From the NCBI GenBank assembly GCA_035943355.1, contig DASZCG010000345.1, forward strand, positions 1 to 59,271: a stretch of DNA of 59,271 nucleotides, given 5' to 3'. Of the stretch, positions 1 through 59,271 are shown in pieces. The stretch's first letter is position 1; each line of letters opens with the position of its first letter. This stretch comes from Gemmatimonadales bacterium (GTDB lineage Bacteria > Gemmatimonadota > Gemmatimonadetes > Gemmatimonadales > GWC2-71-9). The notes below the pieces were generated by a model that saw only the letters and a program-made list of their open reading frames with translations, had not been told where the DNA came from and did no database searches. Made by a program: the position numbers and the translations under genes.

Positions 1-1070
1 CGGTTCGTGAGCAGGATAATGAAGACGCCGCGGTCGGGATCGAACCAGATGGACGTGCCGGTATAGCCGGTATGTCCGAATGCGTTCGGTCCCATTTTCG
101 TGCCCGCGCTCGAGAGATCGGAGGGCGTGTCCCAGCCGAGGGCGCGAGAGGAGCCCGACGGGATGTCTTGCCGTGTGATGAACCGGTGCACCAGCCCTGA
201 GTCAACCGGGATCGGGGTCGGCCGCCCCGCTCGGGCGCCGAGCAGCCACGTCGCAAACGTCGCCAGGTCCGGCGCATTCGAGAAGAGTCCCGCATTCCCC
301 GACACGCCGCCCAAGCGCGCGGCGCTCTCGTCGTGCACCTCGCCGATCAACAAGCGATGGCGGAAGAACGTGTCGACTTCGGTGGGCGCGATGCTGTCGT
401 GCCAGCTGGGGGGCGGCACGAAGCGGGTGGCGGTCATGCCGAGCGGCCCGAAGACGTCTTGAGCGAGCACCTGGTCGAACGACCGTCCGGTGATGCGCTC
501 CACCACCTGCATCAGCACGATCGCGCTCAGGTCTGAATACACAAACGTGGTCCCGGGCGGCGACAACAGCGGCGACGTGTCTACCATCTGGAGCGCCGCT
601 TCACGCGTCCGCGTCGAATCCCACAAAGGCAGGTCCGCGGCGAGCCCCGCCGAGTGGGTGAGCAGGTGCCGGATGGTCACTTGGTCCTTCATCGGACCGC
701 GAAATTCCGACAGGTAGCGCTGCACCGGCGCGTCGAGATCGAGCTTCCCACGATCGACGAGCAGAATGCATTCGGTCGTGAGGGCGATGACTTTCGTGAG
801 TGACGCGAGATCGTAGATCGTCCGCGGCGTCACGGGGCGGGCGTCGTTGAAGCTGTAGTGCCCGACCGCGGCCAGCAGCACGAGGCTGTCGTGGTACCCG
901 ACGGCGATCACGGCGCCGGGATAGGCGCTATCCACCTGCGAACGCAGATACGCGACGACTGGGTCGAGCCGGCCATACGACGGCGGCGTCGCTGGCGCCG
1001 GCGCCGCCTGCGAGTGCGCGCAGCCGATCAGCAAGAGCGCGGCCAGTGGTGCCGCCGAGCGACGCTTCAC
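1..1070 (-). CDS. Beta-lactamase-fold serine hydrolase (AmiE/YbbE-like candidate MurNAc-L-Ala amidase), 3' end cut by window edge
   Basis: Not in ORF track. Hand translation of the minus strand from GTG 1070-1068 gives VKRRSAAPLAALLLIGCAHS (lipobox), YDLASLTKV (SxxK), FVYSDLS and FGHTGYTGTSIWFDP. The GTG overlaps the nagZ stop (GTGA). Confidence 0.75.
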   Translation of the reverse strand, partial: MKRRSAAPLAALLLIGCAHSQAAPAPATPPSYGRLDPVVAYLRSQVDSAYPGAVIAVGYHDSLVLLAAVGHYSFNDARPVTPRTIYDLASLTKVIALTTECILLVDRGKLDLDAPVQRYLSEFRGPMKDQVTIRHLLTHSAGLAADLPLWDSTRTREAALQMVDTSPLLSPPGTTFVYSDLSAIVLMQVVERITGRSFDQVLAQDVFGPLGMTATRFVPPPSWHDSIAPTEVDTFFRHRLLIGEVHDESAARLGGVSGNAGLFSNAPDLATFATWLLGARAGRPTPIPVDSGLVHRFITRQDIPSGSSRALGWDTPSDLSSAGTKMGPNAFGHTGYTGTSIWFDPDRGVFIILLTN

Positions 1071-2827
1071 GGAATGATGATGTGAGCCGGCGGTCGCGCG
1101 GGGGCCAGCGTGGAGTCCGAGACCACGAGGCCATACCCGATGGGGTATCCCGGCGGAATGCGAATCGGCAACTTGCCGCGGATCGGCGACCAGCCGAGCA
1201 GCGCTCGACCCGCGGCGCGCTCCGCGGAGCGCACACCGCTCCACGCAATCAGATACGATTTGACCCTGGACGTCTGATTGAGCAGGTACGGGCTGCCCAG
1301 CGACACGAGCACTGTTGGCTTCACCGAGTCGGTGACCGTGATGAGCCGGGCCAGCGAATCGGGCAGCGCGATGGTTCCCTTCGACGAGATGGGGCGCACG
1401 TTCATCGCGAATACGACGGTGGGCGCGCGAGCGATGGTCGTGCGTGCCGAGTCGTAGGACGCGGTCCCCGACATCGGCCACAGCCGGAAGAAGCTCACCG
1501 TGTCGCCGCCGAGCCGCAGCAGCTCGAGCATGCGCTGGCCGACATAGCTGTTGAGCTCGTCGCCGTAGGCGATGAGCGCGATGCGGCTGCGCGCGCCGCG
1601 GAGCCGCGCGATCGTGCCGGCGGTGTCGCGCACCAACGTCAGCGCGCGTTGCGCGATGTCGTCCGCCGCGTCCTGGAATGTCTTCGCGCCAACCACACGC
1701 GCGATCGAATCGAGCGGCACGGTGCGCCGTGCGAAGAGTCCCAGACCGCGCTTCACGTCGAGCACCCGCCGCACCGACGCGTCGAGCCGCTCCGCGGAGA
1801 TCCGTCCGGTCTGCAGCGCGGTGAGCATGGACGCGATCGCCGAGTCGGGATCCGCGGGCATGAGCAGGAGGTCTGACCCTGCCACAAATGCCCGGACGGC
1901 GGCTTCGCCGGCGCCGTACTTGGCGACGATCGAGCCCATCATCAACGCGTCGGTCACGACGACGCCGCGGAAGCGGAGCGAATCGCGCAGCAGGCCTGTG
2001 AGGACGGCGCCCGACAGGGTCGCCGGATCGTCGTTGCCCGTGAGCGCCGGATAGGCGATGTGCGCCGTCATGACGACCTGGGCCCCGGCGTCGATGCCGG
2101 CGCGGAAGGGGACCAGCTCGACGGAATCGAGCCGCGAATAATTTGAGCGGATCGTGGGTAAGCCGATGTGCGAATCAGTCTCGGTATCGCCGTGGCCGGG
2201 GAAGTGCTTCAGGGTGGCGAGCATGCCATTTTCCTGCAGCCCGCGCACGTAGGCACGCACCAGGCGCGCCACCGCGTGGGGATCCTCCCCGAACGAGCGG
2301 ATATTGATGATCGGGTTCAGTGGATTGTTGTTGACGTCGGCGTCGGGCGCGAAGTTCACATGGATGCCGACGGCGCGCCCCTCGAGGGCGGCGACGCGGC
2401 CGATAGTATAGGCGTCGCGCTCAGCGCCCGTGGCGCCGGCTGCCATGATCATCGGGAACGCCGTCGCGCCGACGACGCGCATGCCCGCGCCCCATTCCAG
2501 ATCGGCGGAGACGAGCAGGGGCAGCTTGGAGCGGCGCTGCAGCGCATTCAGCTTGGCGGCGATGTCGTACGGTGAACCGACCGAGATGATGATACCGCCG
2601 ACTTCGAGCGAGTCGACCCAGCGCGCCGCGATCTGGTAGGCGGAGTCGTCCAACGCCATGTAGTTTCCGCCGAGCCACGGCACCACGAGCTGCGCCACTT
2701 TCTGACGCGGCGTCAGCTTGGCGAGCACTGCGTCAACGGAAACCGGCGCCGGTGCACCGGGCCGGGCGGTCCCGCCGCCACAGGCGGCGAGCAGCGAAAC
2801 GAATAGGAGTGTATGCGCGCGCATCAT
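1067..2827 (-). CDS. nagZ: Glycoside hydrolase family 3 beta-N-acetylglucosaminidase (NagZ/YbbD-like), lipoprotein
   Basis: 586-aa ORF. Contains KHFPGHGDTETDSH, GVVVTDALMMG and an N-terminal MMRAHTLLFVSLLAAC lipoprotein signal. Confidence 0.85.
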   Translation of the reverse strand: MMRAHTLLFVSLLAACGGGTARPGAPAPVSVDAVLAKLTPRQKVAQLVVPWLGGNYMALDDSAYQIAARWVDSLEVGGIIISVGSPYDIAAKLNALQRRSKLPLLVSADLEWGAGMRVVGATAFPMIMAAGATGAERDAYTIGRVAALEGRAVGIHVNFAPDADVNNNPLNPIINIRSFGEDPHAVARLVRAYVRGLQENGMLATLKHFPGHGDTETDSHIGLPTIRSNYSRLDSVELVPFRAGIDAGAQVVMTAHIAYPALTGNDDPATLSGAVLTGLLRDSLRFRGVVVTDALMMGSIVAKYGAGEAAVRAFVAGSDLLLMPADPDSAIASMLTALQTGRISAERLDASVRRVLDVKRGLGLFARRTVPLDSIARVVGAKTFQDAADDIAQRALTLVRDTAGTIARLRGARSRIALIAYGDELNSYVGQRMLELLRLGGDTVSFFRLWPMSGTASYDSARTTIARAPTVVFAMNVRPISSKGTIALPDSLARLITVTDSVKPTVLVSLGSPYLLNQTSRVKSYLIAWSGVRSAERAAGRALLGWSPIRGKLPIRIPPGYPIGYGLVVSDSTLAPARPPAHIIIP

Positions 2828-4045
2828 CTCGTTGTCATCGTCTGTGGCCTCGGCTGTTCCGCGGGAGCGCGTGCGCCATCACCGGCTGCCCCCTCGGTTC
2901 GGCCCGGCATTGAAGTATTGCTGTCCGATTCCGCGCACCTGATCGACGGCAAGCGACTCGCTCTGCTGTCGAACCACACGGGTGTCGATCACACGGGCCG
3001 TCGCGACGTCGATCTCCTGCGCACGGCTCTCGGCGCGCGGCTGACCGTTTTGTTCAGTCCCGAACACGGATTTCGGGGAACGGAAGATCGTCCCGGACTG
3101 CCCGACAGCAGGGATTCGACCACCGGCCTCCCAATCTACAGTCTCTATGGCGGATCGCGTAGCGCGGCGCGATCTGCGCTCGATTCCGTGGACGTGGTGC
3201 TCATCGATCTGCAGGACATCGGCGCCCGCTATTACACGTACATCGCGACGGCGACGATCCTGATGCGCGACGCCGCGCGCGCCGGGAAACGCGTGATCGT
3301 GCTCGATCGACCCGATCCTGTCGGCGGAGTCGCCGTCCACGGCAATGTGCGCGCGCGCGTCGGTGATCCGGATTCCGCGTTCGTCGGATTCCTGCCGATC
3401 GCGATGCGTCACGGGATGACCCTCGGCGAGCTGGCGCGCATGGCGAACGACATCATGGCCATCGGCGCCGATCTGGCCGTCGTCCCCGCGGCAGGATGGA
3501 CGCGCGACATGCTATACGACCAGACGAGTCTCCCCTGGGTCAAACCGTCGCCCAACATGCCCGATCTCGAGAGCGCCCTTCATTATTCTGGGCTCTGCCT
3601 GTTCGAGGGCACGAATGTCTCGGTCGGCCGGGGCACCGGGATGGCTTTCCAGCTCCTTGGCGCGCCTTGGCTGAATCCGGTGGAAGTTATCAAGCGACTG
3701 GAGCCCTCGGCGCTCGCCGGCGTGGACGTCACGCCGGCTGTCTTCACGCCGGTCGCACCCACCGACGGGAAATTCGCCGGCATCGCGCTGCAGGGGGTGC
3801 GCGTTCATGTGAAGGACCGCGCGCAGTACGATCCCACGAAGCTGGCGGTCGCGTTGCTGGTCGCGATCCGCGCGACCCATCCCACGCAGTTCCAATTCCG
3901 CGCCGAGAGTTTTGACCGCCTCGCGGCGGGGCCGGAGCTGCGGCTGGCTATCGAGGCTGGGCAGGCGGGTCCGCAGATTTGGAATGCCTGGGAATCCGGC
4001 CTTACGCGATTCCGCGCCTCCCGGGCCAAATACCTGATCTACTAG
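2813..4045 (+). CDS. namZ: DUF1343 protein, exo-beta-N-acetylmuramidase NamZ/YbbC-like
   Basis: 410-aa ORF. DUF1343 hallmarks: LLSNHTGVD, SPEHGFRG, IYSLYG, DLQDIGARYYTY, VLDRPDP, MRHGMTLGELA. The start overlaps the nagZ start; an alternative start is TTG 2918. Confidence 0.8.
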   Translation: MRAHHLVVIVCGLGCSAGARAPSPAAPSVRPGIEVLLSDSAHLIDGKRLALLSNHTGVDHTGRRDVDLLRTALGARLTVLFSPEHGFRGTEDRPGLPDSRDSTTGLPIYSLYGGSRSAARSALDSVDVVLIDLQDIGARYYTYIATATILMRDAARAGKRVIVLDRPDPVGGVAVHGNVRARVGDPDSAFVGFLPIAMRHGMTLGELARMANDIMAIGADLAVVPAAGWTRDMLYDQTSLPWVKPSPNMPDLESALHYSGLCLFEGTNVSVGRGTGMAFQLLGAPWLNPVEVIKRLEPSALAGVDVTPAVFTPVAPTDGKFAGIALQGVRVHVKDRAQYDPTKLAVALLVAIRATHPTQFQFRAESFDRLAAGPELRLAIEAGQAGPQIWNAWESGLTRFRASRAKYLIY

Positions 4046-4108
4046 CGGAGTTATGACGTTTGGGGCGCATGTGCTTCCCAGGCGCGCGGCCACGTAGGAA
4101 GTTGAAGC

Positions 4109-4825
4109 ATGCGGCGTATTCGGTGGCTCGCCCTCGCCATCCCGCTCGTAACAGGTTGTCAGGACTCGCTCAATCCTGGAGGAGCGCTGAGCGTGCGCGT
4201 CCTCTCTGGTGGCGGTGCGGACACGATTGACGTGTGGGATACGCTCGTCGTCGAAGCGCGCGTGCATGGCGTCTCCGCCTTCGGTAAAGAAGTCGTGTTC
4301 CATGCCGTCAGACTCCATGGCGATTCGGTGTTCCCGGTCCTGTATCTGGGCAAGCCCGGGTGCTGTTTCGGGCTCACCATTCGAGACACTACCGACAACG
4401 GCGGCCGGGCGTCCGTCGTGATCATCCATGGGCCCTATGACGGCACAGGCTTTGTGGTGGTCGGGTTGGAGGGATCCGATCGGGCGGATACGGTGCAGGT
4501 CATCACGAATCCGGGCATGGCGGTCGGAACGCAAGTCTTTCCGCAAGATCGGCCCATAGTCATCGGCGGTTCGTATCTGATAGGTGCGAGGCAAGTCGAT
4601 CGCCGCGGCAATACCGTGCTCTCGAGCGTCACGTTCACTGCTACGTCGAACGTCGTTGACATTTCGCCGGCGGGTATTGTTCACGGCAACGTCATCGGTC
4701 GCGCCAGGATCACCATTCAACTCGGTTCGCGGACGGACAGTGCCTTCACGAGCGTTGTGCCGCAAGCGACGCTCGCGCTGCGCGATCCGGCTTTATCGGT
4801 GACAGTACCGGTTATGCCCAGATGA
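4109..4825 (+). CDS. Lipoprotein with bacterial Ig-like (Big_2-type) C-terminal domain
   Basis: 238-aa ORF. Signal plus lipobox MRRIRWLALAIPLVTGC, Big_2-like TSNVVDISPAGIVHGNVIGRARITIQ, AGGAAG SD upstream. Confidence 0.65.
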   Translation: MRRIRWLALAIPLVTGCQDSLNPGGALSVRVLSGGGADTIDVWDTLVVEARVHGVSAFGKEVVFHAVRLHGDSVFPVLYLGKPGCCFGLTIRDTTDNGGRASVVIIHGPYDGTGFVVVGLEGSDRADTVQVITNPGMAVGTQVFPQDRPIVIGGSYLIGARQVDRRGNTVLSSVTFTATSNVVDISPAGIVHGNVIGRARITIQLGSRTDSAFTSVVPQATLALRDPALSVTVPVMPR

Positions 4826-5583
4826 ATCTGGATGGCTCCGATTTTCACTGGCTGTTCAAGACCGACATCCTGTCGAGCTCCTACTCTCCCAGCAACCTCC
4901 TCGCACCGCAGTGGATTCCTGGTACCGGACAGGTCGTCCACCTCCGGATGGTCTCGGGAGTGACGCGAGTGTTCGTCGGAGATTCAACGGCGAGCGTGCG
5001 CCGCCTGATCGGCACGCCCGGCCCGATCACAGGCGAATCCGATCCCGAGGTGTCGGTCGATAGAGCGTGGGTGTATTTCGTGGGGCACAGCGCCACCGGT
5101 GACGCCATTTGGCGCGTTGGGACCAGCAGCGGGGCCCCCGCCCCCGAGCGATTGACACCCGAGTCCTCGTACGCGGACATGCATTTTCCCAGCCTCTCCC
5201 CCGACGGCACGCGGCTCGCATACATCAAGTGGGACCGGCTCTACGTGCGAAACCTCTCGACGGGGGACACGACGCGGTTGAGCGACAACCAGGCCGCCGG
5301 CGCGCGGTGGTCTCCCACCGGCGGCTGGATCCTGTACGCGGTGAGCTATTCGTACGGCGGATACTCGGGCCCCCTTCACCTCATTCGGCCGGATGGCAGC
5401 GAGGATCATGTGCTGAGTCCTGGTGTCTATTTCCCCGGTGGCAGCTGGTCGCCAGACGGGACGTACTTGATCGTGTCACGAGCGGAGATCCCGTATCACC
5501 AGGAGCTCATCAACGTCGGTACCGGGGAGCGCCTCCCGCTCGTGTATGAACGCACGTGGTACGGCCCGGCCTGGCGCCGGTAA
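4822..5583 (+). CDS. TolB-like PD40/WD40 beta-propeller repeat protein
   Basis: 253-aa ORF. Repeated SLSPDGTRLAYI / WSPTGGWILYA / WSPDGTYLIVS motifs; ATGA overlap with the upstream gene. Confidence 0.7.
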   Translation: MNLDGSDFHWLFKTDILSSSYSPSNLLAPQWIPGTGQVVHLRMVSGVTRVFVGDSTASVRRLIGTPGPITGESDPEVSVDRAWVYFVGHSATGDAIWRVGTSSGAPAPERLTPESSYADMHFPSLSPDGTRLAYIKWDRLYVRNLSTGDTTRLSDNQAAGARWSPTGGWILYAVSYSYGGYSGPLHLIRPDGSEDHVLSPGVYFPGGSWSPDGTYLIVSRAEIPYHQELINVGTGERLPLVYERTWYGPAWRR

Positions 5584-5655
5584 TCCTGGTGAGGTGAAGC
5601 GTCTGCCCAGCGGGCATTGCCCAATGGTGCATGTTCCAGCAAATCAAGCGCTTTA

Positions 5656-5690
5656 GCCCTACCGCCGCTGCGGGCGGCGATTAGCTTCTC
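5656..5690 (+). promoter_or_regulatory. Bipartite motif GCCCTACCG-N11-GGCGATTAGCTTCTC, copy 1 (TAGCTT -10-like hexamer 9 nt before ATG 5697)
   Basis: Exact 9-mer and 15-mer with identical spacing recur at 7743..7777. Intergenic, directly upstream of a gene with no SD. Confidence 0.45.
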
Positions 5691-5696
5691 CCCGGC

Positions 5697-6395
5697 ATGA
5701 ATGTCATTCCCCAGCGCGTGAAGGACGGTTTTGTCCGGTTGACGGGCCCACTGGTGCGCGCCTTGATTCGGGCCGGAGTGCATCCGAACGCGATCACGAC
5801 ACTCGGCACGCTGGTGTTGATCGGCTCCGGCGTTGCATTCGGATACAGCGCAGTGCGGCTGGGCGGCGCTCTGCTGTTGCTTAGCGGGGTCTTCGACATT
5901 CTCGACGGTCAAGTCGCGCGCCAGGGCGCTATGACGACCACCTTCGGCGCGTTCTACGACTCGACGGTCGATCGGATCGGCGAGTCAGCGGTCTTCACAG
6001 GACTGATCATCTACTTCCTGACCGGGCCGCTGCCGCTGGAGCTCGTGCCGACCGCGTTCGCGGCGGGGTTGATCGCGCTCGTCGCGTCGCTGTTGGTTTC
6101 GTACACGCGGGCGCGGGCGGAAGGGCTCGGCGTAGAGTGCAAAGTGGGCATTGCGGCACGCGCGGAGCGGATTCTTTTCCTCGGCCTGCCCGCAATGGTG
6201 TTCGGGGAAGGGCCGGGGCGCCCAGGCGTCCTGCTGTTGTATATCGTGTCCGTGCTCGCGTTCGTCTCCGTGATCACGGTGATCCAGCGGATCGCGCACG
6301 TCGCGCGCGTGGCGCGCGGCGCTCCGCCGCCCGCGCCGCTGCCAAAACGGGACACGTTACCAGGAGTCGCGGCGGTACGCCGCAAGGGACACTGA
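5697..6395 (+). CDS. CDP-alcohol phosphatidyltransferase, probable phosphatidylinositol-phosphate synthase type
   Basis: 232-aa membrane ORF. Motif DILDGQVAR-x8-GAFYDSTVDRIGE matches D-x2-DG-x2-AR-x8-G-x3-D-x3-D. The myo-inositol-1-P synthase gene lies 1.4 kb away. Confidence 0.8.
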   Translation: MNVIPQRVKDGFVRLTGPLVRALIRAGVHPNAITTLGTLVLIGSGVAFGYSAVRLGGALLLLSGVFDILDGQVARQGAMTTTFGAFYDSTVDRIGESAVFTGLIIYFLTGPLPLELVPTAFAAGLIALVASLLVSYTRARAEGLGVECKVGIAARAERILFLGLPAMVFGEGPGRPGVLLLYIVSVLAFVSVITVIQRIAHVARVARGAPPPAPLPKRDTLPGVAAVRRKGH

Positions 6396-6399
6396 ACCG

Positions 6400-7724
6400 T
6401 CAATGCGGCTCCTTGAGTCGATGCAGCATGTCGACGGCAGGGCGCCTCAGAATCTCGCGCAGTCCCCGCGGCCAGCGAATCTCCACACTGTCAATAGCCG
6501 CACGATGTCCCAGTCCGAAATGAACCGTGCGGCTCGACTGCGCGAGGTAGCCTCCTGCGGGTGCTACCTGTCGCACCATCACCCGCCTTCCCGTCCAAAG
6601 CCGCAGCCGAGCGCCGATTGCATCGCGGTTGCTCCACGTGCCTCTGAGCTGGAACTCCACCCAGTGACGGGTCGGTAGTCTGTTGACGAACAACGACGGC
6701 GGACCGTTGAAATTGTTGGTAACGATCTCGAGCCGCCCGTCCCCATCGAAGTCCGCGACTGCGGCGGCGCGCGAGCTGCGCGCCGCCGGCCGACCCCCGA
6801 TGCTGTCCTCGAGGTAGATGCCGGCGGCCGGTGGCTCGACACCCAGGTCGGCGCCGCGCTCGGTGAACGTGCCGTTGCCGTTGTTCATCATGAGCTGGTT
6901 GGGCCAATAGTAGAATGGATAGCCCATGCCCGACGGGATGAAGAGATCCTCGTATCCGTCATCGTCGAAGTCGCCCACGGCCGCTCCCCAGGGCCACAGG
7001 GTTTCGAGTCCCGCCGCAATCGCTTGTTCCGTGAATTGCCCATGCCCCAGGTTCTGATACAGCGCGTTTCCGAACAGCAACGCGTCGTAGTCCAATGCGC
7101 CGTATTGGTGACGAAGAGATCGAGGAAGCCGTCGTTGTCGTAATCAAAGAACACCGCGGCCTGCGAGTGGCCGACATGACCGACGCCGGCCGTTCGGGTG
7201 ACATCCTCGAACGTGCCGTCTCCCCGGTTGTGCCACAACACGTTGCCACCGCGGGTGGTGGTGACGAAGAGATCGGTCCAGCCGTCGTTGTCGTAATCGG
7301 CGAATGTGGCTGCTACGCCGATCCGATCGCCCAGCGCCACCCCGGCATGCGCCGTCACGTCAGTGAACGACCCGTCGCCATTGTTGCGATACAAGGCGCT
7401 GGGCCCGTGCTGGTCGACGAAGTAGATGTCGTCACGCCCGTCATTATCGATGTCGCCGACCGCGAGTCCCGCGCCGTGATCGTAGAGATTGATGCGAAAC
7501 CGCTCGCCTTGCTCCATGGGGAGGTCGTGCATGCGAAACACAATTCCGGCCATTGCCGCGCGGTCACTGAACCCGGCCCGAGAGGCCTGGCCGGGCGTGG
7601 CGGGGGGTCCGGCCGGCTGCGGAGATGGCCGCTTTTCGCCGGCTCGGCAGGCGATCAGGACGAGACCGACCGCCGCCGCGATTCCCCTGCCATAGTTTCC
7701 GGGCATGACGTAGTTTGGTCGCAT
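6400..7724 (-). pseudogene. CRTAC1-like FG-GAP/VCBS repeat + ASPIC/UnbV lipoprotein, split by a 1-nt frameshift near 7095-7100
   Basis: ORF 6888..7724 (FG-GAP repeats DIDNDGRDDIYF, DYDNDGWTDLFV, DYDNDGFLDLFVTNTAH) loses sense right where ORF 6400..7095 (DYDALLFGNALYQN..., DFDDDGYEDLF, UnbV motif HFGLGHRAAIDSVEIRWPRG) begins in the -1 frame. Confidence 0.7.
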
Positions 7725-7742
7725 CGGACGCTGGTCGCAATC

Positions 7743-7777
7743 GCCCTACCGTCATCATCATAGGCGATTAGCTTCTC
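7743..7777 (+). promoter_or_regulatory. Bipartite motif GCCCTACCG-N11-GGCGATTAGCTTCTC, copy 2
   Basis: 24 of 24 fixed positions are identical to copy 1, with the same 11-nt spacer length. Intergenic, 65 nt upstream of ATG 7842. Confidence 0.45.
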
Positions 7778-7841
7778 TCGGCACGCCTGTTCTCACGAGC
7801 GAACGCTTGAACGGCGCGTTCCTCGAGGAGCGGCGAAGAGC

Positions 7842-9233
7842 ATGGTTGGTGCATCTCGGAAAGGACAACTGATGGCTCGGGAACAGATGAATACGCCTGT
7901 CATGACCGGGGGTGGACGAGAAATCGCCCCGGCGACAGGAAGACTCGGCGTCATGCTGGTCGGTCTCGGCGCGGTCTCGACGACGTTCATCGCGGGCGTC
8001 GAGAATGTGCGGCGCGGGCGCTCGCTGCCGATCGGGTCGCTCAGCCAGATGGCGACGATTCGCCTCGGCAAACGCACGGAAAAGCGCGCGCCCAGGATCA
8101 AAGAGTTCGTTCCCCTCGCGGATCTCAAGGACCTCGTGTTCACCGCATGGGATCCCATTCCCGACGACGCCTACACCGCCGCAGTCAAGGCCGGTGTGCT
8201 CGATCGGCACGAGCATCTCGACCCGATCAAGGCGTTCCTGCAGGACATCAAGCCGCTGCCCGCCGTTTTCGATCAGTACTACGTGAAGCGGCTGCAGGGC
8301 AGCAATGTCAAGCGCGGCAAGAACAAGCGCGAGCTGGCGGAGCTGCTGCGTGAGGACATCCGCGCCTTCAAGAAGAACGCAGGACTCGACCGGATCGTGA
8401 TCGTGTGGTGCGCGTCCACCGAAGTCTTCCTCACTCCGGGACCCGCGCATCAGTCGCTGCAGGCGTTTGAAAAAGCGATGGAGCAGAATGACCAGTCGAT
8501 TGCGCCGTCGATGGTGTACGCCTACGCGGCGTTGATGGAGAACGTCCCCTTTGCGAATGGCGCGCCGAATCTCACGGTCGACCTCCCCGTGATGGAGCAG
8601 CTGGCGGAAGAGCGTCACGTGCCGATCGGCGGCAAGGATTTCAAGACCGGTCAGACGATGATGAAAAGCGTCCTCGCGCCGGCGTTCAAGGCGCGGATGC
8701 TGGGGCTCTCCGGCTGGTACTCCACCAACATTCTGGGCAATCGCGACGGTGAAGTGCTCGACGATCCCGAGTCATTCAAGACGAAGGAAGAGTCGAAGCT
8801 TGGCTTGCTCGAGCACATCCTGCAGCCGGAGCTCTACCCGGAGCTGTACGGGAAGGTCTACCACAAGGTGCGGATTAACTACTACCCGCCGCGTGGGGAC
8901 AACAAAGAGGGCTGGGACAACATCGACATCTTCGGATGGCTCGGCTATCCGATGCAGATCAAGGTCGACTTCCTGTGCCGGGACTCGATCCTTGCGGCGC
9001 CGATCGTGCTGGACCTGGCGTTGTTCTTCGATCTGGCCGGCCGGGCCGGTCTGTCGGGCATCCAGGAATGGCTCTCCTTCTACTTTAAGAGCCCCCAATT
9101 CGCCCCCGGCCTGTACGCCGAGCACGATCTCTTCATTCAGCAGACGAAGCTGAAGAACACGTTGCGGTGGCTGATGGGTGAGGACCAGATCACCCACCTC
9201 GGCATCGAGTACTACGAGTACGCCGAAAAGTAG
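7842..9233 (+). CDS. ino1: myo-inositol-1-phosphate synthase
   Basis: 463-aa ORF. Contains GVMLVGLGAVSTTFIAGVE (Rossmann), NGAPNLTVD and GGKDFKTGQTMMKSVLAPAF...WYSTNILGNRDG. Alternative starts are ATG 7872 and 7887. Confidence 0.9.
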   Translation: MVGASRKGQLMAREQMNTPVMTGGGREIAPATGRLGVMLVGLGAVSTTFIAGVENVRRGRSLPIGSLSQMATIRLGKRTEKRAPRIKEFVPLADLKDLVFTAWDPIPDDAYTAAVKAGVLDRHEHLDPIKAFLQDIKPLPAVFDQYYVKRLQGSNVKRGKNKRELAELLREDIRAFKKNAGLDRIVIVWCASTEVFLTPGPAHQSLQAFEKAMEQNDQSIAPSMVYAYAALMENVPFANGAPNLTVDLPVMEQLAEERHVPIGGKDFKTGQTMMKSVLAPAFKARMLGLSGWYSTNILGNRDGEVLDDPESFKTKEESKLGLLEHILQPELYPELYGKVYHKVRINYYPPRGDNKEGWDNIDIFGWLGYPMQIKVDFLCRDSILAAPIVLDLALFFDLAGRAGLSGIQEWLSFYFKSPQFAPGLYAEHDLFIQQTKLKNTLRWLMGEDQITHLGIEYYEYAEK

Positions 9234-9293
9234 CGACAGCAGCAGGTGATCGAACCGGCCGTCGCGCATGGCTTTGCGACGGCCAACCACCCT

Positions 9294-9310
9294 ATTAGCT
9301 TGTCCCGGCC
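9294..9310 (+). promoter_or_regulatory. Degenerate third copy of the ATTAGCTT(S)TC..CGGC motif
   Basis: ATTAGCTTGTCCCGGCC; the TAGCTT-N9-ATG spacing is identical to copy 1. Confidence 0.3.
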
Positions 9311-9369
9311 ATGATCCTGGTCGCTCCCGCAGCCGACAGCTTCCGCACCACCCCAGGAGACGCTCGCGA

Positions 9370-9373
<4 letters not shown>
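9311..9373 (+). CDS. Possible 20-codon upstream ORF coupled to the PPase start
   Basis: ATG sits 9 nt after TAGCTT. It reads MILVAPAADSFRTTPGDARE, and its TGA overlaps the hppA ATG (gaATGA). No homology evidence. Confidence 0.2.
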
Positions 9374-11865
<2,492 letters not shown>

Positions 11866-11875
11866 CGAGGACACC

Positions 11876-12310
11876 GTGACGTCCGCCCAGCTCGCCGTCA
11901 CGGCGTTTGGCGCCGTCGCTATCGTCTGGGTGCTCTGGTACTTCCTCTTTTCGCGGGGCACGGCCGTCGCGGCGACGCCGGCGGCCGGAGGCGTGCAGGA
12001 AGTGCGCGTCACCGTGAAGGGCGGCTACACGCCGGACACGATCGTCGTGCAGGCGGGCAACCCGGTCCGGCTGCAGTTCTACCGGGACGAAACCGCCGAC
12101 TGCTCGGAGCGCGTGGTGTTTGAGGAGTTCGGCATCGACCAGCAGCTTCCCGCGTTTCAGACGACCACCGTCGAGTTCACCCCCGAGACACCGGGCGAGT
12201 ATCCGTTCCGCTGCGGCATGAACATGCTGAAGGGTCTGCTCGTCGTTGAGCCGGCCGGTGAGCGCCGGGCGGCATCGTCACCCCACAAATTCCACGGCGT
12301 CGCCGCATGA
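11876..12310 (+). CDS. Membrane-anchored cupredoxin-like domain protein (copA-associated family)
   Basis: GTG start with GAGGA SD. One TM helix ([19 protein letters not shown]), then [26 protein letters not shown]...[17 protein letters not shown]. Confidence 0.75.
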
Positions 12311-14898
12311 GCAAAACACGCATCGTCCTGCCGATCGAGGGGATGACGTGCGCGAGCTGCGCCGTCACGGTGCAGGAAGCGCTCACCGGCGCGGCGGGCG
12401 TGTCGTCCGCCGGCGTCAACTTCGCGACGAATAAAGCCGCCATCGAGTATGACGACGGCCAAACGAATGTCGCCCAGCTGATCAAGACCGTCCGCGAGGC
12501 CGGCTACAACTGCGGCAAGGCGAGTGTGACGTTCGGGATCATCGACCTGCACTACGCGCCGAGCGTGGCGCCACTGGAGCAGTCGCTGGCGCGCGTGCCC
12601 GGCGTCATCCGCGCCGTCGCGAATCAGGCGACGGAAACGGCGACCGTCGATTACGTCCCCGGCGTCGTGACGGCCGCCGATCTGGAGCAGGCGGTCACCG
12701 CGGCCGGCTGCGAGGTGGCGGAGCCCATTGCCGCCGAGGATCCGATCGAGCGCGAGCGCATCGCCCGCAGCCGCGAAATCCGCACGCTGTCCTGGAAGTT
12801 CGTCCTGGCCGCCGTCGTGACCGTCGTCGCCATGCTCGGCTCGATGCTGCTGATGGCCGATCGTCCCATGGGCGACAATGGGACGATGAAACAGGTGGAT
12901 TTGCTGGGCCGGCTGTTGATGCCGCTTGCGATCTGGCTGCGGGATTGGGTGAGCGGCCAGGGCTGGGTGCTCAACCTCGATTGGGTGAAGTGGGGACTGG
13001 CACTGGTCGCCCTGCCCGTGGTGGTCTGGTCCGGCCAACAGTTTTACAAGGGGACGTGGAGCGGCCTCCGTCACCGCAGCGCCGATATGAACACGCTGAT
13101 CGGCGTCGGCACGGGCGCCGCGTTCCTCTACTCCCTGGTGGCGACGGCGGCACCGGGATTGTTCTTGCGCGCCGGCCTTCCGGCTGATGTCTACTACGAG
13201 GCGGTCGCGGCGATCATTGCCCTGGTGCTCCTGGGGCGGCTGCTCGAAGCGCGCGCCAAGGGGCGGACGTCCGAGGCGATCCGCCGGCTTGCAGCGCTGC
13301 GGGCCAAGGCCGCGCACGTGGTGCGCGATGGTCACGAAAGCGACATCGCGGTCGAAGCGGTGGTGGTCGGCGATCTGGTGATCGTCAAGCCTGGCGAGAA
13401 GATCGCGGTGGACGGCGTCGTGACCGAAGGGGCGTCGGCGGTCAACGAGTCGATGCTGACCGGCGAGCCGATGCCGGTTGCCAAGAAGCCGGGCGACGAA
13501 GTCATCGGCGGCACGCTGAATACGACGGGGAGCATCACGTTCCGCACAACGCGCGTCGGCAAGGAGACGGCGTTGGGGCAGATCGTGCAGCTGGTCGAGG
13601 ATGCGCAGGCGACGAAGGCGCCGATCCAGAAACTGGCGGATCGCGTCGCGGGTGTGTTCGTACCGATCGTCATCGCCTTAGCGATCGCGTCGTTCGTCGC
13701 GTGGTTCGACTTCGGTCCGTCACCGGACGTGCGCGCCCTCGTGTACGCGACGGTAGCGTTCGTCACCGTCCTCATCATCGCCTGCCCCTGCGCGCTCGGG
13801 CTCGCCACGCCGACCGCGATTCTGGTCGGAACGGGGAAGGCGGCGGAGTACGGCATCCTGATCCGCAGCGGCGAGGCGCTGGAGCGGCTGGCCAACGCCA
13901 AGACGGTGCTGCTGGACAAGACCGGCACGATTACCGAGGGCAAGCCCACCGTCACGCACATCGTCACGGCCAAGAAGCCCGACGGGACGCCGATCAGCCC
14001 GTCGGACGTGCTCAAGTGGTCCGCGTCGGTGGAGCAGCGCTCGGAGCATCCCCTGGCGCACGCCATTCTCAAGGCGGCCCAGGACAAGCAAGTCTCGCTC
14101 CTGCCGGTCGAGAAATTTGCCGCGATGGAAGGTCGCGGGGTGCGGGGTACTGTCGACCGCCGCATCATCGAGGTCATCTCGCTGCGCCACGCGCGCGAAC
14201 GGAGCCTCGAACTGGGGTCGCTCGGCGCCGATGCCGATCGCCTCGCCGCCCAGGCGCGCTCACCGGTGATCGTGGTCGTCAACAACACCGTCTATGCGGT
14301 GATCGCGATCTCCGATCCGATCAAGCCGACGTCGAAGACCGCCGTCGCGCAGCTGACGCGTCTGGGCCTGCCGATCGTGATGGTATCGGGCGATTCTCGC
14401 AAAGGCGCGGAAGCCGTCGCTGCCGAAGTCGGGATCGAGGACGTGATCGCCGAGGTGCTGCCGTCGCAGAAGGCGGATCTCGTGAAGAAGCTGCAGCGCC
14501 AGGGCACGCATGTCGTGATGGTCGGCGACGGCATCAATGACGCACCGGCGCTGGCACAGGCCGACGTGGGCATCGCGATCGGGACCGGGACCGACATCGC
14601 GATGGAAGCGTCCGACGTGACGCTGATCCGCGGCGATCTGGCCGCCGTCTGTATCGCGATCGAGCTGGCGCGCCGGACGATGCGCACCATTCGCTGGAAC
14701 CTGATGTGGGCGTTCGGCTATAACGTGTTGTTGATTCCGATCGCCGCGGGCGCGCTCTATCCGATCACGGGATGGCTGCTGTCTCCGGTGCTGGCGAGCG
14801 CGGCCATGGCCTGGTCGAGTCTCTCGGTGGTGCTGAACAGTCTGACGCTGCGGCGCTTCAAGCCGCGCGGGACCACGCTCGTGGCGGAAGGAGCCTGA
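12307..14898 (+). CDS. copA: Copper-translocating P1B-type ATPase
   Basis: 863-aa [48 protein letters not shown] overlap with the upstream gene. Confidence 0.95.
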
Positions 14899-14900
14899 CG

Positions 14901-15191
14901 ATGCGGTACTTTCATCGCACCAGCGCGAGTCCCGAGCAGGTGCTCGACGTGGCCAAGAGTTTCTTTGGTGGGCGGCTCGCTCCGGCAGAAGAATCTCCCC
15001 GCCGCCGCGCGTATCAAGGTACCCTGGGACGCATCACGATCAGCGCGGGTCCCGAGGGCGGGCATTACACGTTCGTAGAAGTCGTGACGGATCAGGTGGG
15101 CGAGTCCGAGCTCGACAAACTGGCAAAGCGGTTTCTCGGCGAAGTGCATCGGTTGGTAGAGCCGACGCACGTGCCGCGCGGCGCTTACTAA
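14901..15191 (+). CDS. Hypothetical 96-aa protein downstream of copA
   Basis: ATG lies 2 nt after the copA stop. Intact ORF MRYFHRTSASPEQVLDVAKSFFGG...; no motif recognised. Confidence 0.5.
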   Translation: MRYFHRTSASPEQVLDVAKSFFGGRLAPAEESPRRRAYQGTLGRITISAGPEGGHYTFVEVVTDQVGESELDKLAKRFLGEVHRLVEPTHVPRGAY

Positions 15192-15406
15192 CCCGCGATC
15201 TTCGCGCCGTAGCCCGCACGCGCGATCGCCGCGACCAGCTGCTCGGTCGTTACACTATCGTCATCGAAGTCCACTTCCGCTTCGCCGTCAGGCAAATCGA
15301 CCACGGCGGAGTAGACGCCATTCACGCGCTTCAAAGCCTGCTCGACCTTGGTCTGGCAGTGGCCGCAGGTCATGCCGGTCACGCGAAGCTTCACATTGGC
15401 CATCAT
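15188..15406 (-). CDS. copZ: Heavy-metal-associated copper chaperone
   Basis: 72-aa ORF with the GMTCGHCQTKV HMA motif. Its stop interlocks with the stop of the 14901 ORF (CTAA). Confidence 0.9.
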   Translation of the reverse strand: MMANVKLRVTGMTCGHCQTKVEQALKRVNGVYSAVVDLPDGEAEVDFDDDSVTTEQLVAAIARAGYGAKIAG

Positions 15407-15447
15407 GTGCTCCTGATGTAGCTTTCACGCCCACTATAACTTACGAC

Positions 15448-16557
15448 ATGGACTCCCGCGCCGCGCGTGTGACGCCCGAGCCTTCTGCTCTGGCCCCCCC
15501 GGTTCCCGCCACCCGGCCGACGGCCGCGATTCCGGCGGGCGCGGGGGGGGGGCTCTCGCGCGAGCAGCTGCTCGAGATCTACTACTATCTCCGCCTCACG
15601 AGAACCTTGGAAGAACGCCTGGTCGCCTTGTACCGCCAAACCAAGGTGATCGGTGGGTTGTTTCGCTCGCTCGGGCAGGAAGGCGAATCGGTCGCATCCG
15701 CGTTCGCGCTGGAGCGCGGCCGCAATAAGGACATCCTCTCGCCCCTGATCCGCAACCTCGGATCCCTGCTCGTGATGGGCGCTCAGCCCCTCGAAATCCT
15801 GCGCCAGTACATGGCGAAGGCCGACGGCCCCACCCGCGGCCGCGAGCTGAACGTGCATTTCAACGATTTGGAAAAGGGCTACCTCGGTCAGATCTCGCAC
15901 CTCGGCGACATGATCCCCGTGATGGCCGGAATCGCGCTGACATTCAAGCTGCGGCGCGAGCCGCGCGTCGGGCTGGTGTACATCGGAGACGGGGGCACAT
16001 CCACCGGCACGTTCCACGAAGGGTTGAACTTCGCGGCGGTGCAACGGCTGCCGCTCGTCGTCATCGGCGAGTACAACCACTGGGCGTATTCGACTCCCCC
16101 TGAAAAGCAATTCGCCGTGAAAGACCTGGCGGAGAAAGCGAAGGGATACGGAGTCCCGGCCGTGACCGTGGACGGGAACGACGTGTTCGCCGTGTACGAG
16201 GCAACGAAGTTCGCGGTGGAGCGCGCGCGGCGGGGCAAAGGCGTCCACTTCATCGAGGTGAAGACCTACCGGCGCAAAGGACACGCCGAGCACGACGATC
16301 AGCACTACGTGCCCAAGGAGGATGTCCATCGCTGGGCCAGCGAGAACGATCCCATCGACCGCTACGTCCAGCGCCTGCTCGCCGCTGACCTCATCGCCGA
16401 CAAGGATCTCACAGACATCGACGATCGTGTCCGCGTCGAAGTCGATCAGGCGACGGACGCGTGCGTCGCTGAGCCGCTTCCAGCAGCCGAGACGGCGCTG
16501 CCGGGGGTCTACCTCGATCCGCCGGCTGCCGCCAAACTCTGGTTCAAGGCACTCTGA
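15448..16557 (+). CDS. 2-oxoacid (branched-chain/pyruvate type) dehydrogenase E1 alpha subunit, TPP-dependent
   Basis: 369-aa ORF. Contains YIGDGGTSTGTFHEGLNFAAV and YRRKGHAEHDD. Confidence 0.9.
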   Translation: MDSRAARVTPEPSALAPPVPATRPTAAIPAGAGGGLSREQLLEIYYYLRLTRTLEERLVALYRQTKVIGGLFRSLGQEGESVASAFALERGRNKDILSPLIRNLGSLLVMGAQPLEILRQYMAKADGPTRGRELNVHFNDLEKGYLGQISHLGDMIPVMAGIALTFKLRREPRVGLVYIGDGGTSTGTFHEGLNFAAVQRLPLVVIGEYNHWAYSTPPEKQFAVKDLAEKAKGYGVPAVTVDGNDVFAVYEATKFAVERARRGKGVHFIEVKTYRRKGHAEHDDQHYVPKEDVHRWASENDPIDRYVQRLLAADLIADKDLTDIDDRVRVEVDQATDACVAEPLPAAETALPGVYLDPPAAAKLWFKAL

Positions 16558-17570
16558 TGGCCGCCCCCCCGGCCCTCCCCCCGGCCCCCGCCCCCGAAGT
16601 CACGTTCCTCGAGGCGTTGCGCCAGGGCCTCTGGGAGGAGATGGAGCGTGACGAGCGCGTCTTCATTCTCGGAGAGGACGTCGGCCTGTACGGCGGGGCC
16701 TTCAAGGTGACCGAAGGATTCAGCAAGCGCTTCGGCGAGTCACGCGTCATCGACACGCCGATCTCCGAAGCTGCGATTGTCGGCGCGGCGGCCGGCGCCG
16801 CCCACATGGGCTTGCGACCGGTCGCCGAAATGCAGTTCATCGACTTTATCTCGTGCGCGTACGACATGTTGACCAATTACGTCGCGACCGCGCGCTATCG
16901 CGCCGGGCTCGCGACGCCGATGGTCGTGCGCGGCCCGTGCGGCGGCTACGTGCGCGGTGGTCCGTTCCATTCCCAGAACCCCGAAGCCGCCTTCCTGCAC
17001 ACGCCGGGACTGAAGATCGTGTATCCGGCGACCGCGCGCGATGCCAAGGGACTCATCAAAGCGTCGATTCGGGACGAAGATCCGGTGCTCTACCTCGAGC
17101 ACAAATGGCTGTACCGGCGTATCAAGGAGCAGCTGCCCGAGGGCGAGGAGATTCTCACGCCCATCGGGCAGGCGCGGCTGGCGCGCGAAGGCAAGGATCT
17201 GTCGATCATCAGCTACGGTGCGACGCTGTGGAAGTCGCTCGAGGCCGCCGAAAAGCTCGCGCAGGAAGACGAGGTATCGGTCGAGGTGCTCGACTTGCGC
17301 ACCCTGCTGCCGATGGATGACGCGGCGATCGTGAACACGGTGAAGAAGACGAACAAGGTGCTCATCGTCCACGAGGACACGCGCACCGGCGGGATCGCGG
17401 GCGAGATCGCGGCGCGCATCAACGAGCAGGCATTCGAATGGCTCGACGGCCCGATCATGCGGGTGACGGCGCACGATGTGCCGCTGCCGTATGCGCCGAC
17501 GCTCGAGGACTTCGTGCTGCCCCAGACAGACGATATCGTGAAAGCTGCGCGGTGGCTCGCGGCTTACTGA
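16557..17570 (+). CDS. 2-oxoacid dehydrogenase E1 beta subunit
   Basis: 337-aa ORF. Contains VFILGEDVGLYGGAFKVT, VIDTPISEAAIVG and PVLYLEHK. Shares 1 nt with the E1a stop (TGATG). Confidence 0.92.
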   Translation: MAAPPALPPAPAPEVTFLEALRQGLWEEMERDERVFILGEDVGLYGGAFKVTEGFSKRFGESRVIDTPISEAAIVGAAAGAAHMGLRPVAEMQFIDFISCAYDMLTNYVATARYRAGLATPMVVRGPCGGYVRGGPFHSQNPEAAFLHTPGLKIVYPATARDAKGLIKASIRDEDPVLYLEHKWLYRRIKEQLPEGEEILTPIGQARLAREGKDLSIISYGATLWKSLEAAEKLAQEDEVSVEVLDLRTLLPMDDAAIVNTVKKTNKVLIVHEDTRTGGIAGEIAARINEQAFEWLDGPIMRVTAHDVPLPYAPTLEDFVLPQTDDIVKAARWLAAY

Positions 17571-17580
17571 CGGAGATGCT

Positions 17581-18936
17581 ATGGCACGCGTAGACGTGTT
17601 GATGCCCCAGATGGGCGAATCCATCGCCGAGGGCACACTGAGCAAATGGCTGAAGAAGGTCGGCGATCCGGTGAAGCGGGACGAGCCGCTGTTCGAGATC
17701 TCGACCGACAAGGTGGACGCCGAGATTCCCGCGCCCGCCGCCGGCGTGCTCGCGGAAATAAAAGTGCAGGAAGGGCAGACGGTACCGGTGCAAACGCTCG
17801 TCGCCGTACTCGAGACCGACGCGAGCGCGGCGGCCTCCAAGCCCGCTGCGGCACCAGCGCCAGAGAAGCCCGAACAGCCAAAACAGGAGCCGCCGAAGGC
17901 CGCCACTCCACCGCCGACACCTAAGCCGGAGCCGCAGCCCGCCGGACCGTCAGCTCGTCCGCCGGTCGCCGTCAAGAGCGGCGACGGCGATGGCGGCGGT
18001 GTGCAGACCGCGGAGCAGCGTCTGCGCACGAAATCCACGCCGCTGGTTCGCAAGATCGCCGCCGAGCATCGCGTGGACATCTCTCGAATTCCGGGCAGCG
18101 GCTACGCCGGCCGCGTGACCAAGCAAGACATCCTTGGCTACCTCGAGCGCCCACCCGCGGCAGCGCCGTCCGGGCCGCGTTCCCCGCTCGCTGCTTCCGG
18201 AGCAATCGATCACCCGGCCGTCGAGCCCTGGCCGGGCGATCGTGTCGAGCCGTGGTCCAAGATTCGCAAGATCACGGCCGATCACATGGTGATGTCGAAG
18301 CGCGTATCGGCGCACGTCGCGAGCTTCTTCGAGGTCGACTTCACGCGCGTAGCGCAGCTGCGGAGCAAGGCCAAACAGGCCTACGCCGAGCGCGGCGTGA
18401 ACCTGACGTTCCTGGCGTTCATCGCCAAGGCCTGCGGCGAAAATCTGCGCACGCATCCGATCGTCAATGCCGCCGTCTCGGGCGACAGCACGATCTATCG
18501 GGCCGACGTCAACATCGGAATCGCGGTGGCGCTCGACTGGGGACTCATCGTCCCCGTCATCAAGCACGCGGACGAGCTGTCCCTCATGGGTCTGGCCCGT
18601 GCCATCAACGATCTGGGCGAGCGGGCGCGCACCAAGAAGCTCACGCCCGACGACATCCAGCGCGGCACGTTTACGATCACGAACCCCGGCGGATTCGGGC
18701 CCTTTGCGGGCATTCCCATCATTAATCAGCCGCAGGTCGCGATCCTCGGCGTGGGGGCGATCGAGAAGCGGCCGAAAGTCATCACGGCGTCCGACGGCAC
18801 CGAGTCGATCGCGATTCGGACGATGGGGATGCTGACGATGTCATACGATCATCGCGTCGTCGACGGCGCCGACGCCGACAAGTTCTTCGCCGACGTCAAG
18901 CAGCTGCTGCAGGAGTTTCCTGAGGGAGCGGTGTGA
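17581..18936 (+). CDS. Dihydrolipoamide acyltransferase E2 component
   Basis: 451-aa ORF. Lipoyl domain EISTDKVDAEIPAP, Ala/Pro linker, E3-binding segment PLVRKIAAEHRVDISRIPGSG, catalytic MSYDHRVVDGA. Confidence 0.92.
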   Translation: MARVDVLMPQMGESIAEGTLSKWLKKVGDPVKRDEPLFEISTDKVDAEIPAPAAGVLAEIKVQEGQTVPVQTLVAVLETDASAAASKPAAAPAPEKPEQPKQEPPKAATPPPTPKPEPQPAGPSARPPVAVKSGDGDGGGVQTAEQRLRTKSTPLVRKIAAEHRVDISRIPGSGYAGRVTKQDILGYLERPPAAAPSGPRSPLAASGAIDHPAVEPWPGDRVEPWSKIRKITADHMVMSKRVSAHVASFFEVDFTRVAQLRSKAKQAYAERGVNLTFLAFIAKACGENLRTHPIVNAAVSGDSTIYRADVNIGIAVALDWGLIVPVIKHADELSLMGLARAINDLGERARTKKLTPDDIQRGTFTITNPGGFGPFAGIPIINQPQVAILGVGAIEKRPKVITASDGTESIAIRTMGMLTMSYDHRVVDGADADKFFADVKQLLQEFPEGAV

Positions 18937-19250
18937 GCATGCCCAAAGTTTTGACCGCCGCGCGCGTGCGCGTGCCCGCCCAACACGAGACGGAATACGT
19001 GAACACGCTGCGCGAGCTGCGCCAGTTCGCTGAAGCCCGCGGCCAGAAGATCTGGCTGTTTCGCAACGCCAAGGACCCGCGGCTCTTCATCGAGTTCTCG
19101 GAGAGTCCCACGGAGATGTCGCATCGCGCCCAGGCCTCCCGGCTCCCCGAAGAGATCACGCTGGAGCGGCGGCTGCAGTCGATCGCGACCTACGCGCCCG
19201 ACGCGTGGGAGCTCTGGAGCGAGGTGAGCGTATGGCCCGTCGCACCATAA
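18933..19250 (+). CDS. Hypothetical small protein
   Basis: GTG overlaps the E2 stop (GTGA) and GAGGGA lies upstream. Alternative start ATG 18939. No motif recognised. Confidence 0.5.
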   Translation: MSMPKVLTAARVRVPAQHETEYVNTLRELRQFAEARGQKIWLFRNAKDPRLFIEFSESPTEMSHRAQASRLPEEITLERRLQSIATYAPDAWELWSEVSVWPVAP

Positions 19251-19501
19251 CCGTCGACGGGGAGCGCTGGGAGGTATATCCCTCCGGCCGCGTCACCGTG
19301 TACGGCGCCGATCAGCTCGGCCTCATCTTCGAGAGCGGGACCGGCGCGCAACGCCGCCGCCGCGTGACACATTTCTCGCCGCTCGGCGCGCGCTCCCAGA
19401 CGCGCGCCTTCCTCGAGTTGTCGGACCGGGATCTGCTCGAGCTCTTTCGCCAGTCGCAGCCCGCCTGGACGGCTCCCGAGGTTTCGTACGCCGCACATTG
19501 A
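19232..19501 (+). CDS. Hypothetical small protein
   Basis: ATG 19232 follows a GAGG SD (the ORF track begins at GTG 19205). Reads MARRTITVDGERWEVYPSGR.... No motif recognised. Confidence 0.45.
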   Translation: MARRTITVDGERWEVYPSGRVTVYGADQLGLIFESGTGAQRRRRVTHFSPLGARSQTRAFLELSDRDLLELFRQSQPAWTAPEVSYAAH

Positions 19502-20342
19502 TCTGCACTGCCATTCGACGGCATCCGACGGAGAGTGTGAGCCGGCTGAAGTGGCGCGCCGCGCGCGCGCGGTGGATCTCGCCGCGATCGCGCTGACCGA
19601 CCACGACACCACCGACGGCGTCGCGGATGCGACGCGCGAAGGGGCCACACTCGGCGTGCGCGTGATTCCGGGCTGCGAGTTCAGCGTGCGCGCTCCCTGG
19701 GGCGAGCTGCACGTGCTGGCGCTGTTTCTCCCGACCGAGAGCGAGCGGCTCCAGGACTTTCTGCGGGACACGCGGGCGGCCCGGCGTCGCCGCGGCGAGC
19801 AGATCGTCGCCAAGCTGCAGGGCCTCGGCGTGGACATCGACCTGGACGACGTGCAGTCGCAGCTCGCCGACGGCGACCGCGGCGCCTTGGGCCGCCCGCA
19901 TGTCGCCCGCGCGCTCGTCGATTCCGGTGCCTGCGAGGACATCACCGACGCCTTCCGCCGCTACTTGGGCCGGGGCCGGGCGGCCTACGTCGAGAAGCCG
20001 CTGCCTCAGCTCGCCGAAGTTACGGCGCTCGTGCACGACGTGGGTGGTCTGACCGTCGCAGCGCATCTCGGCGACCGTGGCACCGAAGCCCAGCTGCGCA
20101 TCTTTCAAGACCAGGGACTCGACTGCGTCGAGGTCCGGCACCCCAGCCACGCACCGGCGGTCCAGCAGCGCCTCATGCGCATCGCGGAGCGACTGGGACT
20201 CGGCATCAGCGGTGGTTCGGACTGGCATGGGGAGAGTGAATACGGCGAGTCGCATGCGCCGCTCGGCAGCATGGAGGTCCCGGAGACGTGGTTGCAGCAG
20301 CTCGAGCACCGCCTCGAGCTCAACGCGAGGAAGAGAGCATGA
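19497..20342 (+). CDS. PHP-domain metal-dependent phosphoesterase (TrpH/YciV-like)
   Basis: The ORF track starts at GTG 19551, but the in-frame upstream sequence encodes IDLHCHSTASDG, the PHP HxH motif. Hence a likely ATT 19497 or CTG 19503 start. LTDHDTT follows. Confidence 0.8.
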   Translation: MDLHCHSTASDGECEPAEVARRARAVDLAAIALTDHDTTDGVADATREGATLGVRVIPGCEFSVRAPWGELHVLALFLPTESERLQDFLRDTRAARRRRGEQIVAKLQGLGVDIDLDDVQSQLADGDRGALGRPHVARALVDSGACEDITDAFRRYLGRGRAAYVEKPLPQLAEVTALVHDVGGLTVAAHLGDRGTEAQLRIFQDQGLDCVEVRHPSHAPAVQQRLMRIAERLGLGISGGSDWHGESEYGESHAPLGSMEVPETWLQQLEHRLELNARKRA

Positions 20343-20776
20343 GCGAACCGTTGGCCGTCGGCAGCAAGGCGCCGCCGTTCACGGCCGCGGCGTCCGACGA
20401 CCGCACGTACACGCTGGCCGATCTGCTCAAGCACGGACCGGTGGCGCTCGTCTTTTACCCGGGCAACAACACCCCGGGCTGAAACCGCCAACTCTCCGCC
20501 GTGCGCGATGAGATCGAAAAATTCAAGGCAGCACGGATGCAGCCGTTGGGCGTGAATCCGGCGAGCGTGGACAGTCACAAGAGCTACGTGGCAAAGTTCA
20601 AGTTCAATTTTCCGCTGCTCTCCGATCCCGATCGCGCGATCGCGGGCGCGTACAGCGCCGTGAAGGACGACGGCAAGGGGATCCAGCGGACCGTGTACGT
20701 CATTGGCCGCGACGGAACGGTGCACTTCGCGCAGCGCGGTGCCCCTCCGGTGGATGACATCGTCCGTGCCCGCTGA
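20339..20776 (+). CDS. bcp: Bcp/AhpC-TSA-type peroxiredoxin with in-frame TGA (20480-20482) at the peroxidatic Cys position; probable selenoprotein, otherwise a nonsense pseudogene
   Basis: Same-frame ORFs 20288..20482 and 20501..20776. Joined, they read FYPGNNTPG-TGA-NRQLSAVRDEIEKF...FPLLSDPD...RTVYVIGRDG. There is no Cys anywhere else. ATGA start overlap with the PHP gene. Confidence 0.7.
20493..20513 (+). other. Candidate SECIS-like hairpin 10 nt downstream of TGA
   Basis: UCUC-CGC / loop CGUGC / GCG-(AU bulge)-GAGA, paired by hand. An alternative longer fold spans 20485..20552. Confidence 0.4.
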
Positions 20777-21491
20777 TCTCCACGGCAAGGTCGCCCTCAT
20801 TACGGGTGTCGGGCGCGTCGGGCAAATCGGCCACGCCGTGGCCCGTGGCCTGGGGCGGGCCGGCGCCAAACTGCTGCTCGCGGACGTCAACGCGGTCGGT
20901 CTCGCCGACCGGGTCAAGGAGTTTGCGGCCGAGGGCATAGCCGCCAAGGCCTCCGCCGGTGATCTCACCCAGCCGGAGGCGGCGCAGGCGGCCGCCGCCG
21001 CCGTTCAGTCGCAGTTCGGCGGCCTCGACATCGTGGTGAACGTCGCGGGAGGGTTCTTCAGCTTCGGGCCGTTCACCGAAGTGCAGCCCGACGCGCTTGA
21101 TCGCGAGCTCGCCGTCAACTTCAAGACGGCATTCTTCATGTGCCAGGCGGCGATTCCGGCGCTGCTGGCGCGCGGCGGCGGCGCGATCGTGAACTTTGCG
21201 TCGATTGCCGTCGTGCGCTCATTGATGCACATGTCGGCCTACAGCGCGGCAAAGTCGGCGGTGGCGGGACTGACCCGGGCGCTCGCGCGAGAATATCGCG
21301 ACGCCGGCATTCGTGTGAACGCGGTCGCGCCTGCGACCGTGCGGACCGCCGACAACGTCGCGCAGATGCAGGACCCCAAAGCGCCGCTCGTCGAGCTGGA
21401 GGAGGTGGTCAACACCGTACTCTTCCTGGCGAGTGACGAGGCCAATGCCATCACCGGACAAGTCGTCCCGATCACCGGGAAGGCGTACTAG
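20754..21491 (+). CDS. Short-chain dehydrogenase/reductase
   Basis: Contains GKVALITGVGRVGQIG, NVAG, YSAAKSAV and NAVAPATV. Start ATG 20754 (alternative GTG 20766) overlaps the peroxiredoxin 3' end. Confidence 0.85.
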   Translation: MTSSVPADLHGKVALITGVGRVGQIGHAVARGLGRAGAKLLLADVNAVGLADRVKEFAAEGIAAKASAGDLTQPEAAQAAAAAVQSQFGGLDIVVNVAGGFFSFGPFTEVQPDALDRELAVNFKTAFFMCQAAIPALLARGGGAIVNFASIAVVRSLMHMSAYSAAKSAVAGLTRALAREYRDAGIRVNAVAPATVRTADNVAQMQDPKAPLVELEEVVNTVLFLASDEANAITGQVVPITGKAY

Positions 21492-22222
21492 TGCGGCTCG
21501 AAGGCACGACGGCGCTGGTCACTGGAGCGGGGCGCCGCATCGGGCAGGCGATCGCGATCGGGCTGGCCCAATCGGGGTGCGACGTGGCCGTGCATTACCA
21601 TGGGTCCAAGCAGGGAGCTGAAGCGACGGCGACCGCGGTGCGCGCCGCGGGCCGCCGAGCGGAGCTGATTCGGGGGGACTTGAGCGACCCCATGGCAGCG
21701 CGCGGGCTCGCGGATCAAGCGGTGCGCTCCTTCAAGCGTCTCGACGTCGTCGTCAATTCCGCGGCGATCATGGTGCGCCAGAATGTCGAGGACGTGACGC
21801 CCGCGAGCTGGGACGAGACGCTCGACCTCAACCTCCGCGCCATGTTCTTCGTCTCGCAGGGCGCGATTCCGCATCTGCGGCGCGCCAAGGGCAAGATCGT
21901 CAACATCGCCGACTTGGCGGGTCTCGAGCCGTGGCCGGCGTACGTGCCACACTGTGTCAGCAAGGCGGGCGTCGTGATGCTGACCCAGGCCCTGGCGCGC
22001 GCGCTCGCGCCCGACATCGCGGTCAACGCGATCGCTCCCGGGGCCGTGCTGCTGCCCGACGAGTGGGACGACAAGGCGCGAGAGCACATCCGCGAGACCA
22101 CGCCGCTCAATCGCCTCGGCGAGCCGGCCGACGTGGTAGCCGCCGTGCGGTTCCTGTTGAGCGGCACCGATTACGCCACCGGAACCATCCTCGTGGTCGA
22201 TGGAGGGAGACTCATCCGCTGA
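21491..22222 (+). CDS. Short-chain dehydrogenase/reductase, pteridine-reductase (FolM)-like
   Basis: 243-aa ORF. Contains TALVTGAGRRIG, NSAA and NAIAPGAV. The expected YxxxK reads HCVSK. Confidence 0.8.
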   Translation: MRLEGTTALVTGAGRRIGQAIAIGLAQSGCDVAVHYHGSKQGAEATATAVRAAGRRAELIRGDLSDPMAARGLADQAVRSFKRLDVVVNSAAIMVRQNVEDVTPASWDETLDLNLRAMFFVSQGAIPHLRRAKGKIVNIADLAGLEPWPAYVPHCVSKAGVVMLTQALARALAPDIAVNAIAPGAVLLPDEWDDKAREHIRETTPLNRLGEPADVVAAVRFLLSGTDYATGTILVVDGGRLIR

Positions 22223-22944
22223 GGGACGTCGTCGTGGTCGGTGGGGGCTGCTACGGGACGTTCTACGCGTCGCAACTCGCGACAGCCAAGGCGCGCGGCA
22301 AGACCGATTACCGCACCGTCATCGTGGTCGATCGCAACCCAGATTGCCAGGCGAAACGCGAGCTGGGGGAAGCGCCTGATCGGCAATTCGTGGTGTCCGA
22401 TTGGACCGCGTTCTTCGACGACTGGCTGACCCACGCGCCTCGGACCCCGCACCCCGCACCTGATGACCAAATCGTCCCCAGCCCTCACATGCCCCATCTT
22501 ATGTTCGAGTGGGTGCTTCGACGCGCGCGCGGGCGCTGGCCCACGCGGCGCATCTCGGTCGAGCCGGTGCCCGGCACATTTCCAACACCATACGATCGGT
22601 CCAGTGCCGGTCCCGATTTGACGCGCTACGTCTCGTGGGCCGATTGGATCTGCCCGACGCACTGTATTGAACCCAGGCTCTGCCCCGCGATCGGCGCGCC
22701 GCGAACGTGGGAGATGTCGGACTCGGTCCGGGCGCTTGCCGAGCGGCTGCACGTCGCCGGTCCGGCGTTATTCGTGTGCAAGCACCAGGTGTTCGGCGTC
22801 GGCATGTTCTCGGCGCAAGCCGTGCGTGCCGGTGACCGGCTCGTTGCAGAGGCCGGCGCGGGCGGCGAGCCCGCCGCGATCCTGGTGGGCACAATCTCGA
22901 GCTGCCATGGGGCGCTGAATCTGTTGACGCTGGGGCGCGCGTGA
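22219..22944 (+). CDS. Uncharacterised Rossmann-fold (GGGxxG) protein with a CPTHC-x4-LCP cysteine motif
   Basis: The sensible sequence begins at LRDVVVVGGGCYGTFYASQL. The upstream part of ORF 21931.. overlaps the SDR gene out of frame. Start is CTG 22219 (CTGA junction, GGAGGG 11 nt upstream) or GTG 22234. Confidence 0.6.
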   Translation: MRDVVVVGGGCYGTFYASQLATAKARGKTDYRTVIVVDRNPDCQAKRELGEAPDRQFVVSDWTAFFDDWLTHAPRTPHPAPDDQIVPSPHMPHLMFEWVLRRARGRWPTRRISVEPVPGTFPTPYDRSSAGPDLTRYVSWADWICPTHCIEPRLCPAIGAPRTWEMSDSVRALAERLHVAGPALFVCKHQVFGVGMFSAQAVRAGDRLVAEAGAGGEPAAILVGTISSCHGALNLLTLGRA

Positions 22945-23282
22945 ATCCCAACGAGCGTCGCCGCTATCTGGAGCACGCGCGCGATCTGTTCAATTCCGGT
23001 GACTACTGGTTGGCCCACGAGGCGTTGGAAACAGTCTGGCGTTCTATTATTAGTGAGAACGAGGCACGGGTCTGGCAGGGCTTTATCCAGGCGGCCGCGG
23101 CCCTGCTGCATCGTGCCCGCGGGAACCGCCACGGCACGGTAGTGGTTGGAGCGGCAGCACTGGCAAAGCTGACCGGACCGCAGCAACCCGAAATCGAATA
23201 CGAGATGGTGGACTTTCGCGCGCAGTTGGCGCGCGCCCTCGCGGGGGAGGGCAATCCCCCACGATTGGAATTCATCGCGTGA
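22941..23282 (+). CDS. DUF309 domain protein
   Basis: 113-aa ORF. Contains FNSGDYWLAHEALETVWR...WQGFIQAAAALLH. GTGA junction. Confidence 0.7.
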   Translation: MNPNERRRYLEHARDLFNSGDYWLAHEALETVWRSIISENEARVWQGFIQAAAALLHRARGNRHGTVVVGAAALAKLTGPQQPEIEYEMVDFRAQLARALAGEGNPPRLEFIA

Positions 23283-24250
23283 CTAAGCGTGTCGCACTCA
23301 TCTACGACGTCGTGATCGTCGGCGCCGGTCCCGCGGGGCTGTGCGCCGCGTTGTACGCTGGCCGGGGCATGCTCAAAGCCGTCACCATCGAGCGCGGTGC
23401 ACCAGGCGGCGAGCTGCTCAATACCGATCTCATCGAAGACTACATCGGCTTCGAGAGCATCAAAGGGTGGGATCTCGCGCAGAAGATGACCGAACACGCC
23501 AAGAAGTTCGGCGCTGAAATTGTTACCGATACGGTGGACCGGATCGGCAGGGAAGCGGACGGCTGGTTCGACGTCGAAACCGCCCGCGGCAACACGTACC
23601 GCAGCCAGGCGGTGATCCTCACAGCGGGCGGCACACCGGTGAAGCTCGGTGTGCCCGGGGAAAAAGAATATGCCGGCAAAGGGGTCTCTTACTGTGCGGT
23701 CTGCGACGGCGCGTTCTTCAAGGGTGAGCATCTCGCGGTCGTGGGCGGCGGGGACGCGGCGGTGGAAGAGGCCGATTACCTGACGCGCTATGCCAGCAAG
23801 GTGACGCTGGTGCACCGCCGCGAGGAGTTCCGCGCCTCGAGGCTCCTGCAAGAACGCGCATTTACCAATCCCAAGATCGCCGTCATTCGCAACACGGTCG
23901 TCCCGGAGATCGCCGGCAACGCGAAGGGCGTCACGCACGCGGTATTGGAGCACACGACCACGGGCAAACGCTCCAATCTCGATGTGGGTGGCGTATTCAT
24001 CTTCGCAGGGTTCAAGCCCAACACGCAGCTCGTGGAAGGTCACGTCGATCATGACGCCGGCGGCTACCTGATTACCGATAACAAGATGATGACATCGATG
24101 GCCGGGCTGTTTGCCGCCGGTGACGTGCGCAGCCAGGTGACGCGCCAGATCACCACCGCCGTCGGGGACGCCACGACCGCGGCCATCGCCGTCGAGAAGT
24201 ACCTCAAGTCGGTGCGCGAGAGCGACGGCAAGGTCATGGCCCGCAAGTGA
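23279..24250 (+). CDS. trxB: Thioredoxin-disulfide reductase
   Basis: 323-aa ORF. Contains VVIVGAGPAGL, the redox motif CAVCDG, VVGGGDAAVEEA and GLFAAGDV. Confidence 0.93.
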   Translation: MTKRVALIYDVVIVGAGPAGLCAALYAGRGMLKAVTIERGAPGGELLNTDLIEDYIGFESIKGWDLAQKMTEHAKKFGAEIVTDTVDRIGREADGWFDVETARGNTYRSQAVILTAGGTPVKLGVPGEKEYAGKGVSYCAVCDGAFFKGEHLAVVGGGDAAVEEADYLTRYASKVTLVHRREEFRASRLLQERAFTNPKIAVIRNTVVPEIAGNAKGVTHAVLEHTTTGKRSNLDVGGVFIFAGFKPNTQLVEGHVDHDAGGYLITDNKMMTSMAGLFAAGDVRSQVTRQITTAVGDATTAAIAVEKYLKSVRESDGKVMARK

Positions 24251-24888
24251 AGATCGTCCAGATTCCCAACGGCGTGTTTGCCGAGAACTGTTACCTCGTC
24301 GTCGATGAGCAGGCGCGCGAATGCGCCATCGTCGATCCGGGAGAAGAGGCCGGGTTGATCCTGCACAAAGTGAAGGAGTCGGGCGCCCGGCCCGTCGCGA
24401 TCTGGCTGACGCACGCGCATCTCGATCACGTCCTGGGTGTGGCGCGGGTGGCGAGCGAAACGGGCGCGGCGATCTGGCTCCATCCAGGGGACCAGCCGCT
24501 CTACGACGCCGTGCCCGACCAGGCCGCCTGGTTTGGCCTCGCGCCGCCGGGCCCGCTGCCGGCGCCCGACCAGGCGATGGTGCCCGGTCAGCGCCTGCGC
24601 GTCGGCCAGCTCAGCTTCGAGATCCGGCACGCGCCCGGTCATTCACCCGGCAGCGTCTGCCTGCTCGGACCAGGCGTGGCGCTCACCGGCGACGTGTTGT
24701 TTGCGGGGTCGATTGGACGGACCGACCTGCCGGGCGGGGACTTCGAAACGCTCATCGGCAGCATCGAGCGTGAGTTGCTCCCGCTACCCGATGATACCAT
24801 CGTGTACAGCGGTCATGGACCCGAAACCACCATCGGACGCGAGCGCGCCTCGAATCCCTTCCTCACCGGCGTCTACCGGATCGTCTAA
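24247..24888 (+). CDS. MBL-fold metallo-hydrolase (hydroxyacylglutathione hydrolase-like)
   Basis: 213-aa ORF. Contains THAHLDH, APGHSPGS and SGHGPETTIGRE. GTGA junction. Confidence 0.88.
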   Translation: MKIVQIPNGVFAENCYLVVDEQARECAIVDPGEEAGLILHKVKESGARPVAIWLTHAHLDHVLGVARVASETGAAIWLHPGDQPLYDAVPDQAAWFGLAPPGPLPAPDQAMVPGQRLRVGQLSFEIRHAPGHSPGSVCLLGPGVALTGDVLFAGSIGRTDLPGGDFETLIGSIERELLPLPDDTIVYSGHGPETTIGRERASNPFLTGVYRIV

Positions 24889-24901
24889 AACGCCGCGCTG
24901 C

Positions 24902-25000
24902 ATGCGATGCGGGGCGGAAGTCCGGCCGAAACCGTGGGGTTGTAAGAATCCGTGTCCGAATTGCGGATTCATCTACCCCCTCGGCGACTGCTCTGATTAA
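24902..25000 (+). CDS. Possible 32-aa cysteine-rich (zinc-ribbon-like) small protein
   Basis: MRCGAEVRPKPWGCKNPCPNCGFIYPLGDCSD has 5 Cys. There is no SD and GC3 is below the genome norm, so this may be non-coding. Confidence 0.25.
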   Translation: MRCGAEVRPKPWGCKNPCPNCGFIYPLGDCSD

Positions 25001-25019
25001 TCACATTCTCGCCATCGTA

Positions 25020-25868
25020 TTGCTGGGCATCGACTGCGCCGCCCGCGCGGGCCGCATTCAGCTGGCCACGTGGGCGTCCGGCGGGCGCCTCTCGTTCGCG
25101 GACGCGCTGCGCCTCAACCTGTACGGGGAAGCGGCGTCCACGCTGACGCCGAATCGGTTAGGCGGAGAGCCGGCGCGGTTTCTCGGCATGACGTGGTCGG
25201 GGTTGCGTGTCGTGATGGCGCTGGTCGCGCTGGGCGTGGAAGTCGCTGCGGAATGGCCCGTGTTCGGGATCATGGCGCTGGCGCTCGCCGCCTACTACGT
25301 CCCCGATTGGAGCCAGGCCGCGGACCGCTTCCTCAGTCACAGCCTCGCGCGCGATCTGCTCGGCATCGAGCTCGTCGCGCTCGTCCTGCTGATCTTGGTT
25401 TGGACGTTGCAGCGTCTGGTGCGCCCCGGCGCGATCCGGCATCGCGTGCGGCGGCAATGGCGCGTCGCGCTCGCGCACGTGCGCCGCGCGCCGTGGTGGG
25501 TGTTGTTCGCGGGCGCGTTACTGACGGCCGTGAGCCTCGCCGCGCGCGCCTTGATTCTCCCGGCCCTCGCGTGGGGCCATCCCGATGCGCCGCCCTTCGG
25601 CGTGATGTTCTTCGGGTCGCTCGCGCTGATTCACGCCCCGCTCGTCGTGCCGTTGCCGTCGGGCGGCGGCGGCATCGAGGTCGCGTTTCTGTCCGGATTC
25701 GCGGGCGATTTCGGGGCGGGGCATCAAGTGACGATGCTGCTCCTGTGGCGCTTCTATACGACGATCGTGCTGACGATCCTGGGTATCTATCTGCTGGTGC
25801 GCACGCACGGCACCAAGGCCGCCACGGAGCTGTTCACCGTCGGCTGGTTCCGCCGGCCCCGCCGGTAG
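25020..25868 (+). CDS. Polytopic membrane protein, flippase-like / lysyl-PG-synthase TM-region (UPF0104) family
   Basis: 282-aa ORF from TTG with several hydrophobic helices. The LTPNRLGGEPARF segment looks typical of the family (from memory). Confidence 0.55.
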   Translation: MLGIDCAARAGRIQLATWASGGRLSFADALRLNLYGEAASTLTPNRLGGEPARFLGMTWSGLRVVMALVALGVEVAAEWPVFGIMALALAAYYVPDWSQAADRFLSHSLARDLLGIELVALVLLILVWTLQRLVRPGAIRHRVRRQWRVALAHVRRAPWWVLFAGALLTAVSLAARALILPALAWGHPDAPPFGVMFFGSLALIHAPLVVPLPSGGGGIEVAFLSGFAGDFGAGHQVTMLLLWRFYTTIVLTILGIYLLVRTHGTKAATELFTVGWFRRPRR

Positions 25869-26190
25869 GCGCAGGCGCCATCGCCATCAACACGATCGTG
25901 CGTTCGCTCGCGCGCGCGACACCGTGCGGGATGGAGGCCGGGGCGACGATCAAATCGCCGGGACCCGCCGCGACGGTGTTCTCGCCGATGATGAAAGTAG
26001 CCTTTCCACTGAGCACCACATAGAATTTGTCGGCGCCCGCGTGCGTGTGCACCGATTGGCTTTGTCCCGGCTCGAAGCAGTTGAGCCCCACGATCAGGCG
26101 GTGGGATCGAAAGCAGTCGAGCTTCGTCATGGCGTCCGCGCGGAACGCGGCGCGCTCGAGCAGATGCTGCACCAATTCTGGGGATTCCAT
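25834..26190 (-). CDS. Cupin domain protein
   Basis: Start taken at MESPELV (ATG 26190). Cupin motifs GQSQSVHTHAGADKFYVVLSG and PASIPHGV. 35-nt convergent overlap with the upstream gene. Confidence 0.75.
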   Translation of the reverse strand: MESPELVQHLLERAAFRADAMTKLDCFRSHRLIVGLNCFEPGQSQSVHTHAGADKFYVVLSGKATFIIGENTVAAGPGDLIVAPASIPHGVARASERTIVLMAMAPAPTGGAGGTSRR

Positions 26191-26263
26191 GGGCGATTCC
26201 TGGCTCCAGACGGACGATACGCGCAGGGAGCGAAATGATACGACTGGGACCGGGGGTGGGCCA

Positions 26264-27670
26264 ATGAGCCAGACCCGACTGGAACGCGACCCCCTGGGAG
26301 ATCTGCCGGTTCCGGCGGACGCGCTGTGGGGCATTCAAACCGAGCGCGCCCGCCAGAATTTTCCCATTTCCAATCTGCGACCCCTCCCCGCGTTCGTCGA
26401 CGCCTGTATCTGGATCAAGAAGGCCGCCGCGCTGACGCACCGCGAAACGGGGAGACTCGACCAGCAGCGTGCCGATGCCATCATCCGCGCGGCCGACGAG
26501 GTCCTCGCCGGGGGGCATCGCGATCAGTTCGTGGTCGATCCCTATCAGGCCGGGGCCGGCACGTCGCACAACATGAACTGCAACGAGGTGCTCGCGAACC
26601 GCGCCAATGAGCTGCTGGGCGGGAAGCGGGGCGAGTACAAACCGGTGCATCCCAACGATCACGTCAACATGGCTCAGTCCACCAATGACGTGATTCCCAC
26701 CGCGATCCGGCTCGGCGCCTTGGCGCTGCTGCCCGCGCTGACGGAGTCGCTCACGCGTTTGGCCCACGCGTTCCTGGCCAAAGGCAAAGCGTTCGACCGC
26801 ATCGTCAAGTCCGGCCGGACCCACCTTCAGGACGCGACGCCGGTGCGCCTCGGCCAGGAGTTCACGGCGTACGGCCACACCGTCGAGCGCAATAGCGCCC
26901 GCATCACGCGCGCGGCGGACGATCTGCGCGACCTCGGCATCGGCGGCACGGCGGTCGGCACCGGGCTCAACGCCGAGCCCGAGTACCCCGCGTTGATGGT
27001 CAAGCACCTTCAGGCGATGACCAAACAGCAGCTCCGCGCCGGTCAGGATCGCGTGCAGCTGATGCAGTCGATGGGCGACGCTGCAGCGTTCTCGGGCGCC
27101 GTGCGGACGTACGCCGCCGATCTCGGCAAGATCGCCAGCGATCTCCGCCTCATGGTGTCGGGGCCGCGCACCGGGTTCGCGGAGATCGTGTTGCCCGCGG
27201 TGCAGCCAGGATCGAGCATCATGCCGGGCAAGGTGAATCCGTCAATTCCGGAGATGGTCAATCAGGTCTGCTTTCAAGCCCTCGGCAACGACGTCACGGT
27301 GACGACAGCGGCCGAAGCGGGACAACTCGAGCTGAACGTGATGATGCCCGTCATCGCCCACAACCTGTTCTTCTCCGTGATGATTCTCACGAATGCGACT
27401 CGCGTGCTGGCGGAGCGGTGCGTGGAGGGCATCGAGGCCGACGCGGCGCAATGCGCGTATTGGCTCGAGCGGAGCCCGGCACTCGTGACCGCGCTCGCGC
27501 CGAAGATCGGCTATGCGGAGGCCGCCAAGCTGGCCAAGGAAGCCGTCGCCAAGAACGTCACCGTGCGGCAGCTCGTGATGGAGAAGGGCCTGTTGAAAGG
27601 CAAGGAGCTGGATGAAGTACTCGATCTCCGGGCAATGACCGAGCTGGGTGTCCCGGGAGAGCGGAAGTAG
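26264..27670 (+). CDS. aspA: Aspartate ammonia-lyase (class II fumarase/aspartase family)
   Basis: Start at MSQTRLERDPLG. Contains QAGAGTSHNMNCNEV, QSTNDVIPTA and GSSIMPGKVNP. The GAGTS and QSTND variants favour aspartase over FumC. Confidence 0.8.
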   Translation: MSQTRLERDPLGDLPVPADALWGIQTERARQNFPISNLRPLPAFVDACIWIKKAAALTHRETGRLDQQRADAIIRAADEVLAGGHRDQFVVDPYQAGAGTSHNMNCNEVLANRANELLGGKRGEYKPVHPNDHVNMAQSTNDVIPTAIRLGALALLPALTESLTRLAHAFLAKGKAFDRIVKSGRTHLQDATPVRLGQEFTAYGHTVERNSARITRAADDLRDLGIGGTAVGTGLNAEPEYPALMVKHLQAMTKQQLRAGQDRVQLMQSMGDAAAFSGAVRTYAADLGKIASDLRLMVSGPRTGFAEIVLPAVQPGSSIMPGKVNPSIPEMVNQVCFQALGNDVTVTTAAEAGQLELNVMMPVIAHNLFFSVMILTNATRVLAERCVEGIEADAAQCAYWLERSPALVTALAPKIGYAEAAKLAKEAVAKNVTVRQLVMEKGLLKGKELDEVLDLRAMTELGVPGERK

Positions 27671-27699
27671 CCCACACCTCGAGAGGAGGAAGCGCGCGC

Positions 27700-28116
27700 A
27701 TGAACTGGATTATTGCCGGGCTGATCGCGGGCGTCGTGGCGTACCTCGTCGATTATGTGATGTGGGGAAAAGTCTTCACCAAAGGAATGGAAGGATTCGC
27801 TGAGCAGCTGACGCCGGAGCAGATGAAAGCGTTCATGGGCCCTGCGATGGCGAAGTCCGCCGTGTTGGCGCTCGCGTTCGGTGTGCTGTTCGCCTGGTTC
27901 TATGGCCAGTTCCGCCCCTGTCTCTGGGCGCAACCCGGCGGACCACTCGCGGGCATGGAGTTCGCCACGGTGTTGTGGCTGCCGACCATTTTTCTGTCGA
28001 CGATGGGCGGCAGTGTGTGGTGGACTCGCCTGCGCCCGCTGCATCGCGCCACGGCGTGGTCATGGCTGATTCGCATGAATGCGGCGGGTGTGGCGGTGGG
28101 CCTGCTCATGAAGTGA
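27700..28116 (+). CDS. Small membrane protein (DUF1761-like)
   Basis: 138-aa ORF with a GAGGAGGA SD and four hydrophobic segments. Confidence 0.6.
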   Translation: MNWIIAGLIAGVVAYLVDYVMWGKVFTKGMEGFAEQLTPEQMKAFMGPAMAKSAVLALAFGVLFAWFYGQFRPCLWAQPGGPLAGMEFATVLWLPTIFLSTMGGSVWWTRLRPLHRATAWSWLIRMNAAGVAVGLLMK

Positions 28117-28161
28117 CAACAGTCACGGCGGGCGCAGGCGCGATGAGATTACAGATCTCGC

Positions 28162-29172
28162 ATGCGAATTCTGTCGATCCTTCTCATCGCGCTCGCCGCC
28201 GCCCCTCCCGGCAGCGTCGCCGCACAGCGGCGCGCGCGCCTTGGTCCCACTGTCTCATCGATCTCGCTCGAAGACGCATCAGGCAAACACTCCTATAGCT
28301 CGTTCGGCGGCAGCCTCGCGCTGCTGTCAGGCGATGACGGCGAGGTTGGCGTGGGGGTATCGCACTACGACAACCTCTCGAGCAACACCTGCGTCCGCCA
28401 AATGACGTTTGCCGGCGTCGAGTCCAACTACTACCCGGTCGGCTCGAAAGGCCTCGCGCCTTACGCCTCCAGCGCGCTAGGTCTCGCGCGCGTGACGGAC
28501 CAGGACGTGGACTTGCTCGGCATCTGCACGGCCGCGACTCCCAAGAACGAGATCGGCATCGGGTTCGGACTGGGTGTGCGTGTGAACGTCGGTGCGCAGG
28601 CGGTCGCGCTCGTCGAGGGCCGATTCTTCCAGGTGCCGAACAGCGCGATCCAGTCGCTCGAAGTCCGGGCCAACCTGTCCCTGGCATTCGGCAGCCCGCG
28701 TAAGACCGACCTGCTCAATGGCACGTTGGGGCCGACCGTCAGCATCCTGCCGCGCCTGAGTGGACCGATGGAAGGACGCGCGCCGGCGGTGGGCGTGAGG
28801 TTCCGGCGCAATACCAAGAAGAGCGGCGTCTTGGGCCTCCAGATCGATTATGCGCCGCTCCGCGTGATTGACTGCTCCAGCGACTGCGAGCCGAACGCGA
28901 TCCTGTTTGCGCCGGGGTACGAGCCGTCCTTGCACACCGCCTGGGGCCGCATGTATGTCAACCTGGGATTGCTGCTCGCCGGCTTCCCCTCAACCGGTCC
29001 CGATCGCGGCATGGCGGAGGGCGCTCACGGCGGACTCGGTGCGGACATTTTTAGCGGCTCGTCGATCATGTGGAACGTGAACGGGCGTGCGCTGTGGATG
29101 CAGCGGAACACGGGAGAGAACGTGTTCCTCTTGCAGGTGGGACTGAGCGCCAGCCCACAGTTGCGCCGCTAG
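28162..29172 (+). CDS. Secreted hypothetical protein, possibly an outer-membrane beta-barrel
   Basis: 336-aa ORF. Signal peptide MRILSILLIALAAAPPGSVAAQ; alternating Gly/aromatic-rich strand-like segments. Confidence 0.55.
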   Translation: MRILSILLIALAAAPPGSVAAQRRARLGPTVSSISLEDASGKHSYSSFGGSLALLSGDDGEVGVGVSHYDNLSSNTCVRQMTFAGVESNYYPVGSKGLAPYASSALGLARVTDQDVDLLGICTAATPKNEIGIGFGLGVRVNVGAQAVALVEGRFFQVPNSAIQSLEVRANLSLAFGSPRKTDLLNGTLGPTVSILPRLSGPMEGRAPAVGVRFRRNTKKSGVLGLQIDYAPLRVIDCSSDCEPNAILFAPGYEPSLHTAWGRMYVNLGLLLAGFPSTGPDRGMAEGAHGGLGADIFSGSSIMWNVNGRALWMQRNTGENVFLLQVGLSASPQLRR

Positions 29173-29175
29173 CCA

Positions 29176-29204
29176 TTGAATCCCGATAACGGCTCTCGCA
29201 TATT
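29176..29204 (+). promoter_or_regulatory. Sigma70-like promoter TTGAAT-N17-CATATT, -10 ends 6 nt before ATG 29211 (leaderless-type)
   Basis: Hexamers and 17-nt spacer read directly. There is no SD between the -10 and the ATG. Confidence 0.4.
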
Positions 29205-29210
29205 CCCCCC

Positions 29211-29663
29211 ATGCGTGTTACCACCTGGGCGGAATACGGATTAATCGTCTCCAGCCATCTCGCCAAGCGCGCGGGGCAGGGACCGGTCGCTGCCCGTGAG
29301 CTCTCCGAGCAGGAGCGCCTCCCCCACGATTATGTCGAGCAGATTCTGCTGCGCCTGCGGCGCGCCGGTCTGGTCGATTCCGTCCGTGGCGCGCGTGGCG
29401 GCTACCTGCTGGCCCGCGCGCCGCAGGCCATCAGCGTCAAGGACGTCATCGAGGCGTCGGAGCACGTGACCTTCGAAGTGAACTGCGACCTGCACCGGGT
29501 CGACGCTGAGCGCTGCGATCCCGCGACGGCGTGCAGCATTCGCCCCGTGTGGCGCCTGCTGGAGCGGCGCATCAACGAGGTGCTCGCCGGCATCACGCTC
29601 GCCGATCTGCAGCTTGCCGAGCCGCAGGTGTACCAAATCGCCGGGGTTGGCTCAGGGAACTGA
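29211..29663 (+). CDS. Rrf2-family transcriptional regulator (IscR/CymR-like, three Cys)
   Basis: 150-aa ORF. wHTH segment ELSEQERLPHDYVEQILLRLRRAGLVDSVRGARGGYLLA; Cys cluster C-x10-C-x5-C. Confidence 0.88.
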   Translation: MRVTTWAEYGLIVSSHLAKRAGQGPVAARELSEQERLPHDYVEQILLRLRRAGLVDSVRGARGGYLLARAPQAISVKDVIEASEHVTFEVNCDLHRVDAERCDPATACSIRPVWRLLERRINEVLAGITLADLQLAEPQVYQIAGVGSGN

Positions 29664-29665
29664 CG

Positions 29666-30802
29666 ATGCTGGCCCACGAGGAGCTGCTGCGGTACTCGCG
29701 GCACCTCACACTCCCCCAGGTAGGTCTCGCAGGCCAATCGAAGCTGCGCTCGGCGCGCGTTCTGCTCATCGGTGCGGGAGGTCTCGGATCACCCGCGGGA
29801 TTGTACCTCGCCGCAGCAGGCGTCGGCACCCTCGGCATCGTCGATTTCGACATCGTCGACCGCAGTAACCTGCAGCGCCAGATTCTGCACGGCACCTCGG
29901 GCATCGGAACCGCGAAAACCGAGTCCGCGCGCGAGCGGCTGCGCGACGTCAATCCGCATGTGGTAGTCGAGCCCTTCTCCGAACGGCTCACATCGGCGAA
30001 CGCGCTCGACGTGATCCGCCGCTTCGACATTGTCGTCGACGGGTCGGACAACTTCCCCACACGCTATCTGGTCAACGATGCCTGCGTACTGCTTGGCAAG
30101 CCCGACGTGTTCGGGTCGGTGTTTCAGTTCGACGGGCAGGTTGCGGTTTTCGACGCGCGGCGCGGTCCGTGCTATCGCTGCCTGTTCGCCGACCCGCCCC
30201 CTCCCGATCTCGTTCCGTCGTGCGCTGAAGGCGGCGTGCTCGGCGTCTTGCCCGGCATCATCGGATCGCTGCAGGCACTCGAAGCGATCAAGCTGATCGT
30301 CGGCTTCGGTGAGTCGCTGATCGGCCGGCTGCTGCTGTTCGACGGGCGTCGCATGCAGTTCCGCGAGCTCGTGCTCGCGAAGGATCGCGACTGTCCGGTG
30401 TGTGGGGAGAATCCGACGGTCACGACGCTGATCGACTATGAAGCGTTCTGCGGGATGCGGGATACGGAAAGCGGGATCCGTAATGGTGGTGAGATCAGTC
30501 CCCAGGAGCTATACCGCGAACGCGGGCGGAAGCCGAATCTGATGCTGCTCGATGTGCGGGAGCCACGCGAGGCGGACATCGCGCGCATCGATGGCGCTCG
30601 CTACATCCCGCTGCGCGAATTGCCGGGACGCCTCTCCGAGCTCCCCGGGCACGGGGAGATCGTCACCGTCTGTCATCACGGCCAGCGCTCGCAGAAGGCT
30701 CGTGAGATTCTCAGCGGCGCTGGGTTTGAGAAGGTGAGAAGCTTGGCTGGTGGGATCGACGCTTGGTCTCGGGAGATCGACGCCAAAGTTCCGAGGTACT
30801 AG
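29666..30802 (+). CDS. moeZ: ThiF/MoeB-type adenylyltransferase fused to a C-terminal rhodanese domain (MoeZ-like sulfur-carrier activating enzyme)
   Basis: Starts at MLAHEELLRYSRHL. Contains LIGAGGLGSP, CYRC...CPVC zinc motifs and the rhodanese loop CHHGQRS. Confidence 0.88.
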   Translation: MLAHEELLRYSRHLTLPQVGLAGQSKLRSARVLLIGAGGLGSPAGLYLAAAGVGTLGIVDFDIVDRSNLQRQILHGTSGIGTAKTESARERLRDVNPHVVVEPFSERLTSANALDVIRRFDIVVDGSDNFPTRYLVNDACVLLGKPDVFGSVFQFDGQVAVFDARRGPCYRCLFADPPPPDLVPSCAEGGVLGVLPGIIGSLQALEAIKLIVGFGESLIGRLLLFDGRRMQFRELVLAKDRDCPVCGENPTVTTLIDYEAFCGMRDTESGIRNGGEISPQELYRERGRKPNLMLLDVREPREADIARIDGARYIPLRELPGRLSELPGHGEIVTVCHHGQRSQKAREILSGAGFEKVRSLAGGIDAWSREIDAKVPRY

Positions 30803-30886
30803 TGCCGAAGGGGGGACTCGAACCCCCACGGGCTTGCGCCCACTGGCTCCTGAAGCCAGCGCGTCTACCAGTTCCACCACTTCGGC
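30803..30886 (-). tRNA. tRNA-Leu (anticodon CAG)
   Basis: Reverse complement is GCCGAAGTGGTGGAACTGGTAGACGCGCTGGCTTCAGGAGCCAGTGGGCGCAAGCCCGTGGGGGTTCGAGTCCCCCCTTCGGCA. It has a 7-bp acceptor stem, loop TTCAGGA, a long variable arm and a GTTCGAGTC T-loop. No CCA is encoded. Confidence 0.93.
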
Positions 30887-30906
30887 GTCGATTTTTGAGG
30901 AACGGC

Positions 30907-30936
30907 AATCTAGATCGTTGTATAAGCCCAAGTCAA
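30907..30936 (-). promoter_or_regulatory. Sigma70-like promoter TTGACT-N18-TAGATT for tRNA-Leu
   Basis: Read on the minus strand. The -10 ends 20 nt before the tRNA 5' end. Confidence 0.35.
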
Positions 30937-30946
30937 TGCGTATCTT
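30918..30946 (+). promoter_or_regulatory. Sigma70-like promoter TTGTAT-N17-TATCTT for smpB
   Basis: The -10 ends 11 nt before GTG 30958. It interdigitates with the tRNA promoter. Confidence 0.3.
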
Positions 30947-30957
30947 GCCCCAATACT

Positions 30958-31413
30958 GTGGAAAAAATCTCGATCGCCAGGAATCCGCGGGCGCGGCACG
31001 ACTACCATCTCCTGGAAACGTGGGAGGCGGGACTCGTGCTGACAGGAACGGAAGTGAAGTCGCTGCGCGACCGCAAAGCCAGTCTCAACGAAGCCTATGC
31101 GCACGTGCGGAACGGCGAGGTCTGGCTGGAGGGCATGACCATCTCGCACTACGGACCGGGCAGCTACAACAATCCACCGCCGGCGCGGTCCCGGAAGTTG
31201 CTGCTTCACAAGCGCGAGATCCGCAAACTGTTGGGCGCGACTACCCAGAAAGGCCTCACCGTCGTACCGCTGGAGATCTACTTCAAGGACGGGCTCGCCA
31301 AGGTTGCCATCGCGCTCGCCAAAGCGAAGAAGGCGCACGACAAGCGGGAAGATCTGAAGCGCCGCGTGGCCGAGCGGGAGATGGCACGCGTTGTGAAGGG
31401 GAGACGGGCGTGA
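30958..31413 (+). CDS. smpB: SsrA-binding protein
   Basis: GTG start in the frame of ORF 30763... Contains NPRARHDYHLLETWEAGLVLTGTEVKSLR and KAHDKREDLKRR. Confidence 0.92.
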   Translation: MEKISIARNPRARHDYHLLETWEAGLVLTGTEVKSLRDRKASLNEAYAHVRNGEVWLEGMTISHYGPGSYNNPPPARSRKLLLHKREIRKLLGATTQKGLTVVPLEIYFKDGLAKVAIALAKAKKAHDKREDLKRRVAEREMARVVKGRRA

Positions 31414-32663
31414 ACGTCTTCCTTCTTATTGCTCTGCTGCTGCCGCAACAGGTCCTGATCGCGACGCCTCGCGGTCAGGCCAGCATACCCGTGACGAACG
31501 AGCGGGGTAGTGCCGCCGTCGCCGCCGTGCTGCTGTCGCAGCCGCTCGGCCTGGCCATATCGCTGGATGGCTCCACGATCCGCGCGACCTTGGGGGCGGG
31601 CGACAGCTCGTTCGAGTTCGATCTCGGCTCGCCCTTCGTTCGCTACGTCGGCACCGCATACCCGATGGTTGGCGCTCCGTACGTGGCGCGCGACACGCTG
31701 TTCCTGCCGCTGCATTGGCTGGTCGATTACGTGCCACACCTGCTCGCCGGACGCTACCGCTGGAATCCCTGGCTCGGGCGGCTGGATGAGTTGATCGGCA
31801 CGACACCGGCGCACGTCGTCGCGGGCCCCCCCCCTTCGACCCCCGCAGCCCCCGCGGTCGCCGCACCGGCGATTGCGTCACTGGGCGTGCCGGGTGGGAG
31901 CGCCCCCGCTGCTCCGAATCCCGTCACGGGCCTGCGGTTGCCGCACACGATCGTCGTCGATCCGGGGCACGGCGGCGTCGATCCCGGCAACCCGGGCATG
32001 TATTTCCCGCACGGCCTCACGGAAAAGGACATCACGCTCGGCGTTGGGCGACTGCTCAGGGCCGAGCTGCTGCGGCGCGGTCTGAACGTCGTGCTGACGC
32101 GCGCGACCGATACGCTGATCGATCTCGCCAATCGTCCGCTCTTCTGTCGTACCGACTGCGATCTCTTCGTGAGCATTCACGTGAATGCGATGCCGGCCGG
32201 CAAACGCCAAACCCAGGTGAACGGGGTGGAGACGTACTTCCTGTCGGACGCCAAGACCGAAGATCAGAAGCGCGTGGCGCAGATGGAAAACGACGCCCTC
32301 CGGTTCGAGACGACGGCGACCATGGAGGGGCCGCTCGCCTATATCCTGCGTGATCTCCAGTTGAACGAGTATCTGCGCGAATCTGCTCGGCTCGCGGAGC
32401 TCGTGCAGGGGAAGGTCTCCGGGATTCATCCCGGCGAGGATCGGGGCGTGCAGCAGGGCCCGTTCATGGTTCTCGCGGCGGCGCGCCGGCCGGCGATTCT
32501 CGTCGAGACCGGCTTCGCGACGAATCGCGACGACGGGGCGTTCCTCGCGTCGGCGTCGGGGCAGCACAAGATCGCGACCGCGATCGCCGACGGCATCGTC
32601 ACCTACCTCCTCGAGTTCGAACGCAAGCTCGCCGTGGGCAACGGCGGCGGACAGGCCCGATGA
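31410..32663 (+). CDS. N-acetylmuramoyl-L-alanine amidase (Amidase_3, AmiC-like) with an N-terminal extra domain
   Basis: GTGA junction with smpB. Contains TIVVDPGHGGVDPG, SIHVNA and ILVETGFATN. Confidence 0.85.
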   Translation: MNVFLLIALLLPQQVLIATPRGQASIPVTNERGSAAVAAVLLSQPLGLAISLDGSTIRATLGAGDSSFEFDLGSPFVRYVGTAYPMVGAPYVARDTLFLPLHWLVDYVPHLLAGRYRWNPWLGRLDELIGTTPAHVVAGPPPSTPAAPAVAAPAIASLGVPGGSAPAAPNPVTGLRLPHTIVVDPGHGGVDPGNPGMYFPHGLTEKDITLGVGRLLRAELLRRGLNVVLTRATDTLIDLANRPLFCRTDCDLFVSIHVNAMPAGKRQTQVNGVETYFLSDAKTEDQKRVAQMENDALRFETTATMEGPLAYILRDLQLNEYLRESARLAELVQGKVSGIHPGEDRGVQQGPFMVLAAARRPAILVETGFATNRDDGAFLASASGQHKIATAIADGIVTYLLEFERKLAVGNGGGQAR

Positions 32664-34174
32664 TCCCCCGGCGCGGGCTCCTTGCGGTGGCTGCTCTGCT
32701 CGCGGTGTGCGGAGTCGCGGGCTGCGCCTACTACAACGCGATGTGGTCAGCCGAGCAGTACGCGAAGGGCGCGCGGAAGGCGGAGGCGCAAGGTCAGGAA
32801 TCGGAAGCCCGCTCACAGTGGGCCCAGGCCGCGGCCAAGGCGGAAGCCGTTGTCATCAAGCACCCTAAGAGTCGCTGGGTGGACGATGCGTTGGTGTTGG
32901 AGGCGGAGGGACTGGCGCGGTCGGGCTCGTGTGCCGACGCGATAGATGTCATCGCGCGAGCCCGCCCGGTGGCGAAGGACGTGGCGTTGCGCGAACGGCT
33001 CGCTCTCGCCGATGCGCAATGCGCGCTGGCGGCCGGTCGTCCGGTCCAGGCGCACGCGGCTCTCGACGAGGTCCTGAAGTCCAGGGATCGGGCGCGCCGG
33101 TCCCGGGCCGCATACTTCGCGGGTCAGGCCGCTGTGCTGCGGCTGGACTACGGCGCCGCGGTGGAGCATTTGCAACGCTCGCATGAACCCGCCGCGCGCC
33201 CGGTGCTCGCGCACGCGCTGCTCGCGACCGGTCGCGCCGCTGAAGCGGCGGCGGTGGTCGATACGATCGGCGGTGATCCGACCTTCGAGGTGGAGCGAGC
33301 CGATCTGCTCGCCCAGCTCGCGGCCGTCGGCGGTCCGGCAATGGCATCCGCGACGCTCGACCGGTTACTCACGCACGCGCGCATTCCATTTGCCGAGCAG
33401 GGGCGATTGCTCATTGCCGATGGTGACCGGCGCGCTGCCCAGGGTGACTACCAGCCCGCGGACGCGCGCTATCGCCGCGCCATTGCGGTTACGGACCCCG
33501 TATCAAGCGAAGCCGGCGTGGCCCGAGTACGAGTACAGCGCCTGCTCGTCGTGCAGGCGACTCAGCGCAGTGACCTCACGCCGGTGATTGCGGAGCTCAC
33601 AGATCTCGCGCGGGTGGAGACGGGGACTACCGACGCCAAGCATCTGCTCGATCTCGTGAATCAAACAACCACAGCTCCTCCGAGCGCGGGAGCGCGTTTT
33701 CGCATCGCCGAAATCGCGCGGGATTCGCTCGGCGCGCCGGCGCTGGCCGGTCAGCTGTTTCTCGATGTGGCGGCGAGCGATACCGGGTCCTTATACGCGG
33801 CCAAAGCGCTCGTGGCCGCCATCCCGCTGCTCCCGGATCGTCACGACTCTATCGCCACGGTTCTCGACACGCGCTATGCCGCGTCCCCTTACACGCGGGC
33901 GTATCACGGTGAGCCCAGCGTCACGTATGCCGCGGCCGAAGACTCGCTCGCCCGCGAGTTAGGCGTGGCCATGGCGAGCGCCACGACGGTGAGGTCTTCC
34001 GGAGCGCGCTTCGCGATTCCCGTTCCCGGCACGCGCGGCCCGCGGCTCGACGAACCGGCGGTCCAACCAGCGGCACATGCGGCGCGCCCGCCCGGTACGC
34101 CTCCCCGTCCTGGCGCTCGCCCCACGCCTGCGAACACCCAACGCGACCGGCCAGCAGCGCCGGAGCGCCCGTGA
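32660..34174 (+). CDS. Ala-rich helical-repeat (TPR-like) lipoprotein with a Pro/Arg-rich tail
   Basis: 504-aa ORF. Lipobox LLAVCGVAGC; ATGA junction with the amidase gene. Confidence 0.6.
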   Translation: MIPRRGLLAVAALLAVCGVAGCAYYNAMWSAEQYAKGARKAEAQGQESEARSQWAQAAAKAEAVVIKHPKSRWVDDALVLEAEGLARSGSCADAIDVIARARPVAKDVALRERLALADAQCALAAGRPVQAHAALDEVLKSRDRARRSRAAYFAGQAAVLRLDYGAAVEHLQRSHEPAARPVLAHALLATGRAAEAAAVVDTIGGDPTFEVERADLLAQLAAVGGPAMASATLDRLLTHARIPFAEQGRLLIADGDRRAAQGDYQPADARYRRAIAVTDPVSSEAGVARVRVQRLLVVQATQRSDLTPVIAELTDLARVETGTTDAKHLLDLVNQTTTAPPSAGARFRIAEIARDSLGAPALAGQLFLDVAASDTGSLYAAKALVAAIPLLPDRHDSIATVLDTRYAASPYTRAYHGEPSVTYAAAEDSLARELGVAMASATTVRSSGARFAIPVPGTRGPRLDEPAVQPAAHAARPPGTPPRPGARPTPANTQRDRPAAPERP

Positions 34175-35010
34175 GCGCGGTCGAACTTTTCGGAACCACC
34201 TTCCAAAATCCGATTCTTCTCGCCGCTGGAACCGCCGGCTTTGGGCGGGAGCTGGACGATGTCATAGATCTCGATTTGCTGGGTGGCATCGTCACGAAGG
34301 CGGTGACCCCGGAGCCGCGCCAGGGTCATCCCGCATTGCGCGTCGCCGAATTCCGCGGCGGGATGTTGAATGCGGTGGGGCTCGCGAATCCCGGCGTCGA
34401 GGCGGTCGCGGAGCGCGAGCTGCCATGGCTCGCCCAGCGGTTGCGGCGCGCGCGGATCATCGTGAATGTCGCCGGAGCCACCATTGACGACTACATCCGG
34501 GTGATCGACCGGCTCACCCCCCTCGAGGCAATCACCGCTTTCGAGATCAACGCTTCCTGTCCCAACACCAATGCCGGTGGCCTCGAATTCGGCTCCGAGC
34601 CGGTCGGACTGGCCGAGCTGGTGCGCTCCTGTCGCCGCGTCTCGACCCGGCCACTCACCGTCAAGCTGTCGCCGGTGCTTCCCGATATTCCCGCGATGGC
34701 GCGCGTGGCCCAGGAGGAAGGCGCCGCAGCGGTCACACTCGTCAACACGATGCCCGGATTGCTCGACCGGCGGTTGGGAAACGGCAGCGGGGGGTTGAGC
34801 GGTCCCGCGCTGCTGCCCATCGGTGTGCTGGCGACGCGCCGGGTGCGCGAGCGTGTGGGCATGCCGGTCATTGGCGTTGGCGGAGTACGGACTGCAGCGG
34901 ATGCGCGCGAGTACCTCGCGGCCGGCGCGTCGCTCGTCGCCATCGGCACGGCAGCACTGGCCGATCCACGTGTGCCGGTACGCATTGCGCGGGAGCTATC
35001 CCATGCCTGA
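34171..35010 (+). CDS. pyrD: Dihydroorotate dehydrogenase, class 1
   Basis: 279-aa ORF. Contains NPILLAAGT, MLNAVGLANPG, EINASCPN and IGVGGV. Confidence 0.9.
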   Translation: MSAVELFGTTFQNPILLAAGTAGFGRELDDVIDLDLLGGIVTKAVTPEPRQGHPALRVAEFRGGMLNAVGLANPGVEAVAERELPWLAQRLRRARIIVNVAGATIDDYIRVIDRLTPLEAITAFEINASCPNTNAGGLEFGSEPVGLAELVRSCRRVSTRPLTVKLSPVLPDIPAMARVAQEEGAAAVTLVNTMPGLLDRRLGNGSGGLSGPALLPIGVLATRRVRERVGMPVIGVGGVRTAADAREYLAAGASLVAIGTAALADPRVPVRIARELSHA

Positions 35011-35683
35011 GCTGATTGTCGCTTTCGACATGGCCAGTGGACGTGATGCGCTGCTGCTCGCAGCGCGGCTCCCGAAGCTGCGCTGGGCGAAGCTGGGACC
35101 GGTGCTGTACGTGCGTGAGGGACCGGCGTTGATCCGGGAGTTTGCGCAACGCGGCGTGCGCGTGTTTCTCGACCTCAAGTGGCACGACATTCCCAGCATC
35201 GTTGCGGGCGCCGTCGCCGCGGCGCGCGACCTGGGCGTCTCGATGGCGACGGTGCACTGCCTGGGCGGGCGCGCGATGCTCGGTGCGGCGGCGCACGCCG
35301 CAGGACCGGATCTCGCGCTCGTGGGCGTCACGGTACTCACGTCGCACGACGCGGCCGAGCTCGAGAGCATCCTGGGTCGTGGCGTTCCGGACGTCGGTTT
35401 CGAGGCCGAGCGTTTGGCCCGCGCGGCGTTGCAAGTTGGACTCCGCGGCATTGTTGCCTCCGGGCAGGAAGCGGGTTTCTTGCGTGAGGTCCTCGGCCCG
35501 ACACCGTGGATCGTGGTACCGGGCATTCGGGGTCCCGGCGATCCGGCGGCCGACCAGGTTCGCACGATCGAGCCCGCCGAGGCGGTCCGGCGCGGCGCGA
35601 CACACCTCGTCGTGGGGCGGCCCATCACGGAGGCACGCGATCCGGCGGCCGCGTACCAGCGTCTGGTGGAAGCGCTCGATTGA
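35003..35683 (+). CDS. pyrF: Orotidine-5'-phosphate decarboxylase
   Basis: Starts at MPELIVAFDM. Contains FLDLKWHDIPS and HLVVGRPIT. 8-nt overlap with pyrD. Confidence 0.9.
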   Translation: MPELIVAFDMASGRDALLLAARLPKLRWAKLGPVLYVREGPALIREFAQRGVRVFLDLKWHDIPSIVAGAVAAARDLGVSMATVHCLGGRAMLGAAAHAAGPDLALVGVTVLTSHDAAELESILGRGVPDVGFEAERLARAALQVGLRGIVASGQEAGFLREVLGPTPWIVVPGIRGPGDPAADQVRTIEPAEAVRRGATHLVVGRPITEARDPAAAYQRLVEALD

Positions 35684-35699
35684 GGGTATTAACGAGCCT

Positions 35700-36122
35700 A
35701 TGAAATGGTGCTTGCGGTGGCTCGCGGTAGGCGCGGCAGTGCTGCTTCCCACGATCCTGGCGGCACAGGCGACGTTGTCGGCTGCGGCTGAGAAGGCAAA
35801 ACAGGCCTGGTCGGCCCACGACCCGGATGGACTGGTCGGGCAGAGCTCGAACATCGTGCTACAGATCCCCGGCGCGGACCCGTCCTCACCGCTGGGCCGG
35901 GCGCAGGCCATCGAATTGCTGCGCCGCTATCTACGCCCCGCGGAGGAACGGGGACTCGACATCGCGACGGTTCGCGTGGTCGAACCGGGGAAGGGTTTTG
36001 TAGAGCTCACCCGGCGCTACGTCGTCACCGGAACGACGGAATTACGACACGAAACCCTGTTCCTCGGGTACCGGCTACAGAGCAACGAATGGCGGCTGGT
36101 GGAACTACGCAACGCACCGTAA
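35700..36122 (+). CDS. Secreted hypothetical protein (DUF4783-like)
   Basis: Signal peptide [24 protein letters not shown]. The family assignment is from memory only. Confidence 0.5.
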
Positions 36123-36131
36123 TCGCGCCCC

Positions 36132-36160
36132 TTGCGTGAAGTTACGACCCCGTCTATTGT
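36132..36160 (+). promoter_or_regulatory. Sigma70-like promoter TTGCGT-N17-TATTGT upstream of rpmJ
   Basis: Read directly in a locally AT-richer intergenic region, 44 nt before the TTG start. Confidence 0.35.
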
Positions 36161-36204
36161 TCAAGACTCAACCAGAAAACGTTCTCTATTATCGGAGCAG
36201 CCTG

Positions 36205-36321
36205 TTGAAGGTACGTTCGAGCGTGCGCCCCATCTGCGAGCACTGCAAGGTCGTGACGCGCCGGGGCGTGATTCGCGTGATCTGTAAACGCAACCCCAAG
36301 CATAAACAGCGGCAGGGTTAA
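36205..36321 (+). CDS. rpmJ: 50S ribosomal protein L36
   Basis: TTG start after a GGAG SD. Reads (M)[37 protein letters not shown]. Confidence 0.93.
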
Positions 36322-36324
36322 CGC

Positions 36325-36708
36325 ATGGCACGTATTGCAGGCGTGGATTTGCCACGCGACAAAAAAATCCAGTACGCGCTTCCGTACATCTTCGGCATCG
36401 GTCCCAGCAATTCAGTGCGCATTCTCGCGGAGACGGGCATCAGCCCCGACGCACGCGTGCGCGATTTGCGGGACGCCGAAGTCGCCCGGCTGCGCCAGGT
36501 GATCGAGCGGGATTACAAGGTCGAGGGCGCGTTGCGCACCGAGATCGCGATGAACATCAAGCGCTTGATGGACATCGGCACCTACCGCGGCAGCCGCCAT
36601 CGCAAGAACCTGCCGGTGCGCGGCCAGCGCACGCACACCAACGCGCGCACGAAGAAGGGGCCGCGGCGCGCCATCGCGGGCAAGAAGAAGCCCGTCCTGA
36701 AAAAGTAG
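36325..36708 (+). CDS. rpsM: 30S ribosomal protein S13
   Basis: 127-aa ORF starting [14 protein letters not shown]..., with [25 protein letters not shown]. Confidence 0.97.
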
Positions 36709-36714
36709 AGGCAC

Positions 36715-37170
36715 ATGGCCGAGGAAAAGCAAGAGAAGCAGGAGAAGCAGGAGAAGCCGGAAAAGCCGGAGAAGGCAAAACCGACACCGGCACGACCGGC
36801 GGCCAAACGCACCAAGAAGATCGTCGAGGCGGAGGGCGTCGCGCATATCACCGCGACGTTCAACAACACGCTCATCACGATCTGCGACCTGCAGGGCAAT
36901 GCCATCACGTGGGGCAGCTCGGGCAAAGCGGGCTTCAAAGGGTCCAAGAAGTCGACGCCGTTCGCCGCGACCGTTGCGGCGGAGCAGGCGGCCCGCGAGG
37001 CGTTGAACCTCGGCGTGAAGCGCGTGCACGTGCGGGTGCAGGGTCCTGGCTCCGGTCGGGAATCCGCGATTCAAGCGCTCGCGAGCGCCGGGCTGCAGAT
37101 CCGTTCGATTCGCGACGTGACCCCGATTCCGCACAACGGGTGCCGCCCGCCCAAGAAACGGCGGGTTTGA
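36715..37170 (+). CDS. rpsK: 30S ribosomal protein S11 with an EK-rich N-terminal extension
   Basis: 151-aa ORF. Contains [24 protein letters not shown] and [16 protein letters not shown]. Confidence 0.97.
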
Positions 37171-37173
37171 CGC

Positions 37174-37809
37174 ATGGCACGCTACACGGGTCCGGTCTGC
37201 AAGTTGTGCCGGCGCGAGGGCACCAAGCTGTTTCTCAAGGGCACGCGCTGCCTCACGGAGAAGTGCGCGGTCGAGCGGCGCGCGTATGCACCTGGCCAGC
37301 ATGGCCAGTCGACAGGCCGGCGGCGCAAAGCGTCGGAGTACGCCAAGCAGCTGCGGGAAAAGCAGAAGGTGAAGCGGATCTATGGGCTCTCCGAGCGCCA
37401 GTTCCGCAACATCTTCGAGTACGTGCTGAAGGAGCCGGGCGTCACGGGTGAAGCGCTGCTCGTCGCGCTCGAGAGCCGTCTGGACAATCTGGTGTACCGG
37501 ATGGGCTTCGCGACGTCGCGCAAGCAGGCGCGACAGCTGGTCCGGCACCGTCACGTCCTCGTGAACGGTCGCGTGCTGGACATTCCGTCCTATCGCGTCC
37601 GGCTCGGGGAAGAGGTGCGGATTGCCGATGCGAGCAAGGAGCTCGTGTTGGTGAAGGTGGCGCTCGAGCAGTTTGGGCGCGGACAACCGGTTTCGTGGAT
37701 CCAGGTGGACACTGACAAAGTGCTGGGCAAGATGACGGAGCGGCCGACCCGTGACGCCATCCCGATCGCGGCACAAGAACAGCTAATCGTCGAGCTCTAT
37801 TCCAAGTGA
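37174..37809 (+). CDS. rpsD: 30S ribosomal protein S4
   Basis: 211-aa ORF starting [16 protein letters not shown]... Confidence 0.97.
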
Positions 37810-38867
37810 TCAATACTCTCGATTTGACGGGGTTGGTCCGGCCCCACTTGGTCGAGATGACCAAGCGCGAGGACAACCCGAATGCTGCCGAGTTCCGTCT
37901 CCAGCCGCTGGAGCGAGGCTACGGCTATACGCTGGGCAATTCCCTGCGCCGGCTGCTGTTGTCGTCGCTGCGCGGCGCCGCGGTCTGGGCGTTCCGCATC
38001 GACGGTGTGGTGCATGAGCACCAGACCATTCCGCGCGTCGTCGAAGACGTCCATCAGATCATTCAGCGTCTCAAGCAGCTGACGCTGGTGCTCGTTCCCG
38101 AGGTCGACGAGGCCGTGCTGCGCTTCAAGGTGGACAAGGCCGGCCCGGTCTACGCGCGCGATCTCGAGCAGCACGGTTCGGTGACGATCGTGAACCCTGA
38201 GCAGCTGTTGTTCACGGTGCAGGATGACCGCGACATCTCGGGTGAGTTGTATGTGAACAAGGGCCGCGGGTACGTTGAAGCCGAGCAGCACCCGGTGGAC
38301 CGGACGCTGGCGGTGGACGTGGTACGCGTCGACTCGATTTACAATCCGGTCCGGCGCGCCAACTTCACCGTGGCGGAGACGCGCGTCGGCCAGCGCACCG
38401 ACTACGACCGGCTCACCCTGACCGTCGAAACCAACGGCACGATTTCGCCCGAGGACGCGGTGGCGTATGCCGCGGCCTTGGCGCAGGAGCACTTCCGTTT
38501 CTTCGTTGACTTCGGCAAGGTGCCGATCGTCCAGGGCGAGCCCGCGGGGCCTGACGGCTCCGAGGGCGGCCGCCTCCGCGACGTGCTGGGACGCGCCATC
38601 GACGACGCCGGGTTGTCGGTGCGGTCGGTGAATTCGCTCAAGAACTCCAACATCCGCACGCTCGGCGACCTGGTGCGCTACAAGGAAGACGATCTGCTCA
38701 AGGTCAAGAACGTCGGCGAGAAGGCGCTCGGGGAAATCGCCGAGCTGCTGCGCCGCGAGAACCTGAACTTCGGCATGCAGCTCGAGGAAACGCCGGGCGG
38801 TGAGATTCACATCATCGACGCCGGCACGGCGCCGCAGGCGCAGCTGACGGGGACCGAGGACGAGTAA
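37806..38867 (+). CDS. rpoA: DNA-directed RNA polymerase alpha subunit
   Basis: 353-aa ORF. Contains [17 protein letters not shown] and the C-terminal-domain segment [24 protein letters not shown] junction. Confidence 0.97.
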
Positions 38868-39223
38868 TGCGGCATCGCGCCAAGGGCCGCCAGCTATCGC
38901 GCACGTCGAGCCACAAGAAGGCGACGCTGAACAACATGGCGACCAGTCTCTTCCAGCACGGCGGAATTCAAACCACCGAGGCGAAGGCGAAGGAGCTGCG
39001 TCCGTTTGCGGAGCGGCTCATCACGCTCGCGCGCCGCGGCGATCTGCACGCGCGCCGGATGGTCGAGCGCCGCATCAAGGACAAAGCCGTCACGACCAAG
39101 CTGTTCGCCGAGATCGGCAAGCGGTTTGCTGCGCGGCCCGGCGGCTATACGCGCATCGTCAAACTGGGGCATCGCGTCGGAGATGGTGCCGACGTGGCCC
39201 GGATCGAATTATTGAGTGAGTGA
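38867..39223 (+). CDS. rplQ: 50S ribosomal protein L17
   Basis: 118-aa ORF starting [19 protein letters not shown]..., with GGYTRIVKLGHRVGDGA. Confidence 0.97.
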   Translation: MRHRAKGRQLSRTSSHKKATLNNMATSLFQHGGIQTTEAKAKELRPFAERLITLARRGDLHARRMVERRIKDKAVTTKLFAEIGKRFAARPGGYTRIVKLGHRVGDGADVARIELLSE

Positions 39224-39253
39224 GACGAGACGGCTGGGAACGGACGATCACAA

Positions 39254-39277
39254 GGGGACCCGACGGGTCCCCTTTTT

Positions 39278-39279
<2 letters not shown>
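39254..39279 (+). terminator. Rho-independent terminator (GGGGACCC-gac-GGGTCCCC + T7) shared by convergent rplQ and rpmB
   Basis: 8-bp perfect stem, 3-nt loop and 7 T, read directly. The T tract overlaps the rpmB stop codon. Confidence 0.85.
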
Positions 39280-41449
<2,170 letters not shown>

Positions 41450-41466
<17 letters not shown>

Positions 41467-44400
41467 CATCAGGCGCATTCTGCTGCTCGGATCCGGGCCG
41501 ATCGTGATCGGGCAGGCGGCGGAGTTCGATTATTCGGGAACCCAGGCGGTAAAGGCGCTGAAAGAGGAAGGCTACACCGTCATTCTGGTGAACTCGAATC
41601 CCGCGACGATCATGACCGACCCCGAGCTGGCCGACCGCACGTACATCGAGCCGGTCACGCCGGACTGGGTGCGCAAAGTGATCGAGCGCGAACAGCCCGA
41701 CGCGTTGTTGCCGACGATGGGCGGCCAGACCGCCCTCAACGTCGCTATGGCGCTCGCCAATGACGGGACGCTGCAACAGCACGGCGTGGAGCTGATTGGC
41801 GCCAACGCCCGCGCCATTCGCATGGCCGAGGATCGTGCCGAGTTCAGCGCGGCGATGCGGCGCATCGGTCTGGCGACGCCGATCGGCCATACCGTGAAGT
41901 CGGTCGATGCGGCGCTGGAAGCCGTGGCGGAGATCGCCTACCCGGCGATCATCCGCCCCTCGTACACGCTGGGCGGTACAGGCGGCGGCGTGGCCTACAA
42001 CCGCACCGAGTTCGAGGAAGCCGTGGAGCGCGCGCTGGAGCTGTCGCCGCTGCACTCGACGCTCATCGAGCGCAGCGTGCTCGGGTGGAAGGAATTCGAG
42101 CTCGAGGTGATGCGCGACCGCCGCGACAACGTCGTGATCGTGTGCTCGATCGAGAATCTCGATCCCATGGGGGTGCACACCGGCGACTCGATTACCGTTG
42201 CGCCTGCCATGACGCTCACCGACCGTGAGTATCAGCGCATGCGCGATGCCGCGATCGCCATCATCCGCGAGATCGGCGTCGAGGCGGGAGGCTGCAACAT
42301 TCAGTTCGCCGTCAACCCGGCGGACGGCGAAATGCTCGTGATCGAGATGAATCCGCGCGTGTCGCGCTCCTCCGCGTTGGCCTCGAAAGCGACCGGATTT
42401 CCCATCGCGCGCATCGGCACCAAGCTCGCGGTCGGGTACACGCTGGATGAGCTGCCCAACGACATCACGCGGACGACACCCGCCTCGTTCGAGCCGGTGC
42501 TCGATTACGTCGTCGTCAAGATCCCGCGCTTCGCGTTCGAGAAGTTTCCCCGGGCGGACTACCGGCTGACGACGCAGATGAAGTCGGTCGGCGAGACGAT
42601 GGCGATCGGCCGTACGTTCAAGGAGGCTTTCCAGAAAGGGCTGCGGGCGCTGGAGATCGGCCGGCCGGGGTGGATCGTGGGCGCGACGCTCGCGGACGAC
42701 CGGCTCACGAGCGCGTCGCCCGAGGACCTGCGCGTCGCGCTCCGCACCCCGACGCCGGAGCGGATCTTCCAGGTCAAGCGCGCGTTCGAGGCCGGTCTGT
42801 CGGTGGAGGAAATGGCGCACGCCTCGGGCATCGATCCCTGGTTCCTGTTCCAACTCGGGGAGCTGGTCGACGCCGAGCGCTGGTTCAGCGGGTTGCGCAC
42901 CGTGGGCGGACCGGACCTCAAGCGGATGAAACGCCTGGGATTCTCGGACCGGCAGCTCGCCGTCCTGCGCGACACCACCGAGACGGCGATTCGCGCGCAA
43001 CGCTGGAAGCTCGGCATTCACCCGGCGTACAAGACCGTCGACACGTGCGCCGGCGAGTTCCCGTCGACGACGCCGTATCTGTATTCGTCGTACGACGACG
43101 AGAACGAGTCCGTGCCCATCGGCGAGCAGGGGATCGTGATTCTCGGCAGCGGGCCCAATCGCATCGGGCAGGGCGTCGAGTTCGACTACTGCTGTGTCCG
43201 CGCGGGACTCGCGTTCCGCGAGCTCGGCTACAAGACGATCATGATCAACTCGAATCCGGAGACGGTGTCGACGGACTTCGACATCTCCGACAAACTGTAC
43301 TTCGAGCCGCTCACCTTCGAGGACGTCCTCGAGATCACGCGCTGGGAGAAGCCCAAGGGCGTCGTGGTGCAGCTCGGCGGCCAGACGCCGTTGCAGCTCA
43401 CCCAGCCGCTGGCCGCCGCCGGCGTGCCCATCCTCGGCACGTCGCCCGACGCCATCGACATCGCCGAGGACCGCGAGCGCTTCGAGGAGCTGGCCGACCG
43501 GCTTGGCGTCACGCAGCCGCCCAACGGCATCGCCCGCTCGGTCGACGACGCGGTCGCCGTGGCGCAGCGCATCGGGTACCCGGTGCTGGTGCGTCCCTCG
43601 TATGTGCTCGGCGGCCGCGCCATGGAAATCGTCTACGATGACGGCTCGCTGCGCGAGTACTTCGTCAAAGCGGCGCGCGTGGCGCCGGAGCATCCGGTGC
43701 TGATCGACCACTTCCTCGAGGACGCCTTTGAAGCGGACGTCGACGCGATCGCCGACGGCACGCGCTGCGTCATCGGCGGCGTCATGCAGCACATCGAGGA
43801 TGCCGGCGTGCACTCGGGGGATTCCGCCTGCGTGCTGCCGCCGTATCTGATCGGCGACCGGCAGGTGGAGGAAATGCGCCGCCATACGCAGGCGTTCGCG
43901 AAGGCGCTCGGGGTGGTCGGGCTGATGAACGTGCAGTACGCCATCAAGAACGGCGTGGTCTATGTGCTGGAAGTCAATCCGCGGGCCTCGCGGACGGTGC
44001 CGTTTGTGAGCAAGGCCACGGGGGTGCCGCTCGCTAAGCTTGCCGCGGCGGTCATTGTTGGGGGCCCCGGGAGGACACTGGACGATTTGGGCATTCCCGA
44101 TGAGCTTCCCGTCGCCGGGGTGGCGGTCAAAGAAGCCGTTTTCCCCTTCACCAAACTGCCCGGCGTGGATACAGTGTTGGGGCCGGAAATGCGGTCGACC
44201 GGGGAGGCGATGGGGCTGGCCGACAGCTTCGGCATGGCGTTCGCCAAAGCTCAGATCGCGGCGGAAGGGAGCCTGCCGCTCGAGGGCGCGATCTTCGTGA
44301 CGGTGAACGACCACGACAAGCCGAGCGTCCTGCCGATCGCGCGCCGCTTTCACGAGCTGGGCTTTCGGATCCTCGCGACCGAAGGCACGGAACGGTATCT

Positions 44401-44734
44401 GCGCGGCCGCGGTGTGCCGGCCGAGCGAGTGCTGAAAGTGCACGAGGGGCGTCCCAACGCGATCGATCTGATCGTGTCGGGCGACGTGCATTTGTTGATC
44501 AACACCCCCCTCGGGAAGTTCACGCAGGCTGATGACTACGCCATCCGGCGCGCCGCGCTGGTGCACCGGGTGCCGTATACGACGACCATGTCCGCGGCGA
44601 GTGCCGCGTGTGACGCGATCATTGCGCTCCGCAGTCGAACCGGGAGCGTCAGGAGCCTACAGGAATGGCACGCAAGAGCGAACGCCGAAAGGCCGTCTCC
44701 GACCGCCGGGCGAGCGGCAGCCGTAAGAGCGTAG
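41450..44734 (+). CDS. carB: Carbamoyl-phosphate synthase large subunit
   Basis: Starts [30 protein letters not shown]. Two ATP-grasp halves and an MGS-like C-terminus. Confidence 0.97.
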
Positions 44735-45642
44735 CGAAGGCTACGCCTGCGGCGCCGCCCGCAGCGCCCAAAATCAAATTCCGCGGCAAGCTGCTCGAGA
44801 ACGAGCCGCTGGCCCGCTTGACGACCTGGCGCATCGGTGGGCCGGCGCGCTACGTGGCGTTGCCGGCTGACAGCGACGATGTGGCGCGCGCCCTCGAACT
44901 CGCACAGGACCGCGGCCTGCCGTGGATCGTCCTGGGTCTGGGCTCGAACGTACTGGTCAAGGACGGCGGGTTCCCCGGCGTCGTGATCCGGCTGGGGAAG
45001 GGGTTCGACCGCTTCGAGATGAAGGGCGCGACCGCCATCGTCGGCGCGGGCATGCCGACTCCAATTCTCGCGCGGCGCACCGCCGAGGCGGGGTTCGTCG
45101 GCGTGGAACGGTTCGTGGGGATTCCCGGAACGGTGGGCGGCGGGATTTACATGAACGCGGGCTGTCACGGCGCCGAATTCGCGGAAATCGTGACCGAGGT
45201 GACCGTCATGGATCCGCGCGGCAAGGTGAAGCAGCTCTCCCGCAAGCAGATCTCGTTCAAGTACCGGTCGAGCAACATCGAGGGGATCGTCCTCGAAGCC
45301 AAGCTCGGCCTCGGCGAGGAATCGCCGGCGAAGTTGAAGGACCTGCAGGGCAAGCTGTTCCGCTGGCGGAAAGCGGGGACGCCGTTCGACCAGCCCTGCT
45401 GCGGCTCGACATTCAAGAATCCGAGCGGCACCAAGAGCGCCGGCATGCTGATCGACGAGTGCAGCCTCAAGGGCTTCTCGATCGGCGGCGCGCAGGTGTC
45501 GACGCTGCACGCCAACTACATCATCAATAAAGGAACCGCCACCGCCAGCGACGTCCTCAAGGTCATCGATCACGTGCGTAAGACGGTCGCCAAGAAGACC
45601 GGCGTCACGCTGGAGCTCGAGTGCAAGATCATCGGGGTGTGA
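44665..45642 (+). CDS. murB: UDP-N-acetylenolpyruvoylglucosamine reductase
   Basis: 325-aa ORF. Contains [17 protein letters not shown] and GSTFKNP, with a basic ~35-aa N-terminal extension. Confidence 0.92.
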
Positions 45643-46235
45643 GCTACTTCGCACATGAGTCCAGCTACGTCGACGATGGCGCAAAGATCGGCACCGGGAC
45701 CAAGATCTGGCACTTCTCGCACGTAATGCCCGGCGCCGTCATTGGCGAGCGCTGTAACCTCGGCCAGAACGTCGTCGTGATGCCCGGCACGAAGATCGGC
45801 AACAACGTCAAGATCCAGAACAACGTCTCGATCTACGAAGGCGTCGAGCTGGAGGACGACGTGTTCTGCGGCCCGTCCTGTGTCTTCACCAACGTGATGA
45901 ATCCCCGCAGCCACGTGCCGCGCAAGAACGAATATCGCCGCACCCTCGTCAAGCGCGGCGGTTCGATCGGCGCCAATGCGACCATCATCTGCGGTGTCAC
46001 GCTGGGCGAGTACGCGTTTGTCGGTGCCGGCGCGGTGGTCACCTCCGACGTCCCCGCCTACGCGCTCATGGTCGGCGTGCCGGCGCGGCGGGTCGGCTGG
46101 ATGTGCCAATGCGGCGAGCGGCTGCATCCCAGCGCGGGGCGCGCGGCGTGCGGCGTGTGCGGGGCCACCTACGAGGAGTCGGCCGGATCGCTGCGACAGA
46201 CCAAGCCGTCCCGCGTGAACGCGGGCGCCTCATGA
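45639..46235 (+). CDS. wbpD: Left-handed beta-helix N-acetyltransferase, WbpD-like (UDP-GlcNAc3NA N-acetyltransferase)
   Basis: GTGA junction. Contains [37 protein letters not shown] and [12 protein letters not shown], closely parallel to P. aeruginosa WbpD as I recall it. Confidence 0.8.
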
Positions 46236-47347
46236 ACGTCCCCATGCTGGATCTCGTCGCGCAGTACGCGACGATCAAGGACGAGGTGCTCTCGGCCATG
46301 ATGGGCGTCGTCGAAACCCAGCAGTTCATCATGGGCCCGTCCGTGCCGCGGCTCGAGACCGAAATTGCGCGCCTCTCGCACGCCAAACACGGCATCGGCT
46401 GCGCGAGCGGAACCGATGCGCTGCTGTTGCCGCTCAAGGCGCTCGACCTCAAGCCCGGCGACGAGGTCATCACGACCCCGTTCACATTCTTCGCCACCGC
46501 GGGGACGATCCACAACGCGGGCGGCAAGCCGGTGTTCGTCGATATCCAGCCCGACACCTTCAACATCGACCCCGGCGCGGTGCAGCGTGCGGTGACGTCT
46601 CGGACGCGCGCGATCATGCCTGTGCATCTCTACGGTCAGATGGCGGACATGCTCGAATTGCTGGCCGTGGCGCGGTCGCGCGGAGTGAAGATCATCGAAG
46701 ACGCGGCGCAGGCGATCGGCGCTCGGCGCAGGATCGACGGCGAGTGGCGCGTCGCCGGCGAGCTGGGGTGGGTGACCGGCTATTCGTTCTTTCCGAGCAA
46801 GAACCTGGGCGCGTGGGGGGACGGCGGGATGATGGTGACGTCCGATGATGCCGCCGCCGACCGCCTCAAGAAGCTGCGCCTGCACGGCGGTGCCAAGCAG
46901 TATCATCACGAGGAGGTCGGCACCAATTCGCGTCTCGACACGCTCCAGGCTGCCGTGCTGCTCGCCAAGTTGCCGCATCTCGCGCAGTGGTCCGCCAAGC
47001 GGCGCGAGCACGCCGCGTACTACACGAAGGCGTTGGGCGACGTCCCGCAGGTCAAGCCGCCGGCCGTGGATCCGGCGAACGAGCACATCTTCCATCAGTA
47101 CACACTGCGCGCGGAGCGGCGCGATCAGCTGCAGGAGCATCTGAAGAAGGAAGGGATCGGACACGCCGTGTATTATCCGATCCCCTTGCACCGGCAACCC
47201 TGTTTCGCGCACCTCGGCTACACGGACGGCAGCCTGCCGCAGGCCGAGCGCGCGGCCCGGGAAGCGATATCACTGCCGATCTACCCGGAGCTCACCCGGG
47301 CCCAGCTCGACCGGGTCATCGATGCGGTCCGTGGATTCTATCGGTGA
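46232..47347 (+). CDS. wbpE: DegT/DnrJ/EryC1-family PLP aminotransferase, WbpE-like
   Basis: Starts [19 protein letters not shown]. Contains [15 protein letters not shown] and [17 protein letters not shown] junction. Confidence 0.82.
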
Positions 47348-48348
47348 AACGCCTCAAGGTCGGCGTAGTGGGCGCCGGGGCCTGGGGGCGCAATCACGTT
47401 CGCACGGTCGCCGGCCTGGCCGAAGCGGAGCTGGCGGCCGTTTGCGATACCGATCCGAAAGTCCGCGACCGGCTCGCGCGGCAGTATCCGGCGGCGCTGG
47501 TGACGGCGGACCTCGCGGCGCTGTTTGGAGCCGTCGACGCGGTCATTGTGGCGTCGCCCGCGGCAACTCACGCGGCAGTGGCTCAACAGGCGGTGGAAGC
47601 CGGCAAGCCGGTCCTGGTCGAGAAGCCGTTCGCCCTGAACGTACGCGACGCCGAAGCGGTGGCGCGCCGAGGGGCCGAGCGGGGAGTCCCTGTGTTGGCG
47701 GGGCACTTGCTGGTCTACCATCCCGCCGTGGAGCGGCTGCGGGACATGGTGCAGAAGGGCGAGCTCGGGAAGGTATTCTATTTGTATGGCCTGCGCGTCA
47801 ACCTGGGGCAGGTGCGAAAGGACGAGAACGCGCTGTGGAGCTTCGGGCCGCATGATGTGTCAATGGCACTGTACTTGCTTGAGGAGCAGCCCGTACGGGT
47901 CGCTGCACACGGCAAGAGCTATCTGCAGCCTGCCATCGAGGATGTCGTGTTTTTGACGATGGAGTTCGCGAGCGGGGTGCTTGCGCACGTCCAAATGTCC
48001 TGGCTCGATCCTCACAAGGAACGCAAGCTCACGGTGGTCGGCGCCAGGAAAATGGTCGTGTTCGACGACATGGAGCCCCGGGAAAAGCTGCGGATCTACG
48101 ACAAAGGTGTGGATCGTCCGCCGGAATACGGCTCCTTCGGCGAGAGCCTGGCGATCCGTGAAGGAGACATCTTCATTCCTCGTATCCCGGCCGTGGAACC
48201 ACTCGCGGCCGAGCTGACGCATTTTGTGCGCGCCGCGAGAGGGGTGGAGACACCCCGCGCCAGCGCGGAGGACGGCGTCCGCGTCGTCCGTGTGCTGGAA
48301 GCCGCCTCCCGCTCGTTGGCTCGCGGCGGCGCCCCGGAGACTCCATGA
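47344..48348 (+). CDS. wbpB: Gfo/Idh/MocA oxidoreductase, WbpB-like
   Basis: Contains KVGVVGAGAWGRNH and VLVEKPFAL. GTGA junction. Confidence 0.75.
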   Translation: MKRLKVGVVGAGAWGRNHVRTVAGLAEAELAAVCDTDPKVRDRLARQYPAALVTADLAALFGAVDAVIVASPAATHAAVAQQAVEAGKPVLVEKPFALNVRDAEAVARRGAERGVPVLAGHLLVYHPAVERLRDMVQKGELGKVFYLYGLRVNLGQVRKDENALWSFGPHDVSMALYLLEEQPVRVAAHGKSYLQPAIEDVVFLTMEFASGVLAHVQMSWLDPHKERKLTVVGARKMVVFDDMEPREKLRIYDKGVDRPPEYGSFGESLAIREGDIFIPRIPAVEPLAAELTHFVRAARGVETPRASAEDGVRVVRVLEAASRSLARGGAPETP

Positions 48349-49670
48349 CTGCGACTGCTGCCGCGCCCACCGTGGTTGATACCCTTCTCGCCAAGGCGAA
48401 GGACCGCACCGCCGTATTCGGCGTCGTTGGACTCGGCTATGTCGGCTTGCCGCTCGCGATGGAGCTGGTCCGCGCCGGCTACCGCGTGCTGGGTTTCGAC
48501 GTGAATCCCCGGGTCGTCGATTCGCTGAACGTCGGCCACTCCCACATTCAGGACGTGCCCGACGCGTCGGTCGAAGCCGCGGTGCACGCGAACAAGTTCT
48601 CGGCCACCGCCGATCTCGGTCGTCTCAAAGAGCCCGACGTGATCTCGATCAGCGTGCCGACGCCGCTCTCCAAAACGAAGGACCCGGACGTGAGCTACGT
48701 GCTCGCGGCGACTGAGTCGGTGAAGCGCGCCCTGCGCAAGGGGCAGCTCGTGGTGCTCGAGTCGACGACGTATCCCGGCACGACGCGCGAGCTGATGCTG
48801 CCGTCGCTCGAGTCCACCGGTCTCAAGGTCGGTGAGGATTTCTTCCTGGCGTTTTCGCCTGAGCGCGTCGATCCGGGCAACGAGCGGTTCAACACCCGCA
48901 ACACCCCGAAGGTGGTGGGCGGCATCACGCCGGCATGTCTCAAGGTCGCGCTGGCGCTGTATCAGCCCGCGATCGATACGCTGGTGCCCGTGTCATCTCC
49001 CGAAGCGGCGGAGCTCGTGAAGATTCTCGAGAACACCTTCCGCAGCGTGAACATCGGGCTCGTCAACGAAATGGCGATCGTGTGCGACAAGCTCGGCGTC
49101 GACGTGTGGGACGTGATCGAGGCGGCGGCCACGAAGCCGTTCGGATTCATGAAGTTCACTCCGGGGCCGGGCGTCGGCGGGCACTGCATCCCGCTCGATC
49201 CACACTATCTCGCGTGGAAGATGCGGACGCTGAACTACAAGACGCGCTTCATCGAGCTCGCCGGCGAGTTGAACGCCGAAATGCCGGAGTTCTGGGTGGG
49301 GAAAGTGGTCGACGCTCTCAACCAGCAGAGCAAGGCCGTGCGCGGCAGCCGGGTGCTGCTGCTGGGCGTGGCCTACAAAAAGAACATCGACGACATCCGC
49401 GAGAGTCCGGCGCTCGATGTCATCCGCTTGCTGCATCAGCGCGGCGCCCAGGTGTCGTATCACGATCCCCACGTGCCGACGATCAAGGAGGACGCCATTA
49501 CGCTCTCCTCCCAGCCGTTGACCGCGGAAACGCTGCATGGCGCCGACTGCGTGATGATCATTACCGACCACAGCTCAGTGGACTACCAGCTTGTGAAGCG
49601 GCACGCGCGTGCCACCGTGGATACGCGGCACGTGCTGCCCCGTGAACCCAAGGGAGGAACGCGCGCGTGA
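48345..49670 (+). CDS. wbpA: UDP-N-acetyl-D-glucosamine (or -mannosamine) 6-dehydrogenase, WbpA-like
   Basis: 441-aa ORF. Contains VVGLGYVGLPLA and GPGVGGHCIPLDP. ATGA junction. Confidence 0.78.
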   Translation: MTATAAAPTVVDTLLAKAKDRTAVFGVVGLGYVGLPLAMELVRAGYRVLGFDVNPRVVDSLNVGHSHIQDVPDASVEAAVHANKFSATADLGRLKEPDVISISVPTPLSKTKDPDVSYVLAATESVKRALRKGQLVVLESTTYPGTTRELMLPSLESTGLKVGEDFFLAFSPERVDPGNERFNTRNTPKVVGGITPACLKVALALYQPAIDTLVPVSSPEAAELVKILENTFRSVNIGLVNEMAIVCDKLGVDVWDVIEAAATKPFGFMKFTPGPGVGGHCIPLDPHYLAWKMRTLNYKTRFIELAGELNAEMPEFWVGKVVDALNQQSKAVRGSRVLLLGVAYKKNIDDIRESPALDVIRLLHQRGAQVSYHDPHVPTIKEDAITLSSQPLTAETLHGADCVMIITDHSSVDYQLVKRHARATVDTRHVLPREPKGGTRA

Positions 49671-50983
49671 AGGTAGCCATTGTCGGCACCGGGTACGTAG
49701 GGCTCGTGGTGGGCGCGTGTCTCGCGGAGACCGGCAATGACGTGATGTGCGCCGACGTGGACGCGACCAAGATCGCCTCACTCAAGCAGAACAAGATTCC
49801 GATTTACGAGCCCGGGCTCGAGCCCATGGTCGTGCGTAACCAGCGCGAAGGCCGGCTCGGGTTCACGACCGACGTCGCGCAGGCGGTCGAGCACGCCGAG
49901 GTCATCTTCATCGCCGTGGGCACGCCGCCCGACGAGGACGGGTCGGCCGATCTCCAGCACGTACTCGCCGTGGCCCGGACCATCGGGCAGCACATGAACA
50001 ACTCCAAGCTCGTCGTCACGAAGAGCACGGTCCCGGTGGGGACAGCGGAGAAAGTGCGCGCCGAGATCGCGCGCCACACCACGACGCCGTTTCACGTCTG
50101 CTCCAACCCCGAGTTCCTGAAGGAAGGCGCGGCGGTCGAGGATTTCATGAAGCCGGACCGCGTTGTCGTAGGGGTGGATTCCGACCATGCTGCGAAAGTC
50201 ATCGAGGAGCTCTATGCGCCGTTCGTCCGCACCGGCAATCCGCTGATCGTGATGGACATCCCGTCGGCCGAGATGACCAAGTACGCGGCCAACGCCATGC
50301 TGGCGACACGCATCTCGTTCATGAACCAGGTCGCGCGGCTGTGCGAAGCGGTCGGCGCCGACGTGACGCACGTGCGCCGCGGCATCGGCAGCGACCGGCG
50401 TATCGGCCAGGCGTTCCTGTTTCCCGGCCCGGGCTACGGCGGCTCCTGTTTTCCCAAAGACGTCAAGGCGCTGATCCGCACCGCGACCGAGAACGACGTG
50501 CCGCTCGACGTCCTGCAGGCTGTCGAGTCGGCGAACGATGCCCAGAAGCACGTGCTGTTCGAGAAGCTGAAACGGCACCTCGGTCCCCTGAAGCAGAAAA
50601 CCGTCGCCGTCTGGGGGCTCGCGTTCAAAGCCGAGACCGACGACGTGCGCGAAAGTCCCGCGCTGGTGCTCGTGGAGGCGCTATTGTGCGAAGGCGTGCG
50701 GGTGCAGGTGCACGATCCGGCGGCCATAAAGACCGCGGCGCGACAACTCGGCTCGCGCGTCCAGTACGCGACGCACGCCTACGATGCCCTGAGCGGCGCC
50801 GATGCGCTGGCGATCGTGACAGAATGGCTGGAGTATCGCAACCCCGATTTTGCCCGGATGCAGCAGCTACTGAACCGGCCACTGATCGTTGATGGGCGCA
50901 ACCTGTACGACCCCGTCAAGCTGGGCCGGCTCGGATTTACCTACGATAGCATCGGCCGCCGGCTCGGATGCGCGTCCTCGTAA
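49667..50983 (+). CDS. ugd: UDP-glucose 6-dehydrogenase
   Basis: 438-aa ORF. Contains [13 protein letters not shown] and [17 protein letters not shown] junction. Confidence 0.9.
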
Positions 50984-51921
50984 CGGGCGCCGCCGGATTT
51001 CTCGGGTCGCATCTCGTCGACAAGTTCCTGGCACTCGGGTACGACGTGCTGGGAATGGACAATCACATCACCGGTAAGGCGGCGAACCTCGAGCATCTCG
51101 GCTCGCATCCGCGATTCCGCTTCGCCAACCAGGACGTCACGCGCTACATCGAAGTCGAAGGCCCGCTGGACGGCGTGCTGCATTTCGCCAGCCCCGCGAG
51201 CCCGGTCGACTACCTCGAGCTGCCGATCCAGACGCTGAAAGTGGGCGCCCTCGGCACCCACAAGGCACTCGGCTTGGCGATGGCGAAGCAGGCCCGTTTC
51301 CTGCTCGCCTCGACGTCGGAAGTCTACGGCGACCCACTGGTGCATCCGCAGCCGGAGTCGTACTGGGGCAACGTGAACCCCGTGGGGCCCCGCGGGGTGT
51401 ACGATGAGGCGAAACGTTTCGCCGAGGCCCTCACGATGGCCTACCACCGCTACCACGGACTCGACACCCGCATCGTGCGGATCTTCAACACGTACGGCCC
51501 GCGGATGCGGCCCAACGACGGACGTGTGGTCTCGAATTTCATCGTGCAGGCGCTGCGGGGAGAGCCGTTGACCGTGTATGGCGACGGATCCCAGACCCGC
51601 TCCTTCTGCTATGTCGATGACTTGATCGAGGGGATCGTCGGGCTGTTCGAGCGCGGCACGCCGGAGCCGACCAACATCGGCAATCCGTACGAATTCACGG
51701 TCCGCCAGCTCGCCGACCGTGTGCTGCAGTTGACCGGCAGCAAGAGCCCGGTGGTCGAGCGGCCGCTGCCCATCGATGATCCCCAGGTGCGCCAGCCCGA
51801 TATCGCGCGCGCGCGCGCGACGCTGGGATGGGAGCCGCAGGTGACGCTGGAAGACGGCCTGCGCCGCACGATCGAGTATTTCCGTGGCGTGGTGGCGCGC
51901 GAGGGAGCGGCGGCGCGATGA
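50968..51921 (+). CDS. uxs: UDP-glucuronate decarboxylase (UDP-xylose synthase)
   Basis: 317-aa ORF. Contains [41 protein letters not shown] and DGRVVSNF. Confidence 0.88.
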
Positions 51922-52907
51922 GCCCGCACAAAGTCCTCCTGACCGGCGCTGCCGGCTTCATTGGCTCGCATCTCGGCGAAGCGTTGCTGGCGCGCGGAGT
52001 CCATGTCACCGGCGTCGACAACTTCGATGCGTTCTACGCGCGCGAGGTCAAGGAGCGGAATCTGCAGGGGATGAGCAAGCTCCCCGGCTTCACGTTCATC
52101 GAGGCGGATGTCGCCCGCGATCCGCTGCCGCTCGACGGCGTCGAAGCCATCATCCATCTCGCCGCCAAGCCGGGCGTGCGTCCGTCGCTCGAGGATCCCG
52201 GCTCCTATATGGAGGCGAACGTCACGGCCACGGCACGCCTGCTCGATGCGGCGCGGCGCACGGGTGTGACGCGCATCGTGTTTGGCTCGTCGTCGTCGGT
52301 ATACGGGAACGCGACGCCTGCGCCGTTCGACGAGGATGAGCCCGCGGTCTCACCCATTTCACCGTATGCCGCGAGCAAGCGGGCCGGCGAGCTGCTCGCG
52401 TACGCGTTCGCTCACCTCTATCCGTTGCGCATCATGTGCCTGCGCTTCTTCACAGTCTACGGGCCGCGACAGCGGCCGGATCTCGCCATCCACAAGTTCA
52501 CCGATCTCATCGCCCGGGGGCGGCCGATCCGGATGCATGGGGATGGGTCGAGCGAGCGCGACTATACCTATATTACCGACTGCCTCGATGGCGTCCTCGC
52601 CGGGCTCGAGTGGACGGCGACCGCCGGTCCCGGCAGCGTCGAGATCGTGAACATCGGCGGCGGCGCGCGGGTGCGACTCGACCGGCTTATCGAGCTGATC
52701 GCCGCCGCGCTTGGCCGCGAGCCCAACATCGAGCGGCATCCTGATCAACCGGGCGACGTGCGCCTGACGGACGCGGATCTGGAACACGCCGGACGCGTGC
52801 TCGGCTTCCGGCCCAAGGTCGGGATCGACGAAGGCATTCGCAAGTTCGTCACCTGGTACGAGGAGGTTCATGGACGTCAGTCCCGAGCGTCTAGTCGAGC
52901 AGGCTAA
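51918..52907 (+). CDS. NAD-dependent nucleotide-sugar epimerase (UDP-glucuronate 4-epimerase-like)
   Basis: Starts [19 protein letters not shown]. Contains [16 protein letters not shown] and [17 protein letters not shown] junction. Confidence 0.7.
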
Positions 52908-53649
52908 CGAGCGCTTCCAGCTGCAGGACTATTACGGTGCGATTCACCTGCTCGAAGAGGTTGTCGCGACCGGCCGCGCGTTTGCGGACGCGCATCATCT
53001 GCTGGGGCTCTCGTACTCGCTCGTGGGGCAGCCGGACACGGCGCTGGAGCAGCTCGATCGCGCGCTCGCGCTGAATCCCAACTACATCGAAGCGTTGATT
53101 CACCGCGCGCTCGTCCTCAACGAGCTGGGGCGCGAAGAAGAGGCGAATGCCGTGTTGCGGCGGGCCCGGCAGATCACCACGGAACGCCGGGGCGGCTTTC
53201 ACGGCCACGTCGCGGCCAAGCTCGCCAATCAGCATGCGGCGATGGGGCAAGCCTACGTGGAGGCGGGCGGGCTCAACGAGGCGATCGCGCAGTATGAAGC
53301 CGCGCTCGCGCTCGGTCCCGGATTCCACGACCTGCGCTACAGGCTCGGACGGCTGTTGCTCGAAGCGGGACGCGCGCTCGATGCGCACGAGCACTTCCAG
53401 CGCATCGTGCGCGAGCGTCCCTCGTTCCTCGATGCCGCCGCGATGCTGGGACTCGCCTGTTACCTGGCGGGCGACGGCTTGGGCGCGCGGGCCGTGTGGG
53501 AAGAGCTGCGCACCAGACGGCCGGAGGATCCCCGCGTAGAAGCCTACCTCGCGCTTCTGTCCCGCTCCGACGTCATCCCGGTAGGCGCCGGCGCCGCTCA
53601 GGACGAGATGCCGGACGAGCCAGCGCCGAAAAAGAAGAAAAAGAAGTGA
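52870..53649 (+). CDS. TPR-repeat protein with a C-terminal hexa-lysine tail
   Basis: 259-aa ORF. GAGGAGG SD, TPR-like AxxxLGxAY periodicity, ends PAPKKKKKK. Confidence 0.75.
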   Translation: MDVSPERLVEQANERFQLQDYYGAIHLLEEVVATGRAFADAHHLLGLSYSLVGQPDTALEQLDRALALNPNYIEALIHRALVLNELGREEEANAVLRRARQITTERRGGFHGHVAAKLANQHAAMGQAYVEAGGLNEAIAQYEAALALGPGFHDLRYRLGRLLLEAGRALDAHEHFQRIVRERPSFLDAAAMLGLACYLAGDGLGARAVWEELRTRRPEDPRVEAYLALLSRSDVIPVGAGAAQDEMPDEPAPKKKKKK

Positions 53650-54539
53650 GACGCGCCGGGATCACGCTGCTGCTGCTCGTCGTTTCGTGCACGCGGTCCG
53701 CGGCCAACCACGAGGAGCTCGGCGACCGCGCGTACGCGGCTGGCCTGTATGTGGACGCGCTCGCGGAGTACGACCTCGCCCGCAAAGCGAATACGGGCAG
53801 CGCTGGCTTGCTCGCGAAGGTCGGGGCGTCCGCCATGCACGCCGAGGATTACGACCTCGCGGCGGACGCCTTCCGCACCCTCGCCAAGCGCGATCGCTCG
53901 CGCGCGGACGAGGCGGCCGACGGGCTGGACCGGGTAGCGCGCGCCGCCCTCACGGCCAACGATCGGACGGCCCTGGCGAGCGCCCTGACCGGCCTGCGCG
54001 AGGTGGCCCCGCGGCGCCCGCTGGGCCGCTACGTGGTGCTGGCGGCTCTCGATGCGGTCGATCGCGGCGATACGGCCGAAGCGGCGGCCCTGTTGCCTGT
54101 TGCCGCGGCGTCGGCCGTCGACGCGGCCCGCTCCGACTCGCTACTGTACCTATACGGGATGACGCTTGTCCGGGTCAGAGATTGCAGCACTGCCGTGCGC
54201 GTCTTTGAAGGGGTGATCCGGCGGCAGCGCGCGGCGTCGGTGGTCGAGTCGGCGCGGGAAGGGTTGGGACTGTGTGCCCTCGTCGAGGGACAGATGGCGC
54301 TCGAGAACAACCGGCCGGGCGACGCGGAGGGATGGTTCCGTCGCGCGACGGCTCCGGGAGCATCGCCGGACGTCGTGCGAGCCGCGTTCCTCGGACTTGG
54401 CGATGTGCGGCTCGCGCAGGGCGATATCGCCGGGGCCATGGAGAGTTATCAGCAGGCGCTCGCCGGCGGTACGCCGGGCGATACGATTTCACAGCGGGCG
54501 CAGGAAAAGCTCAACGCATTGGGAAAGGCTGAGCCGTAA
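53646..54539 (+). CDS. Ala-rich TPR-like lipoprotein
   Basis: GTGA junction. Starts VRRAGITLLLLVVSC (lipobox). Helical-repeat composition. Confidence 0.6.
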   Translation: MRRAGITLLLLVVSCTRSAANHEELGDRAYAAGLYVDALAEYDLARKANTGSAGLLAKVGASAMHAEDYDLAADAFRTLAKRDRSRADEAADGLDRVARAALTANDRTALASALTGLREVAPRRPLGRYVVLAALDAVDRGDTAEAAALLPVAAASAVDAARSDSLLYLYGMTLVRVRDCSTAVRVFEGVIRRQRAASVVESAREGLGLCALVEGQMALENNRPGDAEGWFRRATAPGASPDVVRAAFLGLGDVRLAQGDIAGAMESYQQALAGGTPGDTISQRAQEKLNALGKAEP

Positions 54540-55315
54540 TGCGGATGCAGGAAAAGATCGGGATATTGGCGTTGTGCGGGCTGCTGGGAACGACGGCTGC
54601 CTGCGGCCGGCGCGCGGCGAAGCAGCCGCCTCCGGCGCCGGATCCGGCCGTCGGCCTCGATCGCGCGATGCAGCACTTCCGGCGGGGCGATTTCCGGCAC
54701 GCCCAGTTGGACCTGCAGCACTTGACGTACGAATACGGACCCGGTCAGCCGGAGCTGGCGCAGGTCCGCTATTACCTCGCCGAGTGCTCGTTCCAGGTAG
54801 GGGAGTACGTTCAGGCGGCGTCCGACTTCCGCAAGGTCGCGGACGATTTTTCGACCTCCGAGTACGCGCCGAGCGCGTTGCTGCGTGCCGGCGACGCCAA
54901 TCTGAAGCTGTGGCATCGCCCCGAGCTCGATCCGAGTTACGGGGAGACCGCGCTGGCGATCTACCAGGAGCTGGCAGCCCGCTATCCGGAGAGTGAGGCG
55001 GCGGGGCGCGCGCGTCCCCACGTCCAGCGACTCGAAAACCAATTTGCAGAGAAGGCCTATAAGACCGGCCTGTTCTACTTCCGCCGCAAGGCATTCGATT
55101 CGGCCATCATCTACTTCAAGGACGTGATCGCCAACCACCCGAATGCCGCGCGCGCGCCCGACGCGCTGCTGCGGCTGGTGGACAGCTATCACGCCATTGG
55201 CTACAAAGAGGAGATGCAGGAGACCTGCGCGCATCTGCGGCGCTACTACCCGAGCGCGGCGCGGCTCGACCGCAGCTGTCCCGTGGTCGCGGACTCCAGC
55301 GCGACGCCGTCCTGA
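54539..55315 (+). CDS. bamD: Outer membrane protein assembly factor BamD (YfiO-like TPR lipoprotein)
   Basis: 258-aa ORF. Lipobox LGTTAAC. Contains YYLAECSFQVGEY, AEKAYKTGLFYFRRKAFDSAIIYFKDVI and LLRLVDSYHAIG. Confidence 0.8.
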   Translation: MRMQEKIGILALCGLLGTTAACGRRAAKQPPPAPDPAVGLDRAMQHFRRGDFRHAQLDLQHLTYEYGPGQPELAQVRYYLAECSFQVGEYVQAASDFRKVADDFSTSEYAPSALLRAGDANLKLWHRPELDPSYGETALAIYQELAARYPESEAAGRARPHVQRLENQFAEKAYKTGLFYFRRKAFDSAIIYFKDVIANHPNAARAPDALLRLVDSYHAIGYKEEMQETCAHLRRYYPSAARLDRSCPVVADSSATPS

Positions 55316-55320
55316 ACGGT

Positions 55321-55887
55321 GTGAACGCGCTGTTCGGGGGATCGTTCGACCCCGTCCATGTGGCGCATTTGATCGTGGCGGAAGCGGCGGCCGACGCCCT
55401 CGGCAACGGTTCCTCGATTCGCTTCTTGCCGGCCCGGGAGCAGCCTTTCAAGCGCGCGGCGCACCAGGCGACCCCCGAGCAGCGCGCCGAAATGCTGGAT
55501 CTGGCGGTGCAGGGCAATCCGCGGCTGCGGGTCGAGCGCGTGGAGCTCGGCTTGCCAACGCCCTCGTATACCGTACGCACGCTGCGGGCGCTGGCGGAGC
55601 GGGAGAGGGGGAACCGGTTCACGTTATTGCTGGGGGCGGATGCGGCCCGCGACCTGGCCGCCTGGTGGGAAGTGGAAGCCCTGCCTGGGCTCGCCGACAT
55701 TGTCGTGTTCGCCCGGCCCGGGGCGACGGTCCCGCGACACCCCCTCATCAGCAGGGTGATCCCGGTACCAACCATTGACCTGTCCGCTACCCAGGTCCGC
55801 GAGCGTGTCAAGCAAGGGCGTTCGATTCGATATTTAGTGCCTGAGCCGGTCCGCGAGTACATCGCGGCCCGGGGGCTCTATCGCTAG
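55321..55887 (+). CDS. nadD: Nicotinate-nucleotide adenylyltransferase
   Basis: 188-aa ORF. Contains FGGSFDPVHVAHL and ISATQVRERV. Confidence 0.88.
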   Translation: MNALFGGSFDPVHVAHLIVAEAAADALGNGSSIRFLPAREQPFKRAAHQATPEQRAEMLDLAVQGNPRLRVERVELGLPTPSYTVRTLRALAERERGNRFTLLLGADAARDLAAWWEVEALPGLADIVVFARPGATVPRHPLISRVIPVPTIDLSATQVRERVKQGRSIRYLVPEPVREYIAARGLYR

Positions 55888-55893
55888 AGGGAT

Positions 55894-58800
55894 ATGCCAA
55901 ATCGTCTGTTCACAAGAATCTTCGGGACGCGATTCGACCGCGAGCTGAAGCGCATCCAGCCGATCGTGGATGCGATTCATACGCACGAGGCGCGCCTCAA
56001 GGATCTCAGCGACAGCGAGCTTCAGGCACAGACCGCCAAGTTCCGCGAGATAATCGCCCAGCGTACCGGAGCGCTCCACGCGGAGGTCGAGCGCGTCAAG
56101 CAGGAGAAGCACGACTGCCCTGACCCCGAGAAGCGCGCCGATCTCAGCAGCCAGCTGGCGAAGGCGGAAGAGACGTTCGTCAAGGAGCTGCAGCGCACCC
56201 TCGACGATCTGCTGCCCGAGGCATTCGCGACCGTCCGCGAAGCCTCGCGCCGGCTGCTCGGGAGCGAGGTGATAGTCACCGCGCACCCGCTGAAGTGGGA
56301 CATGGTGCCGTACGACGTGCAGCTGATCGGCGGCATCGTGCTGCATCAGGGCAAGATCGCGGAAATGGCGACGGGTGAGGGAAAGACGCTGGTCGCGACG
56401 TTGCCGCTGTACCTCAACGCGCTCGCGGGGCGGGGGACGCACCTCGTCACCGTCAACAATTACCTCGCGCGGCGCGACTCGCAGTGGATGGGCCACCTCT
56501 TCACGTGGCTCGGCCTGACGGTCGGCTGTATCGACGACACGCAGCCGTCGACGCCGGAACGGCGTGCGGCCTACCAATGCGACATCACCTACGGTACGAA
56601 CAACGAATTCGGCTTCGACTATCTGCGTGACAATATGGTGTTCAGCCTGGAGCACCGCGTCCAGCGCGGCCATGTGTACGCGATCATCGACGAAGTCGAT
56701 TCGATTCTGATCGACGAAGCCCGGACACCCCTGATCATCTCGGGTCCGGTCGGCGCCGAATCCGACGAGAAATACGCGCAGTACAACGCGCAGGTCGTGC
56801 AGCTCGTTCGCAAGCAGACGTCGATCGTGAATGACCTGATCGCCCGCAGTGAGCCGCTGCTGCAAAGTTCCGACACCAACTACGAGGGCGCGAAGCTGCT
56901 CTACAAGGCGCAGCTGGGCATGCCCAAGAACAAGAAGCTGCTGAAGCTGCTCAACGAACAAGGTGTCAAGCAGCTCGTGCAGCGGGTCGAGCTCGACCGC
57001 CTCGCCGACCGCAAGCTTCCCGCGCGTGACCAGAAGATGCGGGACGTCGAGGACGACTTGTTCTTCGTCATGGACGAGCGCGGCCGTTCGGTGCACCTGA
57101 CCGATCAGGGCGTCGAAACGATGTCCCCGCAGGATCCGACGCTGTTCGTGGTGCCCGACATCTCGCACGCCGTACACGAGCTCGAGCACGATCAGGATCT
57201 GACGCCGGCCGAGCGAATCGAGCGCCGCCGCGTCGTCGAAGCCGAGTACGCCGCGAAGAGCGAGACGCTGCACATCATCCACAAGCTGCTGCAAGCGCAC
57301 GCGCTGTACGAGAAGGACGTCGAGTACGTCGTGCAGGACGGGCAAGTCTTCATCGTGGACGAGTTCACCGGCCGGCTGATGGCGGGCCGCCGCTGGTCCG
57401 ACGGTCTGCACCAGGCGGTCGAGGCGAAGGAAAGCGTGACGGTGCGCGAGGAGACCCAGACGCTCGCGACCATCACGATTCAGAACTACTTCCGTATGTA
57501 CGAGAAGCTCGCCGGCATGACGGGCACCGCCGAGACGGAAGAAACCGAATTCCATCAGATCTACAAGCTCGACGTCTCGGTGATTCCGACGAACCGGCCG
57601 GTGCGGCGCGTGGACAAACACGACCTCGTCTTCAAGACGCGCAAGGAGAAGTACGACGCAATCATGGAAGAGGTCGAGCGCCAGCATAAGCGGGGTCTGC
57701 CGATTCTGGTGGGCACGACGAACGTCGATGTGTCGGAGACGCTGGCCCGTCTGATGAAACGGCGAGGGCTGAAGCATGAGGTGCTGAACGCCAAGTACCA
57801 TGAGCGCGAAGCGGAGATCGTCGCGCAGGCGGGACAGCCCGGCTCGATCACGATCGCGACCAACATGGCGGGCCGCGGCACCGACATCAAACTCGGCCCC
57901 GGCGTCAAGAAGTGTCAGGTGTGCGGCATCAAGTCGCGCGAGGCGCCGTTCGGCCAGATGTTGGAAAAGCCCGACTTTACCGACGCCCAGCTGAAAGAGC
58001 ATAAGTGCAATGAAGATCCCCCGTGCGGCCTCGTCATCATCGGGACGGAGCGGCACGAGGCTCGGCGCATCGACCGCCAGCTGCGCGGCCGGTCGGGACG
58101 CCAGGGCGATCCCGGCCAGAGCATTTTCTACCTGTCGCTCGAAGACGACCTCATGCGGCTGTTCGGGTCGGACCGGATTGCGCGCATCATGGACCGCACC
58201 GGCGCCGAGGAGGGTGAGGTCATCACCCACCCATGGGTCACGGCCGCCATTGGTCAGGCGCAGAAGCGCGTCGAGCTGCAGAACTTCCAGGCTCGCAAGC
58301 GGCTGCTGCAGTTCGACGAAGTCATGAACGAGCAGCGGGCGGTCATTTACTCGCAGCGGCTCTATGCGCTCGAAGGCGGTGAAGAGCTGAAGGCCGAGGC
58401 CCAGCGGATGATCGACGGCGCGGTCGAGCGTCTGGCCGACGGCTTGATCGCGCAGTACGACGATCCCGGGCGGTGGGACCGCGAGCTGATCGAAACCGAG
58501 TTCCTGCAGAAATTCCTGATCTCGATCCCGGGCGTAACCGATCCCGCCAAGGTCAGGACGCGCGAGGAGCTGGTGCGCGCGGCGCAACACGCGGGACGCG
58601 ACGCGTTCCAGGAAAAGCTCCGCTATTTGCGCGATATCGAGTCGCGCATCGGTGCGACGAAGCTCGACGAGCAGGCGTTGTCACACGTGACGCTCGGCGT
58701 GAGCGACGAAAAGTGGAAAGACCATCTGTACGACCTCGATCAGCTCCGCGAAGGCATCTACTATCGCGCCTGGGGACAGAAGGACCCCCTGGTCGAGTAC

Positions 58801-59193
58801 AAGCAGGAAGCCTTCGAGATGTTCGTGGGCTTGATGAACGATCTCCAGGCTACGTTCGCCGAGCGCTGGCTCAAGCTGCAGATCCAGGTCGATCCGCCAC
58901 CGCCTCCCGGAATGCAACGCGGTCCCAGTCGCGGGGTGACGGGACCGGCGGGTGGCCTGCCGGGAGCGAGCCGTCGTCAGACGCCCATGGTCGCCTCGAA
59001 ACCCGCGGCGGATGGTCTCGTCACCACCGGCGAGCCTCCGCCACCGTCAGTCCAGCGTGGTGACGGCCGGAGGGCAGGAGGTGTGGCCGAGCCGGCGTTT
59101 GCGGCGAATCCCTACGCTGGCGTCGGACGCAACGACCCGTGCCCGTGCGGCAGTGGCAAGAAGTTCAAGAAATGCCACGGAGCGGCCGCGTAG
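55894..59193 (+). CDS. secA: Preprotein translocase ATPase SecA
   Basis: 1099-aa ORF. Contains [40 protein letters not shown] and [25 protein letters not shown], with a C-terminal Zn motif [14 protein letters not shown]. Confidence 0.98.
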
Positions 59194-59201
59194 AAAAGAG
59201 C

Positions 59202-59227
59202 GAGGGGCACGAATCATCGTGCCCCTC
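59202..59227 (+). terminator. Perfect 11-bp hairpin (GAGGGGCACGA-atca-TCGTGCCCCTC) 9 nt after the secA stop; no U tract
   Basis: Inverted repeat read directly. It is followed by CTCGTTCG rather than a T run. Confidence 0.5.
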
Positions 59228-59271
59228 CTCGTTCGACGCTGCGTCGGTTTAGCGCGGCGTCAGCACTGAAC

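Follow-up and report, generated by a model that had tools for sequence, protein, structure and literature searches.

The stretch of Gemmatimonadales DNA analysed here over its full 59,271 nucleotides (the window) carries a gene for a Bcp-type peroxiredoxin, bcp, which is crossed by an in-frame TGA at the position of the catalytic Cys, and the question raised by this locus is whether that codon ends the gene or encodes selenocysteine (Sec). As stated in the original prediction, the open reading frames 20288..20482 and 20501..20776 were found to be in one frame, separated by the TGA and six sense codons. Joined, they give a product of 145 residues with no Cys among them, which was also as predicted, and the peptide that spans the UGA reads HGPVALVFYPGNNTPG-X-NR. 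This is the single internal in-frame TGA of the gene, the stop codon of which is itself a TGA (20774-20776). The frame after the internal TGA proved to be intact to the stop, as claimed; the number of sense codons in it is 97, not the 98 given at first.

The genes on either side of bcp are closely joined to it. The proposed ATGA coupling was confirmed, with the stop codon of the upstream PHP gene (TGA, 20340-20342) sharing these four bases with the bcp start codon at 20339. The downstream SDR gene probably starts at a GTG within bcp, so that the two genes would share 11 nt; this start was assigned from the window sequence and from the related locus L083, where the gene calls also overlap by 11 nt. 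Since bcp is so tightly packed between the PHP and SDR genes, Sec decoding may also affect downstream translation. The trxB gene, which had been placed in the same gene chain, was indeed identified there, 2.5 kb downstream of bcp and on the same strand, and in relatives it is kept in the array beside both Sec and Cys orthologues of bcp. By inference, its product probably supplies the system that reduces the peroxiredoxin. The coordinates of all features are given in Table 1.

Table 1. Features of the bcp locus. Positions are those of the window; nt numbering in the last column counts the U of the UGA as 1.
Feature	Position	Strand	Basis or remark
PHP-family phosphoesterase gene, upstream of bcp	19551..20342	+	PHP-Bcp adjacency also in relatives
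Shine-Dalgarno-like GAGGAAG, 5 nt before ATG 20339	20327..20333	+	Direct sequence reading; putative function
Predicted Sec-containing Bcp/PrxQ-type peroxiredoxin CDS, complete	20339..20776	+	145 residues, U48; PF00578, PDB BCPs, 80 orthologues of like architecture
Predicted Sec codon (UGA), at the peroxidatic residue (CP) of P-x3-T-x2-C	20480..20482	+	TGA conserved; Cys orthologues TGC/TGT
30 nt with near-invariant synonymous sites, candidate SECIS region AACCGCCAACUCUCCGCCGUGCGCGAUGAG	20483..20512	+	nt 4-33
Proposed minimal SECIS hairpin	20492..20512	+	RNAalifold consensus, nt 13-33
SDR oxidoreductase gene, downstream of bcp	20766..21491	+	SDR families; probable GTG start
trxB, thioredoxin-disulfide reductase, co-directional array	23279..24250	+	TIGR01292, 356.4 bits vs cut-off 343.45

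When Cys was substituted for the stop, the bcp product matched the AhpC-TSA family (PF00578) almost end to end, from position 1 to position 122 of a profile of 124 (E = 6.9e-32). The active-site motif reads P41-G-N-N-T45-P-G-U48, with the TGA in P41-x3-T45-x2-[TGA]48, and in the alignment to the PDB BCP 5enu the residues NTPG-[TGA] were located opposite NTPGC (E = 6.9e-19). These results confirmed that the TGA stands at the Cys of the P-x3-T-x2-C peroxiredoxin motif. The conserved peroxiredoxin Arg was represented by R116, since IQRTVYVI aligned with GIERSTFLI of 5enu. The nearest PDB entries were only BCPs or AhpE (E = 7e-19 to 1e-12), and the best relatives are the Cys-containing Bcp/PrxQ proteins (E. 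coli Bcp; 5enu, 3drn, 2cx3 and the Xanthomonas BCP 3gkk) and the 1-Cys AhpE of M. tuberculosis (1xvw), all of which have in common with bcp an NTPGC-type motif and, on the ...IQRTVYVI... strand, the conserved Arg.

Among the NCBIfam models the product was nearest to Bcp/PrxQ and scored under every equivalog cut-off: 68 bits against 140 for PRK09437 (E. coli-type Bcp), 57 against 260 for the Deinococcus PrxQ, and 43.9 against 270 for the PrxU equivalog NF040737. The fold placement is based on the Pfam and PDB sequence matches, and the predicted product is a member of the Bcp/PrxQ subfamily that is an equivalog of neither the E. coli-type Bcp nor the Deinococcus PrxQ. By comparison with the Cys Bcp/PrxQ proteins, Sec would replace the peroxidatic Cys (CP), and Ser is found at CP+5, the usual resolving position of atypical 2-Cys BCPs, where a second Cys is present in many Cys orthologues. 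This Ser, encoded by TCC, was present in all Sec forms; with Ser at CP+5 and no resolving Cys, the protein is predicted to be 1-Cys-like (1-Sec).

Conservation of the TGA was assessed by scanning GTDB species, each represented by a single genome, from which the 80 best-matching loci were taken, all of them in Gemmatimonadales MAGs and at 70-90% protein identity. The peroxidatic codon was TGA in 80/80 of these loci, vastly more often than chance would give, and each of them reads VALVFYPGNNTPG-U-NRQLSAVRDE. When metagenomes were scanned with a Cys homologue as the query, 21 further TGA contigs (L112-L132) were obtained, down to 46% identity, as well as unrelated Sec-Bcp lineages at approximately 35% identity (L140, L142, L145 and L174). 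The comparison of Bcp orthologues at this column, which had been suggested as a check, therefore returned TGA in every one of the 80 species and in the 21 contigs, and TGC or TGT in other syntenic genes. This is the opposite of the pattern that had been named as evidence against the Sec reading, namely near relatives with TGC, a lone TGA in this strain and no conserved structure downstream. Measured against the window gene, dN/dS was 0.148 in the 35 codons that precede the TGA and 0.158 in codons +11 to +80, at a dS of approximately 1.

The protein databases gave a corresponding picture. Full-length (Cys) homologues had no more than 74% identity to the product, and 44 of the 120 best database clusters were C-terminal fragments of 91 amino acids that were 81-90% identical. 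These fragments begin exactly six codons past the TGA. The nearest relatives are therefore all divided at one and the same place, which bore out the expectation that gene callers would split this gene. Wherever bcp was seen in public annotation, including GenBank MAG records and JGI calls, it was cut to the 91-residue fragment; an exact-sequence look-up of the window's own fragment returned no record. There is no genome-wide reassignment of TGA: in the window it terminates 16 of the 27 Pfam-supported genes, bcp included, more than any other stop codon.

Orthologues with an ordinary Cys codon were also found. The syntenic orthologues L083-L111 carry TGC or TGT in place of the TGA. The gene order around the Cys homologues P0007, P0035 and P0045 is that of the window (2-oxoacid dehydrogenase E1a/E1b/E2, two small genes, PHP, Bcp, one or more SDR genes, AF_1314_C, DUF309, TrxB and metallo-beta-lactamase), and they are therefore orthologues, with TGC or TGT. 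The occurrence of TGA and of TGC/TGT in one synteny is a classic Sec/Cys pair.

Synonymous variation differed between the two forms in the codons directly after the UGA. Among 97 unique TGA genes, the synonymous difference rate was 0.073 at codons +1 to +10 and 0.423 in the rest of the gene, whereas the corresponding rates among 17 unique Cys orthologues were 0.378 and 0.405. Third-position entropy, calculated from 81 sequences, was close to 0 at codons +1 to +10 and approximately 0.8-1.9 elsewhere, where it was high even at codons for an amino acid that never changes. The frozen codons (AAC CGC CAA CUC UCC GCC GUG CGC GAU GAG) are not simply the preferred ones: CAA makes up 13% of the Gln codons in the window, yet 95% at codon +3, and TCC makes up 19% of the Ser codons, yet 99% at codon +5. 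The Cys orthologues encode the near-identical peptide CNRQL[S/C]AVRD and showed no such synonymous constraint. Since the constraint was confined to the TGA genes, some RNA element is present; since NRQLSAVRD is also conserved in the Cys orthologues, part of the conservation is at the protein level.

Single positions also separated the two groups. A12 was present in 95% of the Sec genes, with G at this position in 88% of the Cys genes; G33 was present in 99% of the Sec genes compared to 6% of the Cys genes, and A34 in 98% compared to 0%. The changes at G33 and A34 alter the protein too (Asp to Glu and Leu to Ile/Met, respectively).

In this region RNAalifold detected one conserved hairpin only, with a predicted energy of -5.4 kcal/mol. 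It would consist of a CUC/GAG helix (nt 13-15 with 31-33), closed by the Sec-specific G33, a 2x2 internal loop, a CGC/GCG helix (nt 18-20 with 26-28) and the apical loop CGUGC (20500-20504, nt 21-25). Within this loop, G-U occupies nt 22-23, near the positions of G23-U24 in the SECIS of E. coli fdhF. The fdhF-type SECIS or bSECIS likewise lies within the open reading frame directly 3' of the UGA and has a small loop in which the second position is a G and the next a U; in contrast to it, the Gemmatimonadales element is conserved as a sequence and not as a covarying structure. Each paired position was constant in 96 or 97 of the 97 sequences, and the variable nt 9, 12 and 30 are unpaired. Because the pairs never vary, the hairpin has no support from covariation.

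The candidate was compared with the consensus bSECIS model of Zhang and Gladyshev, as summarised in PMC13188914 (Fig. 2), in which the loop has 3-9 nt with G in one of its first two positions, the spacing from the UGA is 16-37 nt, the upper stem has 4-16 bp and the minimum free energy (MFE) is -7.5 kcal/mol or lower (PMC13188914). The loop of 5 nt, with G at the second position and then U, and the spacing of 17 nt were in agreement with this model. The upper stem of 3 bp (against at least 4) and the energy of -5.4 kcal/mol (against -7.5) were not, so that the hairpin falls short of the consensus on two counts. Folding of the RNA downstream of the TGA, which had been suggested as a check, thus gave a conserved hairpin that fits the bSECIS model in part only. 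The hairpin is the best model for the downstream element and is not a demonstrated structure.

Rfam searches for SECIS or tRNA-Sec gave no match at the gathering threshold or at E values up to 10, and the MFE fold of 20470-20560 was no better than that of shuffled sequences (z = -0.8). The long-range CCGUGC/GCACGG pairing of this fold was not conserved in the alignment, and the fold was dropped. In the other Sec-Bcp lineages, strong predicted hairpins were found at the same distance from the UGA, as in L142 (-23 kcal/mol, loop GUU) and L145.

Selenium genes were sought in the window and in the 80 related loci. No tRNA-Sec was found in the 59-kb window, and the approximately 50 of its open reading frames that were annotated included no selA, selB or selD and no other selenium-metabolism genes in Pfam and NCBIfam searches. 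Similarly, tblastn with E. coli SelA, SelB and SelD gave no match in the window or the 80 related loci (approximately 1.1 Mb), and ARAGORN found no genuine tRNA-Sec in these 80 loci. A 'tRNA-SeC' reported by ARAGORN at L070 13192-13268 was rejected as a false positive, as it lies within a 670-aa GGDEF-EAL open reading frame and had no Rfam support. In a crude screen of the window for further in-frame TGA codons, the minus-strand candidates at 33505 and 10649 were discarded, since they are antisense to plus-strand lipoprotein and H+-PPase genes.

A screen of the 80 loci for recurrent in-frame TGA codons returned bcp and one other gene only, an AhpD-like gene of the CMD family that lies a few kb downstream of bcp in the same cluster and is absent from the window. 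This gene reads C-R-Y-[TGA] in 12 loci and C-x-Y-C, with TGC, in 5. Directly behind it stands a hairpin of 7 bp (CUGUCUU-GGC-AAGACAG), which is 100% paired and has two independent U-A to C-G compensatory changes, a result that was reached by 4/500 shuffles; the Cys versions of the gene have lost this hairpin. By these features it is predicted to be a canonical, textbook SECIS. AhpD-like proteins with CxxU are listed among the known selenoprotein families, and Prx-like and AhpD-like selenoprotein genes co-occur in operons (PMC13188914). A second selenoprotein signature in this lineage is indirect support for the use of Sec.

Taken with the conserved TGA, the Sec/Cys pairing, the purifying selection on both sides and the TGA-specific constraint at the RNA level, all of which were computed here, these data support the original prediction of a Sec-encoding UGA in a Bcp-type peroxiredoxin. 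From this comparative evidence, the probability that the bcp UGA is a genuine selenocysteine codon, and the product a Bcp/PrxQ-type thiol peroxidase with Sec as the peroxidatic residue, is estimated at approximately 0.9.

The strongest competing explanation is that the UGA is read through without selenium, with Cys, Trp or Gly inserted by near-cognate or suppressor decoding, or Cys carried on tRNA-Sec, and with a downstream element that stimulates read-through in general. The failure to find the Sec machinery in the window and the 80 related loci would fit this explanation, as would a hairpin that is weaker than the consensus bSECIS. However, only Cys or Sec would give an active enzyme, and for Cys a TGC codon would be simpler; several lineages do use TGC or TGT instead of TGA. 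Furthermore, genuine genes of the window end in TGA more often than in any other stop, the G-then-U of the loop and its distance from the UGA fit a SelB-type model, and the second gene of the cluster in relatives has its TGA at a CxxC-type Cys together with a canonical SECIS. Selenium-free decoding is therefore considered improbable.

It is considerably less probable still that translation terminates at the UGA and re-initiates at GTG 20501, to give a split protein of 47 and 91 residues with a role other than that of a peroxidase. This GTG, six codons past the TGA, is the start chosen by the gene callers and is invariant, but the six codons between TGA and GTG are themselves invariant at the amino-acid level and lie within one protein in the Cys orthologues. 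In addition, the two products would have no redox residue at all, and the TGA falls precisely opposite the catalytic Cys of the homologues. The alternative given in the original prediction, a recent nonsense mutation from TGC to TGA, would make the gene of this strain an inactivated Cys-Bcp, a pseudogene. This reading can point to Cys orthologues in the same synteny and to the single base change required, but is excluded for practical purposes by the TGA in all 80 species-level relatives and 21 contigs, by the equal purifying selection on the two sides of the TGA at a dS of approximately 1, and by the downstream synonymous constraint specific to TGA genes.

Under the Sec reading, we infer that the UGA would be recoded by SelB carrying Sec-tRNA(Sec), and that SelB would be recruited by an mRNA element within the coding sequence right after the UGA (nt 4-33). 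The core of this element would be the hairpin at nt 13-33, with its CGUGC loop 17 nt past the codon. In the enzyme, the selenolate of U48, held by Thr45 and Arg116, would attack the peroxide and be converted to a selenenic acid. Since the protein lacks a resolving Cys, an external thiol would be needed to reduce the selenenic acid, most plausibly thioredoxin kept reduced by TrxB. With no Cys and with Ser at CP+5, the enzyme should work as a '1-Sec' peroxiredoxin.

Sec-containing peroxiredoxins are not new. PrxU of Eubacterium acidaminophilum, known since 2001, is the founding member. Compared to PrxU, the Gemmatimonadales gene belongs to the Bcp/PrxQ branch, encodes a Cys-free product and has an unusually small, sequence-invariant SECIS candidate. 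The 'Prx' selenoprotein family has the same AhpC/TSA fold, Sec in PxxxTxxC/U, an in-frame UGA and Cys homologues. In agreement with the original statement that such enzymes were known, this family (PF00578, TxxU) is established and among the commonest bacterial selenoprotein families (PMC13188914; PMC5029168 Table 3). Neither the 2026 review PMC13188914 nor the 2016 survey PMC5029168 mentions Gemmatimonad*, and a limited literature search for Gemmatimonad* together with selenocysteine, selenoprotein or SelD gave incidental co-mentions only. The type of enzyme is thus already known, and the gene described here adds to it a Cys-free, order-wide clade of the Bcp/PrxQ branch in the Gemmatimonadales.

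The Gemmatimonadales are common soil bacteria, in which bcp would be an order-wide selenoenzyme; even with no other family considered, selenium dependence is indicated for at least 80 species-level genomes. The gene would probably escape any selenoprotein finder that sets -7.5 kcal/mol as the upper limit for a hairpin. The Sec and Cys orthologues also provide a natural experiment in identical contexts, in which the UGA comes with A12, G33, A34 and frozen synonymous sites, and this comparison should be useful for defining the minimal requirements of a bacterial SECIS.

As a tentative extension, and one that we regard as rather doubtful, the Gemmatimonadales Bcp element may represent a distinct, minimal class of bacterial SECIS that is recognised as a sequence and has enabled repeated switching between Cys and Sec. 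Such an element would comprise the 21-nt hairpin and the flanking A12 and A34, and would be made up mostly of synonymous choices within a pre-existing NRQLSAVRD. If this were true, standard SECIS finders would miss it, since it would be recognised as a sequence; and, as it would be cheap to make, switches both from Cys to Sec and from Sec to Cys could have occurred repeatedly, in an order of aerobic soil bacteria that is abundant and is not named as a user of Sec in the literature searched. In a neighbour-joining (NJ) tree, Cys subclades were nested within the main clade of Sec genes, and a small number of Sec genes branched elsewhere, a topology that suggests repeated Sec/Cys switching and that is to be read as suggestive because the tree was built from 116 residues and carries no support values. 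The Cys form nearest to the Sec clade, L083, has a TGT codon followed by an almost intact downstream element.

The AhpD-like/CMD protein was probably a second selenoprotein; in related genomes, its gene shared a cluster with that of the Bcp enzyme. The C-R-Y-[TGA] form of its gene, found in the relative L045, was likewise present in L046, L049, L051, L055, L058, L059, L071, L072, L075, L077 and L041. On the 3' side of this TGA there was a 7-bp SECIS hairpin (CUGUCUU-GGC-AAGACAG), with compensatory changes in L077 and L041. Versions of the gene with TGC (Cys) were found in L078, L083-85 and L087; these had no hairpin. The AhpD-like/CMD gene was not present in the window. In relatives it occupies the gap of approximately 400 nt between the LPG_synthase_TM gene (25020-25868 in the window) and the fumarase gene, and a search of this gap in the window detected no remnant of it.

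Coordinates of the AhpD-like/CMD gene and of other genes in the window
Feature	Location	Remarks
AhpD-like/CMD gene, C-R-Y-[TGA]	L045 14560-15183	TGA at 14890
Fumarase (Lyase_1/FumaraseC_C) ORF	window 26027-27670	5' end over-extended; domain from residue 93
Rrf2-family regulator, then ThiF plus rhodanese (MoeB/MoeZ-like) protein	window 29211-30802	
Ala-rich 504-aa ORF	window 32660-34174	lipoprotein-type signal (…LAVCGVAGC)

The nearest Cys orthologues of the window Bcp were those of L083-L086 (the P0007 clade), in which the region starting at the peroxidatic-Cys (CP) codon read TGT AAC CGC CAG CTC TCC GCC GTG CGC GAT GAA. The Sec-type element, the candidate SECIS, was nearly whole in these loci, the sole changes being A12G and G33A; this looks like a recent reversion from Sec to Cys that left a fossil SECIS behind.

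A TGA at the CP codon was also found in unrelated Bcp-type peroxiredoxins of approximately 35% identity, from the metagenome contigs L140, L142, L145 and L174; therefore, Sec-Bcp enzymes occur in several lineages. These four proteins retained the Cys at CP+5 (U-T-x-E-x-C), and strong hairpins with G-U-U loops lay downstream of the TGA.

Two further signals were rejected. A 77-nt tRNA-SeC called by ARAGORN in the related locus L070 (13192-13268) was a false positive, since it was contained in a 670-aa ORF (GGDEF-EAL) of the other strand and Rfam gave no tRNA match for it. The in-frame-TGA candidate at 33505 of the window was spurious, being in an antisense frame of the 504-aa ORF, which had no Pfam match. 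The ThiF plus rhodanese protein belongs to sulfur-carrier chemistry, and nothing connects it with selenium.

Two homologues had Arg (TPGRNRQL; P0043, 148 aa, from a Logan assembly) or Ser (TPGSNRQL; P0074) at the CP position, each one base away from TGA or TGC; a sequencing error, a pseudogene or an inactive variant could explain each case. Two copies of the Sec-Bcp gene, both with the TGA, were located on separate contigs of one MAG, SMAG_U15243 (DATIXG01). The proteins encoded at these two loci (L037 and L078) shared 78% and 72% identity, respectively, with the Bcp of the window; the copies represent either paralogues or a mixed bin.
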